Below, one piece after another: positions 1 through 64,000 of a stretch of 64,000 bases of DNA (positions are counted from its first letter, which is position 1; every line of letters starts with the position of its first letter). Below the pieces are notes generated by a model. It was not told the origin of the DNA. It was given only the letters and a program-made list of their open reading frames with translations, and did not search any database. Origin of the DNA: Lingula anatina (Eukaryota; Animalia; Brachiopoda). The stretch covers positions 9,424,001 through 9,488,000 of the forward strand of contig CM120643.1 of NCBI GenBank assembly GCA_051362555.1. Direction: 5' to 3'. A program made the position numbers and the translations under genes.

Positions 1-1762
1 CTGAAGCATCAATTTTTAACAGTAAACATAAGCTGATAATGGAAATCTCTCTCTCTCTCTCTCATTATCTCTACTAAATATGCTATTTTTTCAGGACAGA
101 GTCTGTACGCAAAATAAAAAGTATCTCTCATTTCAGTTACCGGAATAACTTACATCCGCTTTAAGATCGATTAAAAGTGTTCTTGTCCTAAAGCTTTCTT
201 TTGTGTTGTGTGTTTTTTTAGTTTGACCAGGTTCTGATAACGGCAAATCAAACCTTCGACCTGATTTGGCCGCCTCGCTTGGCCAGTTCAACAACGGCGT
301 CCTTTCCTCATTAGAAAACCAGTCACTGACTGACTTTCAGTCAGAAAGTCTCTCTGCTTGAAAGGGAAATTGTCCTTACAATGAATTGAAACTGACCAAT
401 CAATCATATAACCTTAATTTACTTGGTCAGGCTATATCTAGATATTTGATTTAAGCTAATGTATATCATCTTAAAATGACAGAGGGATCAAGTCTAAATA
501 TCTACAAATAGGGGCCCTACAGTGAACTGCAGATTTAAATCTACGTTTTGAAAATGGTTTCATGCCTTTCGTTCTAACAGTCTACTGACAACAAGGGAAA
601 ATTGTGAAATGTCTAATAGCTAAATATTTTCAAAAAAGAGGACTTTCCATTAAGACATTCCGTAAATATAGGCCTTGTTACTAATTACGTTCCAATACAT
701 GTCATATAAATTCGATCCTTCTATCCAAGACTTTTTAAATGGCTGAGTATCTCAGTGTTTAAGGAATATTTTTAAAGAAACAACAACGCTTACATGTAAC
801 AACTCACAGTAAATGATCTAACTCAGTCCATCCTCTTGTGTACTACCCTGTGCTTATCTATGTTGGCAAAGTATCTGATAAGAATTCCGAAATTCATTTC
901 TGTTTTGCAATTTCCTCGACAAAAAATCATTAATCCAACACGAAAAAAGGAAATACCCTTTCTCCTTTTTCTGTGATTGCATTGTCCCAGCAGCGTATAG
1001 TCAGCATACTTTCCTCATATGATTGACCAGTAAATAGATTTCTGATAAACTAATGATCCAAAGAGACCGCCTGGGTTCAATTTGTCAATTTAATGATTTC
1101 GGCCGGTGAAAAATCACTTACCGCCCGAAGTGGCTTTTAACATTTAGAATGGGTCTGCCTTGGCTAAATATTCGATCGTTCAGTCGATCCCAAAGTACAC
1201 GCGATGGAGCTGAACTGTAGGCACTGATCTATCACACTGTCATTTACGAGGACAATCGAGATGCAATGCCGGGAAAATATGGCTGCATTCACACCGCCCA
1301 CAGAAAGATCGAATCTCAGTCAGTCTGACGCAAGTAGTATTGCCACGTCAAGGATACATGCAGCACGCGTACGGATGGTCTCTTATAAGATTTTATTCCC
1401 CCTAACTACATTTGCGCGATGCGTGTACCGTGTATAACGGGATTAATTGCAATCTAATCTACTGTAACAGAGTTAAGTACGTACGTCATTTGGATTCGTT
1501 CGCATGCCAGTCTTTTGGGTTTGGAGCAAATGCAACCAAACGCTCTACATCATTCCATTCTGTTTTTTCAACGAATTAAGCACCCTTTTATCTATATAGT
1601 AGCGCCCGACATAACTTCCCGACAGAGACGCAGCATCATAGTTATAGCTTTTGAAATAACTGAATGTTGGTCTGTCATGCTTGGTATTTCAATCCCCGTT
1701 GCTGTGATCACCTACCGGCTTATATGACAGGCTATAACAAATGCACACACAAACGCAAGCGA

Positions 1763-1771
<9 letters not shown>

Positions 1772-1818
<47 letters not shown>
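1772..1818. repeat. (CA)n(GA)n compound microsatellite
   Basis: Read directly from the sequence. Confidence 0.95.
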
Positions 1819-3143
1819 TGAAAATGGGGCGCCGTTCCCCCACTTAATGCTCGGTACTAAAGAACCCTCACTGAACACGATGGGTAAGGTGGTAATTATG
1901 TTCATTTCGAGCCTACAAATGCAGCAGCACCTTATGTATGTTCAGAGGGAGTATGAAAGGTTCACGGAACCCAAAGTCCAGCTATTCATTGAAAGAAGAT
2001 GTTGTTTGAATCGATACTTTTCTTTTAGTTTTTATTCCCTTAGTCACTAAAATATAATTAAATGTACTTTAAGCTCATTAGACGATTGGGAGATCGTCAA
2101 ATTTGAGAAGATTGACTTAATGAGCCTCTGTTGATTGGAAATAGCGTAGTGAGCTGGTAGACCATAAATATGCACATATTTCTGTACGAAACGTATGTTG
2201 TGTCGATCTTTTCAATATACGAGGAAAATGCCTTATTGCAATCAGTTTTGTTAATCATCTTAGTCCTGGTCCTGACTAATAGTCTGAAAAATGACAGTAA
2301 GATTACCTGTCTGCCTTTATTTATTTATTTATTTATTTATTTTTTTTTGGTGTAATTTTGGTCTTTCTCTGGGCTCTTTTTATCATTATATTAGGAGAAT
2401 CTTACAGTACTGCTTGACATTTTAGTCATTATATTGGCTATATAGAGAAAAAACACTTGAAAATTGATTCTCCTTTCCTTTTTATTGCATAATCACTTTC
2501 CTTCTTTGTGATAAAAGAACGTTTATGTATTTCTACTGGGCCGCTTTATAATTGCCTATTGTCGTTAAATTAATTAAAGCGAACCTTACTGGCATCTTAG
2601 AATTTCAGTCGGACGGTAAGTGGATCGAGAAAATGGATAAAGTGAGATTTCTGATCCTTAACGTTTGCTCTTCCGTCTCTGTGTACGGCTTAGGCACTGC
2701 ATAATTGACACAGCATCTAATGTGGCAAATGAAGGGACATTTATCCTGTGAAATAACTAGCCTGGGCTCTATTTAACAACGAAAGTGACTGTATTTTAGA
2801 CTTCAGCTCCTTACCAAAGATTGTATGTATTCTTTATTCTGGATAAATCTAAGGTGATGAACAAAATTAAAGCAAGCATCTGTGTAAAAAAGTAAATCAT
2901 GTCTTATTTTTGTTAAACAGATCCACAGTCACCATTTAAATGTGCTACTAATGTTTAAACGTGGAACATCAAGATCTAACTTCTAGTTACGCAGGCTTAA
3001 CTCAATTCTGACTAAAGATTCTCAAGGCCCTGGAGAAATAGAAGTGCCGGAAAATAATTCAATTCTTACTGGTTCTTCAATCTCAAGACTTAAGCTTGAA
3101 AATAACGCTGACGACTTTGGCCTTTACACTTATTTTCTAATAA

Positions 3144-3347
3144 GAGCGCATTCAAAACAAAATGATCCGCGGATTAACAGATCCGCGTATCAAATATGGC
3201 GCCAACCACTAGAAACGTGCCGAGATTTAACTGCTCTTTCCCTGCTGGGAGGGTGCGCGTGCGAGGCAGGAATCCACCGTCAAGTTCGCGCCATATTTGA
3301 TACGCGTACTAGTTAGTCAGCGGATCAACTATGGTGTGAATGGTCTC
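3144..3347. mobile_element. PIF/Harbinger-like MITE (family B)
   Basis: taa|gagcgcattc start; cgcgtatcaaatatggcgc/gcgccatatttgatacgcg inverted repeat; related copy at 39080-39242. Confidence 0.65.
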
Positions 3348-4021
3348 TATCATGTTAACTTGCGCAAATGCAAATCGATGGAGGTAGAATAAAAAAATTG
3401 AACGCTTTCCAACAAATTCGTATCTCTTCATCGTACCACTGAGAGGGCGCAGATGTAAATGATGAACTAATTTACAATCCATTACGCAACCGTCTTCTGT
3501 GTCTGTCTTCAAATAACAGTGCTTCCTCATTGCTAACAACTTAATCAAGTGGCGCTTGATGGTGCCTAGATTTATATCAAGTGGAGCGATAAATCTTTTT
3601 ATGTCACTTTCTTTTCTTTTCAATTTATCTCACGTGAGTCATAAAATTTGCAAACTTAAAGACGCTACTATATCCTTGCACTAGCGCTAGCTCAAAAAGG
3701 TGAACTTACCTTTCGTCTGAAATTTTGTACCAGTTCGGCATTCCAAGTTGAACTGTATAACATATGTATATCGTATTTTCGAGTGCAAATACTGAGTCGC
3801 AGGTGATCCGCTCTTAAATCTCGTTGAGTGCGAATAATTGGACTTTGTATATATCTTTAGGTCTTTCAAGTTCAAAAATCTGGTGTAGCCAGTAGTATAC
3901 CAACATCATACAGGCATTCACTATACCATTGCTTGCATATATCAATATTTTACTCAAGCCACAATCCCTGTTTCACTGGCTTCTTGATTTGTGATCAAGG
4001 CTTGACATGTTTTTTTCTGTC

Positions 4022-4101
4022 AATATTTATATTTTTTCTATTTTTTCTTACTCACATGAGTAATATTTATATTTTTTCTATTTTTTCTTACTCACATGAG
4101 T
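4022..4101 (+). repeat. Perfect 40-bp tandem duplication
   Basis: aatatttatattttttctattttttcttactcacatgagt x2. Confidence 0.9.
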
Positions 4102-5717
4102 CCTAGCCATAACGTTTAATGATGAAGCCATCCCGCAGCCGATCGATATATATCCGTCCATTATCTAACACTCTTATATCAAACGTGAAAAGTTGAAATC
4201 GTTTAAGTAGATATGCTAAATGAATGACGCAATTGACAGGAACTCCCTCTTATGTGGCTACCCGCAGGGCTTACGCCGCTTTAATTTTCTCTTACGATTA
4301 TTCAACGCCACTAGGCTACATAATCCACATGTATTCCTACAGAATAAACATCATTCCTACAGAAATATCGCATTAAAATTTGACAATAAATGGCACTTAC
4401 GTTATTCGAGTACCAAATAGAAGTCACAAGCTCGCCTGTAGCAAATCCGTCTTGAGCTATAGTTCTTGGCTCATAAACCTCAACTGAAAGGTTACATCGT
4501 GCTTATGTTCTTTATCTGACAAGACTAGCTGTCTCGTCTGTTAACAGGGTATCTAGTCAACATCGAAAAGAAAGAACCATTCATCAATCAAAAATATGTC
4601 CAATTTCACAAAGATTTTCTGGAAACCGATTCAAATCTGTTCTAAAGTATTGTAACAGTCTTGCTTGCAAGCGTACTCATTTTTAACAATGCTGTATGGA
4701 AAGTGGCAGTTGCATACACAGTAGAATAATGCTTTTTACCCGGCAATGGCGTCATAACGAAGAAATAAAGCAGGTTGATTCTAATATAACTGACTCCTTG
4801 AACTACTGGTGTCACAATGTTGCAATCATATCAGTCATCCTACAGATTGTTTATTATTTGATTTTTGACATGATGTCATGGTGATTGACTGCATTATATA
4901 AAGTCCACGGCGTGTAATCAAGCATTGATTTTCATCTGATTGCAATCCACAATCCGTGGCACTCCCTGGCACTTGTAGTAGCAGACTGCAATCAATGCAT
5001 TCATGCTTATTTGCATAAATTATACCCTGCATCGAAATCGCGATCAAAATGTTGAGTATCTCGCACCAATTCAATAAGTTGCCCCCTATGTTTTGTTAAA
5101 GGGGCGTTACCAAAAGAGCACATGTATTAGCACTGTTTTTCTCACCTCATGCCAGATCGATATAGACAACCAGAGGAATCAAGGGTCTTACCAAGAGGGT
5201 TCGAATCATTATAATAATAATAATAAGATTCTTCTATGGCGCCTTACATTCTATCTCAAGGCGCCTTACAATAATGGCTAATATACTAAAATCATTAAAA
5301 TGACAATATTTTAATCTTAAACTCTCATTGGAAACCATTTAAAATTTAAACTACTAAAAATCAATCTTATTTAAATACATATATATATTTTAAAAAATCT
5401 AAGAGATATAGACAGAATTAAAAATGTGGGTCTTTATGACACGATTGAAAACAAAGAGAATAACCCTAAACAACAAACGCACGTAACCTATCCATTATAC
5501 CAAAGTTGGTGCCAACAGGGACAGGTTTTCTTGAAGTGCTGTCACACAAAGATTACAATTGCCCCTGTGAGTGCCAACGTCGCATCATGCTTATGAGATT
5601 CGCTCCATCGGGGCCTAGTGTGAGCGCGGCATGGAAAGGAAACTGGCGGGGTGTAATTTAACGAACATTTTACAATAGATTTAATAAATATCTCAGACAT
5701 GTCTCCAAATTCCAAAA

Positions 5718-5788
5718 ATAGATAGATAGATAGATAGATAGATAGACAGACAGAAAAACAGACAGACAGACAGACAAATGGATAGATA
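5718..5788. repeat. (GATA)n/(GACA)n microsatellite
   Basis: Read directly from the sequence. Confidence 0.9.
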
Positions 5789-8700
5789 AAAACAGAAAAT
5801 AATGACTGTCAAATTTCATCCGATATATGTATGACTAATAATGCCTTATGAAACCCATTACTGAGATTTACGTTTAATGAGTCAACGTTTAGTACGGAAT
5901 CCCGTGGATACAATTCGTTTTGTGTCTTGCAGCAGCTTTGATGCTTTTTCTTGGTAACTGATAGTCCCCCAGGCGACTTGGATAACTATCATTCTTTCTA
6001 CGGCTGATTTAAACGCGTGATATATAAGCCATATATTTGATAATCTAATAGCATTCTTCTGTCTATGTCTGGGTCGTTATACAACTGATAATAGATGTTT
6101 TATACCCGGATTTTCTTTTTGTGCTCTGGCTTACACCAATAAAGAATTCTCGAGTAGTCGTGTATGCATACCCTAGGTTCTAGATTCCGGTATTGCCAGC
6201 TCGATCTTGATTTCATATATAACCCATAGTAGCAATACCAGGATAAAAGCGACTCCACCACAAGGTATATTTAGCAAGCTAGCTTTTACGTTGCTCTGAC
6301 ACTCAGGGTATGTATGCATGGCACTAGGTTTAATGTCGTGCTCGTTCACCGCAGTGTCGTAGATACTGTTTGAAAATAAGAAAGCTTGATGAACACGCCA
6401 TGCTATGGGATCAAACTGAAAACAAGATGCTTTAGAACTGATAGGTACAACTTGCACAAAATCCATCTAATCAATTTGAGTGATATTATTCCCTTTCTGG
6501 TAACTTCTGCATGTAATTCAAGAAACCTTGAGCGAAACTGCATGAGAAGAAAAATCAAGCCAAACAATGTTGCATGAAAAAGCGGTCATAAAGGAAGGAA
6601 GTCAAAATGGATGAATAAACTTGATGTATAGATCAGCATTTTAACAAAGAACAACCTACCAGTATTGAAAGAGAGAGTTAAAAAGTTATGTTCATATGAA
6701 TGACTAGAGAACGATACGCAAAATACCAGAAGCAAAAAAATGAATGCTAAGAAAAAAAACAAGTTTAAACATAAGATGGGACCGAAGGGCCGGTTTCAAA
6801 AATACTATTTGGCGTAAATAAAATGTCTCAGAGAAATCGGTCGAAGATTTAATGATGTGCCACGTGACGCAAACAAAGACCATGTTTGGGTGTAACTTAA
6901 TTAAGGAAACTTTTTGACACAATGAGGAGCAAAACTGAAACTACCTTTATATCATGAGTAAATACAACACAGATACATGTATGATTACACACGTTCCCAT
7001 GCACACGAAATATATTATATTATTTTCTTTTTTGTAAAGGTTGCTTAGAGCAATGTTTTCTGAAATGTCATCACACAGATGTAAAAATTAATGAGCAACT
7101 TTGACAGGTACTCACCAAAAGAAACAAACAAGCAAACAAACATTTCAATAAGAATGCTTCACATTATAGATTGCTGCTACGCAGATTTAAAAAACACTTA
7201 TAATCAATTGCTTCGTGATAATTCCAACGACGTACATGTATTTCATCAAAATGTGTTGTCAGAAAAACCCTTCCATTCTACCCATGAAGAACGTCTGCGT
7301 GCATGTGCAAGTTTAGGCTACAGCACAGCCATGTCAAAAAACACCAAGGGCTAATTAAAACCCCATGCAATTCTACAAACAGTTTACGTAACATTTCAGT
7401 TAGAACATCTGGATGGTTTAAAACCCACGCCTCTGACGAAGACGTACATCTTATCGCGCCATGGGCGATAGAGAGAGAGAGGTTACAATCTACCTTTCCA
7501 TGCTGGTGTACCTTATAATGCGAACTGAAATCCATTATAATATCCTCAGAAAAAGACATTTGACTGCCTGCTAGCATATATATATATATATATATTACAG
7601 TAAAAATAGTAAACCTTTTTTAAATTGGCATTGCAGTTTCAGCACACGTAAAACAACTGACTTATATAATTCTTATCAAAAGTGATGAGACAAAATTTCA
7701 GACCTACACACCAGCTTTGGTACTCAGGGTGATTGCACACTTCTTAAGACATTCGATATGTGTATTGATCAAATGTAATTCTAGATGAGCCTCAATTGAT
7801 TTCGTGGCTTCAGCATTTTCTGGTGAACACTGGAGTAAGCTGGGATCAGAAAGACAATCTATACAATCGTTAAAGTGCAAGATCGTTAAAAAAAGACAGG
7901 AGAGCTGGTGGTGTGGAATCAAAGCTAATAGACATAAAATAACCTTGAACACTGTGCAGACAGACTTAAAGCTTGATAACGTGTCACAAAGACGGATCTA
8001 GGGGATTCAAAATTGCGTTCGCGTTACTTCGCTTCAGTTATCCTCATTGGCCTTAAATTGAATGGAGCTAAAATACAAGTGCGAACACAATCATGGATGC
8101 GATGCCATTCGCTCAAAGCCGAAGTCACGCCGGTCAGGATCTAATCTAGAAGGGGATTCAATATAAATCAGCACTTTTGTTTCGCCTAGGCATTCTTGGA
8201 ACTGCTTTGAGATCATCGCAACATGCCATTCTTGCCATACATATATCTCAGTAATTAACATGGCAACCTTTCTATTACTCAGATTAATGTCAGCTACAGG
8301 GGAATTGCGCATAAACACCGTTAATTGTATAGCGTTTAACCCAGCTGTCTTAGTGCTAATTGTAATATTCAATCGTTTATCACGTTGATGACATTATGAT
8401 ATCATTACAATGTTGATTATTATGGTAGATGGATATTAATGCATATGTCATTGTTATAATAGCATTACATGAATGATTTTTAAAAAGTTTCAAGTGTTTT
8501 TAAGAACTACCAGGAGCCAGAGCTTAGAGTTTGACCTAGAAAGCAGTTCAGAAAAAAAGGCACTGATTCACGTTACACTGAAAGGTTGACACCTTCATGT
8601 AATATTTACCTAGGCATTGACTTAAAGGGTTAAAGTTACCATTGTACAAACTCCCTGGTAGCACAATTTCAAACTTTCGTTGTACAAAGCCATTGGTAGC

Positions 8701-10957
8701 ACAATGCAACGCAACTTGTAACCTTTTTAGTTTTCTGTCTGCTTGCGGATATGTTTTATGGAATTTTTGTATCGAGCTGATTTAGACAGTCTTTTGATGT
8801 CAGTTTGAGAAATCGCATGGCGTCAGTAGTTTTGAGATAAGCTTTGAATTGTTTAGTTTGAAATACTGTTCATGATTTGATGGAGAATTGTTACCAAAAG
8901 CACTAAAAATACATTAATCATGTCAACCTCTTTAAACATATCTTACTTGTCATTTCTCTTCTTTCTTTCATTCATTCTTACTTTTTCAGGCAGCGAATCA
9001 TTTTTTAATTCTTTTGTTTTGCCAACGAGCTTTTTACCCCAAAGAATGTACGAGTATATCAAAATGGAAGACAAAGGGTGTGAGTAATCATTTATCTGTG
9101 TTTTGTATCCCTTTAACTAATTGGAACCGTCTTACAGACATAATTACAGAAACGCTGTCTTTCCTATCAGCAAGGGAATATGATTCATCTCGTATCTCCT
9201 ACTTTATACAGAGACAGTAACGGCTTTATCTATCAAAAGACCCTCGAAAGTGCATACTAGTCTTGGTAAAATCAGTTGAAGTGTGCCACAAGTGAGCCAC
9301 TTTACCTGCCGATGTTGTTTATTGTCAGTCCGCGGCGATGAGATTTCTGTGTTCTCTATTTTCCCCACTTTGTCCACTTGAAAATTCCGTTGGGCTCTCT
9401 GGAAGCAATTTAAATGGGCAATTTTCTAAGGCTCTTGGGCGTAGATTTTTGACTAATGGCGTGCCTTTGTTGAAACAATGTTATAACGTCAATTTATATA
9501 TCCAGTGTTTGGCGTCAACAGAAGACGGTATATATGGCAATACATTTTATCAAACATAAATAATAGCTTTGAAAACGGAACCTGCAACTTTACCTGTCTA
9601 TATGTGTCTTATCACTTACACTCTGAAGAGAAGTTTTGAATCAATACAGCATTTGACTGTGCCCAATTTCAGTCCACCCTTCCGAGGAGAGGAGAAAAAC
9701 GGACATTAATTGTTATTCAACCAATGCGTTTAAACCATACCTGTATTAGTTTGTTTTATGGTGTAGGAAGATGAATGACTACTTCAGATGAAAATTTGAC
9801 TCATCTTCATCGATTCCTCTAAAACCTAGGAATACACATAGACAACTATACCTGTCAGTGGTGTTCTTCATTAGTCAATCAGCCAACGTGTATCTTGCGA
9901 ACCATCTCCTCTCTCTCTTTCTCTCTCTATGTTTAAATATTGCTGTCAGTTCTGCTTGGCAAAAAAGATTACCGTCTACTAACACGTTCTTCTAAGGAAC
10001 TACCACAAAATAACCTTAAAAAGTAGTAAAAATAAGAACACTCACGTGTGATTTGCCCCTCCCCAACAAGCAAACACTGTGTGTAATTTTTGACGTCATT
10101 TGCATTAAAGGATCACAGCATCTTCATTGAAACGGACCTGTAGGCAACACAGAGACTCATAATTTAAATTTTCTTAGACGAAGATTAGGTCTTAAGACAA
10201 AAACAACGACATAAATTATATGCACAACATATGTAAAGGTTCTGCATTTTTTTATTATACCAATAAATGTGTTTACATTCAACAAATCCGGTTGCAACGT
10301 CCAACCTTCCCTAATCTTACTTTTTTATTGGACAACAAATTATTTTCTGAAGATAACAGGGAAACCGCCGTCAGACATATGACGTGTAGAGTAACCACGC
10401 ACAGACGGGTCCAAGAGATAAGAGAGAAAAAAACCTTTGAAATTCTAACACAGCGCACATGTACATAAACATACCACTCGCTCTTTATGAGCCTTCCTAC
10501 GGCGATGCCTGTGCAATGACTGACCCATTTAAAAATATATATCTGTAAATTGTGACTGCACATGCTTCTTCTCTTCTTAAATACAACAGCATAAAAGGCC
10601 AATGTGACTACACTCCGTGTACCTTCACCCTGAGCGTCAATGGACTTTTTATTAGCCTGACAGAGGGAAGAATATGTACTCTTCCTCCACATGGCACTTA
10701 GGGACAATATAAACACGGAGTATATCTTTGCGATTTTTTTCTTTTTAGAACGATTTGCAATTTTTCAGGCATGACAACTAAACACAATGGCATTCAATGA
10801 CCCAATTCCTTCATACACATCTGTAGGGTACACATCCATGAAATCTAGTCAAATAAATGAATAAATAGATACAATAAATAATAATATATTTTGCAAAGTT
10901 GACAACTCCACTGTACAACAACAAGCGTTATACTTGACAAAGTACAATTTATAGTAA

Positions 10958-11183
10958 CACCCCATTTCCATAGATTTTTAGATCGATCTATCCCTGTGGG
11001 GTGTCTCACTAGATTACTGTCAGCTTGGCCGGCTTAAGCGTCTGTCCCGCCTACTAAAAGCTGTAAGGGGGTAATTAACTATGGTGCCCGCTCGGCTGAC
11101 TGCAATTAAGCGTGAACCCCCAGGGAGTTAGGTCGATCTAAATCTTAATCTTTAGATCGATCTAAATCTCTGGGAAAGCACCC
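10958..11183 (+). mobile_element. MITE family A (Tourist/PIF-like), copy 1
   Basis: TAA TSD; tagatcgatcta palindromes at both ends; near-identical to 55627-55847. Confidence 0.85.
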
Positions 11184-11673
11184 TAATACTACAATGGATA
11201 CCACACCACGACAGTTAACAATGGTGTTATTCACCATGTAAATATACACATATCCGCGTAAAAATTGACTATGATGCTGCCTGTGAACATGGTACACTTG
11301 AACTACTGAGTGCAAGACGGCTCAGTGCATGCACAAAAATTGTGTATTAGTATATCAAATGAACTGGATCATAGATTACATTATCTTTTACAACCAAAAC
11401 AAAATGTCTAATATTCATTACGGGAACAGGAGACATTCAAAAAGACCTAAAATTAAAACCAAATGACCTATGAGTGACTTTTTAACCAGTGCGATATACA
11501 AGTTACAGAATCAACTGATAGACTTTTATTTCTTTTTTTAACCTTGTATTTTAGTTATTTTGTTTTAAATTTGTTTGCATATGTCTTTTAATATTCCTTT
11601 ATTCTTATTCATTAGTGGTTTTATTCAACTATGATGCAATGATTGTAATTATCCAACCCTTGGGTTGCAAGTT

Positions 11674-11709
<36 letters not shown>

Positions 11710-13918
11710 GCTTAACAGTGATGTTCCATAATTGTAAGCACGAAAGGTAGTTTATCAGCAGACCAAAACCGTCTTGATTTCAACGATCAGTAGACGCTCT
11801 ATGTGCCAGTAGCCTATTAAAACACAGGTAAATTGATTTGCTGGTAGACTATGGTTACTTAATCTACACTTGAACATACAAAGTGAGCATCCGTGCCCAC
11901 CTGCCACATGTCAGAATGAATGCCACAAATAGACAGACCTCTTGATCTCCAGAAATAAAAACAAATAAAGTAAATAGCAGGACAGAGCAAAGATGTTACA
12001 GAAAAAATTGTGTGCTCTGCTACTGGCCAAATTGATGTCATACAGTAGATCGACACCACTTCTGCCATAATAAAGCAGTCAGCTGTTACATAAGGCAGCT
12101 CCCAGGGAGGAGTCGGGGAGTGAGTTTGTGTGTATTGGTATATTATTATTGTATACCAAGTCTATAGAGAATGCCTTTGCTGCACAGAATGGTTGTTCAG
12201 CTGTTAAATACACCATGTACAACCTTGGGTATGGTGCCCTCCACGATTGTGCTTTCTTCTAGAGCAGGGGCAGATCCAAAGATATTTTCTGACTGTCTTT
12301 CAAATTATTTTTGTTGATCCATCCTCCATTCTAGATGGTCTTTCAACAGAAAAAATTAGAATGTTAACTTGAGAATCTGACTGTCTTCCGGAAAACCCAG
12401 AAGACGGCCTCAATCCACCCCTGAAGAGAACTACAGTAGCTACAGTGTATATATCCTTTTTGGCAGCAATACATTGGTTTTAACACCCAAGGGTTTGCAC
12501 TCTGTGGCTGGTCGTTTCCTTTCCTGGAAAAAAAATTTAAATTGTCATTAAATTCAATTCATAATACATAATTTATCACACAATTATTTTTACGTCATGA
12601 TGACATATGCAGATGGAAGTAAATGGAGACAGAAGACATTTACTAGTGGAAATTATATACACCTTGTTTGATTCAAAATTCTGATATCGCAGCAATTTTT
12701 ATTTTTTTTAATGAAACTAAGAAAAAGAAAGGAAACAAGCTGGTTGTAACTTCAAAACTTAGGGTCACTTGGCTATCATCAAAGTCATCCTGCCAGTAGT
12801 ATCACTGGCATAACATTGATAAACTACTGATAAATTACAAGATAGAAGGGATCTGATCTGCTTGGGTTATAAAATAGCTTCTGTTGAAATAATTTAGGTA
12901 ACCCAGTATGTTAGATTTAATGGTGAGAGGTGGGTGGGGGGAAAACCAGTTAAATTCAATGGGCGGTTGGGGGAGGGGGGGGGGGGGAGAGGGAGATCCC
13001 ATGTATTTTTGAGGACTGCTCCCTCTCCTGAATTTGGTTGCTCCAATAGGATGACCAAATACTATACTTATCACCACAAACAGTTGGTAAAATAATCATC
13101 ACCTTTAAGGAACAAGTTCACCCATCCCCTGTGTATCCTTGACTTTCAGTTTTAAAGTACATGGCTTCTTCCACCAGAAACTGCTCATCTTTTGGCCTCT
13201 TTGATTTCAATACTGGAACTCGTATATTCACAGCAGTGCCAGTTTGAGAGTTCATTTGCTCAGTGTAGTGGACAACCATTTGTTGCAGTATGTGTACATA
13301 CGGCAGCAGGTTTTGATGGTACATGTACAGTATTGTCATTTCATATCAGTTGCTGTTCAGTGTATGGTTGGGTCCTATCCTATAACAAATCAATAAAAAA
13401 TGAATGAAATTTAAATGTAGACTACCGAATCCAGATATGGACCAGTAGATTTTAGGGAAAAAAAATGAAATGAAAGATTTGGTTCTAAAAGTCTGTCCAA
13501 TTAACAAAATTGTAACGAAAGTGAATGAAGAACTTTCAATAGAAATGCTTTTTTAAAAGTGTTAAAACGGTCTTTAATTTAAGTGCCATAAAAAAATTAT
13601 GATAAGTGGTTTAAATAGCCATATATCAACAATATGATAATCTATATTTATCTATTTATTTGTTTGTGCTATGTTATAGTTACTATAGTAGCTGTGCTGT
13701 TCTTGATTAATTGTACCTTGTACTGGGTGAAGGTTTTTATCAATAAAGAATCTGAATGAGACTGAATCTATTCATATTTTCACCTTTAACACTAATAGTT
13801 TTCTATCTGGTCGTATCTGAGGCTATAAAGTTTTAAGGCTGACAAGGCGCAATATACAGGTCGAAGTTCACTAAAGCAGGTAAATGCACTGCATGTGTTA
13901 TCATGTACAGTAACCTTA

Positions 13919-14463
13919 GAGCGCATTCTCAACGAATTAAGCCAGGCTTTACAAAGCCGATGACCTAAAAATGGCGGACGTACATGAAAGCAAAACCGCC
14001 TAATCTTTTAATAGTCTCTCCGCCTCTCACACGCCTCCCCACACGTCGTCCCTGCGGGGTACAGTAATTAAATCTCGGCTCCGAACATTAATATTTCCGT
14101 GAATATCTCTGGTGATATTATCTCCGTAGATAGAAGATTCATTGCTGCTCTACGGGCCAAATTATTCCTTTTTCGTCTCTGTTTTCAAAGATAATAGAAC
14201 AGAGAGCTTTTTTCCTCCGATCGCCTTCAGCTGCCATGCTTTCTTCACCACGAGTTTAACTGATGAGCATGCGCACTTAATATTTCTCAGGTAGCTTCCG
14301 CATGGCGAACGGAGACGCGATTTAATTACTGTACCCCGCAGGGACGACGTGTGGGGAGGCGGAGAGACTATTAAAAGATTAGGCGGTTTTTCTTTCATGT
14401 ACGTCCGCCATTTTTAGGTCACCGGCTTTGTAAAGCCTGGCTTAATTCGTTGAGAATCCGCTC
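13919..14463. mobile_element. PIF/Harbinger-like MITE with ~160-bp TIRs
   Basis: TTA TSD; gagcgcattctcaacgaattaagccaggc... mirrored at ...gcctggcttaattcgttgagaatccgctc. Confidence 0.85.
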
Positions 14464-14839
14464 TTAGTGGCCTAGAATGAATGAAACTTTTCATCGATTT
14501 TTGTCTGAAAAGTTAAATGCAAGATGTTTCGTCTAAGTTACGGAGTCAAGCACTGAACAGATCTATGTACAACCTGGTACTATTTATCTTATCAAGGTGT
14601 ACATGTATAAAGGTGAACAATAAATTAGAAAGAAATTAACTTGCCTAAAGCAAAATATTGTAACCAACACATGACACTTGAAGATTTTGACAATGAAATT
14701 TCCTTAAAAAATGGTCTGTTTGTGGAAACTACCTGTTACTCTCTTTCTCTTTCTGTGTCTCTGATTATGTGACATCTGTCAACTTACAGTTCTACTCTAA
14801 GTTTTATTTCACCTCTGTCAGAGATAATGCATAGAGAAG

Positions 14840-14990
14840 CAGTGTGATTGCGAATGCGACAGAGAAGATGACCTATGCTCGGGATGACATTTTCGTTTAT
14901 GAACCAATTGTGCAATCAGCGTGCCGCTTACATCGCAGTCAACCAATCACAACTTCCGACGCTGTGCAGTAGGGGATTTCAATATGGCGG
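14840..14990. promoter_or_regulatory. PPP4R1 core promoter (possibly bidirectional)
   Basis: CCAAT boxes (~14904, ~14943), ETS-like ACTTCCG (14952) and YY1-like AATATGGCGG over the start codon; locally CpG-enriched. Confidence 0.65.
14984..14990 (+). CDS. PPP4R1: PPP4R1 coding exon 1 (ATG GCG G)
   Basis: aatATGGCGG|gtgagt, downstream of CCAAT boxes; gives the MAD N-terminus. Confidence 0.85.
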
Positions 14991-17900
14991 GTGAGTACTC
15001 CTCAAATTTTATTGTAATTTTCTCAATGATTTCTTTGTTTGCATCCAGGTTAAGTCTAAGTTTAATTACATTTCAGACATAGAATTTTATCAAGATGATG
15101 CAGAGGATCCCCTTGGTGACGGTAAGTGTCTGAATAATTTGCCTTAGTCCCTACAGCAAGTGCCCCAAGAAAACGCAATTTACAAATTTCATTCAACCAA
15201 AGACAATATATTCACTGAGAGGTGCCCTTTGTGATTTTTCTCTTTCCCTTATTTTATGCCCCTTTGTACTGTATATATAACTAAGGAGGGACAATTATAC
15301 CATCGCCAAAAGAGTTAAGGTTTTCACCAACTTTCAAGTATCACTCACCATTACCCCAAAAGTATTTGGTTTTGCTCTTTGGAGCCTTGTGCTCTGGCTG
15401 TCTGAAATAACTAGTTACATTAAATTACATGCATTCCTTGCATTTTCATCTCAAGTTTATTGCAATTTTGCTGTTATGGTTTTTAACTCTTGAAAGGGAA
15501 GCTAAAATGGTATGATGTATAGAAGTGGTTGTAATAGTTAGGATATTAAGCCTTAAGACCACAAGCCCTCACTAAAATTAAATGCATGATTTTAATGCCT
15601 GCGTTAATACACACCATTGTTAAACTAAGATGTTTTCTTTGTTTTTATTTCTCCTCCCTTCTTTCAAATCACATGCATATAAACATTTTATTGCAGTTAC
15701 TGGTATACTGTATAATCTTTGGTGCATTATATATATATACCAATTATGTTAATAAATTTTAAAAAATTGGGACAGTCAGAAAATTTCAAAAATGATATTT
15801 TTCAAGTAAATTAAAACAATTTCCTCTAAAATTCCAAGGATTAGTATCCAAGAATATAAATTCAGATAATCCTTCTTAGTTTATGTTATGTACTGTTCGA
15901 AACGGGATCAGCCAACAAAGTCAAAACATACTCCAGTGCACATTTAAATTTCTTTACTTAGTATTTTGGGATAAAGCAAATTTTATTTGGCATTGAAGTA
16001 AAATTTTAATGAATTTATATTAAATTGATGAATTAAATTTTGTTTGTTATTGCCTGTTTAAGTGCCCCTTTTTATTTTTCTGTTTCTTCAAAATCAGTGT
16101 CTGCATATATATTGAAGTTTAGGTTCCTTTTAAAAGAACTCCAATTTAATCAAATCCTCTCAAAGGCAATTTTAAGTTTGTAATCAACCAAACATACCTG
16201 CGTACCATTTTTAATCACTTGATTTGATACTATTTCAGTTTTTTAATAATATTTAAATAAATGTTTTTAAACCATGTGCACAGGTGATGACATCTTATTT
16301 GGTGGAGATTATGAACAGGGTCAAGAAGATCTGTTAACTCCCTTACAGCGTCTAGAACAGTATGTCAACAATGACAATATATACACAAGGTAAGCCATTG
16401 AGTATTGACAGTATCAATGCAATGTTGTACACAAGGTAAGCCATGTAGTATTGATAGTATCAATGCAGTGTTGTACACAAGGTAAGCCATGTAGTATTGA
16501 CAGTATCAATGCAATGTTGTACACAAGGTAAGCCATGTAGTATTGACAGTATCAATGCAATGTTGTACATAAGGTAAGCCATGTAGTATTGATAGTATCA
16601 ATGCAATGTTGTACATAAGGTAGTTTCATGCACATAAAATCAAAGTTAATTGATCTGGTTTCAAAAAAAAAAAAAAATTAAACCTGAAAAGTGTTCATTG
16701 GTATTTAGTGCATTTCCTCTCAATGACCTTACTGTGCAAGCAATACTGTAATACTGGGGCAAATGTGACATATAGCTTAGTAGCATCACTGTTCCTCAGT
16801 GGCTCACATGGCTGTGATGAAAAGTTGTGTTCATTTTTATGTACAGACACAGATGTGTCTGTACATATTGCCATCACCTGCGTCTGTCGTCGCCGTCGAT
16901 GTCGCCGTCGCCGTTGCCGTGCACTTTCATCGTTAACACGATAAGTGGAAGACAGTTTTACTTTTTGGCTGTATATTTACAGAGCTGTTGAATATTCATA
17001 AAACGCAGGTCAAGTTCGAAAATCAGCATGTTTAGGCCATTATTGTAGAAGTTATGCTGTTTTTTCACTTTTCAGCATATATGCAACACTGTTAACACAT
17101 TTTAAGGAAAACTGATAGGCCTGTTGTCATGAAACTCACAGGAGTAATCAATCTCACTAAAATGCAGGTCAAGTTCGAAAATCAGCATTATCGGGCCATT
17201 ATTTTAGAAGTTATGCTGTTTTTTTCACATTTCCTCAAGTTCAATTCTTAGGCATGTTAATAGTCTCATTATTTAACTAATAAAATACGTAAAGGTGTTT
17301 GTTTCACATTTCCTGCATCTTCACAACATTGTTAGTTGATTATGTAAAAATGATGGTAAACTTTTTATCGTGTTTTGTGTAATAAAGTGTCAAAAATGGA
17401 AATAAACTCATATTATTGCAGTTTGTCTGATTCAATCATCCACTATGTTCAGAATCTCAGAATAGAGGAAATTGGACATTTAACACTGTTGTATTGATAT
17501 TTTCCCCATCTCATCAATTTTCTTAGTTGATCATATAAAAATGGCAGGAAACTGTTAATTTTGTTTTATGTTAAAAAAGTGTTAAAGATGGAAAAAAACC
17601 ATTTCAGAACAGTGCTGTCTTGTTTACTTTTTTGCATTTTCAAGATGTGACTTTGAAGTTCCATGGTCCTGAAGACCTTTGCTAGTCACATTTTCTGAAT
17701 ATCCATGATACTAATATTTTATTATTAAAAATTGATGGTCATTATGCTGTTAAACATTATGTAATGTTGCATCAAAATTTGAAGAAACCCCAATTTTGGG
17801 TACTGCTCCCATGATGACCATTTAAGGAAAACCATGTCACTTACTGTTCTCAAACTTACAGGAAAGAAACATGGGACTAAAATCAACTTCAGTAGGCAAT

Positions 17901-20900
17901 GCAGACTGTTTGGTAAATTATTCTGCCAGTTAAACATTTTTTTGTAAAAAATTTAATTTTTCACATATTGGCATTTTCAAGGTGTGACTTAGAACCACCA
18001 CAGGCTTAAAGACCCATGCTAGTCACATTTTCTGAAAATCCATGATACGTATATTTTATTATTAAAAATTGATGGTCATTATGCTGTTAAGCATTATATA
18101 ATATTGCATCAAAATAGAAGAAAACACAATTTTGGGTGCTGCTGCCATGATGACCATTATGGGTAAACCATGTTACTTATGATTGTCAAACTTTCAAAAA
18201 AGAAACACAGGACTAAATTGCAGCCGAGTTGGAAAAGCAGTCTGATTTGCTTCTTTTTCTTGTAGTTACACATTTTAGTGAAATATTCATTTTTATCATG
18301 TTGGCATATTCATTGTGGGACTCAGAGCTCCCATGGACATAAAGCCGAATGGTAACCAAATTTTCTACATGTCCATGCTATTTATAGTCAATAATTGGTG
18401 ATAATTATTCTGTAATTGATTATGTAATGTTACATCAAAATTGACAAAAATGTACTGCTACTACAAACATGAAAAGAAAACTGTGTTACTTATTATTATT
18501 ATTTTTAACTTACAAGTATTATTTGTAGGATTGGCATGCAGTTCAAATTCGAAAGCCAGCTCAATAAAGGGAACCGGAGAAGATCAGCATTGGTCACAAT
18601 TGTGCCGGAAGTGACGTGCAGTGGTGTTAGAAACGAAGCTGAGTGGTCATTTTAACATAGAGGTGAACGGCAGTGAAGACGGGTTGCCGGAGGAAAAAGA
18701 AGTTTTCTAAACAACATGGTAAGATAACACTTTTTCTTTACGCATTTTGGGCAGAGAAAACTTGTAGAAATAATAAATGCATGATATGAAAACGTGGCAC
18801 GGAACCTGAAGGTGCAAAATCGTGCTTAATTGGCGGTCAACTTGTTTTAAAATGAATGCTGCATCGACCGCCATTGCGACAAAGAGTGTAAATGGAAAAT
18901 AATTCCCGGGAGGCTGTAAGTCGTTGCCATGTGGAAATTTGGCATTAATATAATCCGATATGTCCATATCTAAGTATTTTTGGGGTGTATGAGCTGCAAT
19001 TAGAACGAAGTTTTAGAGGTCTTGAAGGACCTTGTGAAAACAAGGAAGTAGTTCGTAACTAACAAGTGAAATGTACCGATCTCCGACTGCTGTGTACAGC
19101 TGTATCTTTTTTTTAATATATTGACGAATTTTTGTCACAGGACAAATAAAACATTTCACTGACAAGATCTTCCCAAAAAGACAAAAAGAGAATTCAGGTG
19201 AGCTGACAGGTAATTAAGACTAGCTCAAAGTACTAATAATTGACATTATTATGCAATACTCAGTTGGTAAAACGATTCTCACAGGTAGATAACATGTAAC
19301 ATGACCAATTTCTATAGGCTAATGATTGCCAGCCTGAGGAAATTGATTGCCAGTCTCTTTTGTCAGTGATTTTTAACTCAGATAAGAGGCTGTCAGAATG
19401 TCACCTTTGTCTTGGCATTTGTCACTGATTAGCGCCTTGTCACTGATATACCAGTGTAAAAGGTATATCAGTGTGGTCATGTGTGTGGAATTTCATGCCA
19501 GATGGACATATAAAGATCTAAAAATTCGTCAATATATTGAAAAAAAGATACAGCTGTGCACAGCAGTCGGAGACCGGTACATTCCACTTGTTAGTTACGA
19601 ACTACTTCCTGGTTTTCACAAGGTCCTTCAAGACCTCTAAAACATCGTTGTAATTGCAGCCCATACCATAAAACACCCAAAAATACTTAGATATGGACAT
19701 ATCGGATTATATTAATGTCAAATTTCCACATGACAACGATTTATAACCTCCCGGGATTTATTTCCCCTTTACGCTTTTTGTCGCGCTGGCGGTCGACGCA
19801 GCATTTATTTCTAAACAAGTTGACCGCAAATTAAGCACGATTTTGCACCTTCAAGTTCCGTGTCACGTTTTCATATCATGCATTTATTATTTCTACAAGA
19901 TTTCTCTGCCCAAAATGCGAAAAAAAAGAGAGTTATCTTACCATGTTGTTTAGAAAACTTCTTTTTCCTCCGACAACCCGTCTTCACTGCCGTTCACCTC
20001 TATGTTAAAATGACCACTCAGCTTCGTTTCTAACACCACTGCACGTCACTTCCGGCACAATTCTGACCAATGCTGATCTTCTCCGGTTCCCTTTATTGGG
20101 TTATCATTTATTATTGAATTTATGCAATTTTGTGTAAAATTTTCATTTTTCTTATTCTGGCACTTTCAAAGTGTGAACTCTCATGGGCCTGAAGCCTTAT
20201 GCTTGTTTCACATTTTACTTACATTGGTATTACCTGTTGAGCATAACTAAAATTTGATGTTGAATTTGCAGGTAAGCATACTGTACTTTTGTATCAGAAT
20301 TGACAGTAGCCTATTTTTGTGCATTGTTTTCTGCTTTTTGTCTGTACATTTGACAGCTTTGCTGCCTTGTTGATTCTTGGGCATGAATTCAACTTATCAC
20401 TTGCAAGTGACTGCTGACAGTAATTAAAATGTTACTTTGAGGTATATGAATGAGTTGGTATCACTGATAACTTGACCATCAGTTTGATCATATGTGGCAA
20501 ATGATTCTGATGTTGGTTGAGAGATAGCATTTTGATAACCTTGAAGTTCATAACTGGAGATAAAGAATAATCCAGACGTGAACTATGATTACTTTAAATG
20601 ATAAACCTATCGTTTTTTAAGTGGCACGGTTTATAAATCAGCAAACAAGATGTAGGATAAAGTTGGAATTTCATATATGTAGAAATAATAGTGATTGTGA
20701 AGTTTTTTTTAGTATCATTGTCCCCATAACTGCAAAATGATATTTCCATTTAACTTGATATGTAAAAGTTCAAGTTTGCAAAATGAGCACAATTGTATTA
20801 TTTTGTTAAGAGTAATTGTGCTTCTTTGTGTTTTGCCTGATGGTTCATGTTGTGATTAAAATGCAGAACAAGCCCCTAACCAGCATCATCAGATTTTTAA

Positions 20901-23866
20901 TAAAACTCCTGGCACATTTGATTTTTTTATATTGCAAGAACTCTACGTCATTCATAACATGATTGACATATATTAAAAAAAATATAGGATACTGTCAATC
21001 CTGATGCAATAATACTTTATGCTTAACTGCAAAGTCAACATCAAATTGTAATTAGCCAAAATAGGTAAGTATTATGTGTAAAAAGGAAATTTAGTTTAAA
21101 AAGGTAAAATGGTGTTTTTGGAGAATGGCAAGTCAAGGCAAAAAGTATATAAGTTGGTTAATGAGCAGTGACTCTATAAACAGTGTTGGTAGTTGAAATT
21201 TATTTTTGTTTTTGCATTTAAAACATGATGCTTAACAAGCATAACAGCTAAATGGGGTGGGGTGAAACCCACAGTCTGGCATTTTAGAGCATGACAATTT
21301 AACTACACCGTTTTTTTGGGGGTCAACTGTGAATTTTTCCTAATGACCAAACTAGCATTTTTATCTATATGCAGAAAAAAAAGCTGCATATAAAGAAACT
21401 CTGACTTCTTCAAAATTAAAGTTGACTGCACTCCAATCTTGTTAAACATCTCAGTTTTGTCTGGTCTAACATCAGATTGTATATGAGTGTCGACTGACAC
21501 TCCCCCCCCCCCCCCCCCCCCCTTTCAACATATGATCTGTGCTGCTCATCTTTCTCATTTCTTCAAAATTAAAGTCGGTTCCACTAGTTTTAAAAACATC
21601 TTCTCTATTTAGTCTGACCTAACATCAGATTGTACACCAACTCTGGCAGACCTTCCCCTGTGCCACATATGATCTGTGTTGTATGATCCGTGTCGTGCAT
21701 CATGTCTCCAGTGCAGTGAACACTGAACGTCGGCAAAGAAAACTCAACTGGTGTTTTGACTCCAACACTTGTCATCTCCTGTGTTTTCATTATGACTTCA
21801 AACTGTTGTTCAAAATTACATTCAGAATAAAACAACACGACCTCGACATATGAAAGGTTATGGCCACAAATTTTGACTATTTCATACCAGACAGAGATAA
21901 GTTTCGTCCAGCACTTCAGATGTGAAGGAATTGAATGGAATGACTTGGTGCAGAGAGAAAGAAGGTTTGTATGAGGGGAATAGTAGTGTGCTAATATGTT
22001 TGGTTATGAAAATATCTTGTCGTAAATATTTGATTTTTGTCGAAAGTCTGATTTGAAAAACAGAAAAGAAAGAAAGAAATGAAAATGAAATCATGCCAGG
22101 TGCAATGAGGAAGTGTAAATAATTTTTAAAACCAGGGGGATGTGCCAAACTGAATTTCAACTTGTAAAAGTTTTAGTCAGCAGTATAGTGTGAATGCAGT
22201 CAGCTGTTGAATATACATGTACTCTGTAAAAAGGAAAACTGGAATTGAATTCTGAGATAAAGTAAGTTCTGTTGCGGGAAATTGAATATTAGGACTGTGT
22301 GATGCTTCTGAAGTGCCAAAATAAGAGAGGGGAAAGTTGAAAGAAAGGCATTCATGCTCTAACTTAATTAATTATGCCCTATTATATACAGTTACTCAGT
22401 ATTTTACTTTTAGTTGTTGGTTAAGATGTGCATTCTAGTAATGTATACAGAAAATAAGAAGTGTAAATTCTTCTTATCTGACAACATCTTGATTTTTACT
22501 TATGTTATTGTTATGAAACCTGTAAAAATTGTTTCTAATACTGAGAAAGGTGAGGGATATCAAGCAGATATTGAAGTCACTGGTGCCAGTGTCGATCTCC
22601 GTCCACAGCAGAGAATGATGAATCCCAGTGGCGTTGACGTCTAAGCTCTCTGCTGTAATATTTGCTGTTAGAGGGCTTCTACGCAGGCATAAGTTGGGTC
22701 AAAATCATTAACCACTGAAGTGATTAAAATGTGCTTAAAACCACTGCAAATGACTGAGAATTATTAGTTTATGCATTCTGAAACCATAGAAAGAGATGTT
22801 CTACTTTATTATCTTGAGCAATCTACAATTTATTAGATCCTTTTTCGTAAATGATATATTGATATTGCTCCACATTCCAATGCTGACAGTCTCTAAACAT
22901 TTTGCGTATATTTAATGCCGTTTTGTTAAATTGTTAAATGTAAGTATTAAAAATGTTTGCATGAATGTTACATAGTAAGCTTTAGATATGGAGCACTCTC
23001 AAACTCTCACATGCTGCTGTCAACCATTCCCCCTATGGTTGAATGCAGCAGTGGAAAGGACTTTGATATTTTATTTATACATTGGCATGTCCGAGGTGAA
23101 TGATATGACAGTATAAAGTGGCGCTGGTGACACCAGCACTTTGTCTGGGCTGTTGGCTTTTCTTACCCAGCAGCTTTTGGAGAATTAAGTTGCTTTGGGA
23201 GTCTTTTTGTCATAAATGGTGGCTTACAGTAAAAAAACTTGAAAATCTGGTTACTTGAAAATTAATTAATTTTTTAAAGTGCATGAATTTAACATGACTA
23301 TATCAGGTGACAAGTTTCCAAAATTATCAAGAGGCACATTTTAAAGTTTGATGTAGTTTTCAAAGTGAAAAAAAAAAAATAAAACGTTTGCAGAGAATTA
23401 TCTTCTGACAAAATTTTTGAGACCAACCAAATTTTCAAGTTTTTACCATAGGTGCTGCACAAGTTTCACAAACAAGCTGAAGTTGAGAGTTGATTATAAA
23501 TTTTTGGTGGAAATTTTTAGTCTCCTTTGATCTTGGATATAATTGTAGTACCCTACTTGAATGAGAATATTAGGTGATTTTTTTTTTACAAAAAGTAAGA
23601 AACAGTTAATGTTTTTGTCACAGTTATAGCCTTATTTTAATGGACCATTTCATATTTATTCTGAAGGAATTGGACCAAACTATTATTTATCAAGGTTGGG
23701 ACTTTTTTTTAGCAAAAATTTTTTATGTGTGTGAAAGTGCTTCTTACCCCTGGAGTTTTGTTGTGAAAGTGAGTTTTAGTTTCGGAAAATATCTTATTTT
23801 TTTTTGGCTAGGTTTTCAGTAATATGCAAGGTAGCCTCAGGGGTGTATTTTGATGTTTAACTATAC

Positions 23867-23897
<31 letters not shown>

Positions 23898-24479
23898 ACA
23901 CACTGGAACATTCTGTGTGACATTGTGTCTATAAATTGTTGTGTAGCAGGAAACGCTTGAAACCAAGGTTAAGCATGTCAATATTTATGGAAACAGTGAT
24001 ATTTTTGTGAGTTTTCAAGCAACTGGTGGAATGTTTAGATAGCTTAGTTGTCAGAACATAGCGTTCAGTTTCCCCTCACAAAGGTCAGTGCTATAAGAAT
24101 ATTTGCATTATTTTTAAAAAACTTGTTTGATTTATTTAAGCAACAAGCATGTTTATACAGCAATTGATATTTTGATAGGATGCGATACTCTCTTGTTTTA
24201 GAAATGTCTTTTATAATTGTTTTGATTCATCACGTTGGATTCCATGTTGATGACACTAAGACAAACTGCGACATTAACACTGGCCCCATGCCCAATTCTT
24301 GTCAATTTTTTGAGAATCTGTCTAGTGAGTGGTCCTAATATTTGCGTTGGGTGTTGAAAGACTTGTAGACTTAAGTTTTTTGACCAGAGCATTTTAGAGT
24401 TTATACAAAGAAAAAAAAAAGAAAGGGGGTAGATTTTCTTCTTCCTCCTCTTCTTTTTCTTTTACTTTTCTTCTTCTTC

Positions 24480-24524
<45 letters not shown>

Positions 24525-24760
24525 GAGGTTTGTTGAAAATTTTTAAAGGTCAAAAGAAAAAAGTAATTCAACATGCAACTTCTATTTATAACAGTGAATA
24601 CTTGTTTAACCCCAAAAGTATTTTTAGCTTTAACGCAAACTCAATTTTAAATGAAAACAGGAGTAATTTGAGTTCAATTTGCTCTGGAAATATGATAATT
24701 GTTCACCAGCTCTGCATAATAATAATAATAGCACATAAGTGGTAGATGAGATGAAACTCA

Positions 24761-24821
<61 letters not shown>

Positions 24822-27800
24822 CAAAGAATATAAATAAATGGAGGAACAAAATACATTGTGGGATAGTTTTAAGATCAGTTCATGGAAAAATTGTATCACG
24901 ACAGGTGGCCTGATGGCAGAAAGAAAAGCTCATCTGATAAACTGATAGAAAATACCATATTTATTTCTTCACATTGCATAAGAAATGCGTCATTTTGCTT
25001 TGTAAATTACCTATGGCAGTAGATGTTTTGAGCTTAAACAAAAATGGAAATTGGAACCTTTAAATTACATTAAGGAAGAGTTGAGGCATAGTGTTTAAGA
25101 CAAAATTTTATATTTTGGATGCCGCCTTGGGAAAAGCTAACAGAGGCAGACTAAACGTAACTTGCTCTGGCACCAACATCAATGATACTGGGTTGCAAAA
25201 CAAGTGCGATCCTTTCAATAATAAGAGAGAGACAACTCTGGCAAAACGTTGCTGCTGCTGCTTCCTTTCCAAGGGCGAAGGATGATGATGATGATGATGA
25301 TAATTTTTTGTCATATTTCTACATAAAAGTATACAATGAAAATTGATATGATCTGTCAGTAAAATAAAATACAATAGAATAACTTAAATCCATTTTGCTT
25401 ATTAAAAATACGCACTGCTGATGGTTAAAAGCTATTTTAGTTTGACTTCACTTTCTTGAGCACTTGATAATGATGATGTTCAAGACAACTGTTTCTCTGT
25501 ATTTCCAGACAGATGGTGGCGCGGGGGTTGCTGGACACCCTGCGTCAGGTGGCGGAGACGGGGGACGACATCACCAAACTGCTGCAGATTATGATACAGT
25601 TATCTGAGGATCCTGGTAAGAGCTGCTGTAAACACATTTATATGTAAATTTGGGTGAGAGAGAGCCGTACAGGACTTTCAAGTAAATATGTTTCTGAAAA
25701 TTAGACATGGGGGAAGGGGAACAAGAAATGTGGCAGAAGCACTGAGCCTTCAGAAAGCTTCTGTGTATTTATCACATGTTTGTCAAGGCTTTTGGGGGTA
25801 CAGGCCATTCAAAATTACAACCTGTAATTGCCTACAAAATTTCAGGCAGTCCAAGTATGCCTAAAGCTGTAAGATTTCCAAAAAAAATCCATAAGCTGTC
25901 TAGCTGTTTTTGAAAACAAAGGACGTCCTGTGATGCTGGCGGCTGTCCAAATGACTGCTGGACATTTTGCTGGGAAAACCAGGGAAAACCCTTGATGTCA
26001 GTATAACTTAAATTTTTTTGTTATTCCCCAGAGCCCACAGTGAGGTCGGAGCTGATGGAGCAGGTGCCCCACATTGCCATGTTCTGCCAGGAGAATCGCC
26101 ACATAACGCCACTGAAGGACACGGTACCCATGTACCTGATGCCCATGGTGGTGCGGTACCTCATGGATACAAATGGACAGGTAGGTGACACGTGGTGCCA
26201 CCTGGATACAAATGGACAGGTAGGTGACACGTGGTGCCTCCTGGCCCCAGTTTTACATGAAATGTGAAGTCAGTTCCTTGGCTTAGTTGACTAGGATTTC
26301 CATGAGAGTGCTGTTACACTGCTCCTGATAGGATAATATATGCCCATGTGACCAAGTAACCTTGGTAATGAAGTTTTTAGCTAGGGAAATTGACTTAAAT
26401 CTTTTTGTGAAATTGGGAACTGGACATGGACAGACAGGTAAGCGTCACCTTCTATTTCTTCCTGACTATTTTACTGCCTTCTTGAGGATTTGTTTGTATT
26501 TTGTTGAAAGGAAGAAATTCAGGTGGAACGTGTTTTCTCCTCAGCTGTAAGTGTAATTATAGCATTTATATGAACTAGAATAACAGTACATAGATGTTTT
26601 TTTGCCTGTTAGCTATGTATGACAAGATGTTATTTCAGTGTTATTTTAATATTCCATAAGGACAATGCCAAATCGGGTCACTGATGTGTATTTTTAGAGG
26701 CTTAGAGAAGAGATCTCATCAACCCGAGAAAATGTTTTTAGAACCTTTTTGTTATGCAGAAAGTTACAGTGTTGTTTAGGGGGAAAAAAAGTTTATTTTT
26801 GGCATTGGTTCTGTTTTTGGTACTTGTCAAACTATTTATACTGCATAAAAAAGGAAACATTAACAGATAAATGGATGTGGCAGAAGTCGTGTTCAAACAG
26901 AACAGCAACACATCATTTTAATTTGAATTTTATCTTTTGGTATATGACAGAAAACCTCAACGCAAAGGGCTGTTTTATTTTTCATATCTGAAAGTAAAAC
27001 AAGTTTTGTGATTGATAACCATTATGACTTAGATATGCATATAATTGTACATGTTTACCTATATGATAAAGTTTCACATGTGGGCAGAAAAACTGTGGCA
27101 TGAATTGTATTAGATATATACTAGTAGAGAACTCATGTTATGTGTCTGTATATTTGAACAGGTAAGGAAGACGAGCCAAGCAGCATTACTGGTACTACTG
27201 GAGCAAGAGCTGGTGGAAAGAGGTTTGTACAACTAACAGATATTTTTGAAAAAGGATAATCTGGTATAAAGTAGGATTCAGTACCATGTAGTCACATTTT
27301 CCTTCCATTTAAACAAATTTCTATTTAAAGAAAGGGTCTGATTGTTTCAAAGTTTGTTACATTCACACAGTCAGTATTTGATTTATGAATGTTTTTGACA
27401 ATTCAACTCTTTCAAAAGCTGTAGTATGTGCTACTTTGGATCAGTGTTTTTTCAGAATTTGGGGTACAGCGAGTTCAAAATGTGAATCGGTAACTTTGTC
27501 ATCAATTTACAGGGAGTCCAACCCAAGCAAGCCCAACCAACCCATCATTTCCCCAAAAATTTGTCAGCCATTCAGCCATCAACAGAAATATAGGCTGTCC
27601 TTTGAGGCTAATGGCTGGCCAAATGTTGGCTGAATGGCTCTCTGGGGAAAGATATATATATATATATATTGATTCAAATTTCCCTTTGCAGAGGATGTAG
27701 AAGAGCAAGTCTGCCCAGTTATCCTAGAGTTGACTGGACCACACAGTATTGATGAGCATAGGACTGAGGCAGTGGCTGTAAGTATTAGCAGGCCATGAGA

Positions 27801-30800
27801 GGGTCACATGACATAAAAGGTCAAGGCCATAGAGGATGAAAGTGAAACTCAAAAGGCACTCATTCAAAACTACATCTGTATTTTATTTTAGGTTTTCTTT
27901 GAGGTTTTGTTTTGTTAAAATGCAAGCTGAGTTTGACAATCTAAGATAGTTATTTAAATAAGATGACCTGAAAGTCACCGCTGAGGAGGCATAGGAGACG
28001 GCCACTATATTAAAAAGATGATGTATGTGTCACCGCTGAGGAGGCATGGGAGATGGCCACCATATTAAAAAAACGGCGTATGTTATTTCTGTGTGAAAGA
28101 CATGGGTAGTGAGATGCTGTACTTGTGTACCTCACTACCGTGTCTTTTGCATGGAGATGACACAAGATGCAGACTGCCTGGCAGGGAAGGTAAGAGGTGC
28201 AGGAAGAGATCTGTACATGCAGGAGAGGCATCGTGAGCCATCTCTGAAAATTTTTGGGAAAAAGGGGGTTGTGGGCACTTATTTTTTTTATGAAGATTAG
28301 GAAGAGCAATTTATGTTAGTTTGGTTGTATGGAGGGATTTTGTGTCAAACCTGAGGTTTACTATAATCTTTCGTATCTCTTGACAAATTCTTACAATTTT
28401 AAGGCATTATCAAATTGTAATGTCAAGTTCAGTCAGAAATCCCTTAGTTAAAGAATTTCTGCTCTGGATGGGCAATGAGATAAATTAATACCTTTATTGT
28501 ATTTTCTCTCCCACTTACTTTGAGTACACTTTTCAAGTATTTATCTGACCCAGAATAATGTTACTTTGTGTTGTTGGTTTTCTCTGGGCGTCAATCCTGG
28601 TATGTTGTAGTGCATGTACCAATGCTATCACAGCCAGTTTTGATGAGCCAGATGAAGCCTCAGAGTCTACACATTATTTTTTCTCAGAAGGAAAACCCTG
28701 ACAGCCAAATTTTTATCCAATATAACTCCCTATGTTATCTGTTATAGGGGTGTTAGGAGAATGGAGGTTTTTGCAGGTTTTGTGCAAAGAATAGCATGCA
28801 ATTATATGCACATTGGAAAGAGGCTTTCATGGACTAATCATAGTGTTTTGCTTTAGACAGCCAGCTTTTGCCAACATGTCAAAAAAGAAACTTAAGGAAA
28901 AGGAAAATAACATTAACTTAGAAAGCAGTACATTTTGAAATGATTTAGAAAGCAAGTTTGTTGCTCCACCTGGTTGACGACTAAGCAGCGCGTCTTGAAA
29001 TGATACTGATTTGAGCAAGGCAAGCTAGAGTCTCCACCTGGCTGTTGGTGCACAAGATGACTGTGATTTGATCTAAGCTGGTGGCTCCACCTGGCTTTTG
29101 GTGCACATGATGACTGTGGTTTGGTCCAAGCTGGTGGCTCCACCTGGCTGTTGGTGCACATGATGACTCTGGTTTGGTCCAAGCTGGTGGCTCCACCTGG
29201 CTGTTGGTGCACATGATGACTGTGGTTTGGTCTAAGCTGGTGGCTCCACCTGGCTGTGGTGCACATGATGACTGTGGTTTGGTCTAAGCTGGTGGCTCCA
29301 CCTGGCTGTTGGTGCACATGATGACTGTGGTTTGGTCTAAGTGGCAGTGGTATGTGTCAGTGGCAGCGTATCACAGCCTGCTTGGATCAGACTGCTTCTA
29401 TCTTCACACTTCACCATAACTCACTGCCTGCCTAACAAGACACCAGGGTTTGCATATTAATACAAGTTGTCGTGGTCACAGCTGCCTGGTTCGTTAACAT
29501 CACTGCAACTTTTTTTGCATGAATGTCACCATGATGCTCTCACTTAAACTGGCTAGAATGATGGAATGAACTTCTTGAACATCACCACTTATTTTGACTT
29601 TTACTATGTAGACTCTAGTATACGTGGTAAATGCTATCGGAATGATTGGGTGAAGAATTGAAATCTTTTCTTTCATTGTACCTGACCTAATGTTACAGAC
29701 TTTGGGAGCTCAAGTTATGGAAAATTTTCTCTTGTCAATATCAGCGATCTTGCGTAGAAGCACCCGTGGATGTGTCGTATGTAAGGAATGCGTTAGTTGA
29801 GATGAGTGTGTTGTGTGGCTGGTCAAAGTGGTTGTGACAGGGTGTGCTAGCTCTCCTATCACAGCCTGCTTTGATGAGCTGCACACAACACCAGACCACT
29901 GCCACTGGCTCTGCTTGTGATGGGATCTGGCGAATTGTTTTCCATAACATTGATACTGAAGTAATTATGGCCATGGAGTCCTGCTTTAGAAGAGAATTGC
30001 TATTCAGAGCTATTTTATTATTAAATATCTGTGGAAATTTTTAGAAGATAGGATATTCCTTAAAAGGAATCTAGTGTCTTAAATTTTCAACCTTCTGTGG
30101 ACTGTTCATATGGGCTGCTGTACATTGGAACGTGCTGCCATCTATTGTGGGAGACCAGCCCTCAGAGCTTCCTGTGTTATGTTTTTTTTCTGTCATATCA
30201 CAGCCTGCTTTGATGAGCTGTTTTACCATGCTGACTGTGTGATTGTCTCTGGTATAACATCCAGTCCCTAAGACCACAGATTTTGTGATTGTTCTAAGGC
30301 ATCATGACCTTTCAAAGAGGATGAACAAATTTTTTTTAAATGTTGCCACTTTTGTGTCTGTAAATTGATATTATTTCTGTATTTCCAGTGTCATTGCTGT
30401 TAAGTTTTTACAAGTTTCCTGTCGTTGCATGAAACCTTGGAAATGGGGTGACTTGTTGTTCTTGGAAGAAGTTAATATCTGGTTGCATTGAAATAGAATA
30501 ATATGATCACATATATGTCAGCCTACACTTGATGCTTCATAATTTTCCACAACAATTTCTTTAAAGACAGTCTCAGCGCGTTAAACCCTTAAAATAGCAC
30601 GAAAATGAATTTTCCTGGAAATCTCACCAATTTCCCCATAATGACCAAGGTATATCCTATCCAAAACCGTTCAGAAAATGAAGCTACCTAATACCGTTTT
30701 TAAGTTCCATTAAATAATAAAAGACGACTCGTCTTAAATACTCAGCTACCACCTCACAGTACGGCTTCAGAACGCGCAATTTTTCGCTAAGTCTCGCGGT

Positions 30801-33800
30801 TTACTATGAATGAAGTACTACGGCTGAGACCCGGATGTTACTATTTGGCGCCAAAACAGCAAACATGGCTCAGACGCGCGTCAAGTCTGAAGAGGAGAGC
30901 GACAAAAGGGGACGAAAGAAAATAGCCACTCCAGTTCGAAAGATACGAAAGAAAATTAGAGACAGATGAAGAAGCACTCAGACTGTGTATGTTGGGAGGG
31001 AGGTGGGGCGGTGGAGGACACTTAAAGCTGAGTTAGGACTCACATACGAGGCAATGGCGAAACTACTCCTCGACACGTGAGTATGCGCTTCACAGGTCTC
31101 AAGTGTAACTGATTATCATATTATCCTGTTCACAATAAATGACAATATTTGTGCTCATACAAAGTTGGTTACGTGTATAAGAGCGTTTTGGGCTTTACGT
31201 TTTCTGTTTTTGATCGGTACATGTACCGAAAAGATGGACAGGCGGCACTTACATGTCTGACAAGTTTCGCTGTGTAGTCGTGACGTCTATCTCATTCTGA
31301 CTGAAGCCTGCTGTGATTGGTCGTAAGCGTGGGAAAATCGAGGTCGTGACCTTGAGCCGGAAGTACTTCTGGCTGTGCTCCGAAATCATGATAAATAGTT
31401 TTCGTTTTCTAATTCTTTATTCTAGTTGTCTTAACAGGACTTTTGTGACTCAGACTTATTAATATAATAATAAACAATCTCACAAAATACAAATCTGATC
31501 AAAGTTTTACATAGAACCTGCTTCTATACATTAATCTAACCCACTGAGACTGTCTTTAAGTTTTCAAATTGATATTTAGTAAGGTACTTTTAAAGCTTAT
31601 ATCTGTTTTTTGCATGATTACTGAAAATCTGATCAATATCAAAGAAATATTTTGCTTGGACACAACAATTGTTTCGAGCAAATAAACAGCAATGGAAAAT
31701 TTGGTGAAAATAGCTGGGCCAGCAACTGCAGAACATTTTATATAAGAGGAGAGAGAGTTGTTATAATTCTAGGAAAAACCACCAACTCTTCATGATTCTT
31801 GTTCTGAAGTATTTGCTTCCCATAGCCATTGGAGGGGTTGTGATGTGTCTAAGAGATATCATATCACAGCCTGCTTTGATGAGCTATTGGCTGCTTTCCT
31901 CAACACTGAAATTATCACACATGAAGAAAACTTTGATACTTAGCCTATGAATCTGATGATTTTCATACAACTTGGGCAGTGCATATAATTGATGTGATAA
32001 AATTTTAATTATATTTTTGACATGAATTATATTTTGAAAATGGTTTACAAATTGGTCAAAAAGCTGGAGTTAAGAGTCTTATAAGAACAGGTGTTCAAAA
32101 GAGACTAGTTTCCCACCATTCAACAACAAGAAATCTGTCATTAAGCCATATTCTGGTCAGCTCGGATGGATCTAAAAACTGTATCAGTTAAACTATTTAT
32201 TTTGCATTTATTTTCTAGTTGATGAGCAAGATGACACCTCTGGTGGGGAGCGACATGGCAGAAAGGTTGTTTTTACCCAGATTTGTGGTTCTCTGCACAG
32301 ACCCTTTGTTTCACATCAGAAAGGTAAGACAGCGGCAGATATCTTTTAGCTGTGATGTTAACAGAAAACATGTATGTAGAAATTAAAGGTGTTTATGAAT
32401 TCGACATCTGTAGATAGTAATCAGGTAATAAGCCCTGGCCTTTTCCCAGGATTGGGGATGCAGGGCGCCTAAAATTACTACCTTTTCTTTCCTACAAAAT
32501 TTTGGGGAGTCCAAGTGTGCCTAAAGCCTTCATATATCCAAAAAATCAATAAGTCCTACAGCCGTCTCTGAAAATATAGGCCGGTTGGTGATGCTGGAGG
32601 CCATCCAAGTGACAGCTGGACGGTTTGCTGGGAAAACTCTTGAATTAGCCTATATTGGGAGTATGCTGTGGTGAAGTTGTTAATCCTGGTTGTTTGGATA
32701 TAGAAATAATTGTGAATGTTAAAGTTGTCCCATGTGTGTATTTGTTCAGGCTTTGGTGTCTGATTTGTTTTCTTGATAATATTGTATATGTATATGTGTA
32801 ATATGTATATGTGTAATAAGTATATGTGTAATATGTATATTATATGTGCTTCAGGTCTGTGCAGCTAACTTTGGTGAAATGTGCAGTGTTGTTGGCACCG
32901 CGGCTACGGAAAAGCATTTGGTATGTATAATATTTTTCCTCTTGTACACACTCACTCTCTCTCTTCTTCCCTCCCCCCCCCCAATTCCCCCTTTCATTCT
33001 TGTCAACTGATAAATGTTGCTTAGTTTGTTGTATCTTATCTTACGAAAACAGTGTTCTTCAGGGGAATGGTACAGCCTATTACAGATACGTTCAAAGAAA
33101 GAGTAAATGGCTGGCAATTAATGTAAATTATTAGTGCTAGTTTATAACACAACATATGCAATGAAATATTTTGTGGTGATGTTACGTCCTATATTGAGTT
33201 CTTTAGTAACAAAAAAATAAAGCATAAACATAAATACGAATGAAAACAAACACCTCAAATTAAAATGATAATATTTTACTAATTGAACTAAAACCTAACT
33301 AAACATACAATAACATTGAACTAAATAACTTAACGAATATGGGCTTTATAATGTTCAAACAAAATTAGTGTTCACAGGATAAGAGAGTCATTCCACGCAC
33401 TTCCATTTCATTGTCATTGTTCATTTGTGTAGGCCTACATACCTTCCTTGCGTTGTTCGTAATAGTCAATGCTTTTTCTCAACGTTACTTATCTTTTGTC
33501 AATCATAGTTCCCTCTCTGTTTTCAGTCAACTTGTGTACTGATGCATGTACAATCACTCGCTTTTTCAAGCTTCCATATTTTCCATCAACTTGTGTACTA
33601 GTACACGTACAGTCACTCACTTTCCTTTACCTCCATGTATAGTACTATACATCCACGATCAGTTAAGACGTAGTCCATCTATCCTAGCTCCTTGCTCTCC
33701 ACGCCTACATGTCTCTCTTTCCTTCCTATCTCAGTGGGTGTGTCCAAAAACCTCCACATCCAGGCTCCTTTATTTTTGTCCACAGTTGTCACCAAAGGTG

Positions 33801-36800
33801 ACCACAAGTTATACTCGCTATAGTTATAATGCCCATTGATAGGATACAATTGACAGGAGTACTAGTGCAACGTAACAGTGATCACAGCTTTATGTATAAA
33901 AATATGTATTTATTTATTTACTTCTGTAATTATGTGTTTACAGTTGCCAAAATTCCATTACCTTTGTGAAGATGGAGTGTGGAATGTCCGGAAAGCATGT
34001 GCAGAGTGTTTCACGGCCGTTTCGTGTGCGTGCTCACAAGAATGTCGCAAGAAAGAACTAGCTGGGCTGTTCATTAACTTATTATGTGATCAATCTAGAT
34101 GGGTAAGTACTGCATTAATTTTTAAAGTTTATTTTGTTTGTGAAGTTGGTACATGTTTGGCATTTCATACCAAAATCAAAATCCTTATTGTCTTTAGTGA
34201 TGCTGTGGTTACAATGGCCAAAATTTGTTTTGTTTATAGAATAAAATTAATTGAAGAAAGAGATCTTGGTTTAATTTGAAGGTCCAGTTTAGAATTTAGA
34301 AATACATGAATCTGCTGTTGCTAGAAAAATAATAGAAAGAGTAAAATAAACCCCTTCCAATCTGAACTGTTCATAAACCAAAGACCAAATTACAGATCAG
34401 CCGCCTGGTACCACATTATATCAGACAACCTGATTTTGATCAGTTGCCGTTTTCACTCATGTCACCCTTCACTAAACCCAAATGTCCTCTGATAAAACAT
34501 GTTTTTGTTTTTTCTTATCCAGGTGCGTATGGCAGCTTTCCAGGCTCTAGGTCCCTTCATCTCCACTTTTGCTGATCCCAGCATCACTGGGCTCTACTTC
34601 AATGAAGATGGTGTCTTATCGGTCGGACAGGTGGCGCCACAGAAAAACAAGTGAGATTTCCTTTATATTAGTTGTACAATAATTACTGAACTTACGTTTT
34701 TTTTTTTCTTTCTGACATTAAAGCAGTTTGAGGTAGTCATTTTGCTTTTCATATTGTTATTGATTCTAGAATTTACTTACTCCTAGTCAGCATGTTGTTT
34801 TGCTTAGATGAGCTGAATGCTGCAAGAAAAATTGATTAGAAATGAGAATTGCTCTTCATTTTTTGCAGCACCAAATCTCCAACAACAGAAGAGGCAAACA
34901 ACAACAAAAGTGATGGAGAGAAGAAGGGAGAAGAAGGAAATCCAGAGGGGACCAAAGAGGGTGACAAAGAGCAGGAGGTGAAGACTCCTGAAATTCCAAA
35001 CAACACAATTCAGCATCAAGAACAACAAATAGGCAGTAACAGTAATAATGCAAGGACTAGTACAAATGACACCGACAGCGTTCAGGATTCTAGGCAGGTG
35101 ACAGAATCGGTGTCTGATAAGAGTGGTTCCACGGCTGAAGAAGCTATTGACAATAGTCAGAATGATATTTTATCTATAGAAGATTACATAAATAACCTTG
35201 CTATGGAAATTGAGGCGAGTAGTTTAAGTGAAGAGAACGGCAGTGGAGATGGTATCGATAAGCATAATGACGTGCTTTCCGTCGAAGAAAAGCGTGCCGA
35301 AAAGTGGAAGCAGTCTCATCCCAGTGTGCCTCAGTCATCAGATCCCGATTCCGATGATGTCATTAACGCCTGTGATACACCAAGCGAACAAGGTTTTCAG
35401 AGTCAGGAATCAACCACCAGTGCCTCAGGGGCAACGCACATTCATTTGGACAATATGGCCGCCTTCTCCAGTTTTAATTACTGGCGGACGCCTTTACCCC
35501 AGTTAGATTTACACTTGGATATTGTTGAAGGTAAAGCTACAAATATTCACGTGACGGCAAAAGTGGTGGACCCAGTCCAGCATAAAGTGTTCTCCTCAAA
35601 AATGGACGTTGAGGTCGATAGCTCGCCAACACCCTCTTCTTCCGGAGACGGAGACTTGGAGCTCTCTGACGAAGGTGAGGTGAAAATCCATACTGCGAGT
35701 GTTAACTTGGTGAGTGCCGAGGAACCAGAGGAAACCGACTATATCGGCAGCATGCACGTGATTGGTCAGAATTTGAACGAGTCCACGATGGCTGTGATCA
35801 ATGGTGTGGTGCAAGGTACAGTAGGTAAACGTTGTCCAATGAAGGTCCCCCCACCCCCACCCCCCACCCCCCACCCCCCACCCAATTTGAAAAGTTGGAA
35901 AATTTCTTCCCCCTTTATTATGATCAGACAGTTTTGTGTTTGGACATTTCTGGTTGTTTAGGCCAGTGTCCTCCTTTACATGAATTCATATATATGGAAT
36001 CCTATATTCAGAAATGCCCTTTTCCAGGATTTTGCAATTCCAGACAAGAATGCCAGTTTTTTTTGTTTTTTTTTTGTTCCTCTAGTGTATTTATTGATGC
36101 ATTGTATTGCCATCATACAAATTTTAAAATGAAAAGTATGATGTTTCATGAAAATTGATTCATTTGCCCAAGATCTGTACTCTATTCTAAATCAGTATTT
36201 TTTTAATTTTCATTTTTAATGGATTTCATTCAATGGGAAAAGATGTTAAAATTCAACAGGAATGCCTAAAAGTATATTTCATTATTTGATTTGTTCCATA
36301 AATAATAGAACGCTTATAAACTTGTGAAATAACTCAGAATGATGATTTATCATAAAATTTAGTACCAAAACCCATCATAATGATAACAATATCAACCTTG
36401 CCTATGACACATGCCCACCACTCCATGTAATTATACCAAGGGCTCTTGCTCATCCTCTTGTTTCTCTAATATCTGTTTTAGTTGGAAGTACCTTCATCTT
36501 TTGTTGGTCTTTTGTAACCTATCTATAAAGTATGGGTCTTCAAGACCTTTGACATTCGACCACAGCACATTTATATAAAAATTTGCTTTGCTCAAAGATT
36601 GGTCTCAGTAATTTGCTGTATGCTGATTTTCACAAACTACCCTATCAAGAATTTTGCATGCTGAGCAAGATTGTTTATTAAAATAAAGTGATATCGTCTG
36701 TTAAGGATACAGTTTGTGGCAAGTCCATGATTTTTAATGAAAAGTCTGTTTCATTGGTTGTTTGCTGATGTAAGCTGTAGAGCTCGGCATCATTTGCATA

Positions 36801-38254
36801 TGAATATGTTTAACAGCTAGCACTTGGTGATCAATTTAAAATTGTAAATTTTTTTATCAAAAATTTCCAGATGTGAACTCACCCAGTGGTATGTACGGAG
36901 GCGAGGGTGGGGTGCCCTCGTTCACTCACACGTTCTCAGGGATGGAAATGGCCCACAGGGGGTCCACCAGCTCTACAGGGAATACCATTACCAAACTGCA
37001 GGTAAGTCTGCTGATCTCCATTCCTCATCCACCAGGCCCCATTTTCACAAAAAACTTTTAAGTCAGTTCCTTTGCTCAATTGACTAGGATTTCCATGAGA
37101 CTGCTGTTACATTGCTCCTGATAGGGTAAGATGTGCCCATGTGACCATGTAACCTTGGTAATTAAGTTCTTAGCCAGGGAACCTGACTTGAGTTTTTTTG
37201 TGAAACTGGGGCCAGGCAATTTTTAACCAGTTGTCAGGGATGAGATTTTTCTGACAATCGGGGAGTCGAAAAATTGCATTGACATTGGCATCCCCCTGGA
37301 CCTCACACCATATTTTCTGCCTTTTTCACTAAAGGACAGTCTCATACCTCAATTTTAGTGGAAGATATGCATTTGGTCATTTAGCAAACAGTAAAGAGTT
37401 ACTGTAAGTATCATCAGCAGTTTGCAATTTAGAGTGTTCATTTAGTTGATATGAAATTGAAAATGAATGCAAAGGTGACCTCTTGACATTGAATATCCTC
37501 AGGACGTGATCCCCCAGATTCTGCTGGACAACTACCTTAGCATGACTGATGCAGCCCAGGCCCAAACTGTGGATTCTGAAATAGCACGGCATTGTGCATA
37601 CAGCTTCCCAGCTGTGGCTTACACACTAGGCAGAGAACACTGGCCCTGTCTCAAGGATTTGTATGACCAACTGTCACAGAATATTCAGGTTTGTACTGAA
37701 ATATACTGTCCTGTATATCTGTGTCAGATCAGATGATTAGAGATAAGTTAAAACTTTACTACATGTCAAGCTGAAGCCAAGGTTAAACTCACAGTATATC
37801 TTTAAAACCTATAATATGTTGAAGAATCTTAGCTTTTATAACAAGTAAATTGAAATCTTAATTAAAGAAACTGTGAACCATAAGTACATTTCTTGGCTTT
37901 TATAAAAAGTAATTTGCAGTCTTAATGAAACATACTGTAGACCATAATTCATAATATATTTTAGTGGAAAGTGCGCCGCACGCTAGCATTTTCCATACAC
38001 GAGCTTGCGACCATCATGGGGCCTGAAGTGACGGAGAAGGACCTGGTGCCCGTGTTTGACGGCTTCCTGAAGGACTTGGACGAGGTGCGAGTAGGAGTGC
38101 TGACGCACCTGGCAGACTTCCTCAAGGTTAGTGTTGCCTTCTTGTCCTGTGTGCTACAAATCCTTGGAAAAAATTTAATTTATAAGTGACCCTATGAAAC
38201 TGGTTTAGGAGTTTGATGCAGTTTTATTCATGTCTGCAAGTTAGTGTCACAATT

Positions 38255-38305
<51 letters not shown>

Positions 38306-41098
38306 TCCCTCCCTGTCTGTCTGTCCGTCTGTCTGTCAAGGAGAACACCACTTATTATGGAGAACACCAGTCTCCATGCTTCTAACCTATAATTTGAATC
38401 AAATGCTATGTACTGTATTTCAGTTGCTGAACCCTAGCACCAGATCCATGTATCTCCCCAAGGTGGCCGAGTTCCTGACCACAGACAACTCTAGAAACTG
38501 GAGGTTCAGAGAAGAGTTGGGACAGTAAGATGATGAACATTTATATTAATCCTCAAATTCAGGAAATTAAGTATTGCGAGGCTTAAATCCAAGGGGCAAA
38601 TTTTCACTCCATCTGCATGTGGAGACCGGTATTAGAAGTACACAGAAATCACACACAGTATTCATTGGTTTGAGTGGTCCTTCATGGATTATATGTGGAT
38701 AGTATAAAAGATTTAGACCACAGCTGTAATAAATAATCTTATAGGCACTGTTAATACTTCTGTCTAATTTGCACTAGTAAAGAATTGAGGGGGCTTATTC
38801 ATGTGCATTATATAGCTCTGTAGATTATTTGATAAATGCTAAAATTGTGTTCCCCTTGCAGACAACTAGTCTCACTGTGTGAGTTGTTCTCCTGTGATGA
38901 GTTGAGCCGGCATATTTTGCCCATTGCTCTCACTCTGGCGGAAGACAGGGTGGCGGAGGTCCGCAGCATAGCACTCAAAGATGTGAGTATTTCCATTGAT
39001 GCCATTGCTTCATATATGACCACCAAATGTTTATTTCTCATATGTTTTATTATGCACTATATGAGCACACGTGTTCAAAGAGTGCATTTAGAACAGCTGA
39101 CTTACAGATCCATGAATCAAATATGGCGACCCATGAAAAAAACTTGCCGCTTAATACCCGATTGGACACTGAATAGATTCCCTGTGGGAATTACGCAACA
39201 AGTATTCAAGTGATCTGTTAATCCGCTGCTTTGAATGTGCTCCCAGACACACAAATCTGGTGTTGCTGTGTTTTGTGTCGAACACTTTGAACATGTGTGC
39301 TTGCACTGTGCATGATAAAATATATGAGAAATAAACTTGTAAATTAGGAAAATGGCAAGTTTTCAGTTCAATTTCACTTTCTGTTTCGGCAAGATATTTC
39401 AAGGCAAAATAACAATTATTTTCAGACTTTGTGAGTTCACTAAACACTAAAACAGTTGGAAATGATTATGTCTAACAGTATCATCAGCTTTGTGATGACT
39501 CCCATCATATATTATAGATATAACAAATGCCTGTGATAAAACGATCACTCTGTTCTCTTCTTGTTGGCTGTAATTTTGAAGAGTTTTTTAAAAGAATTCT
39601 GTCTAATAGTGTCATCAGCCTGTGTTAAAAAATTAATACTCTGTTCTCTTCTAGTTGGCTGCAATTTTGAAGAGTTTTTTAAACGATTCTGTCTAGTAGT
39701 GTCTAGCCATTGTTAAAAACGACTACTCTGTTCTTTTCCAGTTGGCTGTGATTTTGAGGTGTTTTAACGAGAGTGGCGAGGAGAATGTGTCCCAGAGCTT
39801 CTTAGCCACTGCCTTAGACAAGTTTGCTCACAGTGACAAATGGTACAGGAGGCAGACGTGAGTGATCTTAAAATCAAAAATTTTTGATTAAAATGTTCAT
39901 TATCTGGAAATGGTAGAATGTAGAAAATATTTAGAGAGTATTTTTGTTTTGAAAATTGGGCAGACTGAACGGAGGCATTGCATTGGTTATTAAAGCGTGT
40001 TACAATGGTAGTATTTTTTTTTGTCAACAGAATCACTTTTGTGAACATATAAGTATACTAATATTCAATAAGATTACTTGCTCAAAATATTAAAAAATGA
40101 AGAATGTGACTAATGATAATATGATATCAAAACAAACCATGTTTTCTAAAGAAACATAACATTGGTCATATGAGGAAAGGAAAATGTAACAAGATCACGG
40201 TGATAATGACATACTAGTTTCTTTGTATCAAAGCTCTCAGTTCTTATTAAATGTTTCCATCTTTCAGCTATGCACATTTGTGTTACCACATTCTCCAAGA
40301 AAACTCCTGCTCTGCTGAACAGTTTGCCATCAGCTGGATGCCAGCGCTTCTTAGCCTAGCAAAGGATCCAATTCCTAATGTTCGCCTGGCATTGGGAAAA
40401 GCACTGTCGCAGTTTGTGATACCTGTTGGTAAGAATCTCTCCCCCCCCCCTCCCCCCTACCTGATCTCCCCCCTTTCTCCTCCCATGTTAACTTTGAAAA
40501 GTTGTGTCAAATGACAAGCATGTGTATGTGTCACAAAGCCTACTCTGGTTAAATGGTTTTCATAAAACTGCTTGTTTGCTAAATATCAGTTTTAGATATA
40601 CAGATCAACTTTGACTATAGCAGTTGTTAAATCTTTACGGTTGCTTGATTTTCTGCCCCACCCCCCTTGCTAACTTTTTTGCAGTGTATGGCATATATTT
40701 AAGAGTTAAATTCTCCCTCATCCCTGATAAATTATGGCCTATTTAATATAATATAATTATAAACTCATTTTACATTCAAATGGACCAGGTATTATGGTCT
40801 AATTGCTATTTCAGACTATTTCACCAGTTACACCACCCCCCAGTTACACCACTTACTTGATATAATTATTAACTTATTTTACATTAATTGACAAATGGAC
40901 CAGACACTGTGTTTTTAGATAAGGGTAAAATGGAGTCACAAATAAATAATTTTTCTTTCAGACTATTTCACCAGTTACACCAACCCACATCACCAGCTGC
41001 TGCTGGAGACCATCCAAGCCATGAAGGCCGACGCTGACAGAGATGTCCGGGGCTTCGTCTCCATGCCACCACAGACTGAAATTGAACATCTAGACACA
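14984..41098 (+). CDS. PPP4R1: Serine/threonine-protein phosphatase 4 regulatory subunit 1 (HEAT-repeat scaffold); whole spliced gene, 20 coding exons, ~1027 aa, terminal exon uncertain
   Basis: GT-AG exons join in frame: MADIEFYQDD...LLTPLQRLEQY...RQMVARGLLDTL...EPTVRSELMEQVPHIAMFCQEN...VRKTSQAALL...VCAANFGEMC...VWNVRKACAECF...WVRMAAFQALGPFISTFA...FSSFNYWRTPLP...WKVRRTLAFSIHELA...RNWRFREEL...DPIPNVRLALGK...DADRDVR. Colinear with the vertebrate PPP4R1 sequence as recalled. Confidence 0.96.
15077..15121 (+). CDS. PPP4R1: PPP4R1 exon 2
   Basis: tttcag|ACATAG...GACG|gtaagt; DIEFYQDDAEDPLGD. Confidence 0.85.
16284..16389 (+). CDS. PPP4R1: PPP4R1 exon 3
   Basis: GDDILFGGDYEQGQEDLLTPLQRLEQYVNNDNIYTR; cag|...|gtaagc. 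Confidence 0.92.
16383..16623 (+). repeat. 46-bp tandem repeat (5 copies plus partial) spanning the exon 3 splice donor
   Basis: Unit acacaagGTAAGCcatgtagtattgacagtatcaatgcaatgttgt. Confidence 0.95.
16836..20371 (+). mobile_element. Helentron/HINE (DINE-1-like) non-autonomous element carrying internal tandem repeats
   Basis: 5' T-run plus subterminal palindrome atgtacagacac-a-gatgtgtctgtacat, then a (CGTCGC)n microsatellite, repeated gcaggtcaagttcgaaaatcagcat cores and ~335-bp repeats (17640, 17978, 18310, 20166). 3' end has subTIR gtctgtacat, hairpin gacagc-ttt-gctgcc and TT. Confidence 0.7.
18562..20098. mobile_element. Foldback DNA element with ~570-bp inverted arms, nested in the HINE
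   Basis: Left arm 18562-~19132 (caataaagggaaccggagaagatcagc...ttgacgaatttt) is the reverse complement of ~19520-20098 with scattered mismatches. CA...TG termini; no clear TSD. Confidence 0.85.
24764..24818. repeat. (CT)n microsatellite (others at ~24490-24522 and ~38257-38302)
   Basis: Read directly from the sequence. Confidence 0.95.
25509..25615 (+). CDS. PPP4R1: PPP4R1 exon 4
   Basis: RQMVARGLLDTLRQVAETGDDITKLLQIMIQLSEDP; ccag|...|gtaaga. Confidence 0.94.
25783..25995 (+). repeat. Dispersed ~210-bp repeat (copies at ~32433-32643, degenerate at ~27441-27650)
   Basis: Shared cctacaaaattt...agtccaagt(a/g)tgcctaaagc...gtgatgctgg...tttgctgggaaaac. Confidence 0.7.
26032..26180 (+). CDS. PPP4R1: PPP4R1 exon 5
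   Basis: EPTVRSELMEQVPHIAMFCQEN...VVRYLMDTNGQ; ccag|...|gtaggt. Confidence 0.94.
26244..26419 (+). mobile_element. MITE family C (CWG TSD), copy 1
   Basis: CTG TSD; gccccagtttt...aaattggg TIR; homologous to 37036-37212. Confidence 0.75.
27162..27222 (+). CDS. PPP4R1: PPP4R1 exon 6
   Basis: VRKTSQAALLVLLEQELVER; acag|...|gtttgt. Confidence 0.93.
27692..27777 (+). CDS. PPP4R1: PPP4R1 exon 7
   Basis: EDVEEQVCPVILELTGPHSIDEHRTEAVA; gcag|...|gtaagt. Confidence 0.93.
27974..28083 (+). repeat. 55-bp tandem duplication abutting pre-miR-71
   Basis: gtcaccgctgaggaggcat(a/g)ggaga(c/t)ggccac(t/c)atattaaaaa at 27974 and 28029. Confidence 0.9.
28081..28162 (+). ncRNA. mir-71: pre-miR-71 (mature 5p TGAAAGACATGGGTAGTGAGATG, 28094-28116)
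   Basis: Matches the canonical miR-71 mature sequence. The 3' arm cctcactaccgtgtcttttgca pairs with it, and the flanks tgttatttctgtg/catggagatgaca extend the stem. Confidence 0.97.
28576..28659 (+). ncRNA. mir-2: pre-miR-2 copy 1 (mature 3p TATCACAGCCAGTTTTGATGAGC, 28626-28648)
   Basis: miR-2 seed ATCACAG; one substitution from canonical miR-2a; 5' arm tctgggcgtcaatcctggtatgttgtag folds back on it. Confidence 0.93.
29021..29341 (+). repeat. 53-bp tandem repeat, 6 copies, overlapping the 5' arm of pre-miR-2 copy 2
   Basis: Unit aagctggtggctccacctggctgttggtgcacatgatgactgtggtttggtct; degenerate precursor copy at ~28953. Confidence 0.95.
29327..29395 (+). ncRNA. mir-2: pre-miR-2 copy 2 (mature 3p TATCACAGCCTGCTTGGATCAGA, 29369-29391)
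   Basis: miR-2 variant of the type recalled from lophotrochozoans; 5' arm gtggtttggtctaagtggcagtggtatg pairs with the 3' arm over 15 contiguous basal pairs. Confidence 0.93.
29807..29891 (+). ncRNA. mir-2: pre-miR-2 copy 3 (mature TATCACAGCCTGCTTTGATGAGC, 29857-29879)
   Basis: 5' arm gtgttgtgtggctggtcaaagtggttgtgacagg pairs with the mature arm plus gctgcacacaacac. Confidence 0.95.
30147..30230 (+). ncRNA. mir-2: pre-miR-2 copy 4 (mature TATCACAGCCTGCTTTGATGAGC, 30196-30218)
   Basis: Mature identical to copy 3; 5' arm cagccctcagagcttcctgtgttatg. Confidence 0.9.
30565..31555 (+). mobile_element. Non-autonomous Kolobok-type DNA transposon (991 bp) with a remnant first coding exon
   Basis: TTAA TSD (30561-30564 and 31556-31559) and 12-bp TIR AGACAGTCTCAG/CTGAGACTGTCT. 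Internal exon 30865-31076 reads MAQTRVK...RDR*RSTQTVYVGREVGRWRTLKAELGLTYEAMAKLLLD|gtgagt, resembling N-termini of Kolobok-associated proteins. Confidence 0.8.
31815..31894 (+). ncRNA. mir-2: pre-miR-2 copy 5 (mature TATCACAGCCTGCTTTGATGAGC, 31862-31884)
   Basis: Mature identical to copies 3 and 4; 5' arm catagccattggaggggttgtgatgtg. Confidence 0.92.
32219..32323 (+). CDS. PPP4R1: PPP4R1 exon 8
   Basis: LMSKMTPLVGSDMAERLFLPRFVVLCTDPLFHIRK; ctag|...|gtaaga. Confidence 0.93.
32855..32920 (+). CDS. PPP4R1: PPP4R1 exon 9
   Basis: VCAANFGEMCSVVGTAATEKHL; tcag|...|gtatgt. Confidence 0.93.
33944..34102 (+). CDS. PPP4R1: PPP4R1 exon 10
   Basis: LPKFHYLCEDGVWNVRKACAECF...LLCDQSRW; acag|...|gtaagt. 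Confidence 0.94.
34523..34650 (+). CDS. PPP4R1: PPP4R1 exon 11
   Basis: VRMAAFQALGPFISTFADPSITGLYF...; ccag|...|gtgaga. Confidence 0.92.
34869..35815 (+). CDS. PPP4R1: PPP4R1 exon 12 (large acidic, disordered linker)
   Basis: Lies within ORF 34849..35961 and contains the conserved FSSFNYWRTPLP motif. A same-phase alternative donor is possible after 35824. Confidence 0.9.
36871..37001 (+). CDS. PPP4R1: PPP4R1 exon 13
   Basis: DVNSPSGMYGG...NTITKLQ; ccag|...|gtaagt; phases fit both neighbours. Confidence 0.85.
37036..37212 (+). mobile_element. MITE family C (CWG TSD), copy 2
   Basis: CAG TSD; gccccattttcacaaaaaact/agtttttttgtgaaactggggc TIR. Confidence 0.8.
37503..37688 (+). CDS. PPP4R1: PPP4R1 exon 14
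   Basis: DVIPQILLDNYLSMTD...HCAYSFPAVAYTLGREHW...NIQ. Confidence 0.94.
37965..38126 (+). CDS. PPP4R1: PPP4R1 exon 15
   Basis: WKVRRTLAFSIHELA...DLDEVRVGVLTHLADFLK. Confidence 0.95.
38424..38524 (+). CDS. PPP4R1: PPP4R1 exon 16
   Basis: LLNPSTRSMYLPKVAEFLTTDNSRNWRFREELG. Confidence 0.94.
38862..38982 (+). CDS. PPP4R1: PPP4R1 exon 17
   Basis: QLVSLCELFS...LAEDRVAEVRSIALKD; gcag|...|gtgagt. Confidence 0.93.
39080..39242. mobile_element. Degenerate family B MITE
   Basis: gagtgcattt...gaatgtgctc ends; shares acagatcc/tcaaatatggcg with 3144-3347. Confidence 0.55.
39470..39770 (+). repeat. ~87-91-bp tandem repeat (3 copies) spanning the exon 18 acceptor
   Basis: ctctgttct(c/t)ttc..(t/a)g|ttggctg..attttga repeated at ~39548, ~39639 and ~39726. 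Confidence 0.85.
39742..39857 (+). CDS. PPP4R1: PPP4R1 exon 18
   Basis: LAVILRCFNESGEE...FAHSDKWYRRQT; ccag|...|gtgagt. Confidence 0.9.
40268..40428 (+). CDS. PPP4R1: PPP4R1 exon 19
   Basis: YAHLCYHILQE...LAKDPIPNVRLALGKALSQ. Confidence 0.93.
40962..41098 (+). CDS. PPP4R1: PPP4R1 exon 20 (3' boundary uncertain; a short terminal exon may start at 42447)
   Basis: DYFTSYTNPHHQLLLETIQAMKADADRDVRGFVS...; donor-like gtaggt at 41099; candidate acceptor cacag| at 42446. Confidence 0.82.
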
Positions 41099-44000
41099 GT
41101 AGGTCATTGTGTTCTGTACTTTGAAATAGAACTTCCCTATTTTAATAGATTTTCCATCCATAGTAAATGAGATCATGTCAGCAGAGTAGCTGATTTAGGA
41201 GTTGTCATGCAAAACGGTCCACTTCGTTATGGAAACTATGGAAATTTATTTCAATATTTTCTTGGAATTCATCCTGTAAATGATGAGGATTCTATACATT
41301 TGTAAAATGTTAAGTACCATTTTTTTTAAGTACCAGACAAAAGCAGCAAGGTGAAGGTTTAAGTATAAATAGGCAAATTATTTGGGAATGTAGCACTTGA
41401 TGATTGATGATTACTAGCAACTTAGTAGGTGGAAGTCATTCTTACTGTCATTCCCATAAAAATAAGACACATGCAAAGGAATAAGACACATGCAAAGTCT
41501 TGACACATGAAAATTGAAGTGATTTTTTTTAACTAAAGTAAAAAAAAAACATTTCATTAAACAAACACATCAGAGCAATACAACTTTAACTAATCCAATT
41601 AATTGATTCCCCTTCATAAGAAAAAAGAAAAAAAATATGTGCCAAGAACTTCTGATATGATATCATACATCCTGAATTATTTTGCACTATTCAGGACCAG
41701 GAACATAAATTGCTACAAATTAAAAATATTTTAAATATTTATATCCAATATCAGCATTTCAGTAAGATCTTATGTTCATTTAAAGTTTGCATTCATGATT
41801 ATCTTCTATAAAATGAAATAGAAAAAAGCTACTTGTAATAAAAAAGTTAATCAAAAAGCAAAAGCTTAAATCGCCTTTTAATGAAGCTCCAGTAAATTGC
41901 TGTGCTTTCTAATGAGGGATCTTCTCGTTACTTCATGGCTGACATAAACTTTATCTGTCAGTTTATTGGTGTCCTCCAACTGTACATAGACATAGTTGTT
42001 TAAGGTAGATAAACATGAAAAATATATTGCAGTCTGTTGGGCAGTAAGTTGGTCTTCTTCACAAACCTTTTTTTCCAGTTCTTGCATTATTCACTTTATT
42101 TTCTTTGCCACATTTCCTGGCTGCTCTTTCTGACCAGTCTCCAAACATCTTCCAGCTAAAATAATAAGGGAATTTTATTATCCATTCTGTTTAATGGTTA
42201 ATTTTCAATCAACAAAACTTACTTTGAAACCCCATTTTACAACAAAACTTCATTTCAAATATATATGTATACCTTTACCTAGCAAAAAGGGGGTTTCTTT
42301 GAACCCCTCAACCCCCCCCCCCCCCCCCCCCCCCCTGGCTACAGGCCTGAAAATAGAGGCCCATTAAAAGTCAAATCTACCAAAAAATTAATGATCCGTT
42401 CTTATTTTACTGGTATTTTAATATTGAATTAGTGTTAACGTCACAGACTGGAGAGATGTCTGAAGCATTGTTTATGATAGAATGCAGTTATACTTTTAGG
42501 TCCCAGTATGAAACTGCAGCATCTCCCAGGGCCAAGCACACCACTTCCCAGGCAAATCAAACAAAGAGAATACCTATCCAATGAAGGCCTGATGGCAGGT
42601 GCCATGGATATTGGCTGATTAAGAAAATTAATCAAAGCAAATGAGATTTTAGAGGCAAAGGGACAGCAGTTAGATTTCTTGCCTTATTTAACAATTAATT
42701 CCTCAAATATCTGACGTGAATGGGCCTGAAAGGCAAAGGAGAGAAGATAATATAACTGACAGACGAAATTGAGCTGTGATTGAGTGTAGCACCACGTGCT
42801 GTGGCAAGTCCCCCGAGTCCGGCCACTGTTTGGTACCCCAACACTGTGGCTCATTCCGACTCACCAAGTGGGGCAATAAATGGTTATCGGTTGTTTACAT
42901 CAGTATGATTTTATTATTAAATCTGAATGTGTGGATCTGAGGCTAATGGAGATAACATTACTGCAATTTGAAACATGAAATTTCTGCCAGTACACAAATG
43001 ACATTCTGTGAGATATAGATATTTATGCTCAGGTTATTCTAAGTTGTGAGGTATTATGGATGAAAGAGGGGGATGGTCATATTATGGATAAAAGGGAGAA
43101 AAAAGTGTATTAATGTCAATGGCAATGTAATTGTTTGTATGTGTGATAGTAGATATGTTACATGAAATAAGTAATCAACTATTAGTAATCATTGCACCAG
43201 GTAAGGTGTTTTTATTTTGATTGATCAAGTTGTATTAAACGAGCTGTAAATTCTAAAACAATGCAAGGAGTTTTGTACCACCAGATTATAGTTGGAAGGT
43301 ACACTAAATTTGGTACGTTCTCGTCGACCTCTTTTACTGCAGGTTGTATTACATACTGTATCAGCAGGGGGTATTTACCGTAAGGAGCCAGTCGAATCCC
43401 TCTCTGGTCCCACTCACTTTTGCTGTTATTGAATCAAGTCAATTACAATCCCCAGAAATTGGAGTGGTTAGAAATGGTTTTCTCTTGGGCTTTTTAGGTA
43501 AGACATAAATAAATTAAGAAGTCACAATATGCCTTAGTTTAAGGGGTCCCATAGACTCTGAAGCTTTTTTTTTTCTTTTTTTTTTCTCCTCTAGTTCTTG
43601 GTTGATGACTGACTACCCACATCCTGGAGTAAATCTTAAAGGTGTTTTGGATTTGTAGTGGTAGTTTCACTGATGAAAGTTTGACGTCACTGAAGGTGTT
43701 AACCAGATTTTCTTAGTTCAGAACTGGGGTGTTTGTTGCAAATGAAAAGTTTATATTTAAGGTCTTTGTCTTTCAGTTTGTTGTTTTCTTACAATTGAGT
43801 TTACTATGGAGAATGACTTTTATGGTATAACAGACATGCTATGCTGGTGGTGCGTAATCAGGAGGCGACCCCTGCCTCTCTGAATTATATATTATTATCT
43901 AATTGTTATATTTGGAACTGACAAAGGAAGGCGCTGATTTGATTTTATGTTAGTCATTACTCTTGTTATTATAATTGCATTATCACAGTATACTTATGCT

Positions 44001-47000
44001 TTTAATCAATTTCTTAAGAGTCGCTTGGATTGAGACAGATAGAAGTCCTCAGTTTAGCAAATACCCTGTAATATATGTCCTAGTATAGTTAGTAAAACAT
44101 GAAGAAGTCTGGGCATAAGTTCTGTGGGTGAACAGAGTGATTTCAGTTGTTTTTTTTTCCTTTGAAAAACTTTAATTATTTAGACATTGACGGAGGACAT
44201 AAGTTAAGAACTGAAGAAAAATGGGGATTCCAAAATATTGATGGTTTTTAATGTGAATTTTTGGCCATCTGGATTTTCTGTGTGAAAAATAAAATAACAG
44301 ATTACGAAGTAATTGTTATAAAATTTTGCTCTGTGTAACTACAAGAAAACTGGAATATGTGCTGTTGTGTTATTGAAGGGACCATTCGTTGGATTTTTAT
44401 GTACAATTTTTATTTTATTTTATTATTATGATTATTTTATTTATTTATTTATTTATTTATTTATTTTGAGAGGGTGGGGAATGCACAGAATATAACTGAG
44501 CTATAGCTGGATGAAAAGAAACCTGGAATTAAAGGGTTATATCTGTTGGAATTTGTCACCTTTTAAAGCAATAGTCATTAAGTACTAGAATAAATCCCTT
44601 TTGGAACTTGTCTCAATCCAAATGGTTCTTTTGGCAACTGGATGCTCAGAATACTCACAAATGAACATGTTTTGATGAACTGTTCATGGAACCATTAATA
44701 ATATATACCATCATCATAATGTGAATAAAAGAAATATTTTCCTGTCAGTACGGCAACATTTATAATTATGTTATTAAATTTAATGTGGTCTCAGCTTTTG
44801 GTATAGATAAGAAATGGAGTGAAGCAGGACCCTTTCTCTCCATATATTACAAAATAAATGATATAGTATGTCATGTGACAGTGGTATTAATCTTACAGGA
44901 GTCCCTTCTTACCACATTTAACTAAAACAATATAAGTGTAATTTAAGATGCATGCTATTCATAGTGGTGATCACTGAAATTGCAGAAATTGATGTCTGCA
45001 GCCACGAGCTAGACCTATAAAAAACTTATACTAAGGAAAATTGTAGCATAGCCCATACTTGTTATTTCAGTGTATTGAAATATATTTTGCTGTACTATAT
45101 TATCGTAGAAAGGGGGGGGGGGGGGGGGTGATTGGACCAATTTTTTCAGGTATTCTCAAGATCAATATGAAAAGAGTAAATAATAGATGTGTTAGTTTCC
45201 TTGCCAAATGTTGGTGGTTGTCTTTGTCCAAGCAAACTTCTCGTCTTAATTGTGAACTAAGGCTGAGCCTATCTGACAGTGACTGCTCCCTCAATGAGAT
45301 TTGTTGAGCTTCATTTTATTTTATTTTTTAAATTTCCAGTATTAATTAAAATAATGCAATGCAACCCAAATGCATAATGTGTTTGTAGGTCACACAAGGT
45401 ATACTATTGTACCACCAGCTTACAGCCAATTATCTGGGGTAAATTATCTGGATTCGCGGGACACTTGCCATGGTTGTGTTACTGAACTTGGTTGTTATTG
45501 ACCAAATTATTGTTCACTTCACGATGGTATGGGGTTTTATTTCCTGTTTTGAAGAATGATTGCTGTTCTCTTGGAATTGATCGAAGATCTAAGGAAGTAA
45601 TATGTAGGTAGTTGAAGGACTACTTTATATAGTGACCTTTTTTCTCAAAATCAAAATTTGGAAAGATGCATCATAATGTGAAAAAACCTTGTAATCACTA
45701 CTGTACAGCAATTTTAATCAAATTACTATGATAATCTCATATTCATAGAGATTATATCTTTTCCTTCAAGTTTTCAAAGTTGTTTCGTTTCCCAATCAGA
45801 AATGGCCTTTTTAATGCTGCCCCATTTTGAGGACATAGGTGGCTGGTGGTACATACTCAGGTGACCTTGCCTCATTGAACTCTTAGTTTTCCTTTTGGTT
45901 TGGTCAGTGTAGTAATTATGAAAAGGCTTGTTACAGCAGCAGTGTTAAGTAAAAGTTCTTCAGATTGGTCTTGTTGCAATGTAATTGGAAGATATTTGGT
46001 GCAGATGAGGATGACTCTGTATGTAAGAGGTGATTGGTAGGGAAGTCCAATGTTAACTTTCATCACAACGATTGATTTTAAAAAAATAAAGATCCAGTTG
46101 TTAGAAAATGTGGTTCCTGTGAATTTTATTTTCCATGACCAAGTTTTTTATCTGTGTGTGAAAATATAGCCATAAATGAGTTGAATAGGACCCTTTATTC
46201 GACCTGTTCAAAAAAATTTAAAGTCTTCTTTTAGACCACCGTTAATGACATTGCCAGTTTATCCACCAAAACTGGTTTTCATTGCCAACCTCAAGCACTT
46301 CATCTCCCTGTATTTTTTCTCAACCCATGAACTTTCTTAACAGATCATTTTCTTGGACAAATGTGTGTAGCTTCACAGCTCTTATATTATAATAATGGCA
46401 GGAAAACTTTATTTTTTAAATAAAGATATCAGTTGGGAGCTTGTAACCCAGACGGTTGTTGTCTTTATGCCAGTGCATATGAAAGCTGAATAGAGAAAAT
46501 TGAAGAAAGTTGTTAATAATTTGACTATTTCATCAGTCTTTCATTTCAACACTGACAAATCGTTATAACATCATTATCATTTTTACTACTTTTTACAAAA
46601 AAGATTCAACTGTTTAGTTAGCACAGTATATATTTTCAATTCTTTACTTTTGTTGTCTTTTTCTTCTCATAAAAAGCCTATGATATATAACAACATAAAA
46701 TCTTGGTGACAGGGTCATGCATTGTATATTTTATTTCCTGTTCTCTTTTATCATGTGTATATACTACTGTCACAAACACTAAAATTTACGATAACACAAA
46801 AATCATAACTGATCACAGATTCCGAAATGAACAATAAATATTATACTATGAAATATTTAAAAAGAATAATGACAGAAATACAATATTTCCATATTAAAAA
46901 TCACTTTCAAACTACAAACATCACTTTGCACATTGTCAAGTTTCCAATAAATATTCTAATGACAACTCCTAACACAAAATGATCACAACAAGGACAATAA

Positions 47001-47052
47001 CTGGCACACTGTGCATATGCTTTAAGCTACAAAGGAGATTACAACAGTCTTA

Positions 47053-47256
47053 GAGCGCATTCCCAGAGATTTATCTAACTAGATCAACCTTACTCCCTGG
47101 GGGTTCATGCTAAATTGCTGTCAGCCAACCGCGCATGGAAGTTTATTACCCCCTTACAGCTTTTAGTAGAAGGACAGACAAGCCGGCTAAGCTGCCAGTA
47201 ATCTAGTGAGACTCCCCACGGGGATAGATCGATCTAAAAACTGTGGGAATGGGGAC
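47053..47256 (-). mobile_element. MITE family A, copy 3 (inverted; in the presumed ABHD4 3' UTR)
   Basis: TTA TSD; reverse complement of copies 1 and 2. Confidence 0.8.
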
Positions 47257-48059
47257 TTATAAATTACCCGTGTATACCTGCTAGGTATTATTTTCTACTA
47301 ACACTTACCTCGTACACTGATTACAGTAACTGTTGTTTTTAATTCCCTACTTTAAATAAATAACAAGCTGCATATTGATATAGATTCCTGTCAGAAAACA
47401 TCTAATAATATTAACTCAATGCCATGTTACAAAATTTCTGATGGTGGTCCATATAATTTAGAAACAACTGGTACATCAAATTAACAGAACTATATATTTT
47501 CCCCAAAATAAGTCATAGGCTCATTTCTACTTAATATTTGGGAAGCTGCAGAATAGGTAACTAGTAATAACACTGTAACTTTATTCAACAAGAATTCTCT
47601 TATGTTTCAATAAAAATTGACTTTAGATATGGCATGGGCGACATGATTACATCTTGTCATTACTGGCAAACTGAGAAAAGCTCATTGTCAGGAAATTATT
47701 TTCTCTGATTGATTCAATGTGTTCCTTGAACTTTCAATTACCTCATCAAGAGGAAAGCCATATATTTAATAAATCAATATGGAGCAAAATGTTCATTAGC
47801 TTGGTAGTTGGATCAATGAAAATATATATATTCAATGAAAAAATATATATAATAAATGAATATTATGAATAGGGACAGGGGACGATCTACCTGACATTTA
47901 TAGGAGGGCACTGGCCGCTATACCACCCATAGGTCAGTGAGTGTCAACTTCTGCTCACATCAGTCTGATGAAGGCCTACGTCGAGGTTGGCCGTAAGCTA
48001 ATGGTATGAAAGATTGTTCGGCTTGTGTTTGATAATTTTCATTTAAAATCATTATGGAG

Positions 48060-48194
48060 TTATAAAGATGTCTCTTTCTTCTCCGGACTTGACCTCGAGT
48101 TCCCCTCATCTACCATTTTGCAAACTTTCAACACCACTTCATCGAATTCTTTGGGTCGGTCTGCATACACATGATGGCCTGCATCTTCTATGAT
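48060..48194 (-). CDS. ABHD4: ABHD4-like exon 6 (terminal)
   Basis: IIEDAGHHVYADRPKEF...KETSL*. Confidence 0.92.
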   Translation of the reverse strand: MIEDAGHHVYADRPKEFDEVVLKVCKMVDEGNSRSSPEKKETSL

Positions 48195-48718
48195 CTTAAA
48201 CGATAAATAAATAAAAGTAGACAGACAGACAAAAAGATGGATAATTGAATAAAAAGCAAACAATAGATGAATGAAGAGACAAATACTAATACAACTTGAG
48301 CAATATGTGTAGACAACCAGACAGAATATGATAGTTGACTCCAAAAGTTAAAAAACTTATTTGTGGGACACGTTCATCTTCCACTAATATGGCTCTGATA
48401 TCTGGAATATATCTAACAGATCTGAAGCATTCTTTAACTAAATAATCCATTAATTTATATAAGACCCCATTCCCATACTAAGTCTAAGATCAATTTAGCG
48501 TCATTGTACCGTCTCTGAGGGGATTCTAGCTAAATTGCACAAAGTCTAAGTGGCTCTGATGTCGGGCACGCCTACTGAACCTGTTAGGGAGTAATTTAGT
48601 ATTGTTTAGCAGCTTCAGTAGGCGTGCCAGAAAGGCATGCAATTAAGCCAGAATCCCCTAGGAGATTGACCGATCCCGCTAGATCGATCTAGGTATGGGA
48701 ATGGGCTCTAAGCAAAAA

Positions 48719-48753
<35 letters not shown>

Positions 48754-51700
48754 ACATTTATCAACAATGTAGTTGTGCCCTACCTCAATTCCAACATAGG
48801 AGTCACTCCTGATGCTCTTGGTCTTGTAAGCACTTTCATTGTCCACCCAGGAATCCTTTCCATGAATCATAGTGAAGGGAATATCTTTCTGGATTTCATG
48901 GATACGGTGTAGCATTGGGTTGGCAGCCCAGGCAAATGGAATGCTGATTCTTTTGAAGGCTGTTTCACCACTGAAAATACAGAATATTTCTGTGAAAATC
49001 TACAAAGATTGTTTCCGATTTCAGAATACAGCTAAATATTGTTAATAAAACACGAAATGCTGATTTTTTTTCCAAAATGGTTTTCAGTATAAAACAACAG
49101 CAAACATTAAACCTTTTCAAGTTTGATCATATTTGATTCATTCACTTCAAATTTATTTTGGCAGAGCTGACAAGTTATTTGACAATATCAAAACACACAA
49201 ATTACAGCCATGGCTTGTTACCATTTTGTGCCCAACACGAAAATTCTAATTTTACTTCAGTTTTTCATGTAGCCATGCCCCGTGAACTTGTAGAAAATTA
49301 ATTTGATAAACATATGGTGACTATTGGTTTTCAATTTTAATATCAGAAGTCTGTCTCTTACCTTGGGTCCTGAGCATTACAGTGATAGATATAATCAGCT
49401 ATGTTCTGGATAGACCCGTCATCTTCCTCATTGCCAAATTTACGCATCAGATCTGGGCGGAATTTTTTAACCAAGCCTGGACCTGTGAATTTATCAGACA
49501 ATTTAAATTAACTATAATAATAATAATAATAATAATATACAATTTTTTCAATGTTTATAATCCATGCAAAACTTTTTGAATAAATAATTTATGACTGTTG
49601 AGCCCTTTTCACATCGAGTATTCTAGCTAAGCATTTCATCTTTAAATTTTTGTTTTGAAAGTGAGACTGAAAGTGAGTGAAGTCCACTGAGCCATAATTA
49701 AATGGAAGAACATTCCAAATGGAATGCTTTAAAAGTAGAATGCTCAACGTACATTAATAGATAAAAGGCCTTTGAAATAATAATAATAATATATTGAGCA
49801 CAGAAATGTTTTTACATTTGAAGGCTATCTAACTACTATTTATAATATATATATAAATGTACAAAACAAATATTGTGTTATACAGCATACATTATAAAGA
49901 AATACAAGTAAAATGGATGAGACCCTTTTTATATTGTGTATTTGTTACTAATCATATGCGTTTTATCATATAACCTTACTTATAAATTTCTCTACAGCAG
50001 TTGCACCCTACCACTGTATGTGTCACTGTGTGAGCTTTGTGAGTACCTGACAGGTGGCTTGTCTTACCTAGGGGTCCCAGTGCCCTTAACCCTGCCAGTG
50101 GATTGAATGGCTGTAACATCCGTGCTATGGCCCTGGCCCACACAGGTAGCCTCCTGAGCTGCTGATAATCTGCCGGCTTTTCAGGGAAACCCCAGGGGTC
50201 AACCAGTATCACATGTTCAACATGCTCTGGATGCCTCAGTGCATAGGCCGCTGACAAAAATCCCCCGAAACTGTGACCCAACATGACAAATTTCTCCAGA
50301 CCAACACCCTTTCTCCAATCCTCGATGGACTGGACAAATTCCTCCTCGATCTCACTAGGGTCATGGCCAAAATCTGGTCTTGAGCTTCGCCCAAAGCCTA
50401 GGACGTCAAATGCATAGAGGGGTCTGTCTTTTGATAATGGAAGTAGGTTTCGTGCCCATAGGCCTACTCCACCTCCAAAGCCATGGATGAGGATGAGGGG
50501 GGATTTCTTTGAAGAATGGTCGTGGTGATGGTGGTGGTGATGATGTTGGTGATCATGATGGTGTGAAGAAGAGGAGGATTTGTCATCTGGGGTGGTCTCA
50601 GTTTTTACCGACTGTAACTGTCCGTTTAAACATATTGTCCAGATCTGGTTTTGCCCATTTGATACGGGGATGTACTTGCCCTGGTATTTTCCTTTCAGAG
50701 CTAAAATTAAGACACAAAATGTTTGATAGTATTTAGCACATAGAAAGTAAATAATTGTAATCATAATCAGACACAGGTTTGTGAATCTGTATCATTTAGA
50801 CTAATTGCAAAAGAGTTTAATATATTCAGGATGACAAATAAATTACTAATAACAGTCGTTTTACTGTTGATCGAGTCATCACATTTTTTTTTGAAAGTTT
50901 AATTAAGATAATCTCTGTGATATACTATTACTTATAGTACATGCACCTGTAAATACTAAATAGTCTTATCACTTTGGTGTCTATAAGACAAATTAATTTT
51001 GTGTTAAAATTTATAAATTAAGAAAAAAAAATCTCTATATTAGCATTAGAGTAGACTAGTCTTATATTCTGAAGTTGTTTTCTGTATGTGGTTTTGGGAT
51101 TCATTTCCCAATCAAGGAGAAAGCCATTTGTGAATACTGTTGATAAACTATTATAATAAGACTGGGTTCACGTAAACCTATCGTACTAGCAGGATCGATC
51201 TAACTCCGAGGGGATTCTTTCTAAATTGCATTCACTTTAATTAAGCAGCCTAAATGTCTGTCACGCCAACTGAAGCTGCTAGGATGCAATTTTGCAAGAA
51301 TCCCCTTGGAGATAGATCGACCCTGCTAGTACTAATAGGGTTATGGGAATGGTCCCTATAGATTCCCTTACACTGAAACAGTTTCTGCTCGGCCTCTGCT
51401 AACAGTCCTTTAGATGTTGGCTTCCATCGCAGTTTTCTTCGTAACCAGCCAGCACTGAAAATGATGCAAAAACATGATCATATTGCGTATAATTCCCGCT
51501 CTGTTACATATAATAATTATTTTATTATCATTATCATTATAATTATTATTAGTTATAGCTAGCTAGGACATTAGATTTTGTCGGATTTATGAAGTTACTA
51601 GTTTTATTTCCCCGGGCCCAGCCAGTAGAATCTCAATGCCCCCTTATCGTTCCAAAAAACAGGAGTTTGACAGAAATATTTAACCTAGTGTGTGATAAAT

Positions 51701-51997
51701 GTATTGATCTTAAGAGTTACTACCCTTGATAAGACCCAAATAGCTTTATGAAAAATTTTTTGGGATTTAAAATGTCAAGTCATCGTTGCGTAAGCTGTCT
51801 AAGCCTGGTTTTGTCTGATTAAGACTCATCAGACACCAGTAAAGTAAGGCGTATTGCAAAACATATTTTCTTGATTTCATATTGTGCAGTTTATCTGAAA
51901 CATCCTCTTTGTGTGTGACTGAATTTTTATGGATATCATTCCTTACTTACTTGTCCACATCTAATTCAACTTGGCTATTTATTTCTTCGTCGGCCAT
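48060..51997 (-). CDS. ABHD4: ABHD4/ABHD5-family alpha/beta hydrolase ((lyso)-NAPE lipase / LPA acyltransferase-like); 6 exons, 401 aa
   Basis: Spliced: MADEEINSQV...GWLRRKLRWKPTS...PLILIHGFGGGVGLW...AFDVLGFGRSSRP...LGHSFGGFL (Ser nucleophile present, as in ABHD4)...LVDPWGFP...YIYHCNAQDPSGETAF...AGHHVYAD (HX4D). Probably co-orthologous to ABHD4 and ABHD5. Confidence 0.93.
48463..48708. mobile_element. MITE related to family A
   Basis: TAA TSD; cccattcccatac...gtatgggaatggg TIR; internal palindrome ggcacgcctactgaa/ttcagtaggcgtgcc. Confidence 0.75.
48784..48970 (-). CDS. ABHD4: ABHD4-like exon 5
   Basis: GETAFKRISIPFAWAANPMLHRI...IHGKDSWVD...YVGIE. Confidence 0.94.
49362..49482 (-). CDS. ABHD4: ABHD4-like exon 4
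   Basis: GPGLVKKFRPDLMRKF...DYIYHCNAQDPS. Confidence 0.94.
50068..50700 (-). CDS. ABHD4: ABHD4-like exon 3 (catalytic core)
   Basis: Lies in ORF 49976..50764; HGFGGG and GHSFGG motifs. Confidence 0.95.
51160..51356. mobile_element. MITE related to 48463-48708
   Basis: Inverted repeats tactagcagg...cctgctagta and ggggattctt/aagaatcccc; shares the gggaatgg terminus. Confidence 0.7.
51372..51454 (-). CDS. ABHD4: ABHD4-like exon 2
   Basis: AGWLRRKLRWKPTSKGLLAEAEQKLFQ; tcag|...|gtaagg. Confidence 0.9.
51951..51997 (-). CDS. ABHD4: ABHD4-like exon 1
   Basis: aagATGGCCGAC...GACAA|gtaagt; MADEEINSQVELDVD. Confidence 0.85.
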
Positions 51998-52019
51998 CTT
52001 CTACTCTTTGGTGTTTATT

Positions 52020-52075
52020 TTACTCAGTCATGTGACTTTTACGTCACGAGGGATTCCCCAGTCACGTGATCAGAA
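52020..52075 (-). promoter_or_regulatory. ABHD4-like proximal promoter with M-box/CLEAR E-boxes, a CRE half-site and an NF-kB-like site
   Basis: GTCATGTGAC 52027-52036, ACGTCA 52041-52046, GGGATTCCCC 52050-52059, GTCACGTGAT 52061-52070; all within 75 bp of the ATG. Confidence 0.6.
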
Positions 52076-52159
52076 TAGCTATAAATAACTCCCATTCTAA
52101 CATAAGTATGACCTGCACTACATTTTGCAATGTACTGACATTTTGGAAAATCTCCGATT

Positions 52160-52500
52160 TTTTAAATCATAAAAAGAATTATCAAACATGTAATTTAAAT
52201 ATCCGATTTCATTTTCCTATATGATAGTTTGCTTTTACTTGAAATATTTCTGTGCTAGTTCTTTTCTTTAACACTCATTTTTCTTACCAATCATTTTCTA
52301 CCCTTTGGGGTTTGACTTGACTTTAAAAAATTATCCTTTTAATCATAAAAAAGAACAATCAAACGTGGTTCAAGTCACCAATTCTTTTTGCCTATATGAT
52401 GGTCTGCTTTTACTTGAAATATTTCTGTGCTAATTTTTTCCTCTAACACTCATTTTTCTAAGAAAACCAATCATTTTTCTTCCCTTTGGGGTTTGACTTG
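52160..52500 (+). repeat. ~175-bp tandem duplication between the LPCAT 3' end and the ABHD4 promoter
   Basis: aatcataaaaagaa...cctatatgat...cttgaaatatttctgtgcta...ccctttggggtttgacttg occurs twice. Confidence 0.85.
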
Positions 52501-54980
52501 CAAATTATGTGCAGGGAAGTATAGTGGAGAACATTTGGCATGGGAAACAGAATCTCAAAACAATTGCTTTTAGGTATAATAATTAACCTTTATTAACACT
52601 GATAAACAATCTTAAAATTGATACAGCAAACAGTGCAAATGACAGCATCCAATTCGGACACAATATCTGTGTTTAGTTAAGTATTGTAATAATACATACA
52701 TGCCTTTCAATCTTGATTTTCTTCTTCGGCAAAAATGTTAGAATATTCATTAAGTAATAAATACAAATAAAACCTTTGCTTCACTTATAATCAATACAAA
52801 TGCTGAACTGAACTTTTACAGTAAAACCATTGAAATACATTGCACTATATTCCTGATAATAAAACAAGTATATACCTATTATGCACAGTATGAATATTCT
52901 GGTATATTTAGCAGGTGTAGACATGCATACTTCCAATAATGTGATTTTTTTATATTGCCTAGAAACACAAGATGTGCCATCAATCAGCATATAAAATTAC
53001 TTAACTAGTTGCATTTCTTTACCTATAAAGTGAGATTGGGTGAGAGAGATCCTTCCACTGTAGTCCAAATAGGTTTATTTATTCAAAACGTCAACATACA
53101 CATTTCTAAAATAAGTACCAGACTTTCATTTAGTAAGTGTGTGCTTGGTTAAACATTTCTTAAGTTGACTTCAAATATTATAATGGTAACTGTCACTACA
53201 TGACCTTTTGCACAAAGTTATACTTACCAGGACAACTAATAATATACAAAAGTGAACCAAACAGATCCAGAACTCCTTAATGACCAATTGTAATAAAAAG
53301 ATTGTGCTTTTCATTCCAGCCACACATGCATCAATTTCTCTATTTCTAAGAAAAGAAACAGCAGCAATACTAATCTAGACATCAGCTATGTAATACCTAT
53401 ACAACTAAATACTACTCTATTGATATCAGCTCACAGCAATATTACATATTAACTGGCACCAAAGCAATAGCTAAGGGCTTTAATAATCTTATACCCATAA
53501 CACCTATAAGCAAGCATGCATCAGCTTATTAAAGAAATGCGTAGTCAGATGTATAATATATAAAACCACTATTTCACAAGCATTCAAAGCCTTTAAGGGG
53601 AATGTCCAACTTATGAAGCTCAGAAAATCTAGCATGTGAAACTGAGATGTACATATATTTCAATATAAGTTACAGCATAAATCAGAAAGCTCATTAAAAT
53701 GTTGAAGAGGATATGGGAAGGTTCAAAACCTTAGTATCTGATAGCCTAATTAAAACATGTTAAAGCATTACAAAAGCATGATCACTAGCCAAAAATAAAG
53801 TGGGTCTGTGATACATCTTATTACTAGTCTAAGCTGGATGACTATTCCACTCTGAAATTGTTTGGATTTCACTTTTAAAGTCAGCTATAGTTACTTAACA
53901 TGGCAGCCATTATGGCATTTCTTTGCTTAACATCAAAATATCCAACAACTGAATATAAAAAAGAGGATTCTGATAAGAGCCATGACTTCAACTGTTACTA
54001 ATCATTTATTAAAAACTAAAAGACTGGGATTGATACAAATACCCAGACATCCATGAGAAACTTGTTGTTCACAGAACAACATCTAGCTGATCATTGACAT
54101 TTCAGATCTTAAAGCACAGCAGGCATAAACCCTATACACATTAAACATTACACATATTATACAAACAGCTCAAAAATATTTACACACACAACCAGCGGCA
54201 CATTTCACATATTATGATTATTACAATATATGGCAAAACATTTATGACAAGTATTCAGGAATTTTATTCCTTGTGGAGAAATCAGTTCGACCAATTTACT
54301 ACCTGATTTTGTCTTGAAGTTCATGATTTTGATAAAATCCAAGCAACTGGGTATATTAACTTGATATCCATTAACATATAGCCATCCAACAGCTTTTCTT
54401 TCCCAGAATTAGATCATTTCAGGACACTACTGTTTTAATATATCAATAATCATATAAGTATAAGTTATCTGTATAAAACACCTAACATCGAATACATATA
54501 TAGGGAGTGAAGGGATACATATAAGTATATAAAAAGAGATAAAATTGAGCAGTAACTCTATCCATGACTAAACCCAGAGAATGTAAAACAAATATTACAA
54601 CACATAACAATGCATATAAAATATCTGCCTGATTTTGGTTGACCACTTCACAATTATATCATCACGTATACAAAGTGGTTGGGATTGTTTGAGATCCTAG
54701 TATTTTGATGGATGATGGAGAACAATTGTGAGAAAAATTAATGTAGCTTTGAAAATCCTAAAGAAGCTGGGCTTTGATGAAAATTTAGTAAACTGTAGTC
54801 TTTGATTTCTTAATAAAAGGATTTCTGAATCAGTCATCACAGTCCATCCTGAAAAAGTAAATACAACCCAAAATTTGAAATCTAAATGTCAAATGAGTCT
54901 TGTCTTGTTGCTTGATTCTTCACTGAAGCGACATCTATAGCTGAGCTTAACTTGGGCGTGGCATTATGGGTATACCACCG

Positions 54981-55120
54981 TCAGTCTCGTTTTTGTTTAG
55001 CATCATTGTCAATTTGTTCTTCAAACGGTTGTTCACTATTTGCTGAGTTTGTCAATTTTTGGTATGTCATGAACAGCTTGGCATATTCTGGCTTCTGCTT
55101 TGCATAGGCTTTGAATTCAT
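54981..55120 (-). CDS. LPCAT2: LPCAT terminal coding exon
   Basis: DEFKAYAKQKPEYAKLF...KQKRD*. Confidence 0.92.
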
Positions 55121-58100
55121 CTGGAGAAAATAGTTTTTTTTTAACATGAAATCATGTGATAGGCAACAAAGGGCATAAATAATGCTCCAACATCATGGCT
55201 TACAAACAGTGTAAATTCTTATGAAGTCAATGCCATAATCAATATTATTCTTTTACTGTTATAATAAAACAATGAAGCATTCTCCTGCTTTTAAGAACAA
55301 AAGTCTCCCGTTAACAAAATGGCAAACAGTATAATATAACTGATAAGATAAGGCCATTTCATGAACTTTGTCATACACTGATGAGACTTTTCGGACTTTT
55401 GTCAGAATTCAGACTTTTTCAGGGTCATTTGGGTCATTCTTGTGAATCATGTCAATCCTACTTTTTCAGTAAGGACTGGTCGCATCCCTGGTCATACATT
55501 TTGTCTTTTAAAGTGATTGTAATCATTAAGAAGTGCACAAGGCTGGCCAAGTTGCTGACAACAGCAGCAATCATATACAGACTGAATCTGAATCTGATTA
55601 CAGCTTAAAACATTTGCAATATATTACACCCCATTTCCATAGATTTTTAGATCGATCTATCACTGTGGTGAGTCTCACTAGATTACCGTCAGATTGGCCG
55701 GCTTAAGCGTCTGTCCTGCCTACTAAAAGCTGTAAGGGGGTAATTAACTATGGTGGCCGCTCGGCTGACTGCAATTTAGCGTAAACCCCCAGGGAGTTGA
55801 TCTAAATCTTAATTTTTAGATCGATCTAAATCTCTGGGAAAGCACCCTTAGATGGATTATCACTCTACTGGTGCACAGGTTGGGAACAAATCTTTAAATT
55901 TCCAAGCTCTCCTAAAGTCGTCTTCATATTAAATCGAGAAGGTGACTTTGAGACACTAAAAACTTGGAATTCTTACCAAAGCTTATCTTGCTATCCTGGT
56001 CTTTGTCCACCTGCTGGAAAAGCTTCCTCACTCCTGCCTCATCCATGCCAAATGCATTGTGCAACATCTGGGCCAAGTCGGACTCAGATAGATAGCCTTT
56101 GCCTTCAGAGTCAAACAGCTACAAATGTAAGAAATAAATCTAGTACTCTATAAAAGGTTCTCAGGTGAAAATTGGAGCCATTCGTTTACAGCCTTCCATT
56201 TGTGAATGGTTTTAATAGCAGCACAGCATGCCAGAGATGACAGAATCATTTCTTTTAAATATTTAAGAGCATTCAATGATACTTGTTCAAATTGTATTTC
56301 AATCTAAGATTTCAAGAAATAAACATACCAAGTCCTATTTTTTCCATACTTTTTTTTATTATTTCTTATCATTTTCTTATCATATTAAAAATTCATGATT
56401 TCAACTAATAATCTCACCTGAAAAGCCAGCTGAATAGTGTCTTCAGTATTTGCAGGCTCAGAGACTAGAGATAAACCTATCACATATTCACGGAAATCTA
56501 TGGTACCTGAATTATCCTGAAAATAAACAAGCATATAAAGATATGAAAAGAAGTACAAGGAGACCATAAGAACAGCCGGAGAACAAGCACTTCATTTTGT
56601 GCACAAATGATAAAAGCAGGTCAAAACTACAGCTACCTATCGAGACAGGCCCAAAACTGTGTTAAGTAAAGGAAAAAAGGAAATTGTTAGTGGCACGTGT
56701 AGTTGTAATAACAAAGGGATACAGTGGCGTGTATTGTCACATGACCACAAGTGCGGAAACTTGAAGTAGGTGTGATACTCGTTCCTGTAACATACATTGT
56801 ACTGAGTGCGCCGTATAGATTGATAACTTCCGGTAATGAACATTTTGACATCATATTTCATCCAGTTATCCTCAGTTATTACTACACAACATCTGTCCCC
56901 CAGCAAAAAGAACTTGGCAGATGATGATGAAATGCATGACAAGATGGGTCAGTGTACTGATTGGCTTTGAAATATAATGTATTGAATGACACTCAGTGAC
57001 TCTAGCAGGACAGTCAAGTTATTTTCATTTTTATGTATGTATATATCTCTTCATATCAAGAAAACAAAGTTCTGAACAAACAGAGACGGTTTTCACAGCT
57101 CCTCGATCAAAATTCTGGAGCTAATGAATATTAACCAGTTTAACATTTTAATTTATTATTAAACATAATTATTAATAACAATAACATCGTACATGAGCTC
57201 AGGTTTAAAAAAAAAACCTCTGAACATTTATCATGAGACCTGACACCTAGCTTTGATGACTTTCAGAAATCATCAGAATTGAATTAAAAAATGCGGAATT
57301 CCACTTTTCCGCAGAAAAAACTCATGTCTGTAACACATGACAATAATTTATTATCACAGTAAATAGAATTATTTTAACCTTACCCTGTCATACATGGTAA
57401 ATACATCCTCCAGTGCTTCTGATACAGGTAGGTTGAGATGCTCTGCCAACTCTTGTACCGTGATCTTTCCCTCTTTTCCCGTGTGGATTTGGCGAAACTT
57501 CTCCAGCATGGCTTTAGCGGCCTCAAAGGTGATGCTAGTGAGGGATGGGGATTAAGCAAGCAAATCAGTAAATCAGGGCAGTAATCAGTGAACATTTATG
57601 GAACACCATTTTTTTTATTTCATTTAAAGAGATATCATTTCTATATTTTCATTTACTTGTACAAGCAGCGCTGTAGCAGGGTTGTTAAATCAACAGTGCA
57701 AAATCGAATTTCTAATTACTAGCAAAAAAATCTGTTTTGTTTCAATGGATGTGAATATGAAAAATGAAAAATTTGCATTTAATAATCACTATATCAAGAA
57801 CATAAAATTATTTATCTAATGCAATCTAATAATAATAATATATCTACAGCTGCATTGCAAAATGAAATGACCACAGTATAATGAGAAAGTCCCCAAAAAA
57901 GACAAACTTTTTTCAAAATACTACATGCATCTTTAATATTCCAAAACATACAGCATAAAATACAGATAAAATTCAAAAGCATTAAAAAAATCTGAATGAG
58001 ATTCTTAGATCTTTTGTTATTTTTTACATTTAAATTTTTTCATTTCCTTTTGACAGATCTAAGAACTTATTCACCGGTGGATAAAAGATAGTTCGGCAAG

Positions 58101-61100
58101 TCCACAAAAAACAAATACTACTTATTGCCCTTTCTATATAGATAATGTTGTTACAGTAATAATGATTGGGTTTTCTGCATGTCTCCTCTCCCCATTTCTT
58201 TTCTCAGACTGGTTAACATACACTCGACCAAAAAATTTCAGAAAACATCATTATTTTGAAAAATTATAAAATGAGCATATGAGCTGAGGTAAATAAACAT
58301 ATTAACCAAATTTTGATGTCTAATGCATTCGTAACCATTCGTTACTTTTTTAGCTACCTAGAAATTTTCCTACTACATTATATAGTTTACATGGTTTTTA
58401 GTAATAGAAAAAGAATTCCATCTGCTTTAACTTTTTTGGTCGAGTGTATACGTGTTAAACATGAAACATTTGCATTTCTCCTAACTTTGTCCAATCAGCA
58501 AGAAAAAAAAATATGACAAATGTGTATGTAAACAAGTGTTTTTATAGTCTCAGTCATCTCGTATCATGTCATATCTCACCCTAGCTTCTTGTTCACTTTG
58601 TTAAACTCTACAATGCCTGATGCCATTGGTAACTTGAGCTTGGCGGCATAGGTCATGAGACGACAGTCATCAAATGTGTGGTCCGTGGCAGGGACATTCA
58701 GACATCTAGAAATATTCAAGTTCATTTTAAACTTTTAATTCAAAATTCTCAACTTTAGTATATGTTGTTTGTGCCAGGGGTGTCCACACACCTGGAAATA
58801 ATTAAGTTCATTTCAAAACTTTATTTTAAACTAATTTAAAAGTTAATAGGTACTTGAAAAAAGATGTATGGTTCATATAAATTAGTTCACCAAATATTAA
58901 TTTAAACCTCTTAAATCCCCTAGCCTGTAACCAACTTGAAACAATTTTTTTTTTTTTTTGCACTGGAAATAATTTTAAAAGTCTTTCAAAATATTAAATC
59001 ATACACAAAACATAACAAAATAATAAGAAAAACATATGAACACTAATCAAAATACTTTTCTTTTACTACTTACTAATATCTTTATACACTTACTTTGTCA
59101 TTTGCTCTCTGACATTCTTGGCAAACAGCTTTGGGTCTGCAATTTCTTCTTCATTTGGTTTGTAGACAGGTAGGTACTAATTATAAAGAAATGAGATAAT
59201 CAACTTAAAATTTCCAATTCACTGGCCCAGGAATAAGTTATAATTTAAAAGAATTCTATAAACAACGAAATAATTTTGAACTTAGTAATACTGAAATTTT
59301 TACGCCAGAGTTCCTCAACACATTCTCAATCTATGAATTAAAAACATATAATATTAATTGGACAGATTGATACAAAAACATTTCAAAAATCCTGTATTTA
59401 AAATAAAACTTCAAAACCACTTATTTCTTAATCGTTATTCTTTAAAATAAAAAACCATTCTAAGCATTATACTTAATAATATAATCCCTCACCTCCACTT
59501 CAAACCTGTTGTGTATTTGACATAAAGTTAGCCAGAAGAGTGTAAACGCCCCAGGGCCTTCCCATGTCCAAGTATACGTGTCCTGAGAATGAAAATTTTG
59601 AAATTAGTTCAATTACTGCACACAATTGGTTCAAAACACAACGTATGACAGGAATGTGGGGGACTGATAATGCCTTGTTCAAGCTCTAGCTATCACAAAT
59701 CCTTTGGTCTACATCATTTCAGGTTAAAACTGTAGTAATTTACTGGAATGGTGACTAGTAGAAAAAGTAGCAATATTAGCCAATTCTTCCTTGACAATGT
59801 TATGAAACAGGTGCGAATTTTAAAGGAAAAGGATTGTCTAGGGTCGAAAGGCGCTAAAAATCCTGGTTAAAAAATTAAGACCAAATTTTTTGTCTAAAAT
59901 TATTGACATGTGAAACTGGCCTCAGTACATAAGCCACAGAGCACATGCTCATAATTTTTCTAATAATTTACATTCACTGATGCAGCAAACTTGACCCATT
60001 TCACCTGTTTTTCTCACAGTAAAGCTCACTACTTACTAATCTATTTGGAAAGCGTAGGCAGACTGGCTGAACAGGGACCCCTGGGTAAAATCCACCTAAA
60101 AGCATGCAATGTTGTATCAGTATCTAGCCATTCATGTCAGTCTATATCAGGCCTGTAGCCAGGGGGGTTCTAATAAATCCATCATTTTTTGCCAAGACAA
60201 GGTTCGCTATAGGTAAAAATTGATCTAGATACACAAAGGTTGAATGGTTAAAGGTCCACTTATTCAGATAAGACCCCCCCTAAAACTGTTGGCTATGGGC
60301 CTGCTATATAAACTTTCTCCCAAGTCTTCCAGAAGACAGTCACAATTTTCTGAAAACCTTTCTGTCAAAATCTGTGACCTTGTTGACATTCTTGAAAGGC
60401 CCTTGACTTGGGTTATTTTAATCGTAAATAAATAAATGAAAAAATTCACAGTATTACTTGAAATAAAAAAATTAATCAGATGCCATTTTAAAAGTGAAGT
60501 AATAACTTATAAATGAGCAATCACAATCTGTTATCAAACCACAGAAATAAGCAGAGAACTTACCTGGTTTAAATGTAATTAGACAGGAACGGTTTGTGCA
60601 GGTGCCTTCTGGGAAGACAATAATCTGCGGCCATTCCCCTTTGGACTGTGCGCGTCTTTTAATCTCTTTAATGGTGTTTTGTCGAGAGTTTGGGTCCTCT
60701 CTCGATACCCAGATGGGCTGAGTAAAGGTTGCCAAGGCTGAAATAGTTTTTAACAAATTTACCAACTTTTATTCAATGTTTTTCCAACTTAAGTTTTTGT
60801 ATTACCAATTCAAATCACTCATTGAAAGCAATGTAGAAAATGCCATTCATTCAATTTAAATAATTTATTCATATTTCATTTCAATACTCTTAGGAAAGGT
60901 TTTTGGGGCTTTGACCATATCTCTAAAATGTGTAATAAAAGCTGTACTAGTTAGGTGTACACTGTATTGCACTAACCCATATTTGTTGAAAATGTCTTTG
61001 AAAACTTAATGTAGTCTTTAATGTTCTTTTAATCTTAGAATCCCTAATATATGGCCTCTTCAACATAACTTGATATTTTTTAAAGAATAACCTTTCAGTT

Positions 61101-63154
61101 CTCAATTCATTCCTGTCTTAAGTTATTTTTTAAAATCAAATAAATTTCTGTGGAAGACTTTTACTAGTAAGTACTTCCAAACATTTTTCCATTGCTAAAA
61201 ATAAACCTATTCCCCCCCATGTAGTACCAATTATTTCAAGCAAAATTTTCTTTCTTTGTCAATAGATATACAATGTATGTCCAACTTTCACATAATAGTC
61301 CATATAAGAACACCAGTGCTAGAGATATTTCTTAGTGTCCGCCAAAAAGAATGAATAACAATCTGTCATCCTGAGATAATTGCAGCTATTTTCCCTAACA
61401 AATGTTTTTTCTCTTGTTTTTGTATCTTTAATGTGTGTTCTTGCTTACACTAATGGATTCAGGGTGGTTTTGGTGGTGGTGGTGGTGGTTGGGTGGGTGG
61501 GTGGGGGGGGGGGGGGGCAGGGGTCTAGTATATATAAATTTACCTTCTCTGTGCCTATAAATCCACGATCCCCCTTGTTTTGTCTTGTTTTTGTATCTTT
61601 TATGTGTTTTTGCTTAAACTAGCGTATTCAGGGGCGGTAGAGGTGAGGTGGGGTTGAGGGGGGGGGGGTAGGTAGCTGGGGGTGGGGGTCTATGAAATAC
61701 ATCCACCTTCTAACTGCTACTGTGGCCAAATGTTCTGAAGAGAATGGTGTGCTATGAGCTTTTTATTTTTACAGTACTGAGCATGCATGCATAATAATAT
61801 GCTACAACCACATTGATTTAAGGGCCACTTCACAATATTTTCCCAATCCGTGTGTCTTTGCTTAATTCTTTTTTCTTGATACATCTGTTCCATTAATTAA
61901 CTCAGTCTATGATTATTGAGATAAGATGCAAATACTTATTTGTTTCTTTCTCTCACACTTTGGATGTGAAAATATAGAACAAAAACTGCACAGATGGGGA
62001 AAATATTGTCAGACGGCCCTAAGACAGTTTTACATGTACCAGATTGTAAGTATAATAATAATAATAAAAATAAATATAGAATGCAAGGACATATAAAGCA
62101 TGCAATCTGGTCCTTATCCCAAATATTTCTAACCACAAATATTTCAACACATAATATAATACAGTGCCATCACCTCACCTGAATAAAAAAAACATTTTAC
62201 TGAAATTCTCAGAGAGTCACCCTGAGTATAAGGGGTCATTCCCATTGAAACTATCATTCTGCATAGATCCAACTCCACGGGGACTCTCGCTGAATGCATT
62301 CAGATTAACACACCTCCTCCTGGTTTTGAATAGAATACAGAAAAGCTGGTGATGACGTGACTACTTTGGAAACAAGAGGCTTGTACATCTTTTTACCTGA
62401 CTGCATTCAGCAAGAGTCCCCGAAGAACAACAGCTGCATTGGGAGAATTACAAAGGGCCCTTAGAGAATTAATGACAATTCCCATTGATGTCACATTTCT
62501 GTTACATATGCCCTACCCTATCAATTCTCCGTTCTCAGTGACTCAGGGTGCATCTGCTGAGAATTTTTTCTCTGATAAGCCATACTTATATATTGCTCTT
62601 ATATTGCGAGTGAAATAGATATATCACAGGCACAACATAGTTCATTGTCATGGGTGAAAGTTGTAAATCCTGAAAGCCTAGTTTGCAATTTCTTTTCATA
62701 TTTAGACCATATATAAAAAAAAAGATCAAAATGAAAACTAAAAATCTTGAAATCAGGCATAATCCTGAAAACTTTCACCCATGCATTATTACTAGTATAT
62801 AAATATGGCATATGGAAAAACATCCCCCCCCCCAAAAAAAAAAAAAAAAAAAGTTATGAAAAAAAAAAAGTCAAAATTTTTGCGATTACTTTCTGCCCTT
62901 AGCAGAGCTGCAGCAAGTAATACCTACTTCCTATCAGCATGGTACCAGCGCTTTCTATTCTTGACACTCCACTGGGAAGGCCATTTTTTAGGACAAAAAA
63001 CACAAGTACATCAAAAAAGGAGGAGTGTGGAGCTACGACTAGAAGTGGAGCATCGATGTCAGACGCTGGTATTCCCTTGATGTTAACATAATGGAAGCCC
63101 ATGACAAAAAAGCAAGCTCTTCCCATAAACTCCAGCAACCGGCCACTACAGCGC
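54981..63154 (-). CDS. LPCAT2: Lysophosphatidylcholine acyltransferase with EF-hands (LPCAT1/2 type); 10 exons in window, 5' exons beyond window end
   Basis: APHSSFFD (HX4D motif I), VSRED, FPEGTCTNRSCLITFKPG, PGVPVQPV, DTYTWTWEG, EF-hand loops DRDNSGTIDFRE / DSEGKGYLSESD / DKDQDSKISFDE, EYAKLF, C-terminal KQKRD* (KxKxx ER-retrieval type). Confidence 0.94.
55627..55847 (+). mobile_element. MITE family A, copy 2
   Basis: TTA TSD; near-identical to 10958-11183. Confidence 0.85.
55977..56118 (-). CDS. LPCAT2: LPCAT exon (EF-hands)
   Basis: LFDSEGKGYLSESDL...LFQQVDKDQDSKISF. Confidence 0.93.
56418..56516 (-). CDS. LPCAT2: LPCAT exon (EF-hand)
   Basis: DNSGTIDFREYVIGLSLVSEPANTEDTIQLAFQ. Confidence 0.94.
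57384..57534 (-). CDS. LPCAT2: LPCAT exon
   Basis: ITFEAAKAMLEKF...GKITVQELAEHLNLPVSEALEDVFTMYDR. Confidence 0.92.
58221..58446. mobile_element. Tc1/mariner-like MITE
   Basis: TA|cactcgaccaaaaaa...ttttttggtcgagtg|TA. Confidence 0.75.
58580..58705 (-). CDS. LPCAT2: LPCAT exon
   Basis: CLNVPATDHTFDDCRLM...GIVEFNKVNKKLG. Confidence 0.93.
59094..59176 (-). CDS. LPCAT2: LPCAT exon
   Basis: YLPVYKPNEEEIADPKLFAKNVREQMT. Confidence 0.93.
59493..59582 (-). CDS. LPCAT2: LPCAT exon
   Basis: DTYTWTWEGPGAFTLFWLTLCQIHNRFEVE. Confidence 0.93.
60037..60095 (-). CDS. LPCAT2: LPCAT exon
   Basis: GGFYPGVPVQPVCLRFPNRL. Confidence 0.93.
60148..60303. mobile_element. hAT-like MITE
   Basis: caggcctgtagcca...tggctatgggcctg TIR; a matching end is also seen at ~42335-42349. 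Confidence 0.6.
60564..60737 (-). CDS. LPCAT2: LPCAT exon (FPEGT)
   Basis: TLATFTQPIWVSRED...FPEGTCTNRSCLITFKP. Confidence 0.94.
62928..63154 (-). CDS. LPCAT2: LPCAT exon (motif I HSSFFD)
   Basis: RCSGRLLEFMGRACFFVMGF...APHSSFFD...MLIG; ttag|...|gtaggt. Confidence 0.9.
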
Positions 63155-64000
63155 CTAATGATGAACCAAGCAAATGAATGAAAAACAATGATAACTAAAT
63201 TAAATTCGACATGGATTATGAACATAAAAACACAGAGTAAAGCAAGTATCATGAAGCAGCTTTAAAATATATGGGATTCAGCCAGCTATTTAACCCTACA
63301 AAAAAATAATAAAATCAGTAATATGAATGGCAATACGTACAAGTCAAGAAATCAAAGGACCGATACCACAACAGTTGCATGCATATCATATACAATGTAC
63401 TGGGGTGCGATTCGGAACAGGGTGCTTTAGAATACTTGAAGAGAAAGTGTCACAAGGAAATATGGCCACAGGGTGCAGTACGGTACATATTAGATAATGA
63501 CATATTGATCTCTTCAGAGTGTCTCTTAAAAGACTGAAAATTGCTTTCAAAAGCAACCCAGAATTATCATGGAGATTTTTTCTCACAACTTTTCATGAAG
63601 CATATAGCATTTATAATTTAGTATCTAATAACTCAATGGAAATCCAGTGTCTTCCCACTTCCTACCCATACCCAGTATACACAGAGCATACCTAATATAC
63701 GAGAGAGATTCAAGGGAGTTAAAAGCAAATCACGATCTGATCAATACAAAACCGCTGTGCTACGAAGTGGGGTTATTTTCTTATGGCAGCAAGTCAAGGT
63801 TCGGTAAAAAGCCGGCTTACAAAAACTCTGGCTAAGATGCAATGTGAAGGCCAACAGTTTTGCTAAAATTCCTGCTCCTTACTGACCAATCCCCTTTTAA
63901 TTTTAAAAACCAATATATATATATATATATATATATGTACCCAAACAAAATGTTCGGAATGTCTTGAATATGTGCTAGCAATAAGTGTCATTAGATGCAA

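What the first reader, a model, noticed from the sequence alone, without database searches (positions are those of the whole stretch)
29021..29395. Tandem array of six anti-miR-2 units fused to the miR-2 hairpin it matches
Seen: the last 53-bp unit supplies the basal 15 nt of the 5' arm of pre-miR-2 copy 2 (gtggtttggtctaag). The repeated phase reads tggtctaagc-[tggtggctccacct]-ggctgt(t)ggtg. The first block pairs with the 3' half of the mature miRNA (gcuuggauca). The last block pairs with its seed half (uaucacagcc; 10/10 with G:U in copy 5). The insert between them contains its own hairpin (ggtgg-ct-ccacc). Copy 1 also carries a perfect seed match, CTGTGAT, at ~29061. Each unit is therefore a near-full antisense site with a central loop-out, like a bulged sponge. 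Inference: in the pri-miRNA these units could compete with the true star arm and tune Drosha processing of this one paralog in a copy-number-dependent way. Alternatively a stable intron fragment could act as a decoy. I know of no description of this arrangement.
Basis: partly seen in the sequence, partly recalled or inferred. Interest (0 to 1): 0.8.

Follow-up and report, generated by a model that had tools for sequence, protein, structure and literature searches.

The report
Minisatellite copied from a microRNA arm
In the lamp shell Lingula, a 53-base repeat whose copy number likely varies between animals has duplicated the front edge of a miR-2 microRNA hairpin, so its match to the microRNA is likely a by-product of the same local duplication that copies exon edges in this gene, and the normal hairpin is predicted to fold regardless of copy number.

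Summary
The array is real: six 53-bp units (29025-29341) end inside the 5' side of a miR-2 hairpin of the mir-71/miR-2 cluster, in a PPP4R1 intron of Lingula anatina. Unit-to-unit junctions appear in 5 of 5 DNA runs laid, so it is no assembly artefact. Contig graphs suggest two units in one divergent sample and about six in another. The antisense match exists, but there are five composite sites, not six, and none has a Watson-Crick seed in register. Folding does not support copy-number tuning: with the majority unit the normal hairpin holds at least 99% for 1-6 copies. Competition appears mainly through a one-base deletion in unit 5, depends on the boundaries folded, and vanishes under local folding. 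Two orthologous hairpins from other animals lack the array. Best reading: a 'mirage'-type minisatellite anchored on a microRNA arm instead of a splice junction; three exon-edge mirages lie in the same gene. The scan noted exon-edge mirages on other Lingula DNA before (this changed my reading), but no microRNA-anchored case. RNA runs gave no reads, which is no test.

The parts
29025..29341 (+). Minisatellite, six units (29025-29077, 29078-29130, 29131-29183, 29184-29236, 29237-29288 [52 nt], 29289-29341); each unit ends in a copy of the hairpin's lower-stem strand and the first bases of the star strand
   Evidence: TRF period 53 x5.9, 95%; units listed; units 4 and 6 identical, unit 1 differs from them at 6 places; junction contigs in 5 of 5 DNA runs
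28923..29020 (+). Older, decayed units upstream of the array
   Evidence: 28954-28976 matches the unit at 19 of 23 (0 of 1000 shuffles); 28923-28956 matches 28983-29019 (0 of 1000 shuffles)
29320..29402 (+). pri-miR-2 hairpin (second miR-2 copy of the cluster); its first 22 nt are the end of unit 6
   Evidence: -40.6 kcal/mol, z -5.25; Rfam mir-2 E 0.0022, below gathering; if the mature is 23 nt, UG falls at -14/-13 and CNNC at +18 (mature length not measured)
29369..29390 (+). Predicted mature miR-2 (3' arm)
   Evidence: Identical 22-mer in mir-71-linked hairpins of L001 and L002
29221..29265 (+). Best composite antisense site (junction of units 4 and 5), created by a one-base deletion in unit 5
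   Evidence: Duplex -26.5 kcal/mol against -24.4 for the own arm; replacing unit 5 by the majority unit cuts the shifted fold from 14% to 1.3% at 37 C and from 32% to 2% at 25 C
28088..28156 (+). mir-71 hairpin, first gene of the cluster
   Evidence: Rfam RF00832, 59.7 bits
27974..28083 (+). Second duplication (55 bp x2) that ends in the basal stem of mir-71
   Evidence: TRF 87% matches; no predicted effect on mir-71 folding
28575..28660 (+). First miR-2 copy (mature from 28626)
   Evidence: Seed motif and hairpin fold; no Rfam hit at E<=1
29816..29883 (+). Third miR-2 copy
   Evidence: Rfam RF00047 50.7 bits
30155..30222 (+). Fourth miR-2 copy
   Evidence: Rfam RF00047 37.5 bits, E 9.4e-5
31822..31888 (+). 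Fifth miR-2 copy
   Evidence: Rfam RF00047 51.4 bits
27691..27780 (+). Host gene PPP4R1, exon block before the intron that holds the cluster (next block 32219-32326)
   Evidence: 100% match of 34855-35820 to NCBI-named Lingula anatina PPP4R1-like protein; exon blocks by tblastn

Best explanation
The array is a minisatellite whose 53-bp unit includes the 5' edge of the neighbouring miR-2 hairpin, and it is likely a neutral product of the edge-anchored tandem duplication ('mirage') process that has also copied exon edges in this gene. Shown: the unit's last 22 bases are the hairpin's lower-stem strand and start of the star strand, so pairing to the 3' half of the mature microRNA is automatic. 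Inferred: the array began by slippage or repair at a short AAG(CT) microhomology, turns over with homogenised inner units and decaying 5' units, and is bounded on the right because the last unit is the working arm. Inferred, about even odds: the seed-pairing block is a fossil of the rest of the star arm, split from the first block by a 14-base templated insertion; otherwise it is a chance GU-rich match. Predicted: the normal hairpin folds and is cut as usual whatever the copy number; rare unit variants such as unit 5 could divert a small share of transcripts.
For: Array in 5 of 5 DNA runs from 5 samples and 4 studies, with flanks up to about 8% divergent; graph of X8 fits two units (shared 35-nt contig at depth 83, flanks 42-43, junction contig 41.5), summed depth in X1 382-397 against 64 on the hairpin. 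Inner units differ by 0-2 substitutions or one deleted base from unit 6, boundary unit by 6, decayed units upstream, the pattern described for amphioxus mirages (PMC3087553, passages). Exon-edge arrays in the same gene at 16382, 26164 and 39538; 5 of 7 arrays in the gene span overlap an exon or hairpin edge (P 0.01) and 7 of 7 lie within 20 nt (P 5e-5). Majority-unit arrays leave the hairpin at least 99% normal and compete no better than shuffled ones (69 of 257 as good). Both orthologous hairpins lack an upstream array or antisense site (best -14.1 and -12.9 kcal/mol in 119 windows each). Three paired or pairable variants in other samples keep or improve normal-hairpin pairs (29363, 29368, 29397), and those of X8 remove the shifted fold in the model.
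Against: The seed-pairing block is better than random genomic 38-mers (P 0.004) though not clearly better than shuffles of the unit (P 0.10 for unit 6, 0.02 for unit 1). In this haplotype the shifted fold reaches 14-50% for some boundaries and 49-75% in a four-unit construct that keeps unit 5. The consensus unit is matched without differences in samples whose flanks differ by 5-8%, which fits homogenisation or constraint alike. Enrichment at hairpins alone is not significant (2 of 7, P 0.06-0.07), the 20-nt margin was chosen after seeing the data, and this array is one of the seven. No close relative without the array was available, so origin steps are inferred.
Confidence: 0.78

Rival explanations
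1. Cis attenuator: the array lets the nascent RNA fold into a register-shifted three-way junction (star arm trapped by unit 6, mature arm paired to upstream units) that Microprocessor would process poorly, so array alleles tune this one paralog.
For: Shifted fold is the minimum-energy structure of 28950-29420; ensembles constrained to upstream partners lie 0.6-6 kcal/mol above the normal one; unit 6 and the star arm can form a -19 kcal/mol hairpin before the 3' arm is made; precedent of a repeat next to pre-miR-137 whose length tracks miR-137 level (PMC6299112, passages).
Against: No copy-number effect with the majority unit; effect needs the unit 5 deletion, which no laid run listed (weak, since the tables also omit known unit variants); at most 0.6% under local folding; X8-type variants remove it; four other miR-2 copies with the same seed would buffer any change.
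Confidence: 0.13
2. Trans decoy: the intron fragment between the first and second miR-2 hairpins survives as a stable RNA and binds Argonaute-loaded miR-2, or feeds back on its own primary transcript as let-7 does in C. elegans.
For: Four sites of -22.7 to -26.5 kcal/mol, against a minimum of -22.6 in 3158 other 45-nt windows of the gene; central loop-out as in designed sponges (recalled); let-7 precedent (PMC4172024, passage).
Against: No Watson-Crick seed in register (G:U at nt 3, plus a bulge in the majority unit); 3' pairing starts at nt 12 with an offset of about +13, whereas let-7a position-12 sites are best at 0 to +1 and weaken beyond (PMC8940178, passages); seed blocks are predicted to be paired (chance of 10 nt unpaired 0.0003-0.009, no control run); the three commonest paralogs pair less well in their 3' half.
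Confidence: 0.05
3. Assembly artefact: the array is a mis-assembled expansion of one unit.
For: The single-base deletion in unit 5 shortens a TT run, a typical long-read consensus error (inference); exact unit number was not read from single molecules.
Against: 'Goes back 53' joints in X1, X2, X3 and X7 and a junction contig in X8; units carry distinct substitutions.
Confidence: 0.02

Closest known systems
Amphioxus 'mirage' minisatellites (Adh3, globins BflGb6/BflGb9; PMC3087553, passages)
   Same: Head-to-tail copies whose end unit is the edge of a working element; unit size in the reported range (10-160 bp); length differs between haplotypes (6 and 3 units there); inner units homogenised, boundary unit left out; host function reported undisturbed. 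Three true exon-edge mirages lie in this gene.
   Different: The anchor is a microRNA arm deep in an intron, about 1.2 kb from the nearest exon edge, so no splice signal is copied; the spare copies are antisense to a small RNA instead of cryptic splice sites.
miR-137 15-nt VNTR (PMC6299112 and PMC8269442, passages)
   Same: Length-variable tandem repeat just 5' of a pre-miRNA.
   Different: There the repeat lies outside the hairpin and higher copy number is linked to lower microRNA and altered splicing; here the unit is part of the arm and antisense to the mature strand, and no effect is shown.
miR-941 tandem repeat (PMC3493648, passages)
   Same: Intronic, copy-number-variable tandem repeat tied to a microRNA.
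   Different: There two repeat units form the precursor and each copy can yield microRNA; here units hold no 3' arm and give no Rfam hit.
Protostome mir-71/mir-2 cluster (Rfam RF00832, RF00047; PMC3384581, passages)
   Same: mir-71 followed by tandem miR-2 paralogs; linkage to PPP4R1 exons also in L001 and L002.
   Different: The passages read describe whole-hairpin duplication, not amplification of one arm's edge.
let-7 site in its own primary transcript (C. elegans; PMC4172024, one passage of a review)
   Same: Sequence complementary to the mature microRNA in its own transcript.
   Different: That site acts through Argonaute and promotes processing; the sites here lack a Watson-Crick seed and are absent from both orthologues examined.

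Membership tests
Mirage minisatellite | Head-to-tail minisatellite units of about 10-160 bp | tested here: met
   53 bp x5.9, 95%
Mirage minisatellite | Unit spans an exon-intron boundary | tested here: not met
   Nearest exon blocks end at 27780 and start at 32219; the unit spans a hairpin edge. It works like a mirage but is not one by the published definition.
Mirage minisatellite | Length differs between haplotypes | tested here: met
   Two units inferred in X8, at least three pieces in an X7 contig, about six in X1 and the window; inferred from contig graphs and depth, not from single molecules
Mirage minisatellite | Inner units homogenised, boundary unit diverged | tested here: met
   Units 4 and 6 identical; unit 1 differs at 6 places; decayed units upstream
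Mirage minisatellite | Host element still works normally | tested here: inconclusive
   Predicted by folding; no small-RNA data
microRNA sponge / decoy | Several sites with Watson-Crick pairing to nt 2-7/8 | tested here: not met
   One 7-mer (29061) outside the composite register; composite sites have G:U and a bulge in the seed
microRNA sponge / decoy | Stable, abundant RNA that meets Argonaute | tested here: inconclusive
   0 reads in 3 of 3 RNA runs over the whole intron stretch, flagged 'no test'
miR-137-type regulatory VNTR | Length-variable repeat at the 5' side of a pre-miRNA | tested here: met
miR-137-type regulatory VNTR | Copy number changes mature microRNA level | not testable with these tools
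   Folding predicts no effect for the majority unit; no expression data
miR-941-type repeat-built microRNA | Repeat units themselves form precursors | tested here: not met
   No Rfam match on units 1-5 at E<=1; no mature-seed motif in the units
mir-71/mir-2 cluster (host locus) | mir-71 linked to tandem miR-2 hairpins on one strand | tested here: met

The most novel reading that the evidence does not exclude
The array is a polymorphic, self-made RNA switch: duplicated star-arm copies let the nascent transcript slip into a register-shifted fold that hides one miR-2 paralog from Microprocessor, and single-base unit variants such as unit 5, more than copy number, set the share that is lost, giving allele- and temperature-dependent output of one microRNA in a conserved cluster.
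Probability: 0.13. Interest if true: 0.7.

Novelty: new variant of a known kind. Interest (0 to 1): 0.3.

Why it matters
If mirage-type arrays also anchor on microRNA hairpins, the process that makes them needs no splice signal and more likely acts at edges of conserved sequence islands; the paper read calls that mechanism unclear. This window offers two hairpin-anchored duplications and L002 a third array that starts at a miR-2 basal junction, so a genome-wide count becomes a direct test. The locus is also a natural allelic series (about two to six star-arm copies) for asking how well a pri-miRNA tolerates competing arms. As a regulatory device it is unproven and, on the folding evidence, unlikely.

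Tried and rejected
No whole genome was held for the window, so no genome-wide count of arrays at microRNA or exon edges. No RNA holder was listed; three raw RNA runs (about 6, 6 and 25 in 100 of each read) gave 0 reads on 29280-30300, which is no test of expression or of a stable fragment. Only the last unit was in the stretch laid, so unit numbers come from contig graphs and summed depth, which the tool warns is no copy number; X1 carries the window's flank haplotype and may be its source; tables were cut (45 and 18 variant rows, 19 contig rows not shown), so the four differences in X8's second unit could not be read. Of 9 DNA holders listed, 5 were laid. Idea that the 55-bp repeat before mir-71 is a decayed copy of the mir-71 arm: rejected as not significant (P 0.13-0.19 and 0.65-0.70). 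Fossil-star-arm origin of the seed block: inconclusive (majority unit P 0.28-0.76 against shuffles and 0.03-0.07 against genomic windows; unit 5 P 0.02-0.04 but picked after the fact). Of 12 flank-versus-arm alignments only this array was clearly significant. In one search the gap for unit 5 was misplaced, so its row overstates differences by one; the true difference from unit 6 is one deleted base. Literature: ten searches; listings for tandem repeat/VNTR with pri-miRNA (15), alternative structure with Microprocessor (31), minisatellite with pre-miRNA (36) and mirage (51) showed no arm-derived antisense array, and a 2026 review of clustered microRNA regulation has no occurrence of 'repeat' (PMC13686912, passages). 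The library lacks most subscription papers; no supplements were read, and microRNA catalogues with Lingula read counts could not be seen. Earlier scan notes: nothing near this place or like this sequence, no microRNA-anchored mirage.

Full report
Setting. The window is from the brachiopod Lingula anatina: the frame at 34855-35820 is 100% identical to a protein named PPP4R1-like in that species, and its exon blocks run from 15070 to 41122 on the + strand. The intron between blocks 27691-27780 and 32219-32326 holds mir-71 (28088-28156) and five miR-2 mature sequences (28626, 29369, 29857, 30196, 31862). This is the usual protostome mir-71/mir-2 cluster (PMC3384581, passages); two metagenome loci show mir-71, the same 22-nt mature and PPP4R1 exon matches in the same order.

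The observation. Tandem Repeats Finder gives 29032-29341, period 53, 5.9 copies, 95% matches. In the phase that ends at the shared AAG the units are 29025-29341; units 4 and 6 are identical, unit 5 lacks one T, units 2 and 3 differ from unit 6 at two places each, unit 1 at six. Two older, decayed stretches continue to about 28923 (0 of 1000 shuffles each). The hairpin 29320-29402 folds at -40.6 kcal/mol (z -5.25), and its first 22 bases are the end of unit 6; with a 23-nt mature (length not measured) the basal UG and a CNNC fall at the usual places (motif positions recalled). So each unit ends in a copy of the lower-stem strand and the start of the star strand, and its pairing to mature nt 12-21 is automatic. 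A composite site needs two neighbouring units, so there are five. Duplex energies are -19.3, -25.0, -25.0, -26.5 and -22.7 kcal/mol, against -24.4 for the own arm; none of 3158 other 45-nt windows of the gene reaches -22.7. The seed-side pairing has G:U at nt 1 and 3 and, except at junction 4/5, a bulged U. The 7-mer at 29061 is one of 15 on this strand and lies outside that register.

Is it real and variable? Contigs of 5 of 5 DNA runs laid on 29280-30300 (five samples, four studies; X1 may be the source) show a unit-to-unit junction: 'goes back 53' joints in X1, X2, X3 and X7, and a two-piece junction contig in X8. Flanks differ by up to 7.6% (X3) and 8.5% (X8), so the array is older than those splits. 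The X8 graph fits two units (shared contig at depth 83, flanks 42-43); X1 has summed depth 382-397 over the unit against 64 on the hairpin. These counts are approximate. The two orthologous hairpins of other animals have no upstream array and no upstream antisense site. Three RNA runs gave no reads on the intron stretch, which is no test.

Does it compete with the star arm? That result is fragile. Over 24 boundary pairs the median is 1.2% at 37 C (6 of 24 above 10%, none above 50%) and 4.4% at 25 C (7 of 24 above 10%, one at 50%). With pair spans capped at 100-300 nt it is at most 0.6%. With 1, 2, 3, 4 or 6 copies of the majority unit the normal hairpin holds at least 99.2%; replacing unit 5 alone cuts the shifted share from 14% to 1.3% and from 32% to 2%. 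Constructs that keep unit 5 peak at four units (49% and 75%) and fall again at six, so there is no steady copy-number rule. Shuffling the 35 non-arm bases of the unit gave equal or stronger competition in 69 of 257 trials, and above 10% in 22: the real unit is not tuned to compete. No laid run listed the unit 5 deletion, but the tables also omit unit variants that a contig shows, so this is weak. Variants in other samples at 29363 and 29368 turn G:U pairs of the normal hairpin into A:U, 29397 adds a lower-stem pair, and 29359 is in the loop; put on the window haplotype, the X8 set removes the shifted fold while the X3/X7 variant barely changes it. Against neutrality: unit 6 and the star arm can form a -19 kcal/mol hairpin before the 3' arm is made, so a kinetic trap is not excluded.

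As a decoy in trans the sites are poor: no Watson-Crick seed, 3' pairing from nt 12 with an offset near +13, where let-7a sites of that position are best at 0 to +1 (PMC8940178, passages), and predicted low accessibility (no control).

What it most likely is. An earlier scan note on other Lingula DNA pointed to 'mirage' minisatellites. The paper it cited defines them as tandem copies of exon-intron boundaries, unstable in length, homogenised inside, diverged at the boundary, and not disturbing splicing, with unclear mechanism (PMC3087553, passages). I checked this gene: arrays at 16382-16622 and 26164-26244 copy donors, 39538-39765 copies an acceptor, two more end within 20 nt of acceptors, and a 55-bp pair ends in the basal stem of mir-71. 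Of 7 arrays with period 25 or more in the gene span, 5 overlap an exon or hairpin edge (P 0.01) and 7 lie within 20 nt (P 5e-5); hairpins alone give 2 of 7 (P 0.06-0.07). Edges were set by hand, the margin was chosen afterwards, one array is AT-rich low complexity, and an eighth array outside the gene was left out. In L002 a 20-bp array begins at the last base of a miR-2 basal stem. The simplest reading is the same process acting on a microRNA arm: duplication at a short microhomology, turnover of units, decay on the free side, and a fixed right end because the last unit is the working arm (inferred). The seed-side block resembles the continuation of the star arm and the orthologous star arms, and the 14-base insert has a short direct and a short inverted repeat, as templated repair insertions do (recalled); the tests were inconclusive, so I give fossil arm and chance about even odds.

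Comparison and novelty. It fails the defining mirage feature (no exon boundary) but meets the others tested; it resembles the miR-137 VNTR in position (PMC6299112, PMC8269442, passages) and differs from miR-941, whose units build precursors (PMC3493648, passages). Listings of searches showed no arm-derived antisense array; coverage of the library is partial. Verdict: real, likely neutral, a new variant of a known repeat type. Interest 0.3; the switch reading has probability about 0.13 and would merit 0.7.

Noticed in passing
window 16382-16622, 26164-26244, 39538-39765: Exon-edge (mirage) minisatellites in PPP4R1: 46 bp x5.2 and 39 bp x2.1 copy donors, 91 bp x2.5 copies an acceptor.
   Followed up: yes
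window 27974-28083: 55-bp duplication ending in the basal stem of mir-71; no predicted effect on its fold, resemblance to the mir-71 arm not significant.
   Followed up: yes
L002 1132-1237 (hairpin on the - strand, mature about 1250-1271): 20-bp x5.3 minisatellite that starts at the last base of a miR-2 basal stem in another animal.
   Followed up: partly
window 28815-28880: Weak hairpin (-14.6 kcal/mol) with a miR-2-like 3' arm lacking the seed start; possibly a decayed paralog.
   Followed up: partly
window 29476-29492: Decayed look-alike of the mature miR-2 arm 85 nt downstream (P 0.004 genomic, 0.06 shuffled, one of 12 tests); varies in other samples.
   Followed up: partly
window 30560-31560: About 1-kb element with terminal inverted repeats between the fourth and fifth miR-2 copies; likely a non-autonomous DNA transposon.
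   Followed up: no
window 29400-30300: Samples under one species label differ by 5-8.5% in this intron, which may reflect very high diversity or cryptic species.
   Followed up: no
window 25792-25979 and 32452-32637: Two 75%-identical copies of a roughly 190-bp dispersed element in neighbouring introns.
   Followed up: no
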